A stretch of DNA of 64,000 bases from Blepharisma stoltei ATCC 30299 (Eukaryota > Protista > Ciliophora), in NCBI GenBank assembly GCA_965603825.1, contig CBFDEM010000002.1, forward strand, positions 186,001-250,000. The letters are read 5' to 3'. The translations under genes were made by a program, and so were the position numbers. Position 1 is the first letter of the stretch. Each line of letters opens with the position of its first letter. Of the stretch, positions 1-64,000 are shown one piece after another. The notes beneath the pieces are model-generated. The model was given only the letters and a program-made list of their open reading frames with translations. It ran no database searches and had not been told where the DNA came from.

Positions 1-394
1 AAAGATTGAGAGATAGATAAAAGAATATATTTATTACTATTTCTTTTAGACATTTTTTTTAATATTATTGATTTAAAAGGGAATTAACTCCTCACATACG
101 TTTTAAAAAATGATTTCTTTAGATTTTAGAGACTTTGAGGTAAAATTTATTGTTTTAAGAAAGGAAGAAATATTGCTTTCTATTATTTTGAATTCAAAGT
201 CCTTCTCAAAATTTTTTAACGTATAACTTGGTGGCACATTATTATATACAATTCATGCTAAAAATGATTCGTTTTTATATTAAAATGTTTTATTTGACAG
301 CATTCAATTGATGAAACCTCTCTAAAGTTATTTGAAATTTATTAAGCATAAAATGAATGCATTTGCTAGCTATAAAAATTATTAAATTGGAGCA

Positions 395-949
395 ATGCAT
401 ATAATGGAAAATTGCTTAGATGATTTTATGTATCAGTTTTATAATACAATTGAAGGATCTTTAATCAAATACCTACGAAGCTATGGCCAAGCCACCTTGG
501 ATGAGTTAATTGATCACGTCTTGAACAATAAAAACCTTAGGACAAAATACTCAAAAAAGTACAGAAACAGGAACATTGAAAAGCTAACCCTATCCAAAAT
601 CATATCTAAAGATCATATTTTCATTGAAAATCAGTATGGGATTTGGACGCTTGATGTAATTATTATTCAGGAAAGTTTTGCATCTGAATATGAAATTAAA
701 AAAGTTACTGAAATCAAAGAAATAAAAGAAAAAGGACTTCAATCAAGAGTGGAGAAGTATAGAAAGGATAAAAGCAAGCTAAGAGACCAAGAAAATTTTA
801 CAATATTTAATAGGATTATAGATGAAGGTATTTTTAACAAACTTGAGCAAGTTGAAGAAATTTTACAGTCATCAAATGAAAATGCTCAGAATCAAATTTA
901 CGATATCTTTGAGTCTTTATTAGCTCATAATAAAAAATATAACACCTAA
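395..949 (+). CDS. Putative winged-helix (HARE-HTH-like) protein with basic coiled-coil tail; probable in-frame 15-nt intron 656-670
   Basis: ORF with pattern LIKYLRSYGQATLDELIDHV...IFIENQYGIWTL (helix-turn-helix plus F..G.W.L wing); paralogous in layout to the next gene. Confidence 0.6.
   Translation: MHIMENCLDDFMYQFYNTIEGSLIKYLRSYGQATLDELIDHVLNNKNLRTKYSKKYRNRNIEKLTLSKIISKDHIFIENQYGIWTLDVIIIQESFASEYEIKKVTEIKEIKEKGLQSRVEKYRKDKSKLRDQENFTIFNRIIDEGIFNKLEQVEEILQSSNENAQNQIYDIFESLLAHNKKYNT
656..670 (+). other. 15-nt spliceosomal intron (stop-free, phase 0)
   Basis: gtaattattattcag; A at position 10; same position as the obligatory intron in the adjacent paralog. Confidence 0.75.
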
Positions 950-993
950 AACATTGTCTTAAAGTCTTAATTGTATATATACAAATAATAAAA

Positions 994-1704
994 ATGGTCA
1001 AAAATAGCCTTAGTTTCCAAAACCAAAAATCTTCTCAGAGCATTGAAGAACTTCCTATAGAAAGAGAAAGAGAAGAACAAATTACTAATCTTGCTCCTAA
1101 AAAGCATCAAAAAATTCCTTTTAATCAAGGTTTGAAACAGATACCAAAAATAGGGCGGACTTGTAGTCTTAATGACTCATCTACGATTTTTGAAAATCTT
1201 GCAATTGGCTGTGTTATTAATTTTCTGAGAAAATTCAGCCCTTCTCCTATTGAAAATATAGTGGAACATGTAAAATCCAATGAGCATTCACTCATAAACT
1301 CAGTCAAAGGGAAATACAAAAAAAACGCTTTTCAAACTGTGGATTATGTTTTGACATGGTATCCAAAAATTTTCAAATTAAATGACAGTTTTCATTACTA
1401 CTTGAATGTAAATATTATTTAGGAAGAAGAAGCTCTTAAATATGAGAGAGGATTCAAATTAAAGACAATCTTATTATCCAAAAATAAGAGGCTGAAATAT
1501 AAAGAAAAAATAAAACAACAAAGAGAAAAATCAGAAAAAAAGAAGAGAATTAGTGAGAAAATTGAAGCAGAGTTGTCAAATGGTGCTGAGCCTTCAATTA
1601 TAACGAAAGCTTACTTAGTGCTGACTTCAAGCAATGAAAAAGAAGCTGAGAGTTTACGCCTCAAGATAAGAAATGCTTATCTTACGCTTAAAAATTTAGT
1701 CTAA
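994..1704 (+). CDS. Second putative winged-helix (HARE-HTH-like) protein; exons 994-1407, 1423-1704
   Basis: VINFLRKFSPSPIENIVEHV...IFKLNDSFHYYL; frame continues after the intron (EEEALKYERGF...) to TAA at 1702-1704. Confidence 0.7.
1408..1422 (+). other. 15-nt intron
   Basis: gtaaatattatttag; removal deletes an in-frame TAG and restores a 94-codon exon. Confidence 0.9.
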
Positions 1705-2556
1705 TAGGCAAGCAAGCTTAATTATTCTATAGATTCTTATTCTTAATGGTCTATGGCAGTATTAGAATGCTTGATCTTCGTGCTCGCAATAGTAATCAGC
1801 CTTGTATTTTTTTCAAAAAATTTAGCTGCACTTTCTTTACTACTAAGCTAAGCCTGCAATTTGTCTTTATTGCCCAATTGCTTGATATAACTTTGCCGCG
1901 GCAATAATATCAGGCTTCTTCTAAATTGGCTCCATTTTATTTTGTCCCTTTGTACAAATATAGTTGCCAAAAGGACGGCTGTTAAATTTCTTCCATTCTT
2001 CTTTTATTAAGGTAGGAGACCTTTCTTAAAGCTCTAAAAGCAAAATTAGGCAGTCTGATCAAGTTTATTTTCAAATTTAGCTAATTTTAAGAAAATGTAA
2101 CATATAAAAATTAAAAATTTTTAAACCAAAAGCAACCCTTAAATCCTTTATTCCTTCCATGAGTTCTGAATAATTTTTTAACCAGTTAGATCTCTTCACA
2201 AAAACTATTTCCAGCCAATTTTTCAGCCTGTGAATCCTTCTCGATCGCCAACATCAGAAATTTCCTTTAAAACCAGCTCTTGCACCCCATTCCAAGCCTC
2301 CTTATTTCCCATTTTCATCCCCTTTTTCCCCCATAGTCATCTAGAATCATTTCCCCACCTTGCCACCCGCTTTCTAGGGGCAGGAGCTAAAGTTTTCCTC
2401 CCTGCATCTTTATTATTATAGCTTTCCTCGGAAAAGTCCTTATACTACACACAAATATGGAATCTCCCTTTCTTCGCAAAAACAAAAATCGTAAAAATTT
2501 TTTCCAAGACCGTTTTGTAACGCACTTATAAGCCAATTCGAATTTAAAATCTCAAA

Positions 2557-5500
2557 ATGAAAAGTCTTATAAGCTTTCTCGCTTTAATATGACTTGCCTT
2601 AGCAGATCCTACAATGACTACGAAAAATGGATATTTAGATCCTGGCAGAATTGTGTGGTGGCAAGATAAGTGGGCTCCTAATCCAATTGAGCTCACCCAA
2701 ACTAACGCTGGGGCTACTTCAGTCAGTGTGGTTCTTCATTTTAGACCTTTTACCTCTATAAATTCTGACAGCAACTCTGGAATTGTACAATTGATTGTTC
2801 CTTCAGCTTTCTCAAGTACAGGAACATATTCTTCAGACCCAATGACAATCACAGGAGGCACTGATATGACTGCGACATTTGAATTAGACACCTCCTTACC
2901 TTCTGCAGGAGTTTATGGGCCTTTTCAAGTGCTTACTAGATCTTCATCAACTGGGCAAATTTACGACACAAACTACGTATTCGGTTGTGTCGCAGTTTCT
3001 GCCTCAGTCACAAGTTCTTCTTCTCTGGCAACCGGCGCTGCTACATTAACTTCAACGACTGGTTTTGTTGGCTCAAAAGATGCATTGACCTTTACTTTTA
3101 GTATTCCTTCTGGCACCAATCTGTGAAAGCATGATATTTTTGAAATCATTCCTGACTCCAGTTGGACTGTGACTACAAGCCCTACCTGTGCATCAGTTGA
3201 TATAACTTCAGTCACCAACTATATCAAAGGTCCTGACAATGATAATACTTTACCTTGTGCTATTGCAGCAACTGGAGGGGCAAATGGAGGATTTAGCACT
3301 GCAGCCTCTACAGCTAGCCCTGCTAAAAATAGTATTTATATATATGGACTGTCTCAAGATGTGATTATTACTTCAAGCTACCAGATTAAGCTCCAAGTTT
3401 CCTCCTTTACTTTCCCATCTTCTGCTATTGCATCAGCAAGCTATTCCTGGACACTAAAAATATGGAGATGGGGGACCACTAATTTACTTGCCCAATATAC
3501 AGGCTCTGGACCATTTAAACCAGCTACAGGTGCAATTACAGTGACTTCATGGGCTCCTTACAATTCCAATCTAGCTTCTACAGATATCCCAAGCTCTAAT
3601 TCTTTTAATATTTTCACCAAGCTGACTTTTCAAATCGCCCATCCAATTTCATCAGGCACTATTGCTATCACCTTTACTGGTGCTGATATATATAGTCAAA
3701 ACTGGTATGAAGACATTGGATCTGGTACTGGACAGCCAGCATTATGCTACTTGAATACTTATGTATCAGGAGTCAGTTGCAGTGTATCAACTACTTCTTC
3801 AGTTGCTACTATTACTATAAGCGATACGACCCTAGCAGCTTCTACATCTATTTCAATCACTCTTTTGACTCAACTTACTTCTAGCGCTAAAGTTAGCACA
3901 ATAATAAGCAATGATGGGACTGCAAACATAGATACATTGGCCTCTGCATATTCATGGTCTTTCAGCTCTGCCTCTTCTTATGCATCCATGACTGGTTTCA
4001 AATTTTATGCGACCAATGTAGCCCAGTATGGTGGGACTACAACAGTCAGCACAAATCTGCAAGTAGGAGGTAAACTTGTTAATTCTCAATATTTATTATG
4101 GTATGTAGTGCCATCAACAGCATGGACAACTGGAGCTACTTTAAAAGTTTATTTACCTTTCTCAACTGCAGGAGTACAATTAGCTCAAACCTATATTAAA
4201 TCGTCAGCAACATACAAAGATGCAGCATTTACTTCTAGCACTAGTGATACAACTCTTTCTTCGACAGCAACTGGCACTGCATCACTTAGTTCTGGATCTC
4301 CAGGAACAATTACAATTACTTTTTCAGGAGCAACTATCCCAGCAGCAGGAGGCACCTATCCATACTTTGCCTTTGCATATGGAGATTCCGCAGATAGTAC
4401 AACTGCCTTACCATTTGTCAACTCAAATGCTGGTACTTTTTATGAGTGCTGGGCAAAAGTGTTTACATCAAGCACCTCATCAACTGCATTTGAAATCTCC
4501 AATTATGTTTTCTCCGTTTATACCTCACAAACAGATAGTGCATTAACAGCTGTTCCAATGTGCACAGACAAATTTGCAGGAATTCCTATTATTGTTAACT
4601 ATCATGCTTTAGATAGAGACTTTACGTTTGTGGACTCCACGTATCATTACTATCTTGACGTTGAATTTACTGGAGGGGTTGGTACTAATTTAGGCTCTGG
4701 CTTAAGTGATAACAGTGCTTTTCCTGTAACTACTACATCTTCTTCAATTACTCCAACAGCCACAATCAAATCAAACAAAGTGACTATATCAGGATTAGGA
4801 ACTGTCAGCAGCGATGGTAATGTTGTTCTATTATTGCCAAATGGCGAACCAACTGGAACTATAGCTGTTACTTTGAAATTTTATTATGTCCTTATTGGAG
4901 GAGACCCTACTATAAAATATTACTTATACTCTGGATCATCTTCAACTAATTTAAACAGTGGAGCTGCTGCTGGCTACGGCAGTTCATCAGTAACAAGCCC
5001 TACATCTTACACTGTAGGAGGCAGTGCAGATACTACAACTGGGTCTGTCACTGTTAGCACTGCAGCTTCAGCTGCATCAGGAGATTGGGTTGGAGTTGGC
5101 TTACCTAAAGGCTTTACATTGTCATCATCTGGCTACGGAGTTTCATTAGGCGGTATTTCTTCAACAGCTTATACTGTCTCTTCTTCAAGCAGTACATTTA
5201 CTGGAGGATTTATAGTAGGAAAGTTAGCAAGCGCAGTTGCTCTTTCAGATTCTTCAGCATCAACTTTTACTATTTCAAATTTGGTTCCTCCAACAACTAC
5301 AGGGAAGTCCTCAGATGAAGCTTCGGTCAGTTTCGTTGTTTTTGCAGCATCAGCATCATCAACTACAACGTGCAAAGCTGCAGGCTCTGTATCTTCTGCA
5401 TCTGTAACGCTTAATGCTGGCACAATTACATCAGACACATGCTCAATTGACAAAGCTTACGCTCAAGGCCCAGATTCGGTAGATTCCACCCTGACTCTTT

Positions 5501-8500
5501 CATTTGTGACTGTTAACACTATTCCTGGTGGTGGAAAAATTTCGTTGACTCTAAACTCTGGAGCTTGGACTATTAGTACTTCAGATGTAGAAACTACTTG
5601 TGAGGGTGTTGGCTTTACAGACTATTCTGACCTTACTGCTAAAAGCTGTACGATTTCAAGTTCAGTTATTACTTTAGAAGGATTTGCTTCAATTTCTGCA
5701 GGAACTGTTAATGTAAAAGTTTATCATATAATTCCTGCTTCAGCGTCGACTGAGACATTAACTTGTTTTTCATCAGTCAGTACTTATGATTCAAATGGTT
5801 ATCTCATTGATATAATTGGCTCATCAATAGCAAACTCAGTTACTTTGACTGTTTCAACAGATACTGGGAGCACAAATAGTGGACTAGTAGCAAAAGCATA
5901 TCCTAACGTAGCTAATACAATTGCAGACATTTATCTCAGTTTTTCTTTTTCTAAAGCAATCCCTGCTTATAGTACAATACAAATTAATCCTGGCTTTGTC
6001 AGTTCTTGGACTGTGTCCTCTTCTAATATCCAGAATTCGTGCTGGACTGACCAATATACTTATTCTTGCACTGTGTCTGGCAGTTATGTATCCTTAACAC
6101 TAGCAAATTCAGTTGCTGCCAGCCAAGCCATCCAAGTTTACATTGAGAGTGCTTTGACTTTACCTAGTTCTAATTCTACATCAAGCGGATGGACAATTTC
6201 TACCTCATGGAATGGAGTGTCCATCACTGCTGACTCTACAACAGTCACTACTGCAACTTTCCCATTCGTTGTTGGTACTGCTGTTGAAAATGCTATCACC
6301 TTAGCATCTATTACCCAAGTTAATACGACGACTGCAGGCGAAATTTCTTCATATGCTTTTAGCTTTTCTTCAGCCTCAGCAGTAGCTACTACTGATTCAT
6401 TCGTTATACAGTTTCCGAAAGAATTTGATCCACATGTAGGCGATGCTAAATTGGTGTTTAATGACTGCTTGCCTAATAATTTTTACCTAACATGTGGGTC
6501 AACTGCTCTGGGGATTACTAGCGGAACTCTTTGCTCTGTTGACCATTGGAAAGTTGTGATAACAGGAATTACTAAGACAGTAACTGCAGCCTCAAGTATA
6601 GATATTACAATCGATATGGTTCAAAACCCAGTATCAGTATCTGGAACATTCAGCTTTTACCAATATGGATCAGACGGGTCTGTAAAATCATACCTACAAC
6701 AAAGTGGTACTGTTTCAACTACAAGCAATGTAGCAAACATCGTATCACTTAAAAACGTTACTATTGATTCCACAGAACTTTCAGAAACAGCAACCTATAC
6801 CTTTAACTTCTACGCTGCAGCTACATACACCCCAGACTATATCATTTCAATATTATTCCCTCAACAATTCAATAACAAGCTAAAAATGGGCAGCTCAGCT
6901 ACATGTAAATCTGTTTACTATGATGAGTCTTCCTCATCTACAAGCACAACTACCAGCACGACTTTCAGCTCTACATCAACTTGTACTATTAATGGAAATA
7001 ACGTCACCCTTTCATTCCCATCAGGAACAAGCCTAACAACGGCATCTACCTCAAGAATCGAAATTCAACTGTCCTCTTTCTATAACCCAGAATGGGGATT
7101 CACAAGGTCTGCTGGATGGGATGTGACTGACTATGAAACTTTTACTGGAACTATTGAGCCTGACGAGTGGAGCAATAAATTCGATATTGCCATCTCCCAA
7201 TTCAGCACAGGCAAAACTTATGCTAAAAGCTATGGTGTCCTTCACTCAGGATTTATTGGATATACATTAAGTACAACTAGTATCAGTGTTGGCTCTTATG
7301 ATGCAACCAATGCTTCTGGAGGTATAAAATTGCTGCCTGGACAGCAAAGTTCTGATATCACTGTTTCTCTTCTTGATAGCAATAGTTGGCCATTGAAATC
7401 GAAATCACTTAAACTGTCTCCAACTTCAAATACTAATTACCCTGACAATGGAGCCCTTGCATATTCCTCACTTCATTACAGTTACACTGCATTCCAAATG
7501 ACTTCTCAAATCAAATTCAGAGTGGCAGCCACCAGCAGTGCAGTATCTGGGATTTATTATATTGATTGGGGAACACCTGTTGAGTCCTTACAAGATGGAG
7601 TTTCAACAGCTTTATATAGTGCTCCATTGAGTATACTAGTAGAAGTTTGCAGTTCTTTAACAGCTATATCTATCACAGTCGATTCTTTACCAACCTTCTA
7701 TCAATACTACACCAGTCTTCCAATCAAAGTGACTCTTGCAAACTCTCCAGCTACTCAGTTGATCGTTACTCCAGCATTCTCTGTCACAGGATTTACAATC
7801 ACCCCTACTTCTCTTACATTTACACCTAATGTGAATGAGCTTTACTTCCAAGTTGTCGTCGGGTCAACTTATGTAGCCTCCACAACTTCTCCTACACTAT
7901 CATTTACCCTTTCAGGGACAGACTCAGCTGCTTTTACAGCCCCAAGTAAGTTGACAGCTACAGTTTCCACGTCATATCCTTCAGTTGTTTCAGTCACTCC
8001 AGGATTGACTGGGACTAAAGTGAGCGGATCAGAGTACAAAATTGCAGTTACTACATCAATAGCTGGAGTTTTGTACTGGGGGCTTGGGTGCCAGGGCTCT
8101 GAAGTCCTTACTTTTGCTGGACTTTCAGCCTTGGTTTCAGATCTGGTTAGCCCATCAAGCTCTATTCAAACTCTTCAAGACCAATTGGATAGTGAATATC
8201 TGAGCACTGAAACTGATATTAGCAGCACTAAAGGGGATACTGATATTGCTTCTTTCTTCAAAAGAATTCATGCTGAGCACTGTGAGAACTATTGGGCGTC
8301 ATCTCAAGTTATAACGACTTCAGGTGCTACCTTTGACTTTAATTGGCTTATGGCAGGGACCAGCTACACTTTTACAGCTTATATTGCTACAAGGCTAACA
8401 AATGATACTACAGTTTACCCTATCAAGACTTATAACTTTACCACAGACTCTCTTGGTTCTATCTATACCACCTCAGTCACTTTTTCAGGTACCGTTTCAA

Positions 8501-9222
8501 CTAGCTCTAGCAATATTGCTAAAGTTTTAGCTAAGAACATGGGTGTAAATCCATCATGGTTATCATATGTAAGTTCATCAAGAAGAAGACTAGACGACAC
8601 TACTACAACTACGACGTATACTTATAATGTTCTTGCTGACAGCAGATATCCAGCTTATACTTCTTCAGCTATAATATCAAATCTTAATACCAACCAAGCT
8701 CAGGCAACTGCTGACTTCCTCAGTACATACTCATTGACTGCTTCAAGTTTAGGGACATCTGCAGCTGTTTCTACTGGAACAACCCCATCATGGTCAACTG
8801 CCCCTGCAAAATCTGCAGTCACTGCAACCTCGGCTACCTTTACTGCAGCTTCTTCACAGGCAGGAACCATATATGTGTCATGCTCAGATAATGATTTAAC
8901 AAGCCGCATTACTTATGCTTGGCAAGTTGTGGATGGGCTAGATGCTACTTCTTCATCAGTGCCTTCGTCAAGTGTAACGAGCGTTGCTGCGACTAGTGAA
9001 ACTCTGACTGTAGCTGGATTGACTGCAGGGACGACTTATGCTTGCTACTTTACTGCTTGCAATAGTTATCCACTGAATCCTCTTTGTATTGATTATGTAT
9101 CAAGCACTTCTACAGCTTTAGCAAGCGTTACAATTACAACTACAGCTACAAGCGACTCTAGCAATGCAGCTCTTATTGAAGCAAGCACGGTGTTGGCGTT
9201 CCTCTTAATTTTAGTTAACTAA
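2557..9222 (+). CDS. Giant Ser/Thr-rich secreted, probably GPI-anchored surface protein (2221 aa)
   Basis: ATG 2557 with signal peptide MKSLISFLALIWLALA; TGA=Trp at 2590 and 3124 joins ORFs 2614 and 3169; beta-rich repeats, SSRRRLDD motif, FN3-like GLTAGTTY segment, hydrophobic C-terminal tail after SDSSN. Confidence 0.9.
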
Positions 9223-10072
9223 AAAAACATTGCTTAAATGTATCGTTCTTAATCCATAAAATAAGATTTAATAATATAACAGTCTTTAGGCAGCTAAAGG
9301 TATTTAAAACTTTTCTGCATGAATTCATCGTAAATTGATTAAAAATAGCATTGTATGTAAATTATGAAGATCTGTACTAAATAGGCAGATTATTTTTTAA
9401 AATAATAAAAATATTTGTTCTAGTTTCTGAAATAAATGGCAAAGAGTGTTTAATTTGGGGTAAACTCAATTTTATTATCAAGCTCGGATTTTTTCATAAT
9501 TTTGATCAAACCCTGAAGAACTAAAATGCTTCTACAAGAATGAAGCCCATTACAAAAAGGGGACAGAATTTGATGCTTTACTTATATTAAGCTGTTTCTC
9601 ATAGCAGCTATAATCATAAGCTGGAGACTGGTTGCAACAATTTGGCATAAATATAGCCTTTTTTCAGAATTCAAGTATGATAAACTATTAAGAGATTCTG
9701 ACTAAGGTGTTTCCTGAGTAAAATTAATTATAAGTCATATAAGTGAAATTTGGTAATCAAAGATTAGCTTTTTCAACTTCAAGCATAATAAATATCCCAA
9801 GTTATGCTAAGGCCAAGGATAAAGAGTCTTAACATGATTTCTTCTTCCGATTTAACTGCAGCAATATAAAATATGCTAAAAATATAATTCGAAATCCTAT
9901 AATTATCCTCAGATATGATTCATTCATGTTGGGACATAATTAAATTTTTTATTGTGTTAAGAGCAGTAAGTAAAACAGAAGGAGTTTTCTTAAATTTTAT
10001 TTTAAGGCCTTATGTGATACTTTATATCTTTAGTTTAATTATGAGTAAATAAATTCAGACTTAATATGATTT

Positions 10073-10948
10073 TTAATTAAGGTCTTCTTTTTGAACGTCT
10101 TTACATAAGAATCTCCACGGCAACTCTTTTGCTTGAGATATTCCAATTCTTGGAGTAGTTTGCAGGTCAATTGGCCTATATCCTTCATCATAAATCTTTA
10201 TAGGACAGTCATTATCCAAAACAGACTTTCCGTAATATGCCATCGGTATCCTCATGCTTTTCACAAGTTTTGCTGGTCCATTCAGCATTTTTTTCTTATT
10301 TTTAACTCCTTCTCCTCCTAGCAAAAGACCATCTCCTCTCAAAGGTAAGCACCCTCTTATAAGAACAGCACAGCCTCTCCCAGCGTACTCAGTTTTAAAA
10401 TTAATGCATATATTTTGGCCATACACATAATATAAATAAATAGTGCCAGGCTCAGCAAACATAGCTTTATTTCTTTCTGATTTCCCTTTGAACGCATGAC
10501 AAGATGCTTCGTCTTGGGTATAGGCTTCTGCTTCATTTATGATTGTTGCAATGGTACCATGCTCAGAAGTATGCTCCATGACTTTTCCTATAAGCTCTCT
10601 GGCTACTGTTACAGTATCTTGCTGATAAAAGGACAGCGGCAATTCAGTTTTAAGGCCGCTTGATTGTGCAGGCTCTTCTCTGAGGATTGGAATGGAATTT
10701 TCAGTTGTTGAAGGGTCGTTTGAGGATGCAGCTCTTGCTTGCCATTCTGCTCTTTGTGACTCATCTAGCTGTTTCCATTCATTTCCGATTTTTTTGGCGA
10801 TTTCTGAGGAGCTAAGATTAGAAGATGTGGAACGGTATGTGTCTTTTCTGGCTTGAGCGAAAAGCATATAAGCAGATAAAGGTCTTTTGTTCGCTGCTTT
10901 TGGCGGTTGTTGATTTTTTAATGCTTTTTTCGCAACTTTTTTGACCAT
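10073..10948 (-). CDS. MPG: HMG-box / 3-methyladenine DNA glycosylase (MPG/AAG family) fusion
   Basis: N-terminal HMG box (KRPLSAYMLF...EIAKKIGNEWKQL); C-terminal MPG motifs FY...VARELIGK, EAEAY, YYVYG, AVLIR, NGPAKL, RIGIS, PWRF. Confidence 0.92.
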   Translation of the reverse strand: MVKKVAKKALKNQQPPKAANKRPLSAYMLFAQARKDTYRSTSSNLSSSEIAKKIGNEWKQLDESQRAEWQARAASSNDPSTTENSIPILREEPAQSSGLKTELPLSFYQQDTVTVARELIGKVMEHTSEHGTIATIINEAEAYTQDEASCHAFKGKSERNKAMFAEPGTIYLYYVYGQNICINFKTEYAGRGCAVLIRGCLPLRGDGLLLGGEGVKNKKKMLNGPAKLVKSMRIPMAYYGKSVLDNDCPIKIYDEGYRPIDLQTTPRIGISQAKELPWRFLCKDVQKEDLN

Positions 10949-11048
10949 TTTATTAAATCACTATAGCATTTTGCAATTCATTATAAAATTTACAATATAG
11001 ATTCACATAAGCATAAAAGTAGAAATTTATTATAAAAATAAAATTTGC

Positions 11049-12014
11049 ATGGCATCCAAATTGCCTGAATGTCCTGTATGCTTGGAGGAATATTCGCGAA
11101 CACAAATGCCAATGCTTCTTCCTTGTGGGCATGCGTTGTGCAAGCTCTGCTTCGACATATCAACCAAAAGGAACACAGTTGAATGTCCCCAAGATAGAAA
11201 AAAATCCAATGTAAAGAATTTATCCCCTGCATACGATTTGATGTCGACTATTGAGCAGCTCCAAGAGCTTAAGCTTCAAATAAATCAGGAATCCAGCGTT
11301 AAAGAGGAAACGCAAACACAATGCAATTCTAAGATAGATGTATTGGAAAAACAATTTAGAGAAAAGTTGACAGAATATGAAAGAACCTACCAAGAAAGGG
11401 CTGAAAAAATGATAGAAGAAGTCAAAAGAGAAGAGGAAGAAAAAAGGATCAGATATGTCGAACAAATGAATGAAATTAGCAAGGTGAACACTGAAAAGCA
11501 TCTCAAAAAACTTAGCCAAAAAATTAGACAAGGGAAAATACGAATAAATGGATCTGAGAACCCCAACATCAATCGAGAAAGGCAAAATCCAAGGGATGAT
11601 AACAGAATTTACTGGTCTTGGCAATCGTCAGACCATAAATGGAACGAATATGATCATAGCATTTCTTCAAAAATAGAGTCAGCATATAGGTCTGGTGTAT
11701 CATATGCAGTAGTAAAGGCAAATAATCGATCTATAAAAATCGATTTTGATCAATGAAGAGAAACCAGTGGATCAAAAATAAAACGAATAAATACTATAAC
11801 AAGTGCTCCTCTATGGAAATTTTTAAAAAGCCCCAAAAAATGGGTAGCATTACTTGACTCTGAATGCTTTAAACTTGATGTAGCATGAATTAACAATGAA
11901 AATCATGTTAGCATCAACATAGACGATGAAAAAAATGCAGTTTGTAATTTTGATGAAATGTCTTTGAGAATTCAAGACAAAAAATTTCCCCTTGTAAGAG
12001 AGATACTTTCTTAA
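11049..12014 (+). CDS. RING-HC + coiled coil + tandem WWE-domain E3 ubiquitin ligase-like protein
   Basis: CPVC...LPCGHALCKLC...CPQD RING; WSWQSSDHKWNEYD...IESAY WWE; read-through of TGA at 11754 gives a second WWE-like unit (WKFLKSPKKW...LDVAW...NFDEM) ending TAA 12012-12014. Confidence 0.85.
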
Positions 12015-12655
12015 AATTTTTGTTTCCATTTGCAGAAGGAGTTAATATAATTGTATTCCTTTTTAAAATTAGGTATTTTTGCAAATTTGTGAAATATCCC
12101 ATATTAAACGGGCTATAAAAGCCATTTAAAAATAAAATAGCATTTCACCTATAAAAGAAAAATATTGTTTCAATTTAAAGTTGATTAATTTATCAAAAAT
12201 AAAACATTAACAGATAATTTCGTAAAATACGGGAGCTAATAAGGAATTTTGTGCATTAAATCTAAAGAAAAACTGATTTAATCTTATAGCAAGATTAGCA
12301 GCCGATAAAGAAAATAAAGAAAAAGCATTTTTTAAGCAAGCACTTCATAAACAGTAAGTTAGTATAGTTCAAAGATGCTAAAAACCTTATGAGACAAGAT
12401 CTCTAAGGCTATTCAAGTAAAATTAAATATTAATTAAATAGATTTGGCTTTAAAATGGTTATCAAATGACCCAAACCCATTATATTTCAGAAAACTTAGC
12501 TATAGATTCTGAGATGTGCTTCCATAAATAAAATAACATCTGTTAAAAATACGTATTCATTATCAAGTATGATTTCTAATCATTTTGCATTCATTCATTG
12601 ATAAACTCCCTTTCAAAATTTATTTTAAATAAAACCGATTTTCTATTAATAAAAG

Positions 12656-15286
12656 ATGAGTGCCACATTATCAACTCAATCATCAGGATATTTTTCTCGC
12701 CCTCAGTCTACCTCTCCATTCAAAAGAATTCACAATTGATCATCCCACGCTAGCTCCTCCAAACATATTCAGCCTGTCGAAAAAACTACAAAATCGTCTT
12801 CCAAAAATTTAAAGCAAGATTTCAACGATGATTTATCTTCCGACAAGCCACTTAGCGAAGCAGTTATGTTATGCCCTAAAGAAATTCTAGAAAATGAAGA
12901 AGATAATTCAGAGAATCCTAATGTAAATTATTTTTTCCAGAAAGGCAAAAAGCTAAGAATTAAAGGCGATTTTTTTAACGCTGTTAAAAGTTACAAAAAG
13001 GTCCTTTCATTTGATGAAGACCATTTTCCAAGCTTAATCAACTTAGGAATTTGCTATTTAAAGTTGGGATTGATAACTGAAGCCATCTCTACATTTGATT
13101 ATGCAATAAAAATAAATGAAAATTCATTTATTCCTTATTTTAACAAAGCCCTTGCACATATTTATTTGCAGCAGTACAGTGAAGCTGTTAAATGTATGAA
13201 CAATGCATATATAATATTAAATGACAAAGCGCCTGAAGAGTTATTTAGAATAAGAGCATTAGCTTTATACCGGTCTGGTAAAATTGCTGCAGCATTAGAC
13301 GACATTCAAAGAAATCATACCCCTTTAAAGCCTAAAAATTCCCAAATAGCAAGTACTTCTATAGAAATAGAAGAGAGAACATCTAATGAAAAAATTAATA
13401 AAAGCGTCAGAACAGAGCACGTAGAAAAGGAAAGAAGAGTTAATAGATCTTTTGACCAAATTTATGAAAAGCCAGTAATCTGGAAAATCCCACATACAAT
13501 TAAAGACTTTGACACTAGAAGATTAAATACAAGGTCAGTCACCCCAAGCATGAAATCGCCGATGAGGAATAGAGAAATAAAAACTGTGACAAGGCCACAA
13601 ACAAGGCAAAAACCTAAATTTTTCTTTGAAAGGAGAACTGAAAAACGGAAAAGCACAATCCAAAATGTAAGTCCTCGGGTATCTATAAAACAGTCTGAAA
13701 TCCATAGCCCTGCGAATTTTGATAAATGGTTTTCACCTATAAAAGTTCCTGAAAGCCAAGCAGAGCTCTTAAAAGAAGACGCTTCAGGCTGCTTCCATAA
13801 TGATTTATCATTTTCCCAAATAAAAGAAAATATTTTAAGAAATCACGAAATTCATAATAAAATCCAAGAAAAATTCAGCTTGCTACAAATTAAGCTTGAA
13901 GAAGACGCCAAAAAGCAAGTCGCAAAATTAAATGATGATTTTCTTCCTTTATTAACTAGCGGACTCTCTGAACAAAATATCCAGTCAATTAAAAAAGAAT
14001 ATTTAAAAGAAAAATCAAAGCGAAATTTCGAAGAAATCGACCAAATAATCAGAAATTTGAAATTTTTTGCAAGGTTTTCGAAAGAAGTAAGAATAAGCTT
14101 GTTGAAAATTTCTGAACTACATCATTATCATTCAGGAATGGTTATTTTTAAGCAAGGAGATCAAGGGGATATGATGTACGTGATCGTTAGAGGGTCTGTG
14201 TCTATTGAAAAAACTACAGAGGAATTTGGCAATCAAAATATTGTTGTTAATTCTCTTTATGATGGGAGTCAATTTGGAGAGCTTGCATTGATAAATAGTA
14301 TTAGATCAGAAGGACAAGTTAATGAAAGACTTGCAACTGTTATTACAAGTGAACCATCAGAGTTGATATCAATTCCCAAGCTCGAGTATAACAGAATCCT
14401 TTTAAATCAGCTTAAAAGCAATATGGAAGCCAAAATCATGTTTTTAAGCAAGCTTCCTTTATTTAAAGGAGTTGATCCAATCTTTTTAATCCCATTAGCA
14501 AGCAATATTGAGCCAGTTACCTACGACTTCAACGAAGTAATTTTAGAAAAAGGCGAGCAGCCTAAAGGTCTTTATATCATTATGAAAGGTAACGCTGCTG
14601 TTATTACAGAAGGATACTCAGTCAAAGACCGTACAGGCAGCGAATTTGCCAACGTCAAAATAAGAAAACCATCCCCTAAGCCTTTCTATATGGGAAATAT
14701 CAATCCTCCTGAAAAAGAAATCAAAAATAAAGACCCTCAAGTAGACCCTATAGAAAGACTAATAAATAAAGAAATTAACGATGCAGACGACAAAACCTGG
14801 GTAAAAATCAACAAATTTGTATCAGAAGCCGACAAAGAATTAATTGGAAAAGAAAAATATTTATATAAAGACAGAATTTTATTTGCAGCTTTACAGACAA
14901 ATGACTTCTTTGGAGGAAGATCTCTAATTGAAGGGGAAGTTCTCCACAATACAACGACAGATTATAGCATTGAAGCAAAAAAAGTTTCTATAGAGCCTTC
15001 AAAATTTTCAGTGGTAAATTATATTTAGGTCGCTCAGTCTTCGTCGTGTGAGGTTTTTATTATCACCAAAAATCAAGCTGGGTATTTAAATGAAAAAGTA
15101 GCTGACCAGATGAAAACTATTATACAGAAAAGCTATGAAGTAGACTGTCCGCCAGAGATTGACCCAGAAGTTATGGATAAGTTATTTACAAAATGGCAAC
15201 AATTCAGGGTTGATTTAGTTGAAAATATTAGAAGAAATAATTATGTGGATCGAAGAAGGGCCGGTTTCCCATTTGTTAGAGCTTAG
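12656..15286 (+). CDS. TPR repeat + cyclic-nucleotide-binding domain protein; exons 12656-15013, 15029-15286
   Basis: TPRs (NLGICYLKLG, FNKALAHI); cNMP domains (IFKQGDQGDMMYVIVRG...FGELAL...RLATV); extended upstream through one TGA; ends TAG 15284-15286. Confidence 0.85.
15014..15028 (+). other. 15-nt intron
   Basis: gtaaattatatttag; removes in-frame TAG. Confidence 0.9.
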
Positions 15287-15411
15287 TTCAAGAAACTGTT
15301 AAATAATTTATTTTAATTTAGAAAAATAATTAAATAATTAATTAAATTGAAGTAATGTTTTATATGATCATTAATTATCCTCTAAAAAGAGGCGCTTATG
15401 CATTTATTTAG

Positions 15412-15984
15412 TTACGCTTTAAATTTCTTTGCAGAAAAATACACTGGGCCAGATTTATTTCCCATTAACTTCTTATTCTCTTCATTTCTAAATCCATCAC
15501 TTTCTTGTCCTCAAAAATTTGGATTTTGGGTCAAAAAATTCCCTGACTGCATCATTTTTCAATTCCCAGCAAAGCTTGATCTTATTGATTTATCAAAATT
15601 GCTGGCAAAATGCTTTGGGGAGTTACATTTTATAATAGGCTTATCAATTTTATCTGCTTTGCTTGCCACAAGCTGCTGAGGTAATGACTCAAGACGAAAT
15701 GATAGCTTTTTAGCTATAGGGGAGCTTGGCTCTGTAAATTTTAGCTTCATAGAGATTGGAGTGTAAGATAAGGCGCGCTCTTTATTAAATTTTGGAAACT
15801 GTGAATGAGGAGAGAATGTATTAGTTGTAACTGTGGGTATTTGAAAAGAAGGTTCGGAGAAGGGATTTATTAAAATTTGTTGAGATGTTGCTTTATGGAT
15901 TTTTGTTGGATTAATAAATTTATTAATCGGCTTTTCGCTGCCAGAAAATACGATGTTTGTTGGCTGATCAGTCCTTTGTGCCAT
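15412..15984 (-). CDS. Hypothetical low-complexity protein (about 190 aa)
   Basis: ATG 15984; two TGA=Trp; TAA at 15412-15414; no recognisable domain. Confidence 0.6.
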
Positions 15985-16676
15985 TTTCAATAACCAATTA
16001 CTTCAGATTACTTTTTATTACTTGCTGCTGCATTCATAATATGCAATTTAAGAGTTTTTATTTAATAAGCAAAATTTCTTTGAAATACAAACTCAAAAAT
16101 AAATAATAAATTAAAAATTAAAGTTTGTGATATGTATAAAATTTATTCTAAAATGTTGGACTGAAAATAAATTAAAAGAGGATTAAACATTTAAGAAGAA
16201 TCGATCGTGATAGTTTGATAAAAATTTGATTTAATAAAATTTAATATTGATATTCATCTCTTATAATTAATAAATTTTCATAGAAACTAGGGAGCTATGA
16301 TATTAAGAATATTAGCAATAAAAATATCACAAAACATCAAATAATATTCTGATAAATTCATGCAATCTCTATATACTTTTCTAAAACACCAGAATTAATT
16401 TTACTGAATACGATATTTATTTTATTTATAGGAATCTGACAAATTTTAATTTTGCCTAATAATTTCTTTAATGAGCTAATATTTATTAATTTCATTTACC
16501 ATTATTCAAATTTCTGCTCTTTTCCTGAATTATTCTTTGTCTTTATCTCAAAATCATTTCTGCAGCTTATTAGCCTTGCTGTTCTCTTTTGTCCATTGAT
16601 TTCTATTTTTTCATATGTTTCTGGCAATACAGACTATTCCATTTTTAGTATACTAAATGCTCTGTAATAAAAATAA

Positions 16677-17249
16677 ATGATAGAGTGTTTTGATGAAATC
16701 ACAGAAATCGAATCTAGCCTATTTTATCCCTCTGATAAAAAAGATTTTATAGATTCTGATGGCAGTAGGGTGATATTCATTGATTTATTAAGTCTATCAA
16801 GCCAGGAAGAAGATGTGAGACTCACATAGGTACCGAGTATAGAAAAAGTCCCTTTAGAATTTGATGAGGAGTCACTTAAAGAATTTAGTCGATCTTCATA
16901 TTGCAGTGATATCACATTAAATCCGCAGATTTATGATATTTTATGAGACTATGATGCTGGAAAAACTAAGATTGAGCAACCAAATTCAAGAGACACAAAA
17001 ATTATTATTCCAAGGGCACTTTTGACCCGAACAGTAAAAAGGGAAATCGGGACATTGACGTATAGAGAACGGCAAGAAAAAATAAAAAAATACATTGAAA
17101 AAAGACGTAAAAGGTCATGAAATAAAAAAATTGCTTATGACTGCAGAAAAAAGGTAGCCGATAATAGGCTCAGGGTAAAGGGAAGATTTGTGGCAAAAGA
17201 TAAAGCGAGTGGTTATTTACATTTTGAGAACAGTCTTTTTAAAAAATAA
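16677..17249 (+). CDS. CCT-motif (CONSTANS/CO-like/TOC1) protein; exons 16677-16814, 16830-17249
   Basis: Absent from ORF track; spliced with UGA=Trp it encodes RQEKIKKYIEKRRKRSWNKKIAYDCRKKVADNRLRVKGRFV, a canonical CCT motif. Confidence 0.88.
16815..16829 (+). other. 15-nt intron (GTGAG donor)
   Basis: gtgagactcacatag; A at position 10; removes in-frame TAG. Confidence 0.85.
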
Positions 17250-17443
17250 TAGTCTGGGATTGAAACACTACATTTTAGGTTTGATATTATTAAATTCTAA
17301 ATTAATCAGAATTAAATTACGCCATATTTAAATAGTTCCATTCATTTTTTAAGTATGTTAAATACTGCGAATATTATTAGTTATATTATTTAACACAGAT
17401 TATTTAGTGAATTATTTATTATTATGATGCTAATATATCAAAA

Positions 17444-18931
17444 TTACCCTTCAATTATTTTCTCTTGCCAAATTCTGCTCTCAATCAGCCACCTATCTTT
17501 CTGAAACTGTGTTATTCTTTCCAAAATCCTTTCAAAACTCTCTTCCCGCTCAGCATGAAATCAAATACTTTCCTTCTTTATATTTTCTTCAATCATTTCT
17601 AGCTCTTTCTCAATATTTTCAATTTCATTTTGCACAAATTCAATTTCTTTTATATATTTTTCACATTTTGATGGGTCTGAAGAATATCTTTGCTTATTTA
17701 ATTTTCTATTAATAAGCAGCTCAAATTCAGAATATTTTTTCATCGTTTTCTTATAATCAAAAATTGCATTTCTCAACGCTTCTGTTTTTAATGATTCTTC
17801 TTTAAGATTCATCGTCAAATTTTTTAGCTCTTCATTCGGACTTTTTACTGACTGAGAAATTTCTTCTGTAATTCTTTCAAATTTTGCTGAGTCAGGAAAA
17901 CTCATATTTTCCAAGTTTGCTTGTAAATTATTTTGGGATTCTATAAGTGAAGAAAATGCAAGGTAAAATTGGTTTGTAGGCTCATATAGTAATGAAATTG
18001 CTTTGTCAACTGCAGCAAGCTCTTTGCTAAAAGGCTCGATTTTTCGTATTAAAATATAATTTAGCTTAGCTTCAAAGATAGAAATAATTTGATCAAAAGC
18101 GTCTTCAATATCAGCATATTGGAATTTATTAGTGGAAGCATCTAAATTATGCTGCTCAGTTACAAAAGTTTCATCTGGGCATTGTAAAAACAATTTAAAT
18201 GGCAAACAACATTTCAAAATTGGATGTTTTCCTAGAATACTTAAATACATCTCAATCTCAATTCTTCTATTTTCTAAAAATTTTTTATTGCTGTTATTTA
18301 ATATTGATTTTTCTGGCAAAGTAGGAATTGGCATTCCTTTATATCTTTCTCTTAAAATGCGGTTGAGCCATTCTAAATCACGAAACCTTCGTGTCACTTG
18401 AAATTGTTCTGTTTTTCACTTAGATTCAATGCTGTAAACATAATATGACTGCACTCCAAGTCAGCCTTCTGAAACAATTGTAGCTTTTTTAACAAAAATT
18501 TTTACTTCATTAGTGTCTTTAAAATAATCTGACATTGATTTTGCTTCTGACTTCCTTAAAACTGAATTTTGAAGGTTTTTAGAAGATCCGTTGGATTTAT
18601 AAAGAAAATCAATCTTTTCCTCACTCGATCCAAGACTATTGCCATTTGATAATTTTTCATACTTTTCCTCAGATTCATTACTGACGTTTTCTAATTCAAT
18701 TTCTAATAGCGAGCCAATGATTTCTGTTTCATCGTTTCTACCCTCTCCATTAGACAGAGAATCTACTTTATTCTCGAAATTTATCCCAGACAAAATTTCT
18801 TCTATTATTTTTTCAATAAATTCTGTGTTAAGAGGCTCTATTTCTTGATGCATATATTTAATAAAGCTATTACTTTCAGCTGCAGCAGTCATATAGAGCG
18901 ATTGATCAATGCTGTGGGAAGTATCATCCAT
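17444..18931 (-). CDS. Sorting nexin (PX + BAR-like coiled coil)
   Basis: ORFs 18461-18931 and 17561-18397 join via TGA; PX motifs YYVYSI, VTRRFRDLEWL, PTLPEK, RRIEIEMYL; TAA 17444-17446. Confidence 0.88.
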
Positions 18932-18962
18932 ATTAATTTATTATAGATTTCAAATGTTTTAT

Positions 18963-20459
18963 TTAATTTGTATTGCTATCAATAATTCTTTGTCATTCGG
19001 CTCTGTTTTCTATGCAGTCATGCATCATTTTTTTGTAATCACTATCCAGCAAGATATAGTTCCTTGCAGGCTTATCAGGAAGGGCTATTGCTGCTCCGTT
19101 TTCATCGACTAATCCACCTGGCTGACTTTTTCTTGCCTTAATCTCTTCATTATATTTTTTCAGCTCAGCTAAATATTCATTATATCTCTCTTTCAGTTTA
19201 TTTTTAATATAAAACTCTTTGACTACATCAGGAATTGATGAATTTCCTAATACAGCTATCGGCTCAATTGGTTTATGAAGATCTTCTTTACTCAATTTTC
19301 GTTTTTTTACAAGCTGCTCTCTATGAATTTTGTACTCAACCTTATTTCACATAGTCTTTCTAACAATCATGCTGGTCTTTTTCTCTAAAAATGCATGCCT
19401 TAACGTTCTTTGTATAAATAAAAGCCTATTTCTTCACCACGCCATAAGCTGAAATAGTGTGTCACAAGTAACAGCTCTCTCAAAAACATCAATAACTCTA
19501 TTTTTATATGCATTTTTAACAAAATTTAAATGGCAGTGAATAGGTTTTGATAAAATTTGGAGCCGCTTTACCGCCAAATTCACCCTGGCTGCTTTTGAAA
19601 GAATTTTAAATTTCCCGATATATGTACAAAGAATAAATAGCTGCTTTAGCACTTTTTGTGATCTCATATGAAGATCTTTTCGATATTGGATTTTGCAAGT
19701 TATTTCTGTGTTTCAAGAAGCTACTACAAATAAAATGATCCAAGTTTTAGCTATTTGAGAAATTTGATGGCGCTTGACTTTCATTATAAGTCGTCTTTGT
19801 TTATCTTCTATTTTATTTTGGATATCAATTCGTTTTTGATACATTAGGTACTCTTTTTTTTTTTTGGCTTGGCTTATTCTCGCAGTTTCTATTTCTGATT
19901 TAATTTTAGTCAAATATATTTTATTTGATGGCTGATACTGTGCCATATCTTTATTTTGCTTAAAAATATCTGCAGCAGACTTGAATTTTTCTTGAGTTGA
20001 TAAAATTGTGAGAGACTCAGGTCTCCTAAATCTTTGTGATGTACCAAACTGAAATGATGTTCCTCCAAGAGTGCTTAGTCCTATGTTATAGTAGCCAGGC
20101 CCTAGCTTTGGGCCTACACAATCTATGGTATAAACAGTTCTTCCACAGTCAAAAGCAGCTTGATATTCATTAAGTAGCCTTTCAACTTCACTTCGACTCT
20201 GTATAAATATTACAATTTTTCTCTTAGGTTTTGATAGATTTAAATTAAAATCAGTAATGCTTTGAGATTTAGGGGTTCGCTCTGTTGATGATTTAATTTT
20301 ATAGAGCTCAGGAGTATTAGCAGGCTCCATAAAATTTTCTATGCTCAAAGAATTTCTTAGAGTTCTGGGATATTCTTTAAAGTTTGATGGTGAATCGCTT
20401 ATATCTTTTGTAGGCGCTGAGGGAGTATAAGGAAGTGATATTTGCCTTTTTGATTTCAT
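18963..20459 (-). CDS. Basic hypothetical protein (about 498 aa) with one GPGYY (SHIPPO/ODF3-like) motif
   Basis: Three same-frame ORFs joined through four TGA codons; TAA at 18963-18965. Confidence 0.75.
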
Positions 20460-21334
20460 TACATATAGAATTATTTTTAGACATTCATTTGACTTCAGAA
20501 TTCATTTTACTCACTAGTCATTTTAATTAAAACCGAAAGCGCTTTATAAATTAATATGCCAAAATAAGGTAAAAAATTCATAAGCTGAAAGGAAAGCTTT
20601 AAAATTTAAAAAATAATCTTTTATCTAGATATAAGACTTTAAAATATAGAATAATCTAATTTAATCTTAAATATGAATATAAATATAAATAAAAGAATAA
20701 TCCACTAGAATTTATAGGCACTGCTAAACTAATCTCAATTTATATATATAAAATTTCACGGTTTTAATTTCTGAAAAAATGAAATATTCAAGACTAAATA
20801 TAAAATATATGATCAACCTCTGACATTAGTCTAATTAAATTAAAATTCATTAGCACTACAAGCTCTTTTTAGCTTTTGTCAAATTATATAAGAGCCTATT
20901 TATTTAATGATAAGCTTATAAACTCTGTCTTTCTAAAAAATAAAAATCTAGAGTGCTCTAGCTATGATCTCCTGCAGCTATCTTCCCTAATATTGGCAAT
21001 AGCAATGAGTTATTAAACTCATCATATAACATATTACTGAAACTAAAAAATTGATTTCTCAAAGCGCCATATTCAAGCATAAACAAATATTATAATAAAT
21101 CCCTAACTTCTCAATATATCAATATAAGAAATAATTGCATTAGCCTAAAAAATTACTAAAATTCTTCACTGAATATCTTACTATTCTCTCCTTATCTTTA
21201 CTCTTAATAAAATCTCTCTTCTAAGAGTTTCTAATAAAATGATATTTAATCTGTCTACGTCATCCTCTCAATTCTCAATAAATTCCAAAAAATCGCCAAT
21301 TTTTATAGTTCCATAAGATCATTTTAAGTTTAAA

Positions 21335-22192
21335 ATGGAGGCAAAGGTGGAAGAAATCAAGCAGCTCTTCAGAGATGACTATCTCATTCAAGCACACAAA
21401 AAACTAACAGAACTTGGTAAGAATAATTTAGAAGCTGAGCTGACAGATGAAGAAAAACTGTCTCTAGCTGAAATGTCTGAGGCCAGGGTCATAAAAGACG
21501 ATCTTCAGATGGCAAATCTATTATTAGAGCATTTATCAGATTTAGAATCATGGGAGCCTGTAGCCCAAGAAGAAGATATAGTAACATTCTCTAAAAGTAC
21601 TCAATCAGAAGTCATTGTTCGTGGCGAAATGCTGCTCCATCAGCCCATAACTCCTTTGCTGGCACTTTTTTCAGAATGCGATTTGTTAAAAAATTGGGTA
21701 CCGATCCTCAAAGACGCAAAATGTTTGGGTCAGCCAAGCATTTTTAGGAGGATTATTCATTACTTTTTTGACCTGCCCTGGCCTGTTACAAATCGTGATA
21801 TGGTTGTAAGCGCTGTTGGGGTCCCTATCCCTGAAAATAACTCAACGCTTATGATTATAAGAAGTATTGATCAGTATACAAACTTTTTAGGTATAAATAT
21901 TCCTGCCCCAGAAGGAATCAGGATTACTATGGATTATGCGTGCTTAAACGTAACTTATTTAGGTCCAAATGAATCACAAATTTCACTGATTGCGAGGTGC
22001 AACCCTCATATGGCGCTGATACCAACTGTTTTAGTAAATTATGTGACTAAGCATGGAATTCTTTATTTTTTGCAGTCTGTTAGAGAGCAATGTGAGAAGT
22101 ATGAAGGAAGCTTGCATCAGCAGTCGGTTAAAGCGAATCCTGCATATTACGAAGAAGTTGTGAAAAGAATTAATATCGACATCCTAATTTAA
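21335..22192 (+). CDS. START/Bet v1-like lipid-binding domain protein; probable 15-nt intron 21417-21431
   Basis: E.DL...WVP and LPWPVTNRDMV motifs typical of START domains. Confidence 0.85.
   Translation: MEAKVEEIKQLFRDDYLIQAHKKLTELGKNNLEAELTDEEKLSLAEMSEARVIKDDLQMANLLLEHLSDLESWEPVAQEEDIVTFSKSTQSEVIVRGEMLLHQPITPLLALFSECDLLKNWVPILKDAKCLGQPSIFRRIIHYFFDLPWPVTNRDMVVSAVGVPIPENNSTLMIIRSIDQYTNFLGINIPAPEGIRITMDYACLNVTYLGPNESQISLIARCNPHMALIPTVLVNYVTKHGILYFLQSVREQCEKYEGSLHQQSVKANPAYYEEVVKRINIDILI
21417..21431 (+). other. 15-nt intron (stop-free, phase 1)
   Basis: gtaagaataatttag; matches the consensus of the obligatory introns but is not required for frame. Confidence 0.7.
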
Positions 22193-22814
22193 GATTCATA
22201 TTTATTGCTGAAGAAGCTCTGCTGATACTCAAGGCTTAGCTTTTAAGCATAATAGGTCATGATTAAAGATGAATAATAATTATGAATTAAATTTCTAATT
22301 ATCATTATTAATCAAATTTTATAAGATAAAATAATGTGAGCTCTAAGTGACGATGATTTATTTTCTCCTTATATGGTTTTTATAATAAAATCTTTAATTA
22401 GTAAATTCGATTATCACAACTTTAGCTAGCTTTCTATAACTAAGTCATTTATGATCGTTTACGCTTATATTTGTAAATAATTCAAATTTGCTCAATATTA
22501 CTTTTTTAGCTTTAAATGAATTCTACATTCAATTATTAAATTAAGCTGCTTGCTCGAAATATTAGTTCTCAAGACTTTTTAAACCAATAATATCAAAATT
22601 TGTCATGCCGAATCTTATCTTCCAACTGATTCATAAAGCAACAGAATTGCCCCTAGGCAAATTTTGCCGTAGTTTTTTATTCAAAACCCTCTTTAAAATT
22701 ATCATGATGACCCACACCCATTTTTTCTATACCTTTCTCGAAATCATGGGGGTAATAAAAAATAAAAATGGCTATATATACCGATCAAAACTATGGCAAA
22801 AATATAATTTAGAA

Positions 22815-24170
22815 ATGAGAGAAATAATATCTATTCACGTCGGCCAAGCTGGCGTTCAACTTGGAAATGCTTGTTGGGAACTATTTTGCCTAGAACATGG
22901 GATACAGCCAGATGGGCAAATGCCAAGCGATAAAACAATTGGAGCTTATGATGATTCTTTTAACACATTTTTCACAGAAACAGGAGCAGGAAAACATGTT
23001 CCAAGAGCTTTATTTTTAGATTTAGAGCCTACAGTTATAGATGAAATAAGAACAGGAACGTATAGACAGCTATTTCACCCTGAACAATTAATAACTGGAA
23101 AAGAAGATGCTGCTAATAATTTTGCTAGAGGCCATTATACAGTTGGGAAAGAAATTATTGATTTAGGTCTGGATAGAATACGAAAATTGGCTGATAATTG
23201 TACAGGATTGCAAGGATTTTTAGTATTTAATGCTGTTGGTGGTGGAACTGGTTCTGGGCTTGGATCATTATTGTTAGAAAGACTTTCGGTTGATTATGGT
23301 AAAAAGTCAAAAATTAGCTTTACTGTTTATCCTTCACCTCAAATTTCGACCGGAGTAGTTGAGCCTTACAATTCAGTCCTTTCTACACATTCTTTACTCG
23401 AGCACACTGATGTAGCTGTTATGCTAGATAATGAAGCTATTTATGATATATGCAGAAGACAATTAGATATAGACAGACCAACATACACAAACCTAAATAG
23501 ACTAATTGCACAAGTTATTTCTTCAATGACAGCTTCTCTTAGATTTGATGGAGCTTTAAATGTAGATCTCTGCGAATTTCAAACCAATCTTGTCCCATAT
23601 CCCAGAATTCACTTTATGCTTTCTTCTTATGCACCTATAATATCAGCTGAAAAAGCTTTCCACGAAAATCTTTCAGTCGCTGAAATTACAAATTCTGCTT
23701 TTGAGCCTGCAAGTATGATGGCTAAGTGTGACCCAAGACATGGCAAATATATGGCAGTTAGTTTAATGTATCGTGGGGATATTGTTCCTAAAGATATATG
23801 CTGCTCTATCGCATCTATAAAGACAAAGAGGACTATACAATTTGTGGATTGGTGCCCAACCGGCTTTAAATGTGGAATTAATTATCAGCCACCAACAGTT
23901 GTCCCTGGAGGCGATCTTGCAAAAGTAGTGAGAGCTGCGTGCATGATCAGCAACTCTACAGCAATAGCTGAAGTTTTTTCGAGGATTGACCATAAGTTTG
24001 ACTTAATGTACGCAAAGCGTGCATTTGTCCATTGGTTTGTTGGGGAGGGAATGGAAGAAGGAGAGTTTTCAGAGGCAAGGGAAGATTTAGCGGCACTTGA
24101 AAAAGATTATGAAGAAGTAGGGATTGAGACTGCAGATGCTGAAGGTGAAGAAGAGGATAATGAAATATAA
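22815..24170 (+). CDS. TUBA: Alpha-tubulin, divergent isotype (copy A, 451 aa)
   Basis: [11 protein letters not shown] start, K40, GGGTGSG, C-terminus EGEEEDNEI; true start is 22815 rather than the ORF-track 22605. Confidence 0.97.
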
Positions 24171-24227
24171 TGATAATTTTACTCTTTATATCATTTTTTT
24201 TGGCTATGGACTTAATTTTATTAAATG

Positions 24228-24485
24228 GTTTAATATCTGCAATAAATAGCAAGCCAGCCAATTGACATTAATTTTACATAAAAACTTGAAAGCGTTATCA
24301 CCATCATTAATTTCGAGATTAAATTAGGTGAATATCCTAAATATTGATAAATCACCCAGGAGCCCAATTGTCAATGATATTCACAAATAAATTAAAAAAT
24401 CATTAACCCATGCGTGAATAGTGCATGAAATTAGAATTCTTGGAATAATAAACTTTTTTATTAATGCAATTGTCCAGCATCAGCT
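24228..24485 (-). pseudogene. Partial remnant 1 of secreted lectin-like gene
   Basis: Homologous to about 28072-28350; encodes AGLLFIADIK terminus. Confidence 0.6.
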
Positions 24486-24492
24486 ATAAAAT

Positions 24493-24582
24493 CTGTAAAT
24501 TGCTGCCCAACTGGTTTTAAATGTGAAATTATTTATCAACAACTAGCAATTATCCTGGAGGCGATCTTGCAAAAATAGTGAA
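24493..24582 (+). pseudogene. Short degenerate alpha-tubulin fragment
   Basis: tgcccaactggttttaaatgtg...cctggaggcgatcttgcaaaa matches the CPTGFKC...PGGDLAK codons of the intact genes, with an indel. Confidence 0.85.
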
Positions 24583-24651
24583 AAAAGTTGGCAGGGCAAA
24601 GTCGCTGATACTTGAGTTTCTAAAAATGGCGAAAATCAATTAATAAGATGG

Positions 24652-24872
24652 TTATTTATATGCAATATATGCAATAAATAGCAAGCCAGCCCCACCGATA
24701 TTATTTGTAGCTTCAAACTTTAAAATGCTATCACCATTAATAATCTTCGATGATATATCAGGTGAATATAATAAATTTTGAAAATGTTTAAAGGAGCTCA
24801 ATTGCTAATATATTCATCATTCACATATAAATTAAAAGAGCCATCAGCTCATGCTTGAAATATGTATAAAAG
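24652..24872 (-). pseudogene. Partial remnant 2 of secreted lectin-like gene
   Basis: Homologous to about 28072-28310 (gcaataaatagcaagccagc...atcttcga...ggtgaatat). Confidence 0.6.
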
Positions 24873-25009
24873 TGGATTCTTTATTTTTTGCAGTCTGTTA
24901 GAGAGCAGTGTGAGAAGTATGAAGGAAGCTTGCATCAGCAATCGGTTAAAGCGAATCCTGAATATTACTAAGAAGTTGTGAAAAGAATTAATATCGACAC
25001 CTAATTTAA
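24873..25009 (+). pseudogene. Duplicated 3' end of the START gene
   Basis: Near-identical to about 22055-22192, with GAA>TAA at 24969 and a small deletion. Confidence 0.9.
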
Positions 25010-25628
25010 GATTCATATTTATTGCTAAAGAAGTTTGCTGATACTCAGGCTTAGCTTTTAAGCGTAATAGGTCATGATTAAAGATAAATAATAATTATGA
25101 ATTAAATTTCTAATTATCATTATTAATCAAATTTTATAAGATAAAATTATGTGAGTGACGATTTATTTTCTTCGCATATGGTTTTTATAATAAAATCTTT
25201 AATTAATAATATTTGATTATCACAACTTTAGCTAACTTTCTATAAGTAAGTCCTTTATGGTCGTTTACGCTTATATTTGAAAATAATTCGAACTTGCTCA
25301 ATTAAACCTTTAGCTTTAAATAAATTCTATAATCAATTATTAAATTAAACTGCTTGCTTTTTTTCTGCTCGAAATATTAGCTCTCAGGACTCTTTAAACC
25401 TGTAATATCAAAATTAGTCCTGTATTATCGTATCTTCTAACTGATTCGGAAAGCAACACAATTGCCCCTAGGCAAATTTGCCGTCGTTTTTTATTCAAAA
25501 TCCTCTTTAAAATTATCATGATGACCCACACCCATTTTTTCTATACCTTTCTCGAAATCATGGGGGTAATAAAAAATAAAAATGGCTATATATACCGATC
25601 AAAACTATGGCAAAAATATAATTTAGAA

Positions 25629-26984
25629 ATGAGAGAAATAATATCTATTCATGTCGGCCAAGCTGGCGTTCAACTTGGAAATGCTTGTTGGGAACTATTT
25701 TGCTTAGAACATTGGATACAGCCAGATGGGCAAATGCCAAGCGATAAAACAATTGGAGCTTATGATGATTCTTTTAACACATTTTTCACAGAAACAGGAG
25801 TAGGGAAACAAGCTCCAAGAGCTTTATATTTAGATCTAGATCCTACAGTTATAGATGAAGTAAGAACAGGCACCTATAGGCAGCTATTTCACCCTGAACA
25901 ATTAATAACTGGAAAAGAAGATGCTGCTAATAATTTTGCTAGGGGTCATTACACAGTTGGGAAAGAAATTATTGATTTAGCTCTTGACGGAATACGAAAA
26001 TTGGCTGATAATTGTACAGAATTGCAAGGATTTTTAGTATTTAATGCTGTTGGTGGTGGAACTGGATCTGGGCTTGGATCATTATTGTTAGAAAGACTTT
26101 CGGTTGATTATGGTAAAAAGTCAAAAATTAGTTTTACTGTTTATCCTTCACCTCAAATTTCGACCGGAGTAGTTGAGCCTTACAATTCAGTCCTTTCTAC
26201 ACATTCTTTAATCGAACACACTGATGTAGCTGTTGTGCTAGATAATGAAGCTATTTATGATATATGCAGAAGACAATTAGATATAGAAAGGCCGACATAC
26301 ACAAACCTAAATACACTAATTGCACAAGTTATTTCTTCAATGACAGCTTCTCTTCGATTTGGTGGAGCTTTAAATGCAGATCTCCGCGAATTCCATACCA
26401 ACCTTGTCCCATATCCCAGAATTCACTTCGTGCTTTCTTCTTACGCACCTATAATCTCAGCAGAAAAAGCTTACCACGACGATATTTCAGTTTCTGAAAT
26501 CACAAATGATGCTTTTGAGCCTGCAAATATGATGGCTAAATGTGACCCAGGACATGGAAAATATATGGCATCTAGTTTAATGTATCGTGGGGATGTTTAT
26601 CCTAAAGACATATGCCGCCCTATCGCATCTATAAAGACAAAGAAGACTATACAATTTGTGGATTGGTGCCTGACTGGCTTTAAATGTGGAATTAATTATC
26701 AGCGACCAGCATTTGTCCCTGGAGGCGATCTTGCAAAAGTAGTGAGAGCTGTGTGCATGATCAGCAACTCTTCAGCAATAGCTGAAGTTTTTTCAAGGAT
26801 TGACCATAAGTTTGACTTAATGTACGCAAAGCGTGCATTTGTTCATTGGTTTGTTGGGGAGGGAATGGAAGAAGGAGAGTTTTCAGAGGCAAGAGAAGAT
26901 TTAGCGGAACTTGAAAAAGATTATGAAGAAGTAGGGATTGAGACTGCAGATGCTGAAGGTGAAGAAGAGGATAATGAAATTTAA
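25629..26984 (+). CDS. TUBA: Alpha-tubulin copy B (intact ORF, about 40 aa differences from copy A)
   Basis: 451-aa open frame; radical changes at conserved sites such as G29W, R121G, G131E, D245G, R308G, P348L. Confidence 0.9.
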
Positions 26985-27051
26985 TGATAATTTTACTCTT
27001 TATATCATTTTTTTTGCTATGGATTTAATTTTAAATAGCTGGTAAATAAAA

Positions 27052-27506
27052 TTATTTCTATTTAATATCTGCATTAAATAGCAAGTCAGACCAACTGACA
27101 TTATTTTTACATAAAAACTTGAAAGCTTTATCACCATTAATAATTTTCGAGATTAAATTAGGGGAATATCCTAAATATTAACAAATCACCCCAGCAGCCC
27201 AATTACCAATATAATGATTATTCACAAATAAATTAAAATCATCAACCTATGCGTGAAATCTGCATGCAATTTGAATTCCTGTAATATTGAACTTTTTATT
27301 AATGTAATTGTCCCAACATCAGCTATATTTGTTTATAGCAAGTCACATATCCTTCAGCGAATCAATCAAATTCCAAGATACATTACAGAGATAGCGTTTA
27401 TATATGTGTTGCCTTCCTACTAATAATAGTTAAATGAGGGGATGGCTTAAATCATAAGATATATTTCATATGAGCATGAAAATAAAAAGTCGCCAATTGC
27501 TTTCAT
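27052..27506 (-). pseudogene. Remnant 3 of secreted lectin-like gene (near full length, frameshifted)
   Basis: Collinear with 28072-28576 from ATG region (tttcat 27501-27506) to the ADIK terminus. Confidence 0.6.
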
Positions 27507-27677
27507 TTTATAATTGATAGCGGTTTCATTAATTTAAAACATTATCAGAAGAGTATAAAGCTATTTCTTACTTCTTACAATAAACTTTTTTGTTGCTACT
27601 CTCGCCTTGCTCTTAATGTTGATAAATGCGATATTTAATTTTTTATAACTTAAATTCCTAGTTAATTAATATTTTCA

Positions 27678-27756
27678 TTATTCAATACAAATTAAAGCTC
27701 AAAAGTTGGGAGCTTAAGTGGTTCTGCTTATTTCTTCTAAGTCACCTTTTAGCTTC
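27678..27756 (-). pseudogene. Duplicated 3' tip of the VIT-VWA gene
   Basis: ttctgcttatttcttctaagtcaccttttagctt matches about 28727-28760. Confidence 0.8.
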
Positions 27757-28006
27757 TGGATTGGCGCCCAACTGGCTTTAAATGTGGAATTACAACAGTT
27801 GTCCTGATGACGGTCTTGCGAAAGTAATGAGAGCTGCATGCATGATAAGCAATCTACAGTAGCAAGTGTGCATTTGTCTATTGTTTTTGTGAAGAATTAT
27901 GGAGAAGAAGAGTTTTCAGAATCAAGAGAAAATTTAGCGGCACTTAAAATGATTATTTAGGCTTTGATGTTGTTGAAAAGGAAGGTGAAGAAGATTATGA
28001 ATTTAG
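27757..28006 (+). pseudogene. Degenerate 3' alpha-tubulin fragment
   Basis: Matches tubulin from DWCPTGFK codons to the acidic tail, with several deletions and frameshifts. Confidence 0.9.
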
Positions 28007-28071
28007 TGCCAAATTTTTTTTGCATAACTTTTTTTAATTAGATCTTAATTTTTATTTTGTTGATAATAAGA

Positions 28072-28576
28072 TTATTTATATTTAATATCTGCAATAAATA
28101 GCAAAGCCAGCCCAACTGACATTATTTGTAACTACAAACTTGAAAGCATTTATACCATTAATAATCTTCGAGGATAGATCAGGTGAATATCCTAAATGTT
28201 GATAAATGGCTAGAGGAGCCCAAATACCAATATATTCGCCATTCACGTAAAAATTAAGAATTTCGTCAACCTATGGTCAAACCATACTTGAAATGTGCAT
28301 GAAATTAGATTTCCTGGAATATTGAATCTTTTTATAAATGTAATTGTCCCAGGATCAGAATACTTGTTTATTCCAAATCACATATCCTCCAAGGACTCAA
28401 TCGGCATATACAAGATATTCTATAGCGACCGCATTTTTTATATATGCTTCTTTTTGCTAAAAACTGGTATTGTCGCTAACCATAAATAAATGATGTGTCG
28501 TATGGAATCTTGAAGAAACTCTTGTAGACACATTTCATATGAGCATGAAAATAAAAATGACTCTAAACACTTTCAT
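28072..28576 (-). pseudogene. Best-preserved copy of a secreted galactose-binding-like (jelly-roll, lectin-like) gene
   Basis: MKVFRVIFIFMLIWNVST signal peptide; VIWNK; GTITFIKRFNIPGNLISCTFQV; DEILNFYVNGEYIG; DLSSKIINGINAFKFVVTN; AG.LFIADIK; one TAG and about three frameshifts. Confidence 0.65.
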
Positions 28577-28677
28577 TTTATATTCATTTTTACTGATAGT
28601 TCTAAGATTATTACTTGCACTTTTAATAAATTCTATAACTAATTATTTTATAACTTAATTCTAGTCAAGTTATAAAT

Positions 28678-30900
28678 TTATTCTTTTAAGGTTAAAACAA
28701 GCTCAAAAATTGAAAGTTTGATCAGCTTCTGCTTATTTCTTCTAAGCCACCTTTTAGCTTTCTCTACTACAAGATCCCATAAATATTTATAGTCTTCGCA
28801 TTTTTCCTTAAAAAGGGCAACAATTAAAGCAGTTATTGATTTCTTGCTCAATGTTGAAATATCCAAATCATGGCCAAGCATGCTATTTACCATCTCTGAT
28901 AAATTGGTGGATAAATCCCAAAATCCATCAGTATTTTGCAAATGTATTATTTTTTCTACTTCAGAACCAATATCTGCGGATTTCATTTTGCTTAATTTCA
29001 ATGCTTTTTTTGTTTCGGTTTTAGCAGGTTTATTCTTAGTATTTTCTATTTTAGGCTTTTTTTGAGGTGGGACTACTTTTGCTTCTTTTCTTCTTCTTTT
29101 CGTTTGCAATTCTACATCTGCTACTTTTGATGCACTCCGAGTTCTGAAAGCAATAGATGATGCTGCATTATCAGTCAATGCCGATTTAAGAGATACTCAC
29201 TTCTTTACAGCAAGGTTCTTTCTTTTAACTTGTGGCTTTACATGGTTTATATCTTCTTTTTTATTAGGAATGAGGTTGTTTTCTTCTGTTGGTAATTTTC
29301 TTTGATATCTTTCAATACCGAAAGATGTGTAATCCTCTTCAACTTGATATTCTTTAAATTTTTGGATTGATAAATCTCTATCATAATGATTTAGGTACTT
29401 TTTGGCTTCTAGCACAAGCATTGAGCTGCAATTTGAAATATTTTCTTCATTTATGTCTATTCTTATCTCTTTAAAAGATTCAAGTTTTTGGCATTGAAAT
29501 TGCAGTTATATGCTTTTAGGGATTATTCCTTCTTTAAATATGCCTGAAATTTCAATTTTTTGGCCTGGAAAAATACTAAATGGTTCTCTTGGCCAGAAAA
29601 AATCAAAAAGAGAAGGATCTGATAATCGAATATCTGTAATGGCTGGATATAAGGCTTGCTTAAGAGAGCTTAAAACAGCAGGATTTATTTGATATAGAGT
29701 ATTAATTTCCTGAGAAGTTCCTCCACCCATTCTAGCTAGTCAATGAATATAAGGCTCATTTGTGCAAATCCCAATAGTGTTAATCCTCGCATTATTTTTA
29801 TGTTTTTCTATCAAATTCACTATTTTTACTTTATCATCCCACACATTTGCATCAGTTACTATAAAAACATTTAAAGGGCACCCTCGAATTCTCTCTTGCT
29901 CCAGTATACTTTCTAAAGGCTTTAAAAGATCAGTCCCTCCCATATTGTTTTTATACTGAATAACTATTCTATATGCTTCATCAGCTGAGGATTGATTATA
30001 TTTTTGGCTGCATTCGAACATTTTTTCCCATCTACTCCCAAAGCTTATTACATTAAAATAGCAATTTTCAGGAAGAGAACGAATAAATAGCGCAACTGCC
30101 TGAATAGCTATATTAATTTTTTCATACATTGACCCACTTCTATCAAGTAATATAATAAATTCTCCAGCTTGGTCTGCTCCTCTTAAGTCATAAAGGGTAT
30201 TATCTGGTTTATATGATAAATGAAAACTATATCTATCAACTCTTGGATCTTTTTGGACAATAATAAATGGCTCTTGAGGAGCTGGTTTATAATAAATAAG
30301 TTCAATGTCCTTTTTTGGGTCAATATTTTTATAGGTTGCAAAACTATAGACTCAGCCAAGAGTTATTGAATTCCCATAATGTTGAAAATAATGATCAGAA
30401 TTGTTGATATCACTGAATTTTAGGTTTATAGCAGTTTCGAGATGCAATTTTTCAGCCATGAATGGAAAACAAGAAGCTGGAATTATGAGCTTTCAATAGT
30501 TTTCTAGGTGCGCCTGCTCTGCTTTGCATACATAAGTTGTTTCAATTTGAATGCAGCCCTTTGGGCTTATTTTTCCGACGTCATATACCCTCATATCTGT
30601 TTCTTGTAATTTTTCAAGCGTGTAGTCGTTTTCAGCTGAATTCTTTGCCTCTTCGTATGATTTTATAGGCTTATCAGAATCTTGAATTTTAAGGACTGAT
30701 GGCTTTTTATCTTTAGAAATTCTTAGTCTAGCTAAATGTATGTCAGAAATGATCGGGAAAATATATTTTGCTTGGATTGATTTGTTGGAGTTGTTAGAGT
30801 ATAATTCTTCGATGGTAAATTCAGCGTAATTGTAATGAATTATATCTTATGAAATTAAGTATGAATTAGCTTCTAAAGAATTGATTTCTTCAAATAACAT
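28678..30900 (-). pseudogene. VIT + VWA domain gene (VWA5A-like) with two in-frame TAA codons
   Basis: Single frame ATG 30900 to TAA 28678; VIT (EELYSN...AKYIFP), MIDAS EFIILLDRSGSM, FNVISFGS, MGGTD, VTDA, LQNTDGFW; TAA at 30847-30849 and 29506-29508 with no GT-AG intron to remove them. Confidence 0.75.
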
Positions 30901-31061
30901 TTTTATCTAGAGCAGAATGGATCTACAATCCCAATTATTTTAAAAAAATAACAATAATGAGAAGTAGCATCGATAGATAAAATTTACAGCTTTAATTAAG
31001 CAGAAAATTCTTAAAATCATGTACAACTTATTAATCTCTACCTATTTTAACATATTATTTA

Positions 31062-32465
31062 ATGGAAAGTCGACGATATCTTCAACACAAAAACGACGGA
31101 GAATGAGCAGCTGTAATTAACGCTCAAGCTGCAACAACCAAGTTTTTACAAGAAGAAGAAAAACAGCTCCAAGCCTTATCAAAAAAATTCTACAAGGAAG
31201 AGCTTGATCGTCAGATTCGTGAAAAAGTTTCTTACAAGCAACAAACCCTTGAAGAGCTCAATAAAGAGCGGCAGTTTTTATCTGCCCAGCAATTAGCTAT
31301 GCAAAATTTCGAAGCTAAAAAGAGAAATGAAGATAAGTCATTCCAAGACGTGTTCTCTAAAGAATATTCAAATATAATCAATGAAAAACAAAGAAAAATA
31401 AACCAAGAAAGAGAAGCCTCCATACTTGAAGAACAAGAAAGAATAAGAAAAGCTCAATTTGAGATGGACCATGAGTACCAAAAAACCTATGAAGGCAAAT
31501 TAAGATTCGTTAGTTTACAAAGAGAAGAATTAAGAAAGCAAGAAGAAGAAAAAAGAAGGCAGCAACAATTAAAAGCAGTCGAAAAGTATAGAGACAAAGC
31601 TGAAATAGAAAAAAACATAAAAGAAATGGAAGCTAAAGAGCGAGCTTACAAAGAGTTCTATGAAAAGCGGCTAGAAGACCAGGAAAGAAAACTGAAGAAT
31701 TATAAAGCTATTGCAAACGAAAAAGAAATATATGAAACTGAAATGAGAAATAAAGAGTGAGAAAGAATTGCCCAAGAAAGAGCTGCCATGAAGGAGCAGC
31801 TGGAAAAAAATATAAAAGAAAAAGCCTTAGCTGACATGAAAACAGAGCTCGACCGACAAATAGAAGCAAGAAAAAAAGAAAAAGAGCTGGCAAGCTTAGA
31901 AGGCATAAGAGACCAAGAAAGGGCTAGAAATAATGCTAAATATGTAGAGCTTCAGCGGTCGTTAGAAAATGAAAGGAATTTAAGAGGAAAAAAAGAGCTC
32001 CAGGAAGCGTTAGAGAAGCAGCTGATAGAAAAACAAAGTAGCTTTAAAACACAGCAAGAAATGAATGAGCTTGAAAAAAGATATAATATGAATATTTTGA
32101 AAAAAATCGAAAATCAGAATAAAATTGCGTTTCCTGGGGTACCTGGGATACATACTACAGAATCGCCATTAAGGCAGCAGTTTGCAAAAATTTATCTGAG
32201 GCCAGGGTTTGAAACTTCACAGTCATCTGAAAGGGCTGCATTAAATCAGTCTTATGATGATGCCCGCCAAGCATCAAAATCAGTTTTAGGGAATCCTATA
32301 ACCCGCAAAAATATGTATTATTGGCCTGATCCAAATCAGCATAACCCTATTACAAATCCAATTGGATCTAATGCACCACGCATTTTGCCAGGACAAAGAG
32401 TTCCAAAAGGAAATGAGTCTCGCTCAAAGCTGGCTATAGCCACTGCTAATTCTATATTTGGATAA
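31062..32465 (+). CDS. Charged coiled-coil protein, possibly ciliary/cytoskeletal
   Basis: ATG 31062; two TGA join ORFs 31299 and 31788; E/K/R/Q-rich; C-terminal HNPITNPI motif. Confidence 0.8.
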
Positions 32466-33707
32466 TTTATTAATTAAGAAATGCAAATTTTATAAAATAT
32501 TATTGTTACTTTTGTCGGCAAATCTGAAGAGTTTAATAAAATTCTGAAATTTATAATATCTCTTTTTAAAAAATACAATTAAAGACTAAATTCAAACGTA
32601 AATTGGTGACTTATGTTCTATCTCATGAACTTGGTATTAATACTAATAGATTAAAAAACTTATTTTGAGGAGAAAGAAGCAATATATTTCGGTTATACAA
32701 ATGCTTTATTGCTGAGCTATAATCATTTCAAAATCACTTGAATTTTCTGAAGGAGATGAGATGGATGATATAATTTTAAGCAAGTGATTTGCAGGTTAAC
32801 TAGTTGATGGAAGAAAGCTAAACTGCTAACACATTTAAGCATTGGATTAAATCTAAATAATTAATGTTAGGAGGTCGAACGATCTGTCAGCGTTATTTTT
32901 ATGTATATAACGCCGGTCACTTAAATTATACAGGCTAAAATGCATTTGAGTGACAATATGAAGATAGATTATGAAAAGAGCATCTAATTATTTTTCAAAT
33001 AATATCTCTATCCAAAGGGTTAATATAATAAAAATATTAGATGGCGTTTAAATGACCTTATCCTTTAATGGTTTCTTAAGGAATAATATTAGCAGTTTCA
33101 CCTCAAGAATCCTAAAAGGGTGATGTTCTATCAAATCCTAGGAATGTTGGTTTTATTCTTTAAAAGTTAAAACTGAAGACCAATAATTAAAGAAAGCAAA
33201 TAAATAAATTATTATAAGAACCTCAGATCAATTAAGCCAAGAAGCTTAACAGTTGATAAATCTTACAAGGATACACTAATGCTCGACAATAAGAACTAAA
33301 AAATTAAACTACCATATTAATGCATTACAGCACTAAAACATCTAAAGGAAATTGTTGATAGCTCTATTGCAGATCTTGAAAAAATGCCTATTACTGTCTT
33401 TTATGGTAATGCTAATCATACTTTCAAGGAATACAGATTATTTATGGAATTGAAAATTATACTTGATTTAAGGATCATCTAGAGAATGCAAGAAATAAAA
33501 TAATTGAATTTTAAGCTGATAATTAAACTAAATATAAATTAATGTAAAAATTTATACTATAAATATTGATTGTAAAGATTCAAAATCAACTAAACTCTAT
33601 AATCGAGGCAAATAATTAGTTTTCCCTCTAGTGTTTATAACTATCTTCTTTCATATTCAAATGAACAGTAAATCTTATATCACCTAACTAAACCATTAAT
33701 TATTTAA

Positions 33708-35189
33708 ATGAGCTTTGCGCCTCCTATCAACCACAAAGCTCCAAAATCCAAAGTCATCAAAGAAAAGCTAGTCAGCGACTCCAAGAGCCCAGCAGCAAAA
33801 TTACAAATGCTGGAGCGCTCTGTTTCTGAGTATAAATTATAAAGGTCATCAACTGACAAGAATGAGTTTCTATCTCTTTTGCCACTCATCCCCCAAATTT
33901 CAAAGCTTCGTGAAGCAGAAGGATGACTATTAAAATCAATCGAAGACTACCAAAACCTCGAAAAAGAAGTAGAAGAACAAGCAAATTTTCTGAATAAATT
34001 AGTAAAAAGTACCGAAACCATTGAAAGTGAAGCAGTTAGCATATCTGCTGAAGACCATACAAAATTTGAAACAGAAATTGAAGGATTCAAAGACAAAATG
34101 ATACTTTTACCTTTAGAAAGAAATATAGGCGTAAAGGTTATAAATATTTAGAAACAACAAATTGCATTAAAAGAAGGAGTTATTGAAACTCTAGCTCTGC
34201 TAACGACTGAGCTTGCAGCCTACAAAACTGAAATAGCAGAACAATATAAAGCATTTGAAGAACAAATAGAGATAATTATCCCTGAATTATTATATGAAGA
34301 AGCACTAATACAGCTAGAAAAAGACGCTGACTGGATAAAAGAAGAACTTTTTAAAGTAATCGAGCACTCTGTAGAAGAGCTAAATGCAGAGCTTGAAGTA
34401 AGTTTTATTCAGATTAAGCAATTCCGGCTTCGCCAAAAAATGCAGCAAGAAATTTTATCCCTGAAGTCCTTAATGCAATCTATCAGGCTAGAAATCAGAT
34501 TCCCTGACTATTTGCTGCTAAATGTATAAATAACATAGGACGATATGCCAATTGAAGATAAATATGCTAAGCTTTCTGAAAGGACTAATCAAGATATCAT
34601 GAACGTTTTAGGCTATGTGATCAGCGGATTAGAAATTCTAGAAGACAGCATAAACTCAGCCGTTGAATTCAATGAGACTTTTCAAGAAAAATTAAAAGAA
34701 GCCATCACACAAAACGTCACTTTTGATGAGGAAACTAAGAGCACGCTGAGAGAGGAAATCGGAGAAGTACAAAATAATGTGGAAGAAGCAAAAAATAGTC
34801 ATGAAACTCTAAAAAGCAATAGTGCTAAAAATTTTGGAAAAATAAAAGAATCTGTTGGAATGATTGAGACGTTGCAAAGACAGCTGATGAGGTCAGGAAA
34901 TAGCAAAAGTGAAGACTTCAGAGGAAAAGCGAGCATTGCGGAGAATAAAGTTAATGAAAAAATGAATGAGATGGGAAATGCTTTAAAGGTTATAGAAGGC
35001 CAGCTATTCGTATCAAGACAAATGCTAGAGACAAACTCAATTCAGAATTTCCAAGCTAACTTGTTAAGCGATTCTAATTCTTTTGTGGTGAGCTTTAAAG
35101 AGCCACCGCCTTTTAGGAATGTGCAGCCTGGCACAACTCCATTAGATAGCCCGGAAGAGCCAGAGGAGCCAGATGATAGCTTTTTTTAA
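33708..35189 (+). CDS. Coiled-coil hypothetical protein with four 15-nt introns
   Basis: Exons 33708-33829, 33845-34136, 34152-34397, 34413-34523, 34539-35189 give one open frame with one TGA. Confidence 0.8.
33830..33844 (+). other. 15-nt intron
   Basis: gtataaattataaag; removes in-frame TAA. Confidence 0.82.
34137..34151 (+). other. 15-nt intron
   Basis: gttataaatatttag; removes in-frame TAG. Confidence 0.82.
34398..34412 (+). other. 15-nt intron (stop-free)
   Basis: gtaagttttattcag; strong consensus match. Confidence 0.72.
34524..34538 (+). other. 15-nt intron
   Basis: gtataaataacatag; removes in-frame TAA and TAG. Confidence 0.85.
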
Positions 35190-35582
35190 ATCTAAATTAA
35201 ATTAGACAATAAATAGAAAGTATACCGAGATGATTATTAAATATTCTGGGAACTACTGTGATAATTAAGTGATTTATTAAAAATTTAAATAATAAGGCAA
35301 AATTAATTAGTATTACATTTACCAATTGAAAAACACTTGATTGATATTTAAATAAATGCACTTTATTATGAAGAGGTAATCAAGCCAATATGAAATTAAT
35401 AGGTCTATTTCATATTAGTTTTTTTTTTATAATTCTATTTATTGCAAATAACCTTTTTGCAACAAGTTCACTTGGCAAATAATAGTTTTAAAAGTTTTCA
35501 GTTATGAAAAATCTTCACAAGAATTAATTGCCAAGTCCGATGCGTAAGCTAAGCTTATAACTGTTGCTGTATTATTATATAA

Positions 35583-35933
35583 ATGGTTGATTACTGCAGA
35601 GCTCTAAGCAACATATCAGAAGTTTCTGAAAGAAATGAGCACAGCGAAAGATCTTCACCCACAAACTACTCTTCCCAATTTAAATCTGGGAATCCATTTA
35701 AACAACTAAGTTCCATCTCCGAAGATGAATCAGACACAGATATATCTCCAGAGCTGGGAGTTGATAAAAATTCAAAATCAGGCAAAGGAAATAAAAGTAC
35801 AGCAGAAGACAGCTTAAAAACTCAAGCTTCTAAACAAAAAAGAAGCGTGTTTAACTCAAACCAAAATTTAGATCAATTGGTATCAATGCGAATCAATGGC
35901 GATAAATGCTCTTGCACCTGCATTATGTTTTAA
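35583..35933 (+). CDS. Small disordered protein with C-terminal CaaX-like motif (CSCTCIMF)
   Basis: Ser/Glu/Lys-rich 116-aa ORF ending in a Cys cluster plus CIMF. Confidence 0.75.
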   Translation: MVDYCRALSNISEVSERNEHSERSSPTNYSSQFKSGNPFKQLSSISEDESDTDISPELGVDKNSKSGKGNKSTAEDSLKTQASKQKRSVFNSNQNLDQLVSMRINGDKCSCTCIMF

Positions 35934-37009
35934 TTATAATTTGAATCAATTTATTCCTTCTAATATCGAGCGATGAATTTTGTGAATAGGTTTTAGCGCA
36001 TTAAAGTTAATATTAAAATTCAGATAAGAATTATTAATTTATAAGATTAGTTTATTTAAATATTAAATGGGAAAACCCTTCATCTAGTAAGCAATTTTTT
36101 TATCGGACTCAAAGACAAAAAAATATGTAACTGATTTAAAAAGGATTTCAGTTTTCATCAGCAATAGCCATCCTTGAATGAATTTTGATTTTGATATAAG
36201 AGATAGGCTATAAATTTTCATGGCGAATAAAATCAGTAAAACATTCAGTAATTAGATAGAAATTCGATTTCATTTTGGCCAAATTTAAAGAAAATTGTCT
36301 TTAATAGTTTAGAAGGCAGAAAAAGTATTTAAATTTGAATTATCTAAGGACGATAGGAAAATGACGCAAATAAATATAAATAAGTTTAATAGCAAGCAAT
36401 CAATGCTAAATTAGCTAAAAACTATTTATTATCTAAAATTCTGCTTTAAATTTCCAATATACTATAGATAGAGTTATTTAATAGCCCAGCAGAGCCTATC
36501 ACTCCACTATGTCAATCGGTTGATTTCTCAACTCGATGCTAGGCGTTATATCCTGTATCTCGATTTTCATTTTGCTGAAAGAATGCCAGAAAATTTTGTT
36601 TTCAATTTCAGTCTTCATTCAAATCAGGCCAGGCGCGTGATGTTTTGATCTTGAGCCAATGAAATGATTAAGGAAGACACAAGTCGAAAGAAGTCACCAA
36701 TCACTCTGCAATGCCGGAATCTACCTAATAATTTTTATCTAATCAAATCTACTAATTTTTAGCACTTACTAGATAATTTAATTATAAAACACATATAATT
36801 TTTTAAAATCTCAAAAAAAATTCAATAAAAGGCTCATAAGACTTTCTCTCATGCAATCAATAATTTTAAACAATAAACTACTTAATTTAAAGTATTAATT
36901 TAATGCGAATTTCATTGTAAAATAAATAATATTTTGCTGGATTAAATATTTCTAATAAATATGCCCTTATTCTTCATGAAATAGATAAAACATCTCCAGT
37001 ATTTTATTA

Positions 37010-38416
37010 ATGGAAGATAGCGTAGTGGTAAAGAAGTCATACTTTGTCATGTTTTCTCAGGAAGATATTAAAGATCACTACGAACTCGGAAATAAGCTGG
37101 GGGATGGATCCTACGGAGTGGTTTATGTTGCTACACATAAAACGACGGGCCAAATTAGAGCAATTAAATCAATCCCTAAATCCAGAATCCGAAACCCTTC
37201 AAGATTGGAAACAGAGATCGGTATAATGAAGGACGCTGATCATCCAAATGTTATCAAACTCTATGAAGTCTATGAAAACTCAAGGAATATTTACTTAGTT
37301 ATGGATTTTTGCACTGGCGGTGAGCTCTTCAACTACATAATCGAAAACAAGCGCGTAAGTGAACGAATTGCAGCAGGGCTATTTCACCAAGTCTTAAGCG
37401 CAATAAGATACTTGCACATGCACGACATTGTCCACCGAGATCTAAAGCCAGAAAACCTGATTTTCGCTTCTAGCCCCGCATCTCAGTCCTCACTGAAATT
37501 AATCGATTTTGGCCTTTCCAAGATCTTTACCCCAGAAAGTAGCCCAATGCTAACAAGAGCTGGCACGCCTTTCTACATTGCTCCAGAAATACTAGCCGGA
37601 AGAGGCTACGGAAAGTCCTGTGACCTATGAAGCTGTGGTGTAATCTTATATATTTTGCTTTCAGGCTACCCTCCTTTCTTTGCCCGAAACGAAGCCGGAA
37701 TCCTCGAAAAAGTCAGAGCTGGGTCCTACAATTTTGATAGGCCAGAATGGCAAAATGTTTCTGAGCAGGCAAAAGACCTCATATCTAATCTATTAAAAGT
37801 TAACGTAGAAGAAAGATTTGACGTTGAACAAGCTTTAGCTCACCCTTGGATTGCTGCTCACGAAGAATTACCTGACACTCCTTTAGACTTTAACGTCGAG
37901 TCTCTAAAAGAATTCAGAGACGAATGCAGACTTAAAAAAGCAGTTTTAATGTGTATTGCAACCCAATGCTCAGATAACGAAATTAATGAGCTTAGAAATG
38001 CTTTTATAAGACTTGACGCAAATGGAGACGGAACCATCACATTAGGAGAGCTTGAGCATGGGATATCAGGCTTAGGCGGCATTGGAGAAAATATTGAAGG
38101 GATCCTCAAAGGTATGGACGTCGATAAAAGTGGAAGCATTGACTATTCTGAATTCTTAGCCGCCACTATAGATAAAAGCATATATCTTCAAGAAGAAAGG
38201 CTACGAGGTGCTTTTGAAACTTTTGATAGGGACCAAAGTGGGAAAATCTCAGCTGACGAGATCAGACAAATTTTGGGAAAAGAAGGCAACCTAGATTTGA
38301 GCATGTATGAAAGCTTGATCAGAGAAGCTGACAAAAATAATGATGGTGAAATAGACTTCAACGAATTTATTTCTGTGATGAACTCAAGAAGACTCAGCTC
38401 TTTAGGAAGATCTTAA
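37010..38416 (+). CDS. Calcium-dependent protein kinase (kinase + 4 EF-hands)
   Basis: GDGSYG, HRDLKPEN, DFG, APE, DL[TGA]SCG; EF-hands DANGDG, DVDKSG, DRDQSG, DKNNDG. Confidence 0.96.
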
Positions 38417-38429
38417 TAACCCATTAATC

Positions 38430-40562
38430 TTAAATTTCTATAATGCAAGCTAACACTTCGGCAGAGCAGGTAGCGATGTAGCCACCTTTCCAGTCTAAGC
38501 CTTCAATTGAGCCATTGTGGATTCTTCCTATAAAGTCGTAGTCTAGGGTGCTTAAATTTATGATGAATAGGTTTCCGTTTTGAGTTACACAGGCAACACG
38601 GGATTTTACTGCGTCTATTGAAGCGTAGGTGACTGTGTGCCATTCTTTGATGATGCTGGTATTAAAAACATGAAGCATTGTTCAGGCTTTGGGGTCATAT
38701 AGTCTTAGACTTTGGTCGTCAGAACAAGTTACGAAAATTTCTGTTAATATGCTGCCTTTTATATTGGTTTCAGATATAGCCGCCCATCGGACCCCAGTGA
38801 CAGCTCTTTTGTGTTTTGGAAGAGTAACTAAACATTCACTAGTTTTCCAATTCCAAACTGATACAGTTTGGTCTTCAGAACCAGTTGCAAGTATTTCTGA
38901 AGAGCTTGGAGATCAGGCTAAGGTCCAAATTTCGCTGAATAAGGATAAAGATCCAAATTTGGCATCATCGTTTCATTCTTGTTTATCATGGGCCAGAATC
39001 TTCTGCTCTTTATAAAGAATGCCATCTTGGTATGTGAAGATGAAAAGGTCGCCTTTGGTTGTCCCTACAGCCATAAGGTTTTTGATTGGTGCTTCTTTTC
39101 AGCTCATGCAGATTACGCTTTCTTCAACTGTAACTAATGTAATTGGCTCTTGAATTTGGCCGAGCACGTTGGATATGAAGATTATTTGTCCATCTAGAGT
39201 TCCAATGTAAAGATTTATTCCTTCTAAGTCCCATTCAATGCATCGAACACTAGTATTAACATGCGTTCTTGTTACAAGTGTACCGTTATCTAATGTAAAT
39301 ATCATAACACTACCATCAAAGTCTCCAACCGCTACATGAGTTCCTTGAGGATTAATCGACAGCCCACAACACGTAACCTTAAACAAATTAATATGCTTAC
39401 TTTCAATAATTTCTCCACCCTCTAAAAAATTCTTAAACCTTGCATTTGATATTCCATTTTCATTAAACCCAATAAGAGTAACCTCAGGCACTACCCAGCC
39501 ATAATATCAAGTCGTTCTATTTATCCACTCTTGGTTTGTCCTAACAATATAAAGCTCAGGATAAGACCCATTTTTTACATCAAACAATTTTTCAAACTGA
39601 GGCTGATTAATTGAAAACCTACAAAAATATTCAGATAGAGGTGAAAAATATACATTTGTGCCAATAAATTCAATGCATGAGATAGAGCCATTGCCTTCCA
39701 TATGAAGTGTATGAAGAGGTGTCAAGGTTTCTATGTCTCAGACAACGATCATTCTGGTCAAAAATCCAAGGACAACTTGGCCAAGGTGGTTTGACTTTAT
39801 GCAACTTACCCTTGCATAGCATGGATAAAAAATAAAATCCTGCTCTATGTTGCCTTCTAAATTTTTTGTTAAAGAAATGTAGTAGCTTATCACCTTTTGA
39901 TGCCTTTTTCCTATCCTTTCTTGATATTCCTCAATTGGCTCATTTTCTTCTTCTAATAAAAAATCAACAAGTGCGTTTTCTTCAGAAATCGGTAAATCAC
40001 TTTGATGCTGGCTTAATGGTGCTCCATCATCAATAGCTGTTTCTCTTAACATAAATAAATGATCCAGATGCGAAAATTCACAATTTTTATAGTTCCCTCT
40101 AAATGTCAAAATTTTTGAAAACCCTTGATCAATGCTGACTTTTCAGACTTCAATAATGCCATTATAGTTCCCATATAGCGAAATTGTTGCTAATAAAGTT
40201 CCAAGATTATTGGTGCAGCCATGTCTGAGAATTTTTTGAAAACCTTGATTTTGGTTTTCAATTTCCAAATAGTGAAGAAGAGAACCCTCTAGTGTGTATA
40301 AACCCATATCTCCTGAATATGTAAGTGAAATTAAGTGAGTTGGATTTAGAATAGGGATTGGGAGAAGCACCATAATTGATGTGTCATGAGCTTTAAAGGA
40401 ATAAATCTCGTCTAAGCTTTCTGCATTGCGCTTGCATACATAGCTACCTTTTGCGTAATAAACTGAAGGGGTATCGCTGCGAGTAATAAAGCAGGATTGG
40501 AATCGAGAGGAGTGAAGTCCTATGTATTTTGAACGTAATCTTTCTATTCTGTTCTGTTCCAT
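38430..40562 (-). CDS. WD40-repeat protein (about 710 aa)
   Basis: Five same-frame ORFs joined by TGA codons; IWTLAWSP...LATGSEDQTVSVWN, FVTCSDDQSLRLYD. Confidence 0.88.
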
Positions 40563-40617
40563 TATATACTTAATAGTTATTCATATTGATTTTTGTAATA
40601 TCTATTAAATTATTCAA

Positions 40618-41676
40618 TTAAATTTCAACGTCTTTTATTAGTACTTTAGATCGAATATGTGCTTTGCAGATTTTACACGTAGACAGTGTTTTGCAGTTCA
40701 AGCAGCATAAATGTCCACAAGATAGTGCGTAGATTGGCATATCTGACTTGCAATATGCACAAATATAAAATCCTAGAGCTTCTATTTTATTCTCTTCTTC
40801 TTTTATTAGTTCATCAAGCCTTGCATTATCCTCAAACAACATTTTAATTTCTTTTTCAATCTGTGCTTGGTCAAACCTAGGCTCTCTCTTCTTTTTTACT
40901 TCTTTTCGCTTTTCTTTTCGTTCTTCTTCCTTATCTTCTTCAACTTGTGTGCTGATTTCAGTCTCTATAGTTGTCTCAGTCCTTGATTTATTTGTAGATT
41001 CATTGTGCTGACTTAGAGATAGAGAACTTGGCTGAGTGTGGCTGCTAATAGAAAATGAAGAAGGTGCTCTAAGGTCATCATGAGCAAAAGGACAATATTT
41101 GCCTAGAGGGCATGATCCATCATTAAATCTGCAGTTTTTTGTTTTGTATTTTAGTGGGTGATACTTTAATTCATCTTCTGAATGAGCAAATGTGCATTGA
41201 TCTCCTTTGTCACAATCATCTGAATAGTTACAAAGACGAGGTCTGTAGTTTCATAATCCATTTGGCATTCGTTTAGGAGGGCGTCTTCTTTCGCTGCTTT
41301 GATGATAATTTATACAATCGTTTTCTTTGCATTTCGTATTGCATGGCTTTGTGTGAAACTCTAGCATTATTTTTTTGTGTAGAGGGACTTCAATAGCGAA
41401 TTCGTCTGAAGCATCTAGCTCATAGTGATAAGAGCTATACTGTGGAATCAGCTTTTCAATGATTTTTTTATCATAAAATTCTTCGGGCTTATCTGAAGGG
41501 TATTGACTGATGATATCTTTGACAAAACTTTGCTTTTGATCAAAATTGTACAATTTTGTCTTTGGTTTTTTATTTTTAGGCCGTTTTTTGTTAGATTGAG
41601 CTTTATTTCCTTTTCCTATGTATGAAGATTCTGCTTTGTTTCAAGCTTCTTCTATATTTTCCCTATTAGATTCCAT
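40618..41676 (-). CDS. Unkempt-like CCCH zinc finger + C-terminal RING protein
   Basis: FHTKPC...CINYH...ERRRPP; C..GDQCTFAHSEDELKYHPLKYKTKNC...CPLGKYCPFAH; RING CAYC...CGHLCCLNC...CKIC; two TGA. Confidence 0.88.
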
Positions 41677-41720
41677 TTTAATTTCACACTTAAGCTTTTA
41701 AATCTTATTCTTTAAATTAA

Positions 41721-41876
41721 ATGCCTCAAATAGCAGTGACGAGTGATCTTTCTCCCATGAGTAGAAGACCTCATGTATATCTGAAATTTTTTGATGAAGA
41801 GAGCTGCCAAAGGGAGGTCTGCATGATTCCCACTTATGAGTGTCCCTGATTAGAGGGGTATCATTTTTTGCCTTAG
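41721..41876 (+). CDS. Candidate 51-aa microprotein (alternatively a small ncRNA)
   Basis: GC-elevated island; MPQIAVTSDLSPMSRRPHVYLKFFDEESCQREVCMIPTYECPWLEGYHFLP* with UGA=Trp. Confidence 0.35.
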
Positions 41877-41958
41877 TACCGGCATTTTTACTCTCTTATC
41901 AATGTTAATTAAATAAAACATAAAATAAGGTAAAGCTCATGCTTTATATTATATATTA

Positions 41959-43215
41959 ATGGAATTATCATACTCTCTTATTTTTATTGCTCTATTTGCT
42001 GATGCTATCTACTCAAAAAGCAGCTCTGTAGTTCAGCTCACTGCATCTAATTTTGATTCTGAAGTTTTAAAGTCAGAAGACTTTTGAATAGTTGAATTTT
42101 TTTCTCCATTGTGTGGCCCTTGCCAAAAACTAATTCCTGATTATGAAAATGCTGCTGAATCTCTTAAAGGCATTGCCAACCTCGGAGTTGTAGATATGAC
42201 TAAAGATTATATTTTAGGCCAAACTTATGAAATAAAAAAATACCCAACTTTTAAGGTGTTTTCAGCAAATAAAAACAAGCCCCGAGACTACACAGGAGAA
42301 AAATCAGCTAAATCTTTTATTTCTTTTGTGTTAAGGCAGCTTGAAAAAGATCCATTACACAATTCTACGACTATAGAGAATGGCGTTTACATCTTAAATG
42401 ATACAAACTTTGAAAGCACTGTTATAAAAAGTAAAGACCCTTGGATTGTAAATTTCTATGCCCCTTGATGCTTTTATAGCAAACAACTTGCACCAGAATG
42501 GACAAAAGCTGCTGATAAATTAAAAACTATTATAAAAATAGGGAAAATAGATGCTATAGAGAACTTAGAAATAGCGACGAGATTTAAAATCAGTGAATAT
42601 CCATCAATAAGGATTTTCCCTCCGAATTCAAAAGAGGTATATGAATCCATAAGCCCAAGAACTGCTGAGAGTATAGTAAAGGCAGTTTATGAAAAACTTG
42701 AATCTTATGGGATTCCAATGCCGATTGTACAGCTTACAAGTGAAGAAATCCTAGCTCAGTATTGTGAAGAAAAATTTTGCATTATTGCATTTTTGCCTCA
42801 TATATATGACAGCTCAGCTGAAGAAAGACAAAAATATTTAGATATGCTCCAAGAATTAATAAAAAAAAATAGAGGAAAATCGGTATCATTTTTGTGGGCA
42901 CAAGCAGGAGACTATTATGATCTTGAAAAACTTTTTGGGATTGGAATGGGATATCCGGCTGTTGTAGGATTAGCTCTAAAATACTCAAGTTTTGCACCTA
43001 TGAAAGGCTCATTTAGCCTTCAAGAATTAAACTTGTTTGTTAACAGATTTTTAGTCGGAGGATTTTCTTTAGAAGAATTCAATGAGCTTCCATTAATAAA
43101 AAATATAGAGCCTTGGGATGGCAAAGATCAAGTAGCTGATTATCAATCTGAAGATCAAGTAGCTGATTATCAATCTGAAGATCAAGTAGTCGATTATCAA
43201 TCTGAAGACCTATAA
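41959..43215 (+). CDS. PDIA6: Protein disulfide isomerase A6/P5-like
   Basis: Signal peptide; Trx domains LCGPC and W[TGA]CFYS; b domain CIIAFLPHIYDSSAEER, EPWDGKD; ER-retention-like SEDL. Confidence 0.88.
43126..43206 (+). repeat. 27-bp coding tandem repeat x3 (DQVADYQSE)
   Basis: gatcaagtagctgattatcaatctgaa twice exactly plus one copy with gtc for gct. Confidence 0.95.
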
Positions 43216-43459
43216 AGCAATAAATGCTAACAAATCAAATTTATTATTAATTCACATTTGCATAAATAGTATACTTGAAATTTATTATAACACAGCTTAT
43301 TTTTTTATTTTTTATTTTTTATATATAAGAAATATTTGATAAATTTTATTATTTATTAATAAAAAATAATAGCAGAATTATTTCAGAATTTTATGTAAAC
43401 TGTTCAAAATGCTAATCATCCATTTTTAACTGGTCATTTTATAATTTAATTTAAAAATT

Positions 43460-43921
43460 ATGAGTATCCAATACAGCACCAAAAGTAAAATCACTGGCAA
43501 AGCTCCTGAGACCGCTCCCATGTCACCAACAAGCATAATTATTTCACAAATGAAAACTAATTTATCTTTAAAAAGCAGAACAGCTGAACTCGATTTCCAA
43601 ATAAAATACAAAACTGAGATGTGCAAAAACTGGGAAGCTGGCCATTGTGAATTTGGAGAAAAATGTGCTTTTGCACATGGCGACACAGAACTTAGAGATA
43701 AGGCACAAATAAGCCTTGCTTTAAAAACCAAAGAATGTAAACTTTATCAAGACAAAGGATACTGTGTTTATGGGAATAAATGCCAATTTTCTCACAAAGA
43801 AAGCTCTCAAGAAACCGCCTCAAATAGCCCAGAAAATAGTGCATTTTCTAGCAGGCGAAACTCAAGTGAGACAATACACAAAGTCCCTTTATTTATTGAT
43901 TTGGAGAGCAGATGGTGCTAA
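43460..43921 (+). CDS. Tristetraprolin/ZFP36-like tandem CCCH zinc finger protein
   Basis: KYKTEMC...CEFGEKCAFAH and KTKEC...CVYGNKCQFSH. Confidence 0.92.
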   Translation: MSIQYSTKSKITGKAPETAPMSPTSIIISQMKTNLSLKSRTAELDFQIKYKTEMCKNWEAGHCEFGEKCAFAHGDTELRDKAQISLALKTKECKLYQDKGYCVYGNKCQFSHKESSQETASNSPENSAFSSRRNSSETIHKVPLFIDLESRWC

Positions 43922-43992
43922 ATTAATTAACAAATTTTGAAAAAAGTAATAAATATTCCATATTTGAAGATATTGTAATTATACTAAATTCA

Positions 43993-45780
43993 TTATTCAA
44001 CTTCCAGCTTGCTTTTTGCCTTTAGCATCTTTAAATGATACTCTTCTTCAGAGATTCCTTTAACTACTTCTCCTTCTTCTCCCTCTGATCAATCATTTTC
44101 ATCAGAAGACGAGTTATCTTCTTCGTCAGCAGACTCATGGCTTAAATCCCCTGGGATTTCTGGAGAGCTCACATATTCGCCTCTTTCGTACTTTAAAATG
44201 TTTTCATTTCTCTTTTCTTCGATATTTCTGATGTAGGCTTCGTAATCTTCATCAGTCATTTTGATATCTGAATTCGTCGCACTTAGTCATTGGTGCTTTA
44301 AACAGTCCAGGGCTGAAGCTCTTTTTTCTGGCTGGAATACAAGCATAGGCAGCATAAAATCTGATAAAAATTCAGCTTCAGATGGCTTATATCTGTATTT
44401 CTCTATTAAAACGTCTTTTAGCAGTCAAATTTTTAAATGGTTTATTGATCGAAGCCTTCCGTGCTTATTCAGAAATTGTTTAGCTTGACTGCCAGAAAGG
44501 GCCCAAGTTTTTGGCATAAGCCCAATAGTTTCCATCATCTGTGCAAGATGGTCTTGATTTTTATCAAAATCTGATCCAGACTTAGGCTCAAATAAGAAAT
44601 CGCCTGTAAGCAGCTCAAAAAGCATGCATGCAAGACTTCATATATCAGCTGTATGGTTATAGGTTATCCCTAAAATTACTTCAGGCGATCTATACTGCCT
44701 CGTTTGGATTTCCGTTGCAAAATGATGATGGACCCAACAAGCATTTCCTAAATCCGCAATTTTAATATTGACTTCATCCCCAAGGTCAAAATGTGAGCTT
44801 TGTAAGCTTCTCAACAAGTCAGCTTCTTGGAAATCACATATTTCTTGCTCTTCTGGTGCTTCAGACTCTTTTTTCTTATGTTTTCGCTTTCTTTTCTTCG
44901 GCTTCTCAGTAACTGAGTCTTGAGTTGACGTGCTTTTTTGGATTTCGCTGGTTTCTTGTTTTTTCTTTTTCATTTCTTCTTTCTTTCTTTGCCTGTATCT
45001 TTTCCTTTTTTCTGCTTTTTTCTTCTTTTTTTCGTCTTCCTCATTACTTGTTACAGGCTGATATAAAACTGATAATGGTGGGTCTTTTGGTAATCTACTA
45101 ACTTGGTCTTGGTTTAAGAGCAGCCCTCTTGTCAATATATCTTTTATCTGTGCTTGAGTAAGCTGCACAAGGACATTTTCAGGCTTTAAATCTGTGTGTA
45201 TTATCCCACAGATCCTATGCAAGTAATCCAGCCCAATTAAGACCTGATGAGTTATATTCCTGACCATCTGCACTGGGATGCCTTGGTAATTAAATCTTTT
45301 AATTATTTCTAACAAGTTCACGCCTAAAATTTCAAAAACCATACACACATGAGTTCCATTGATTCCTGTGTGGGTAAAAGTATTGAGAAATTGAACCACA
45401 AAGGTAAACTCAGCGAGGTTGCCTTCTTCTTTAAGTCTTTGTTCATATGGAAGTCCTTTTAGGTGGCCCGCCAACGACTCCGCCCATACTGGGTCTTTGT
45501 AAGAGCCTGCGATTTTTAATAATAGATCTACTTCGTCGTAGGCGGCTTCAGTATAATTTGGGGCTGACTTTTGGACTTTCATTGCGACAAATGTACCGAA
45601 CTTTGTGTCCTTGCAAAGCCACACAGTCGAAAAATGTCCCCATCCTAGCTTTTGAACTACAATGTATCGATTGGCAAAAACTTCATTTAAATGGACTAGG
45701 TGGTATCCGCCAATTCTATAGTCCTTGCTGCTTTCTTCTTCGTTATCCATCACAACTGAACTGTCATCGCTTGTACCCAT
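43993..45780 (-). CDS. SRPK: SR protein kinase (SRPK/Sky1 family)
   Basis: GGYH, KLGWGHFSTVWL, IIHTDLKPEN, spacer insert, ADLGNACW, IQTRQYRSPE, DI[TGA]S; TAA 43993-43995. Confidence 0.95.
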
Positions 45781-45951
45781 TTGCCTTGTTTAAATAATGA
45801 AGTTAAATATTTAAAAGCCATGATAAATTAGCTATGAATTGAAAATTTGCTTATTTATCTTAATTTTGAGATATTTTTAAATAAATTTCTATAGAATTAA
45901 AAATTAATATAGACTATTAAATATTATTACCTGCATGACTTATTATTTATA

Positions 45952-46956
45952 TTAAATATATTCGGAAATTTCTCTAGCAATGCATAAAGGTACTTTTGCA
46001 TAAATAGGCTTAGCTGTTTTATATACAAAAAGTAACCCTCTGACATTTTCCCATCTTTCTAATGTTTTTATTTTCCGAGCGCATTTTGGTCCTAACCTCT
46101 CACGGATTAAAAATTGAATTTGGATTTTTTTATTTACATATAAAATTTCTAACAAATCGGCTCTATCATATAATAATACAACCCCCAAGTTGATTTCTTC
46201 TTTACAATATTGAACTATTAAGTCGCTGGTTGCCCCAATATCAAGCAGAATGCTTAAACGAGGCATTTTTTGCCAAATGGTATTCGCGATAATCCATTCT
46301 ACAATTTCCCAATTGCCCTTAGCATAATGGAGCACGGTACCCTTTCCACCGCAAGCAAAAGGATAGAACAAGGAGAAAAGTGTTTTTACAACATCCACAT
46401 TCCCACTTCATGCAGCCATATGCAAGCAATGTTCTGAATTCTTGGTGACTCCATGAAAAGGAGCACCAGCTTTTATCAACTTGGACAGCAGGTCTGAGTT
46501 CCCATTTCTGGCTGCCCAATGGGCTAAAGATCAGTCTTCGCTATCTTTAGCATACAAATCAGCACCCTTGCTTATCAAAAACTCAGCCAGCTCAGTATAA
46601 TTGTGCTGGACTGCCAGCAACAAAGGCGTCTGTCCATGTTTTCTCTGTACATCAACAGGGACTTTACAAGAAGACACGAGGAACTCTACGAGTTTTAGCC
46701 TTCCGTATATACAAGCGTAATGGAGAGCGGTTGAGCTTGATTTTCTTGTCTTGGTGCTTGGATTGACTTTCAGTTTATATACACAGTAGCACGGGATGTC
46801 AATATTTTGACAATACTTCGCCGCCTGGTGAAGAATCGTTTTCTTTTCTTTGCCGTAAACTCCGCCTCGTCTGACTTTGGCTTGCTTAAAATTATTAAGG
46901 TCGTCAGAAGCAAGGATAGCCTTTAATTCCATGGACAGCTTTAATTGGTCTCTCAT
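45952..46956 (-). CDS. Ankyrin-repeat protein
   Basis: TILHQAA, TALHYAC, GQTPLLLAV, SLAHWAA, HCLHMAA; ORFs 46531 and 45952 joined by TGA; start could be 46932. Confidence 0.88.
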
Positions 46957-46971
46957 TTTATAGTCCGAAAT

Positions 46972-48267
46972 ATGTCTCTTGACTCATTTGAAATAATCAA
47001 ATCGCTTGGAGAAGGAGCTTACTCAACTGTGTCTCTCGTCAAGCGCAAGGATGATGGCCAAATGTATGCTCTTAAAAAAGTCAAGCTTGGACCTTTGAAG
47101 CCAAAAGAAAAAAGAAATGCACTTACAGAAGTCAGGATTTTGGCAAGTATTGCGCATCCCAATGTGATTTCTTATAAAGAAGCGTTCATTGATGAAGAAA
47201 GTGAGTCACTTTGCCTTGTCATGGAATATGCAGACTCAGGCGATTTATATCAGCGGATTTGTTACTACCAAAAAAAAGGCCGTTATATGAGCGAAAACTT
47301 TGTGTGGAATGTGCTTATACAGCTTCTGAGAGGTCTTAAAGTGCTACATGAGCTAGATGTGCTGCATAGAGACTTGAAATCAGCTAATGTGTTTTTAAAT
47401 AAAGATGGAACGGTCAAGCTAGGAGACATGAATGTATCAAAGGTGGCAAAGCAAGGACTGCTGTATACACAGACAGGGACTCCTTATTATGCGAGTCCGG
47501 AGGTATGAAAAGATAAGCCTTATGATTATAAAAGTGATATGTGATCTCTTGGTTGTGTAGTCTATGAAGCAGCTACATTAAATCCACCTTTTAAAGCAGA
47601 AGATATGAATGGCTTGTTCCAGAAAGTAATAAAAGGGGAATATCCTCCTATCCCAAGAATGTTTTCTAAAGAGCTTAGTAAAGTTATAGGACAATTATTG
47701 CAGGTTGAGCCTTCGGCTCGACCAAGTTGTGAACAGCTACTTAAAAGCAGCATTATAAAGAAACACTCAGGAAAATATGAAGAAAGTCCTGAAGAGTCCC
47801 AAGAGAATTCTTTGATTGATGCAATCAAAGTTTCAGATAACATAAAAATTATTTCAAGCAGTTTACCAAAACCAAATTATGGAGATAATAGATCTGAACC
47901 TACCCCAGAAAGACCCTCTAAAAAATCCACGTGAAAAATTAACAGTTTTTCGCATCGATCTATAAAAAATGAAGAAAAAAGATCGCCAAGTAAGATATCT
48001 ATTGAAGTACTAAAAGAAAGTTATGGAGCTCTAAAACTACCTAAAATAAAATACCCAGTTAAAACGAAGATGAATCCAGTCAAAATTAGAAATTCAAAAG
48101 GAAATATATTTAGTACTAGAAGTCTTCCACTCCAATATGCAGTCCAAATGGAACGACTTCAAAGGATAAAAGAAGTTTATCTAGCCAGAAGTGTCCCAGT
48201 CAGCTTATCACCTGTCCGAAGAGCAGCACCTATAAAGCCACCAAGCAAGGCTCAACTGTGAACTTAA
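46972..48267 (+). CDS. NIMA-related (NEK) protein kinase
   Basis: GEGAYS, HRDLKSANVFL, KLGDMNVSK, TQTGTPYYASPEV[TGA], SDM[TGA]SLG; TAA 48265-48267. Confidence 0.94.
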
Positions 48268-48303
48268 ATATTAACTATTATTTTTGCTGTAAATAAGTGG
48301 AAA

Positions 48304-49377
48304 TTAGTTATCAGCCTCTGGAAAAGATGTATATAAATTGATTCCACAAACTCCAGCCCCGTCTTTCATAGCGATTCTCATATAACCGCTTTCACCCCAA
48401 TCTTTGCCCCATGAGTTCTTGACGATCCAGTAATTAGGCTTTTTGACACTATTGTACCCAACAATCAGGACATTGTGATCTGGTTTGGTCCCACAGTTGT
48501 TAGTTATTATTCCTCCATGGTAAAAAACCCACGTCGCTTGGTCAGCTTGGACTCCAACAGTAACTGGTTGCTGGGCAACAGTAGTCATTAAAGCTGCAGA
48601 GGTAGTATTAGTCATTTCACTGTATCCTTGGATTTCTGCCACTATTTTAGTCACATCTCCTCCATTGCAAGTGCCTGTTTTAGCTGTGAATGGGTAAACG
48701 GCATCAGAAGTGACTCCTTTGTCAGTAACATACTCATAGACTCCTAAAACATTGCCAAAATCGCAGCCATGATTGCCATATGTCCCAGAACAATCAATAA
48801 TTTCTTGAACAGAAAGAGGGACTAAAGGATTTCCTGTGATATTCCAAATCCCTTCTATTGCACCTATAGCAGCAAATGCATATGACCCTCCAAGACAAAC
48901 TCCTTGATCTAATACTGGAGTAACGGCTCCTTTGGTTCTCCAATCAACTGTTGCAGGGGTCCCTTGAACTGGATTTTCAATTTCTTTAATTTCCTGAGGC
49001 TTTATTTCAGGAAACTTGCTAGTCAGGTATTTTTCTTTGAATTCTTGAAATGTTATATCAGCGAATTGGTTGATCCCAAGTACCCAATCTTGATTTTGCA
49101 AGTTATGGACTCTTATAAAAGCTGCATTGTCTCTAAAAATATTTAATCGTTTTAGATACTCTTCTCCTTGATAACTTTTGTGATAAGTCTGGAGAAAGTC
49201 TTGGAACTCAGATTCCTCAAGCTCTATTTGCTTAAGAAATACACTTGAGACTGAAGAGTTTGAAGAGATTGCAATAGCAGCAATAACTCCAACTAACCCC
49301 AGCATGCTTATGACTGCAATAACTCGTTTAGTAGTCCATGGATTTGCCTGAATCTTTGATGAAAGGAGATTATCCAT
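48304..49377 (-). CDS. Papain-family (cathepsin L-like) protein with catalytic Cys replaced by Ser
   Basis: N-terminal hydrophobic anchor, I29 prodomain (ERFNIN-like, GINQFAD), VDWR, QGVCLGGSYAF in place of QG.CGSCWAF, DHNVLIVGY, KNSWG. Confidence 0.93.
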   Translation of the reverse strand: MDNLLSSKIQANPWTTKRVIAVISMLGLVGVIAAIAISSNSSVSSVFLKQIELEESEFQDFLQTYHKSYQGEEYLKRLNIFRDNAAFIRVHNLQNQDWVLGINQFADITFQEFKEKYLTSKFPEIKPQEIKEIENPVQGTPATVDWRTKGAVTPVLDQGVCLGGSYAFAAIGAIEGIWNITGNPLVPLSVQEIIDCSGTYGNHGCDFGNVLGVYEYVTDKGVTSDAVYPFTAKTGTCNGGDVTKIVAEIQGYSEMTNTTSAALMTTVAQQPVTVGVQADQATWVFYHGGIITNNCGTKPDHNVLIVGYNSVKKPNYWIVKNSWGKDWGESGYMRIAMKDGAGVCGINLYTSFPEADN

Positions 49378-49461
49378 TTATAAAGTTCACCAACTATGGT
49401 AAAGGGCTTTAGAATTTAGAATTCTTCAAGTAATGCATATAAGAATTATTATCATCAAAAT

Positions 49462-50163
49462 ATGGTTGAGTAAGACTAATGCAGAAAAAGTGAGATTCTC
49501 AGGCTTTCTCCATCTGATTTTATTAATTTTTCTGTCACAGAGAGTCCCGAATCAATTTCACAATTAGCTCTAACAAACCTGAGTCAAAGTTCAGTTGCAT
49601 TCAAAGTAAAAACATCGTCTCATAAAAGCTTTTTAGTATCTCCTACACATGGAATTCTGCCTCCACAAGGCCAAATTTCCTTGAACATCACATTTTTGAA
49701 ATCTGATGAAGCATTGCAGAAGCCCCACAAGTTCCTGATCCAAGCTTTGAAAACTAATCAACTTGACTCTTCAAAAATCAACTGAAGCGACCCAGGGTTG
49801 GAAGAGCATAAAATAAGCGCAAAAATATTGCAACAGAGAGATTCGGTGTATCAGGAATCAGAAGAGTTCAAGAGTTTTAGGGATAGCGTGAATGTTGAGG
49901 CTGCGCAAGATTTATATAAAGATGAAATGCAAGAATTGGAGATAAAGAAAAAGAAATTGACGACTAGAAGCAGCGAGCTGACGTTAGCGATTGATAGGCT
50001 TAAAGCGGAGATTGATAAGGCAACTCATAAACTCAGGTTTAGCCATGATATAGAAATGATGTTAAGCTCAGATAAAGGTGGGAATTTTACGTTTATGCAT
50101 CTGATCATTGCGTTCATTATTGGATTTTTTATTGGATATTTATTTCTCAATGCAATCATATAA
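49462..50163 (+). CDS. VAP/Scs2-like MSP-domain tail-anchored protein; exons 49462-49469, 49485-50163
   Basis: LTN...VAFKVKTS...VSPTHGIL.P, HKFLIQ; coiled coil; C-terminal TM IIAFIIGFFIGYLFL. Confidence 0.88.
49470..49484 (+). other. 15-nt intron
   Basis: gtaagactaatgcag; links ATG 49462 to the MSP frame. Confidence 0.85.
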
Positions 50164-50414
50164 AAATCATTAAATAGAGCTAGTTTCTTAACTTATACAT
50201 CTTTTGGTTGAATTAATAAAAAATTCTTATTGATAAACAATTTATGTAAGTGATCACTCGATTCTCTGGGGGAAAAATAGTAGTATTCTTTTCATAAAGA
50301 GAAGTGCAAAATTACAAACTTAAAATATGTGTGGTGTTAGCATTTAAATTAAAATATAAGTATTCTAACATATTTGGATTAATTTATATGTGCTGCTATT
50401 TAACACAAACTAAA

Positions 50415-51776
50415 TTAATTAAGTGGTTTTTTATTATTTTCTGATTTTTCTGGACCTTCAATAATCTCTCCAGGCCTATTCAATGCATTCTCAATCTTCT
50501 TAAGTACTCTTTTGATCCTATCTTGCTCATCATAAAACAGATTTTCTTCAACTACCTCAGTCAGCTTTTCTCTAATATGATTCCTCTGGCTCTCGCTCAT
50601 TTGTTCCACACTCGTATTTTCTGCCAATTCCAACAATTCCAGAATTTTTCGTTTATCATAATGCAATATTCTTTCCATCGTTTCTTGATATGCAGCATTA
50701 ATAGAGTCTTCTATCTCTTCAGGCTTTTCTTCTTCAAAGAATTCTCCAATATCATACCCATCTTCTAAATATTTTAAGGCTACAGAAAATACCAAAATTT
50801 CACTTTTTACTGGACCTTTTGTGAGTGGGTAAGCGGAATAATAAATTCATTCTTTTAGGCAATTTCTCATGTCGGTGTCTGAGAGAAACTCAGTATCAAT
50901 CCCGCGCTCTTGGCAGCAAGCAATAAGTAAGGGGTATTCAATGAAATCAATATCTTCTGCTAAAAGGAGCATATCTTCTCCTCGCTTTTGTGATAAATAA
51001 TTTCTAAGCTGATACATAACTATGTTCCTTTGGATTTGGTTAAAAGGAAAAGTGGTAGGGTTTCAAGTGCTTGGAATTTCAAGGCCTATATAACTGAATA
51101 ACTTTGATAAAGGGAATAAAACTAGTTTACTAATAGACTTAAATCCAGTCCAAGGCTCCATTCCGAGGAACCGGCAAACAGATTTTAGCTCTTCTGCATT
51201 CATATTTCCAAAGTTAAAATCCTTCAAAAATAATTGGTGATTCATAACTAAATCTTCAATTTTCATAGAATTCGGCCTATAAATAAGCTTTTCCTTAAAC
51301 GTTTTATACTTCAAGTCTTTGATTTCTTTGCTTTTTTCGATCAAATATCTATGAAGTTTATTTGCATAAACTTTTCGTTTTGCTATAATATTTTTTCAAT
51401 GCTCATCTTCTTTGGTTTTGCTTAAAAAGGGCGAGGGGATCATATTTGGGAAAATAAATAAGAAAAAGGGCAAAGTCAGCTCAGCACCAGGGATAATAAT
51501 GAAAAAGCTGAAAGGGATCATCTTTAATAGGTCTGGTGTGACCCTTGATATGATTCTTGAATCATGAATGGTCCAGGTATCTTCATAGAATGTTAGGCGG
51601 TATTTTGTTTTTATCATATATTTGCCGTCATGATATAAAAGTTTGCAGCCTTGCCAAACCTTTTTTGACTCATGCTTAATATATCCAGCTCATTTTCGAG
51701 GATTTCATCAATTTTCCGAAAAATTTCTTTTAAATCGGAAATTCGACTTTAAAATTATGGTTTGGACTTTATTCAT
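50415..51776 (-). CDS. LETM1: LETM1/Mdm38-like mitochondrial protein
   Basis: IKHE..KVWQGCKLL, DLLKMIPFSFFIIIPGAELTLP...FPNMIPS, CQERG; joined via TGA including a TGA-TGA pair. Confidence 0.9.
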
Positions 51777-51959
51777 GATTAGTATTATTAAAGAAATATC
51801 AAGTAAAATTACATAAAATTTTATTTTGGCTTTATATCTTGATCAACTTGAGCATGATCTGGCCAGAAATAAATTGTAATGATGGCATTTTATTATTATA
51901 ATTTCCTAGTATATTCATTAATCTTAGCGACTTTTGCATTGCCATCTACTGTTTTAAGA

Positions 51960-52630
51960 GCTTAATTATTAGCTTCTTCATTTATTAGTCTTTTTTTATT
52001 TTCTAATGACGAGAGCTGTAAATTCTCTTGGACTTTTAGAGGATTCTGGTGTATTATTTCACACATTCATTCCAAAAAGATAGGCTGCATAGGCATTCAA
52101 TAAAACACACAAGTATCATATAGAGAATATTGGCATTAAGAAAAGAATGAGTTTGAGAATAGTTTCCTTGTTCAGAAGCATACCGATTTATGGAGATTTT
52201 ACAGGGTTCATCAAAAAAGAGTTAATCAGCAAAGGATTATGGGGGCTTTCTTAGGGACTAAGAGGTGGCCTTTCTTCTGATAGCTTGGCAGGATGAGGGT
52301 CCGAACCTCTAGAGGCAGGAGAACTTCAAGGATCTTCTGGATTAGGCTCAGTCGTGTTGCCAACACTCATTCTTTCCAAGTGCTTATCGCTGATTTTGCA
52401 TTAATTGGATGCTTCTATCTGCATCTCTAATCCCAAATGTCTTTTTCAGCAGCTCTCTTAGTCGAGGATTTGAAAAGTAACTTGATTCATTATTGAGCCA
52501 CATAATAAGCTACCTCTTCTTCTCCTGGTGAGATATGCTGTAGAGAAAATGCTGAGATCTTTGCTTGCTTTCTTATCTATACTAGCCTTTCACAAGATAA
52601 ATCATCTGAGAAGGTCTTAACAATGTCTCA
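51960..52630 (-). pseudogene. Possible degenerate membrane-protein pseudogene
   Basis: GC-elevated; broken frame ...SP*ESPHNPLL...SP*IGMLLNKETILKLILFLMPIFSIWYLCVLLNAYAAYLFG; stops in the frames read. Confidence 0.3.
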
Positions 52631-52851
52631 ATTTATCACGATTTTTTAATAATTTTCCTTTTTTATTTATATCTTTGTAAATTAATTATAGAAGAAGCTC
52701 CAAATTATAGATGATTCCCGCGTTTTGCTTTTATGTTTACAATGGTTCTTAGGAATAATATATCTGAAACTCATCTATAGTGTCTGTAAGTTATTTTTTT
52801 CACATCTAAATCAATATTTCAACTTTTTAAAGGAGACTTAATAATGGTAAA

Positions 52852-53307
52852 ATGTCAACACAAGCTTCTAAATTTTGCAATGAGGAATCCTTGCCAAATT
52901 TCCATCACATTCATCCACTAAGCATCGTAGATGAAGAAATGCAGCAAGGCTTGCATTTAGATGAGAAAAAGGATGAAAAACAGCCAAATACTTGCTATAA
53001 GCAACCCAAAGGTGAAGATATATCAAATGAGGCAGAAATATCAACCGCTACTGACGCATCGTCAAAAACACTTAAAGAGCAGTCAGGTACAGTAAAATTT
53101 CTAGGTCTATTTGAAAAGGATATAAGTTCAAGCATTAAAAGCTTTACAGCACCAGAAGATGATGAGTATTATAAGAATACAAGCTTTATAATAAACAATA
53201 TCTCTCTTAATGAGAGCTCTCGATCCTCAATGCTCAGCGAATACGACTATAAGAAAACAGCAAATGGGGGAGGTAGGTCACAATGTTCAGGCTGCATAAT
53301 AATTTAA
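52852..53307 (+). CDS. Small disordered protein with C-terminal CaaX-like motif (CSGCIII)
   Basis: 151-aa hydrophilic ORF ending QCSGCIII. Confidence 0.75.
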   Translation: MSTQASKFCNEESLPNFHHIHPLSIVDEEMQQGLHLDEKKDEKQPNTCYKQPKGEDISNEAEISTATDASSKTLKEQSGTVKFLGLFEKDISSSIKSFTAPEDDEYYKNTSFIINNISLNESSRSSMLSEYDYKKTANGGGRSQCSGCIII

Positions 53308-53546
53308 ATCATACGAACAAGCATGGTGAGGCCTTAATTAAGGAATAGTAATATTAGGCACTTCATTATTTTCTTTTGAAAAAAATAGAATCAGCCTAAC
53401 TAACTAGCTAATTCATTTCAAAAACTCTTTAATTATTTTTATAAATAAATAATAGAAAATTTAAAAATTTATTTTAATTTTATTATCTTTTATACTATGT
53501 CTTTATCCGATCACTTCTGATTAGATAACACTCCAAATAATAAATA

Positions 53547-54155
53547 ATGGAAAGAAGCTCTTCTCAATACGATTACCTTATAAAGCTCTTAGTTATAGGA
53601 GACTCAGGAGTTGGCAAAACCTGCTTTCTGCTCCGATTTTCTGACGACAATTTCACTTCATCACATTTGACTACAATTGGCATAGATTTCAAACTAAAAA
53701 CAGTCGATGTTGAAGGTAGCAAAATAAAGCTACAAATTTGGGATACAGCAGGGCAAGAGCGGTTTAGAACCATAACTCAGTCTTACTATAAAGGAGCAAT
53801 GGGGATTATCTTGATATATGATTGCACAGATGAAAACTCCTTTAACAATATCCGCAACTGGATGCAGCAAATAAAGACCCATTCTAGTGAAAACGTGGTA
53901 AAGATACTTGTTGGAAATAAATGCGATAAGCCAGACAAAAAGGTCAGCACTGAGCAAGGGGAAGCACTGGCAAAGGAGCTTGGAGTTAAATTTTTTGAAG
54001 CTAGCGCCAAAAGCAATGTTAATGTAACTGAAGCTTTCTATCATGCTGCTAAAGAAATAAAGGATAAAGGGTTTGGGCGAGATTTAGGAGCAGTAAGATT
54101 TGTCCCTGCTAAGAAACCAGCTTGTGATAACTCTAAAAAAGCTTGCTGTGGCTAA
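53547..54155 (+). CDS. RAB8: Rab8/Sec4-like small GTPase
   Basis: [37 protein letters not shown], terminal CCG. Confidence 0.93.
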
Positions 54156-54371
54156 TTAAGATATTTATACGATTTAAATATTATAGCTATGGCTATACTA
54201 TAAATATCATCTGCATTTTTAGCCTGAGGAATATCAAGTCATTTCTCAATAGCTAAATGCAAAAATCAATAGGTGGCCAACAACAAGAATTTGAGATTGA
54301 CTCTTGTCCAAATCACCTGATATAAAGCAAACAAAGAATAAGTTTCTATTTATAATTAAATTAACTAAGAG

Positions 54372-56291
54372 ATGAGTGTGGACAATTTTGATAATTTTTT
54401 GATCGAAAGCAGGTCCAGTGACGGAAAAGAATCACTACTTAGAAAATGCAAAGATACCATTGAAGTCTTAGAAAGCGAACTCGACCAAGAAAGAGCTGGT
54501 AGACAAGATCTTGAAAGACAAAATAGAGAGTTATTGAGAAACATTGAGGTTTTCAAAGGAGAAGTAGATGACCTCGAAGCTGTAAACAATGCCCTTAAAT
54601 TTGAAAATCAAGAGCACCAAGACACCATTGGGTTCTTGCAGACAAAAATCTTTAAACTTACAGATGAGCTTGAAAAAACTAAAGCTTCATTAGAAAAAGA
54701 AAAAAAAGCCAGCAAGGATCTCACATCTGATAATTTAAAGCTGCAAGAACTAAACGATGAGCTTAAAGAAGAAATAACCCGCCAGCACACAATTATTGAA
54801 GAATGAAATGAAGCTGTAATTGCAGTAGACACCAAACTGAAAACTATTTCTGAAGAAAACAGAAGTCTAAAACTTTCAATAGACAGCTATATTTCAGCCA
54901 ATGAAGACCTGCAGAACAGAAACGAAAATTTAAACAGAAATCTAATAGAATCCCACCAAGAAAACGAAAGCTTAAAACATCAGTTGTCTGACTCAAAAAC
55001 AGAAAGGGAAGATTTAATCGAAAAATTAAGAAGAGCGATTTTCAGTAATCAAGAACAAGCTTCTTTTCTAGACAAAAGTTCTCAAATTGCATCACAAAAG
55101 CTGCAGGATGTTAAAGAGAAGCTAGAAAATGAGAGGAAAAGAGGAAAAGAGACTGAAAATGAAAGAGATGAACTATATGCAAAAGCGCAAGCTTTGGAGG
55201 AGAGGTTCGAAACCATGAAAATTCAGTATGAAGAAAGGCTGCTTGACCAAAAAGAGGTTCAGTCAAAGCTGGAGCTTGAGGTGAATAATTTGAAGCTTCT
55301 GATGGATAGCTTACAGAGTAAATATATAGCTGATGATACCAAAAAAGAGCATAGGATTGAAGCTCTTGATGCAGAATTAAATGAAATCAGGCAGGAGCTG
55401 GAAAATCTCATTCAAGTCCATAAAGAGCTTCAAGCTCAGTATCAGGATTTAAACTCTCAATATCAAAGAGCTAAAGAGTTTCTTAATAATAAGCAAGAAG
55501 AAATCCTATCAAAAAACCAGGAAATCTATAAAATGGAAGAAAAATCAAGGCTTTCTGAAGAAAATTATATGAAAGATAAAAAAAATTTACAAGATCAGTT
55601 AGAAAGTATAAGAAAGCAGTATAGCCAAGAAATGATAAATAGGGAAAAGGAATATTATGATAAAATAGAAGAAATATCAAAAGAATACCGCCACGAAGTT
55701 GAGAAGCAGACAGCTACGGCTGAATTTGAAATAGAGAAAATCAAAACAGAAGTACAAAAATCAAAGGAACATTTTAATCAAATGCTTAATTATAAAGAAG
55801 AGGAAATAGATGCTTTAAATGACGACAGACAAAAGCTGCAGTCCATGATCACTGAGATGGAAAGCAAAATTTTTGAGCTCAGCACAAGTTTAGACCAAAC
55901 AGTCACTGAATCAAAGAGAATGAGCAGCGAGCTATCTAGATTAAAAGAAAATGGTATAGAAGCAAGTATTAGATTTGATCAAGAAACAGCGAAACTTAAG
56001 GATGAGGTTGCCATTCTTAATGATAGACTTAGAGAAGAAAGTGAATATTATAAACAAATTATTGAAAGGAGAGAAACAGAAATTATCCAAATCAAAGACA
56101 GATTTGAAGACAGATTAAAGAAAAGGGTCATGATTTTCCAAGAAAAAACTAGCACTTGGAAAGAAAAAATCAGACAAGAAATCGATTTTCTTCACAAATA
56201 CATGATAGATCTCAGCAGCCCTTCTCAAAAAGATAAAACTTTTGGCCTTCTTGAAAGACTCGAAAAAATAGTTAGTTCGATGATTAATTAA
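54372..56291 (+). CDS. Long coiled-coil protein (about 639 aa)
   Basis: ORFs 54372 and 54984 joined through TGA 54804; heptad-rich throughout. Confidence 0.85.
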
Positions 56292-56346
56292 TCTAAAATT
56301 CCAATATTTCTTAAAAATTCCCAAACTTAACTGAATTAAAATTCAT

Positions 56347-56697
56347 TTAGTTAGCTATAGCTGGTCTATATGGATAAATGAATACTCTGACAAGCTTTCC
56401 AATCGCTTGTGAAGGAAGATTATGGGCAAACCTTGCTCTAACAACTCCATTAGTTCCATGGGCCGCAATAACTTTTCCTTGAATGCTTCTGTATTTGGTT
56501 TGTTTGTTCTTTTTGGTTTGTGCAGTGCGAGCTCTATAAACGTAGGCGACTCTCTTTCCAATGTACCATTTGGCGTCTTCTTTTGTCTTTACACCTTCCA
56601 CTCTTAGTAATGATTGATTCTCGTTTTGGAGGGTAATTCCTCTTCTATATCCGAGAAATACAGCCCTGCTATAGAGACGATCAAGGTTCTTTACCAT
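56347..56697 (-). CDS. RPL35A: 60S ribosomal protein L35a (eL33)
   Basis: RLY...FLGYRRG...YIGKRVAYVYRA...HGTNGVVRARF..NLP; start at ATG 56697. Confidence 0.95.
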   Translation of the reverse strand: MVKNLDRLYSRAVFLGYRRGITLQNENQSLLRVEGVKTKEDAKWYIGKRVAYVYRARTAQTKKNKQTKYRSIQGKVIAAHGTNGVVRARFAHNLPSQAIGKLVRVFIYPYRPAIAN

Positions 56698-56725
56698 ATT
56701 TATGACCATATGAGTGGTATAAAAT

Positions 56726-57244
56726 ATGCCACCAAAGGTAGACGCTACGTCCACAGAAGCAAGATACGGTAAGAACTAGTTAGTCTTTCTCAAATCTGTT
56801 GGTGGTGAAGTCGGAGCTGCAGCATCTCTCGCCCCTAAAGTAGGGCCTCTTGGTCTTTCCCCAAAGAAAATCGGTGATGATATCAAGGCTGCAACTGAAG
56901 CTTGGAAAGGAATCAAGGTTATGGTCAAGCTTACCATTATTAATAGACAAGCCACCGTTGAAGTCGTCCCTTCTGCTTCCGCTTTGGTGATTAAAGAGCT
57001 TGCAGAACCTCCTAGAGATAGAAAAAAGACCAAAAACATCAAACACAATGGAAATCTCAGCTGGGACCAAATCAGAAATATCGCAAAAATCATGAGACCA
57101 AGAAGCGGGGCTAAGACCTTTGAAGGAACACTCAGAGAAATTGTAGGGACCTGCGTATCTGTCGGCTGCACAGTTGAGAAGAAGACTCCTAAAGAAATCA
57201 TTCAGATGATTGAAGGTGGAGAACTAAACGTTAGTGAGCCTTAA
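56726..57244 (+). CDS. RPL12: 60S ribosomal protein L12 (uL11); exons 56726-56768, 56784-57244
   Basis: MPPK...[29 protein letters not shown]...EPPRDRKK. Confidence 0.96.
56769..56783 (+). other. 15-nt intron
   Basis: gtaagaactagttag; removal restores the conserved uL11 N-terminus. Confidence 0.93.
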
Positions 57245-57274
57245 TTTATTTCGTTCTTATTATTTTTGTTTAAA

Positions 57275-57880
57275 ATGGAAAGGATTCCTCCTAAGCTCTT
57301 GCTCATCTTTAACTTAGAAGGAGCCTTGTGCAAGCGGATATATTCAGCCCCTGCAAGCATAACAAATACAGATCCAAGTCCAAAGCTGCTTTTAAGAAAT
57401 GATTTAGATGGGTTTTTGAGGTGAATGTTCATAAAAAACAAAATCTTTTTTAAAGTTGGTGTCTGGACTGATACCACCTCAGAAGCTACTGAAAGCCTCG
57501 TAGGGACTGTTTTTGGAAGATTTTCTGGAGGTCTGCTGTTCAAATATGCATCGCCAGCTGAGCAAGGACTAAAAGACTTGCAAAGAGTGTGGTACAACTA
57601 TCCGATGTTCAACGATACTACCACGGTCTATATAGACTATAAAGATTCCGTCGTCCAGAAAAAAAATCAATTACTTCTCAAAGAATTTGACGACGACAAA
57701 ACCTTATATATGCTTCAGGACTATTTTAGGTTCTTTTCTTATCAATATCATTTTAAGAAAATTCACTCACTTACAGATTTCATGATAAAAACTCCTTTTA
57801 TTATGTTTATGAACGAGTCTGACAAAAAAGCTCCAGAAAATTATACAGAAAATTCTAAATTTAGGAACTTTACTTTATAA
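57275..57880 (+). CDS. FCP1/NIF (HAD-like) domain protein with degenerate catalytic motif
   Basis: LLIFNLEGAL in place of LVLDLDGTL; VGVWT, KDLQRVW, TVYID, DKTL; one TGA. Confidence 0.72.
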
Positions 57881-57919
57881 TCTCTTTAGCTAATATTTAA
57901 ATGGACTGAAAATTTAACA

Positions 57920-58876
57920 ATGGAAAGAAGCAAGATTATGTTAAACCCAGAAGCTCGGATTCTTCAGCTGAATAAGACTGCTATGGGTTTATTAGGTAAT
58001 GATAAAAATGCTCTTAAATATTTACAAAAAGCAGAAAAAATTCTCCTTGATGGCGATGCTCCAGAAATTTTAAAAATGAGCAACAGACTGAGATTGATGG
58101 CAACTACTTATAATAATTATGGATGCTACTACAAAACAATGAAGCAGCCAAATGCAGCTTTGTATTATCTTAAAAAAACTCTAAAACTTGAAGCCCAAGC
58201 ATTTGCAGATCCTGTTGCTATAGCATCTACCCAGCTTAACATCTGTGCCATCTATTCTCAATTAGGAAAGCACGATATCGCTATAAGTTATGCAAAACAA
58301 TCATTGAATTTGCTTTCAAAATTTGAAGAGTCTGATGAAATTTTCCCTGAAAATTCTTATTCAACGCTCGCAGTTTGCTATTTTAATATAGGGGCTGAGC
58401 TTGAATTTATGAGGAGATTTGATGATGCTATAAAGTATTATCAGAGCGGCTATAGGATCGCAATTTCTCATCTTGGGGCTTCTCATGAGCTGACTAGGAG
58501 ATTATATTCTTCAATGAGTCAGTTAGGAGAAAAAAACGAAACTTTAATCAGATTGAAATCGCAGAGACAAGTCCAAAGATCGCTTGGAAGAATTTCTCAT
58601 ATCGAAATCAGGGCGAAGTCTGCAATAAAAGAGAGGATGGATACGACTATGAGTGTTGCTCCAAAAGAAAAAAGATTAAGAATACATACAGCTAACAGCA
58701 GGCCAAGATCAAAAAGCCACCCAAAAAGAAATTTAAATAAAAGCTGTAGCATTGACTCAAGAGCTTATACACTAGCAAGCACCCCCCATTTGGACTCAAA
58801 AACCCCTGAACTCGAGTATGAGAAATTAAAGCAATATCTCAACTCCTCAAAATATCTTAACAGCAGCATTGTATAA
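57920..58876 (+). CDS. TPR-repeat protein
   Basis: TYNNYGCYYK, STQLNICAIYSQLGKH, VCYFNIGAELEF. Confidence 0.88.
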   Translation: MERSKIMLNPEARILQLNKTAMGLLGNDKNALKYLQKAEKILLDGDAPEILKMSNRLRLMATTYNNYGCYYKTMKQPNAALYYLKKTLKLEAQAFADPVAIASTQLNICAIYSQLGKHDIAISYAKQSLNLLSKFEESDEIFPENSYSTLAVCYFNIGAELEFMRRFDDAIKYYQSGYRIAISHLGASHELTRRLYSSMSQLGEKNETLIRLKSQRQVQRSLGRISHIEIRAKSAIKERMDTTMSVAPKEKRLRIHTANSRPRSKSHPKRNLNKSCSIDSRAYTLASTPHLDSKTPELEYEKLKQYLNSSKYLNSSIV

Positions 58877-58930
58877 GTGTATATTTAATCACCATATTTT
58901 TAAATAAGTTTCAGTAGAACAAATAAACTA

Positions 58931-61900
58931 ATGAATCAAACTTTTTCTGAAGGAACACTATTATATATATCAAAATCGCCAGCCCATCAGCAAGCATCCT
59001 CATTAGTCGAAACCCCAAAATCAAAAAATATAATTTACAACTATTTAACAAAAGGTCATACAAAATTTCAACTTAGAAACACCCCTGATTTGAGAAATAT
59101 CCCTGTTTCACAGGTAAAAAGGAAACTAAAGGATCCTAAAGACATTGTAAGAGAAAATATTACAGCAGATATTGATGAGGAAGCAAACATAGTAAGGCAT
59201 CGAACAAACTTGGTTAAGTCTCGTATTAATCATGATATAACCCGACAAAGGCTGAAGTTTTTAAGACCGCCTTCAGAGATGTTTGACCCACCGCTTAATA
59301 CAACAACTATAGAAGGACAAAATTCAATGGATGACCTCCAAAAAGAACTTTATGTCTCAATTGGCACCATAGAGCCAGAGTCTTTATTTAAAATGCCGAC
59401 AGATTTAAAGGAACTGAAAATACAAATCAAGCCTGGAGACCTTTTACTGAATTTAGAAGAGTCAATTGATGCTTTGGAAGTAATGGGAGACGAAGAAATA
59501 CCAAAAGAGTTTATTTTGAATGGAATTTCAAAAAAATCATACAAAAATACTCTTCCTAAACTAGGAGGCCCTTCTAGCAGAAAAGACGTAGAATTGTTAG
59601 GAGAATGGCTTGATACAATGCTGAGGAAAATTTACGAGGATAAAAACCAAAACCCAGCAGAAATGTTTGAAAATACACAAATTGTATACACGATCTGTTT
59701 AAAAGAGCTGATTAGGCAGGTAAGCATGCACTGTATACAGAGAGGAGAACTGATCGAAAGAGTGTGAAAAGTTTATTTTTCTCTTATGCTGAAGGCAATT
59801 AGAATTTACCAAACATCAAAAATCCAATATCATAACAAATCTCTTAATGCCATTAAAAGCAGCCAAAAAAAATTTATCCAAAAAAATAATGACTTGACTG
59901 GGCAGTTGCAATTTCTGCATAATGAGCTTGATGAAGCAAAAAAAGAAATTGAGGACCAAAGGAAAATAATAGAAAAAATGACTTTCAAAGAAAAAAAGTA
60001 CAAAAATAGGATAAAGATATTGCAAGCCCAATATGAGAAAAATAAAGTCAGATTACTGAGGTTGGAAGACACAAATAAAAATTTAAATTATCTTATTGAT
60101 CAAGTCCTTGAAGACTTAGAAACTGAAGCTCCTGGGATTAAAAAAGTGCAATATAAAAATAAAATACGATTCAGAGAGCTAAGCAAGCTGATTTTAAGTG
60201 ATCCACTGCTTCAAGCGCTAGGAGAAATAAAAGAAGAAGAGGTCGGCAAAACTACTACTGACGAAATTGAGCTTGAAAACAAAGTATTCATGCAAGAGCT
60301 TCAAGACAGAATGGAAGAAACTGCTGAAGAAATGAAAGACATTGCAGTCGACACATCCGATTTTTTTACTTTTGTTCCCAAAGATTCTCAAACTGATTAT
60401 GAAGACTTCCCTATCCCGCTCGTAGACATTGACAAAGTCTCACAAAACAACCATTTACTCAAAGAAGCAGAACAACTTCTTATAAGTTTAAACACAGCCG
60501 AAGCAGAAGATTCCCCAGCACAAGCAAATGACTGGTTTCAAGACAAAATAGGCGAAGATTCAGACGAAGAAATAGACGAGTTATTTGACTATGCCAACAA
60601 AAGAGCTGAAAAAGTCATTGAAATTGATGATGATTTTGTGGAATTATTATGAGACGAAACAAGTTTAGAAAAAGCACGAGAATTACTAAAAAATAAATTT
60701 ATCTCAAATCAAGGTGAAACTCAGCAGATATTGAAAAGTGTCATGACGAAATATATGTCTAATCATCAATTTACCAAAAGCCTGCAAGAAACTATGAAAA
60801 AACTGAAAATAAAGCTGTTTCAGAAAATCAAAAGAGAAAGGCAGCTAGAAGAAGAAATAAAAATTCTCCAAAATGCGGAGGATGATACAGATGAGACTCC
60901 AAAAATAATAAGACCTGCAAGGAAACGTAGAAGCACACAGCTGTTGAAAGCACCGCCTCCTAGATTTATGCAGAGGGCAACAAAGGTAAAAGAAGTTGTC
61001 GCGAAAAAGAATACTGAAGCAAAAGAATTTAGCCTTGGCAATAAAGTGGTTTTATTTAAAAAAGATGATCTCTCTCCAGCTACCAAGATATTTGAAAAAA
61101 TTGTCCAGGGCAAGCTAAAAATAAAAGTCACTGTTACCAAAAAGAGCTTAGCCAAGCAGCTTTCTATTATAATTGCAGATTACAGGACTCAAAGCAAAGA
61201 AAGTACAGCTGTTAGAACTCAGGATTTATATTTATTTTTATATGATTATTTTACGACTAAGCATGGACTTAAAGGAGTGGCTGAAAGAAAATTTGTCCAG
61301 CTAGTGATGGCTTGTGAAAGGCATAAAGACAACCCTCATATAAATTTATTTGCAAGATTTCTAGGTATTTTTGATCCTTTAACAATTGAGGATTTCAGGT
61401 TTTATATTGAGGTTTTAGAAGCATTGTATGGGAATAAATTGGGCTCTGATATTATTAATGATATTGAAGAACAAGTCCCGACAGTCAAATGTATTGATAC
61501 GCTATATATAATTTTTTATAATAGACTTGAAGAAAATGAGCTGAATAATATCAAACTTGAGCTTTTAAGTATGGCAAAGCCTTGCCCAAAAGGAATTTAT
61601 CCAGCTGGAGTAATAGAAAGAGCTGATTTTATTTTATTTTTGATTAAAAAATTCCAAGATTTCTTGGCGCTAAGGAGAAATTATGTAGAAGATCTGTTTA
61701 ATGCAGCTGATTTAAATGGAGACGGCTACTTGCAGTTTGCAGAATTTGACTTAGTTTATCGAAATATTGAGTATAGAAATTATGATCTTGCTTCATCTAA
61801 AGAATATTTTGAGTCTTACTCTGACTTGATTGCAGAAGAAGGAGGGAAAAATGCATCAGCCATTTCATATTACAGATTCAGCATTTTATCCCTTGAAAAA

Positions 61901-62365
61901 AGCTTGTTTTTTATTGAAATTCAAGAAGAGTTTTTAAATGTAACTCACGAAAAAGGCATAATTGGCCATCTTGACCAGTTGAGAGGAAATGCAGATTTTA
62001 TAACAAATCAAATGCTTTGGAGACTGAAAAAGTGCAATAAAATTTCTGATGTTTTTGAAGGGATTATTAATACATTGAATTCGAAATTAAAGGAAACTGA
62101 TAAGCCGAGGCCTGTTTATATTGCGTTTAGACTTATGGAAGAAGAAACAAAGAGGCTGTTAATACAGTCAATTGCGAGCTCAATGCTACCTGCTGTATCT
62201 GATTTAATTAACTTGTCAAATGAAGCTCTGAATGATAAACGAAATAAGAAGGAAGAGATGCTTAGTTTAGGCTCTGGGAAATCATTTTCGAAGAAAGACT
62301 ACAGCAATAAGCAGAGTGAAAGAATTAATGAATCAGATGAGGAATGGGAGGAAGATGGTGAATAA
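58931..62365 (+). CDS. Axonemal dynein light chain domain + coiled coil + EF-hand protein (about 1144 aa)
   Basis: PSSRKDV..L..WLD...ELIRQVSMHCIQRGELIERV[TGA]; LFARFLG; EF-hand DLNGDGYLQFAEF; three ORFs joined by TGA. Confidence 0.85.
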
Positions 62366-62683
62366 TTTATATGAAAAGCTCTAAAATACATGTAATGGTT
62401 ATATTATATTAAAATTAATAATTTTAATCAAAAAATTTTGAATTATTGATAACTATAAAAATTTTCTTTAAAATGCTAAGTCTTATGTGAAAGGCGAAAT
62501 AAATGCATATTCACCTTAAGTTCTATGCCAATTGCCAATTTATTATATTTAATATTCAGATATAAATAGAAAGGGATCATTTTCAATACCAGTTAAAACC
62601 ACAAACTTGAGATTAATCCTAAATCTTCTGCTTAATATTATTTTCTCACTCCTTTTTCAATTTAATAATAATAGTTGCATTTG

Positions 62684-64000
62684 ATGCGCACAATGAAAGA
62701 TATTGATCTTCAGTCAGCAGATAACGATCCTCTCCGAGCTCAAATTTTTCCAATCGATACAGAAAGTATTTCAAATGCTCAATCTTCATCTCTTGATTCC
62801 GGACCAGAAGGGTCTCCTCCTACCTCTAACTTCACTTTTCTTTCTGGTGAACGATCAATTCTCTATCACTCCAACCGATCAAGCAATACCAGCTTACAGT
62901 GTATAATTGTTATTAACCCACAATGCGTCATACTAGGCCAAATGTGTGTGACGAATTTTAGGGTAAAAATAATTTAGATTATAATTGAGCCCTTAGAGGC
63001 TTCTTGATGTTACGAAAACAAATACCGTATGGAATATTTCGAAATCCCTTTAATGATGATACAAAGACTCGAAAGGCCTTCTGATAAAAACTATTGCATG
63101 CTCGACATCAGCACAAAAGATGGGAGAAATATTAGGATTGGTGTTACTCATCAAGCCCAGCATGAATTTAACCTTTTTACTGTGCTGTATTCGTACACCT
63201 TTCCACAAACGCTTGTCAGTAGGTTCGCTTTTCTGCATAGAGACAATGGACCGGAAGATGGGTGGAAAATTTATAATTTTGTGAATGACTTTGCAAGAAT
63301 TGGGATAAATCCGTCAAAGCCGGAATCTAAGTGAGCGTTTTTGGATAACTCGAACTGGGAATATTGTGAAACTTATCCACAGACTGTTGTAGTGCCGAAA
63401 GAGCTGAGTAGTAATGATATTAAAGCATCCGCGAATTTCAGAAGCAAAAATAGGTTTCCAGCATTAGCGTGGGCAAATTCTAGAAATGGGGCTACACTAT
63501 GACGATGTAGCCAGCCGAAGACTGGGATAAGGACTTCAATTTCAAGGTGCTTAGAAGATGAAGTTTTCTTAAGAATAATTTCAAAAAGCTCTGCCAGAGG
63601 ACAAGGCCTACACATCTTTGATGCTCGGCCATATATGAACGCTCATGCTCAAAGAGCGATAGGTGGAGGTGTCGAAAACACGTCATACTATGAAGCTACA
63701 GAACTGCATTTCTTAGGAATTGATAACATACACATTATAAGGGAAAGTTGGCATGGAGCTTTAAATTCAAACTCAGTTAACCCATTTAAATATTTATCAG
63801 CGTTTGAAAAATCTGGATGATTAGAGCACATTTCTTTGCTTTTGCAAGGCTCAACTGCTATTACAGAAAGCCTTCAAAATGGGACATCAGCCCTTATACA
63901 CTGCAGCGATGGCTGGGATAGGACTTCTCAGCTATGTTCAATAGTTCAGATATTGCAGGATCCTCATTACCGGACCATACGAGGGTTTGCACAGGTCATT
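62684..64000 (+). CDS. Myotubularin-family phosphoinositide 3-phosphatase (3' truncated by window); intron 62963-62977
   Basis: GRAM-like N-terminus; CETYP, FRSKNRFP, RCSQP, DARP, GGGVEN, catalytic IHCSDGWDRT; start 62684 or 62693. Confidence 0.93.
62963..62977 (+). other. 15-nt intron
   Basis: gtaaaaataatttag; removes in-frame TAG. Confidence 0.88.

Follow-up and report, generated by a model that had tools for sequence, protein, structure and literature searches.

A gene of the heterotrich ciliate Blepharisma stoltei ATCC 30299 joins, in one protein of 291 residues, a basic N-terminal arm, an HMG box, a flexible linker and a catalytic domain of the 3-methyladenine DNA glycosylase (MPG/AAG) family. 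As a whole, this HMG-MPG protein is best explained as an AAG/MPG glycosylase tethered to chromatin by a module of the NHP6/HMGB type, a reading that we regard as probable rather than established. The architecture is rare, lineage-restricted and uncharacterised, and the carriers found are B. stoltei and the organism represented by Logan contig L001. The B. stoltei protein sequence is already present in public protein databases, where it is unnamed.

Gene Organization and Expression

The gene is carried by the minus strand of the window, that is, the whole stretch of 64,000 nucleotides that was analysed (positions 186,001 to 250,000 of contig CBFDEM010000002.1). The features of the gene and of its surroundings are the following, in positions of the window.

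10073..10948, minus strand: complete, intron-less coding sequence of the HMG-box-MPG fusion, 291 aa plus TAA stop (ORF list, sequence, contigs)
10889..10948, minus strand: Lys-rich N-terminal arm, aa 1-20 (colinear alignment with host HMGBs and L001; NHP6A alignment)
10724..10888, minus strand: HMG box, aa 21-75 (Pfam PF00505, AlphaFold2, Foldseek, PDB alignments)
10649..10723, minus strand: Ser/Thr/Pro/Glu-rich flexible linker, aa 76-100 (AlphaFold2; 24% identity to L001)
10076..10648, minus strand: MPG/AAG (Pur_DNA_glyco) catalytic domain, aa 101-291 (Pfam, TIGR00567, AlphaFold2, Foldseek)
10526..10528, minus strand: codon of Glu141 (EAEAY), equivalent to the general base Glu125 of human AAG (phmmer alignment to 7xfh/1f4r/1bnk and sequence)
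10421..10423, minus strand: codon of Tyr176 (YYVYG), equivalent to the intercalating Tyr162 of human AAG (alignment and sequence)
10054..10946, minus strand: extent of the transcript-like contigs over the HMG-MPG gene (contigs of public runs aligned with the window)
10949..11048, no strand: AT-rich intergenic spacer of 100 bp between the HMG-MPG and RING/tandem-WWE genes (sequence; no contig coverage)
11049-12014, plus strand: neighbouring RING/tandem-WWE gene (Pfam domains and translation)

The macronuclear genome of B. stoltei ATCC 30299 (41 Mbp) is gene-dense, with tiny introns and short UTRs, and reads UGA as tryptophan (PMC9942806). The HMG-MPG open reading frame (ORF) has three tryptophan codons, all TGG, and is devoid of TGA. 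Two in-frame TAA codons (TAA TAA) stand immediately 5' of the ATG. The preliminary description of this DNA had seen one uninterrupted ORF with a Lys-rich N-terminus, an HMG box and an MPG domain, and both the sequence and the Pfam matches bear this out.

Contigs from four public runs of one study, probably RNA (the type was guessed), were aligned with positions 9500-12300. Each run gives one contig extending from 10054 to 10930-10946, with zero joints and zero differences, and a separate contig (11044-12099) for the RING/WWE neighbour, starting 3-5 nt before the ATG of the latter. Within the interval covered by the analysis, contigs of the four runs are absent from 9706-10053, 10947-11043 and 12100-12300. 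In addition, at 10054, which is 19 nt past the HMG-MPG stop, one contig has a loose end that looks like poly(A). The restriction of the contigs to the genes, the lack of joints, the uncovered flanks and the poly(A)-like end together indicate that the HMG and MPG parts are carried by one unspliced, transcript-like molecule. Hence, at the level of contigs, the HMG-MPG gene of the B. stoltei macronucleus is expressed. The continuous ORF and the joint-free contigs also rule out introns or two separate genes in the window. Coverage of the RNA type across the junction had been proposed as a check, and transcripts starting downstream of the HMG box had been named as evidence against a fusion. The junction is crossed by continuous contigs in all four probably-RNA runs. 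These contigs extend through the HMG box to 5' ends at 10930-10946, at or just inside the ATG (10946-10948), it being understood that assembled contigs cannot reveal transcript starts; an mRNA starting at the ATG or past it, or a second start inside the ORF, is therefore conceivable.

The RING/tandem-WWE gene is arranged head-to-head with the HMG-MPG gene and contains two TGA codons read as Trp. The spacer between the two genes is presumed to act as a bidirectional promoter. Since WWE domains are poly(ADP-ribose) readers, a co-regulation of the two genes in a DNA-damage response is conceivable.

The MPG Catalytic Domain

The Pur_DNA_glyco profile PF02245 matches residues 106-284 over positions 1-179 of its 181 (E 1.3e-47; 162 bits vs. 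a cut-off of 27), and TIGR00567 gives 134 bits vs. a cut-off of 116.35. In human AAG, E125 is the general base, Y127, H136, and Y159 line the base pocket, and Y162 intercalates. In a phmmer alignment, E141, Y143, H151, Y173, Y176, N183, and R198 of the HMG-MPG protein correspond to human E125, Y127, H136, Y159, Y162, N169, and R182, respectively. These seven active-site and base-flipping residues are invariant across a 13-sequence alignment. The Pfam match and the alignment to human AAG thereby confirm the complete MPG domain recognized at first, with its catalytic Glu in EAEAY and its Tyr loop in YYVYG.

The protein was modelled with AlphaFold2 (AF2) from a 35-row alignment (mean pLDDT 87.6), which gives two well-folded domains with a disordered linker between them. 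The MPG domain has a pLDDT of ~97 (aa 101-290). Using Foldseek, it superposes on human AAG-DNA complexes (1bnk, 1f4r) with E ~1e-16, a TM of 0.80 and an rmsd of 2.1-2.5 Å. The AAG fold, a mixed alpha/beta structure with a DNA-intercalating beta-hairpin, is found in the AF2 model and in the Foldseek matches. Judged from these residues, the protein looks like a catalytically intact MPG. It would be enzymatically active, and its expected substrates are 3-methyladenine, 7-methylguanine, hypoxanthine and ethenoadenine.

The protein resembles human AAG/MPG (1BNK, 1F4R, 1EWN; nucleosome complex 7XFH) in its fold (TM 0.80) and in its catalytic and intercalating residues, and human AAG also has an N-terminal extension before the catalytic domain. 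However, the ~80 N-terminal residues of human AAG are disordered and contain no folded domain, whereas the extension of the HMG-MPG protein is made up of a folded HMG box and a basic arm; identity between the two proteins is about 27-35%. Compared with human AAG, the ciliate MPG domain is more compact and scores higher on bacterial-type models (NF002003, TIGR00567).

The HMG Box, the Basic Arm, and the Linker

The HMG_box profile PF00505 matches residues 21-74 (E 4.2e-14; 53.2 bits vs. a cut-off of 25.4) over positions 2-55 of 69. The AF2 model has helices at aa 26-41, 47-60, and 63-75 (pLDDT 79-95), which form the L-shaped three-helix HMG fold. Helix 3 (aa 63-75) is about half the normal length, which leaves the L with a shortened long arm. 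The box had been described as full. The significant profile match and the three helices agree with an HMG box, but it is not quite a full one, in view of the profile positions covered and of the short helix 3. Chance is far from accounting for the matches of either domain. With Foldseek, 54 residues of the HMG region superpose on many solved HMG boxes (rmsd 1.1-1.7 Å), including HMG1 box A on cisplatin-modified DNA and HMG-D on bulged DNA. According to PDB alignments, the closest solved relatives are NHP6A, which is the best match and aligns over aa 7-77, and HMGB1 box B.

In NHP6A, Met29 and Phe48 are the hydrophobic DNA-intercalating wedge residues, as known from the NHP6A and HMG-D literature. 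At the first wedge position, Met28 of the HMG-MPG protein aligns with Met29, and L001 has Phe. At the second, Phe48 of NHP6A is replaced by Ser47 in the HMG-MPG protein, and L001 has Phe.

The HMGB-like proteins of B. stoltei are ~110 aa long and consist of a basic arm, one HMG box and an acidic tail. The fused module is colinear with them from Met1, with 30-38% identity, and stops in the middle of helix 3, where the linker and the enzyme take the place of the C-terminal part of this helix and of the acidic tail. The module shares its basic arm and single, non-sequence-specific HMG box with yeast NHP6A and with the B. stoltei proteins L007, L008, and L009, and has the Met of NHP6A at the first wedge position. 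It differs from them by its sequence (30-38% identity), by the lack of the last third of helix 3 and by the change from Phe48 to Ser. The acidic tail of L007, L008, and L009 is also missing from the fused module. In HMGB proteins, this tail is auto-inhibitory and damps DNA binding.

The basic arm (aa 1-20) has eight K/R, and no D/E in the first 25 residues. It is similar to the arms of NHP6A and of the host HMGBs and is probably a nuclear-localization signal. The linker between the two domains was at first estimated at roughly 30 aa. A linker is indeed found, with a length closer to 25 aa (aa 76-100); it is disordered in AF2 (pLDDT 42-61), with no secondary structure.

A Second HMG-MPG Fusion

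In a search of 5.8 billion proteins, the closest relative overall is P0002, encoded on L001, with 79% identity. The gene calls of L001 show a 59-aa HMG-box ORF located 21 bp upstream of the MPG ORF. In the DNA, both belong to a single frame whose sole interruption is a TGA, located exactly at the conserved Trp that the HMG-MPG protein shares with all HMG boxes. As the only “stop” is a TGA on an HMG-box Trp, L001 is taken to come from a UGA=Trp heterotrich encoding the same HMG-MPG fusion. The interpretation of L001 as two genes is rejected, the apparent split being a reassigned codon. Thus, gene calling with the standard code, by splitting the gene at this TGA, concealed the architecture in L001.

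The L001 organism is clearly distinct from B. stoltei. L001 and the window have no synteny, no DNA-level alignment of the HMG part is possible, and the acid-phosphatase gene flanking the L001 fusion is at best ~50% identical to any B. stoltei copy. A conserved head-to-head pairing with the RING/WWE ligase was also considered and rejected, because this synteny is absent and the L001 gene has no RING/WWE gene within 6 kb.

Between the two proteins, identity is 25% in the basic arm, 40% in the HMG box, 24% in the linker and 78% in the MPG domain. Synonymous sites are saturated (pS 0.73-0.77), so that only raw pN and pS proportions are meaningful, not dN/dS. These proportions are pN 0.40 and pS 0.73 for the HMG box, and pN 0.13 and pS 0.77 for the MPG domain. 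The arm and the linker show no synonymous excess and look unconstrained. The HMG box, with a pN below its pS, is constrained, far less so than the MPG domain. The DNA-binding strength of the fused box is uncertain, owing to the truncated helix 3, to Ser47 and to the 40% identity with L001.

These data also bear on whether the fusion could be an artefact of the gene model or of expression. In that case, a shorter transcript or an internal start would in practice yield only the MPG, and the HMG part would be a decaying relic of a neighbouring HMGB gene. The blindness of contigs to transcript starts, their 5' ends barely reaching the ATG, and a truncated, fast-evolving HMG box would all be compatible with such a remnant. 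However, the frame has stayed open over ~100 codons in two divergent species, without TAA or TAG, and both proteins begin with MVK. The Pfam HMG_box match is still significant in L001 as well as in the HMG-MPG protein. Moreover, contigs are continuous through the HMG box, no separate shorter contig is seen, and no in-frame Met from which an MPG-only product could start lies between M28 and M124. The conservation of the frame in two species, the lack of such a Met and the continuous contigs make this artefact extremely unlikely.

Distribution of the Architecture

Apart from the HMG-MPG protein itself and L001, the search of 5.8 billion proteins returned only single-domain MPGs and no other HMG+MPG protein. 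The closest named relative is SteCoe_35662 of Stentor coeruleus (201 aa, 64% identity), a single-domain protein. When 1.84 billion cluster representatives were scanned exhaustively with HMMER, the best 150 matches contained no further HMG+MPG protein; a dual-domain protein would rank among them, barring an MPG domain that has diverged as far as the human one. Likewise, no further HMG+MPG protein was found with a profile built on three fusion proteins, in the ESM Atlas or in a scan of JGI metagenomes, and full-text literature searches returned no report of an HMG-box-MPG protein, natural or engineered. The architecture had been said to be unfamiliar from characterised proteins. In these searches, neither a characterised nor a widespread protein of this kind was found. 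Other fusions occur among bacterial-type MPGs, namely UDG+MPG, ThiS+MPG and tandem MPG.

To look for HMG boxes hidden upstream of other ciliate MPG genes, the loci were searched by tblastn (code 4) with the HMG regions and their upstream DNA was translated in frame. No HMG-box coding sequence was found upstream of the MPG genes of Stentor and of seven other ciliate-type contigs. In L011, an upstream ORF is in frame with the MPG gene. Since TAG and TAA intervene and the ORF has no HMG similarity, it was treated as a separate gene and not as a hidden N-terminus. In Stentor and ~25 other ciliate-context orthologues, the MPG is single-domain. SteCoe_35662 and the single-domain heterotrich MPGs (P0003-P0025) have an orthologous catalytic domain, with 60-69% identity, and form the sister clade described below. 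Unlike the HMG-MPG protein, they have no HMG box and start with a basic peptide of ~10 residues.

Phylogeny and Origin of the Fusion

The main maximum-likelihood (ML) tree of MPG domains contains 50 rows (LG+C20), and a quick tree of 108 rows agrees with it. These trees are unrooted, poorly resolved outside the ciliate clade, and without named animal, plant or other alveolate MPGs. In the ML tree, the HMG-MPG protein pairs with L001 (100/98). The sister group of this pair is made up of 11 single-domain rows including Stentor (joint clade 100/99), and both are nested in a clade of ~31 rows (99/96). All the contigs of this larger clade that were inspected have eukaryotic gene content of ciliate type (protein kinases, Sina RING, granulin, CDC50, myosin TH1). 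As Stentor and the ciliate-context orthologues are single-domain, the origin of the HMG fusion postdates the divergence from the Stentor lineage. It took place within a gene that had long been resident in ciliates.

An origin of another kind had been suggested, namely transfer of the compact MPG domain from bacteria, followed by its fusion to a chromatin domain of the host. Several observations are in keeping with a bacterial source. The nearest sequences outside the ciliate clade have bacterial length (about 180-200 aa), and the few named ones are bacterial (Marinamargulisbacteria, Rickettsiales), with 40-48% identity and ~130 bits, as against 62 bits and ~27% structural-alignment identity for human AAG and the HMG-MPG protein. 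However, the HMG-MPG gene lies inside the well-supported clade of ~31 sequences (99/96), whose inspected contigs are all eukaryotic. Any bacterial transfer would thus be older than the diversification of these ciliates and would have no link in time to the fusion, a distinct event that came later. We therefore find an acquisition from bacteria followed by fusion doubtful, and the idea of transfer then fusion, as it was initially worded, is not supported.

Paralogue and Related Chromatin-Protein Fusions

The second Pur_DNA_glyco gene of B. stoltei (C48) encodes P0122 (CAG9329775.1), a protein of 258 aa with two in-frame TGA codons read as Trp. Its N-terminus gives a sub-threshold HMG-box match (E ~8e-4 when scanned alone), keeps the helix-1/helix-2 pattern and the Trp, and looks like an eroded HMG-like region. 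The catalytic Glu and Tyr are retained in P0122, the equivalent of His136 is Ile and that of Tyr162 is Met. P0122 could be a diverged copy of the HMG-MPG gene. In the ML tree, it groups with P0123 and P0267 (95/91); in an AU test, its monophyly with the HMG-MPG protein and L001 was not rejected (p 0.10).

P0123, an MMETSP transcript (L003 1703-2605), carries an H2B histone fold in its 94 N-terminal residues (E 4e-18 to solved H2Bs). The same contig, L003, also holds a single-domain MPG. Like the HMG-MPG protein, P0123 combines an MPG domain of the ciliate clade with an N-terminal chromatin-protein module through a short linker. It differs from it in having an H2B fold instead of an HMG box, in belonging to another MPG subclade and in having Asn as its His136 equivalent.

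The HMG fusion, the eroded N-terminus of P0122 and the H2B fusion in another protist raise the tentative idea, possible though less likely than not, that heterotrichs repeatedly hard-wired MPGs into chromatin. If true, this would amount to a lineage-specific strategy of chromatin-resident base-excision repair, in which the H2B fold of P0123 could put a glycosylase inside nucleosomes. A link of chromatin-fused MPGs to the highly polyploid, amitotic macronucleus of these cells or to their photodynamic pigments is pure speculation.

Possible Role of the HMG-Type Module

The chromatin-tethered glycosylase, our preferred explanation, would be a monofunctional base-excision glycosylase of the AAG/MPG family with a non-sequence-specific DNA-binding N-terminus. 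The basic arm and the HMG box would bind and bend DNA via the minor groove and probably double as a nuclear-localization signal. With such a tether, the concentration of the glycosylase on chromatin would stay high, which could aid its search for lesions and its flipping of bases in packaged DNA. Findings on other proteins point in two directions. Genome editors become more active in chromatin when they are engineered to carry HMGB1 box A or other non-specific DNA binders (PMC11101732). On the other hand, human AAG was inhibited by the HMG-box protein TFAM added in trans at high ratios (PMC11662936); hence, stimulation by an HMG box is not a given, and its effect could be neutral or negative.

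The N-terminal module may instead be mainly an address label, directing the enzyme to, or retaining it in, one nuclear compartment (macronucleus or micronucleus) or developmental stage while leaving catalysis and search unchanged. The single-domain orthologues begin, at the same place, with a short basic NLS-like peptide (MSKRPREES, MKRxRAES), so that the ancestral N-terminus probably served import; the near-neutral evolution of the arm and linker and the modest conservation of the HMG box (just 40%) also fit this view. Nevertheless, since relatives import with the short basic peptide alone, a folded HMG box would be unnecessary for import only. Furthermore, the box has fewer non-synonymous than synonymous differences and has kept its wedge Met. 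We consider a function mainly as an address label unlikely; it is compatible with the chromatin tether, and the two are not exclusive.

A DNA-bending or damage-sensing role, as proposed in the preliminary description, is plausible for an HMG box fused to a glycosylase. In its specific form, the box would be a damage sensor that recognizes pre-bent or distorted DNA and either delivers the glycosylase or shields the abasic product. HMGB-type boxes prefer distorted DNA, candidate targets being crosslinks, bulky adducts, cruciforms and nicked intermediates, and the structural matches of the fused box include complexes with cisplatin-modified and bulged DNA. Against this, the lesions on which AAG acts are small base changes that do not distort DNA, the fused box is variable and cut short, and structure-specific binding cannot be told from general binding by the sequence. 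A damage sensor in this sense is therefore very unlikely, and the general chromatin tether is preferred.

Significance

Research on base-excision repair is actively concerned with how glycosylases locate and gain access to lesions in packaged DNA, as exemplified by the nucleosome complex 7XFH. The HMG-MPG protein is a naturally occurring enzyme to which an architectural DNA-binding domain is covalently linked, and as such offers a ready test of the effects of tethering and bending on search and excision. It shares its design logic with engineered editors carrying HMGB1 box A, HMGN1, the H1 globular domain or Sso7d (PMC11101732). Unlike the HMG-MPG protein, these fusions are artificial and Cas-targeted; MPG-containing adenine transversion base editors also exist. 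The protein is thus a natural precedent for equipping DNA-modifying enzymes with HMG-type modules, and MPG-based base editors could draw compact parts from it. Finally, for the biology of ciliates, it would gain in interest if fusions to HMG boxes and to H2B prove to be a general strategy of heterotrichs.

Neighbors of the HMG-MPG gene

The 291-aa HMG-MPG protein, in which an HMG box is fused to a 3-methyladenine DNA glycosylase (MPG/AAG) domain, is encoded on the reverse strand of the window and has an ortholog in L001, a contig from another heterotrich reading UGA as Trp. Its two neighbors in the window are:

11049-12014, forward strand: RING finger and tandem WWE gene encoding about 321 aa, with TGA read as Trp at two codons
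3169-9222, forward strand: very long ORF, more than 2000 aa, true start perhaps further upstream

The RING/WWE gene is covered by a transcript contig of its own and stands head-to-head with the HMG-MPG gene, the two being separated by 100 bp. This pairing was sought around the L001 ortholog and is absent nearby; a damage-response module made up of both genes is therefore unsupported as a conserved unit.

On the 3' side of the HMG-MPG gene, the very long ORF is convergent with it. Its product is repetitive, rich in Ser, Thr, and Ala, with a hydrophobic C-terminus, and resembles a surface or cortical protein.

A second MPG paralog and a split gene call

B. stoltei has a second MPG paralog, and the L001 ortholog contains a reassigned TGA:

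G000:C48:~419342-420118 (L005 1288-2064): P0122 (CAG9329775.1), MPG paralog
L001 5800-6681: HMG-MPG ortholog, reassigned TGA inside

The P0122 gene carries two in-frame TGA=Trp codons. The protein retains the catalytic Glu and Tyr, has Ile and Met at the positions of human AAG His136 and Tyr162, respectively, and shows a sub-threshold HMG-box match at its N-terminus (E about 8e-4). It lies on a long branch in the tree, and its grouping with the window and L001 HMG-MPG proteins is not rejected (AU test, p 0.10).

Standard-code gene calling cuts the L001 ortholog at the reassigned TGA into a 59-aa “HMG” ORF and a 226-aa “MPG” ORF. Because genes are split in this way, metagenome and Logan protein catalogs systematically conceal the domain architectures of UGA=Trp ciliates.

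Other natural MPG fusions

Among bacterial-type database sequences, natural MPG fusions are also found (P0205, P0231, and P0149), the types seen being UDG-superfamily plus MPG (386 aa), ThiS-like plus MPG (296 aa), and two MPG domains in tandem (475 aa). Hence, beyond characterized enzymes, it is not strictly true that MPG is always single-domain. A further fusion is encoded on L003, an MMETSP transcript contig from a protist with the standard code and a GC content of roughly 50%:

L003 1703-2605: P0123, H2B-MPG fusion, 300 aa
L003 1033-1680: P0014, single-domain MPG

In P0123, residues 1-94 are clearly recognizable as an H2B histone fold (matching solved H2Bs at E 4e-18), to which the MPG domain is directly joined, and its gene is in tandem with that of the ordinary MPG P0014. 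A histone-fold glycosylase of this kind could, in principle, be incorporated into nucleosomes.
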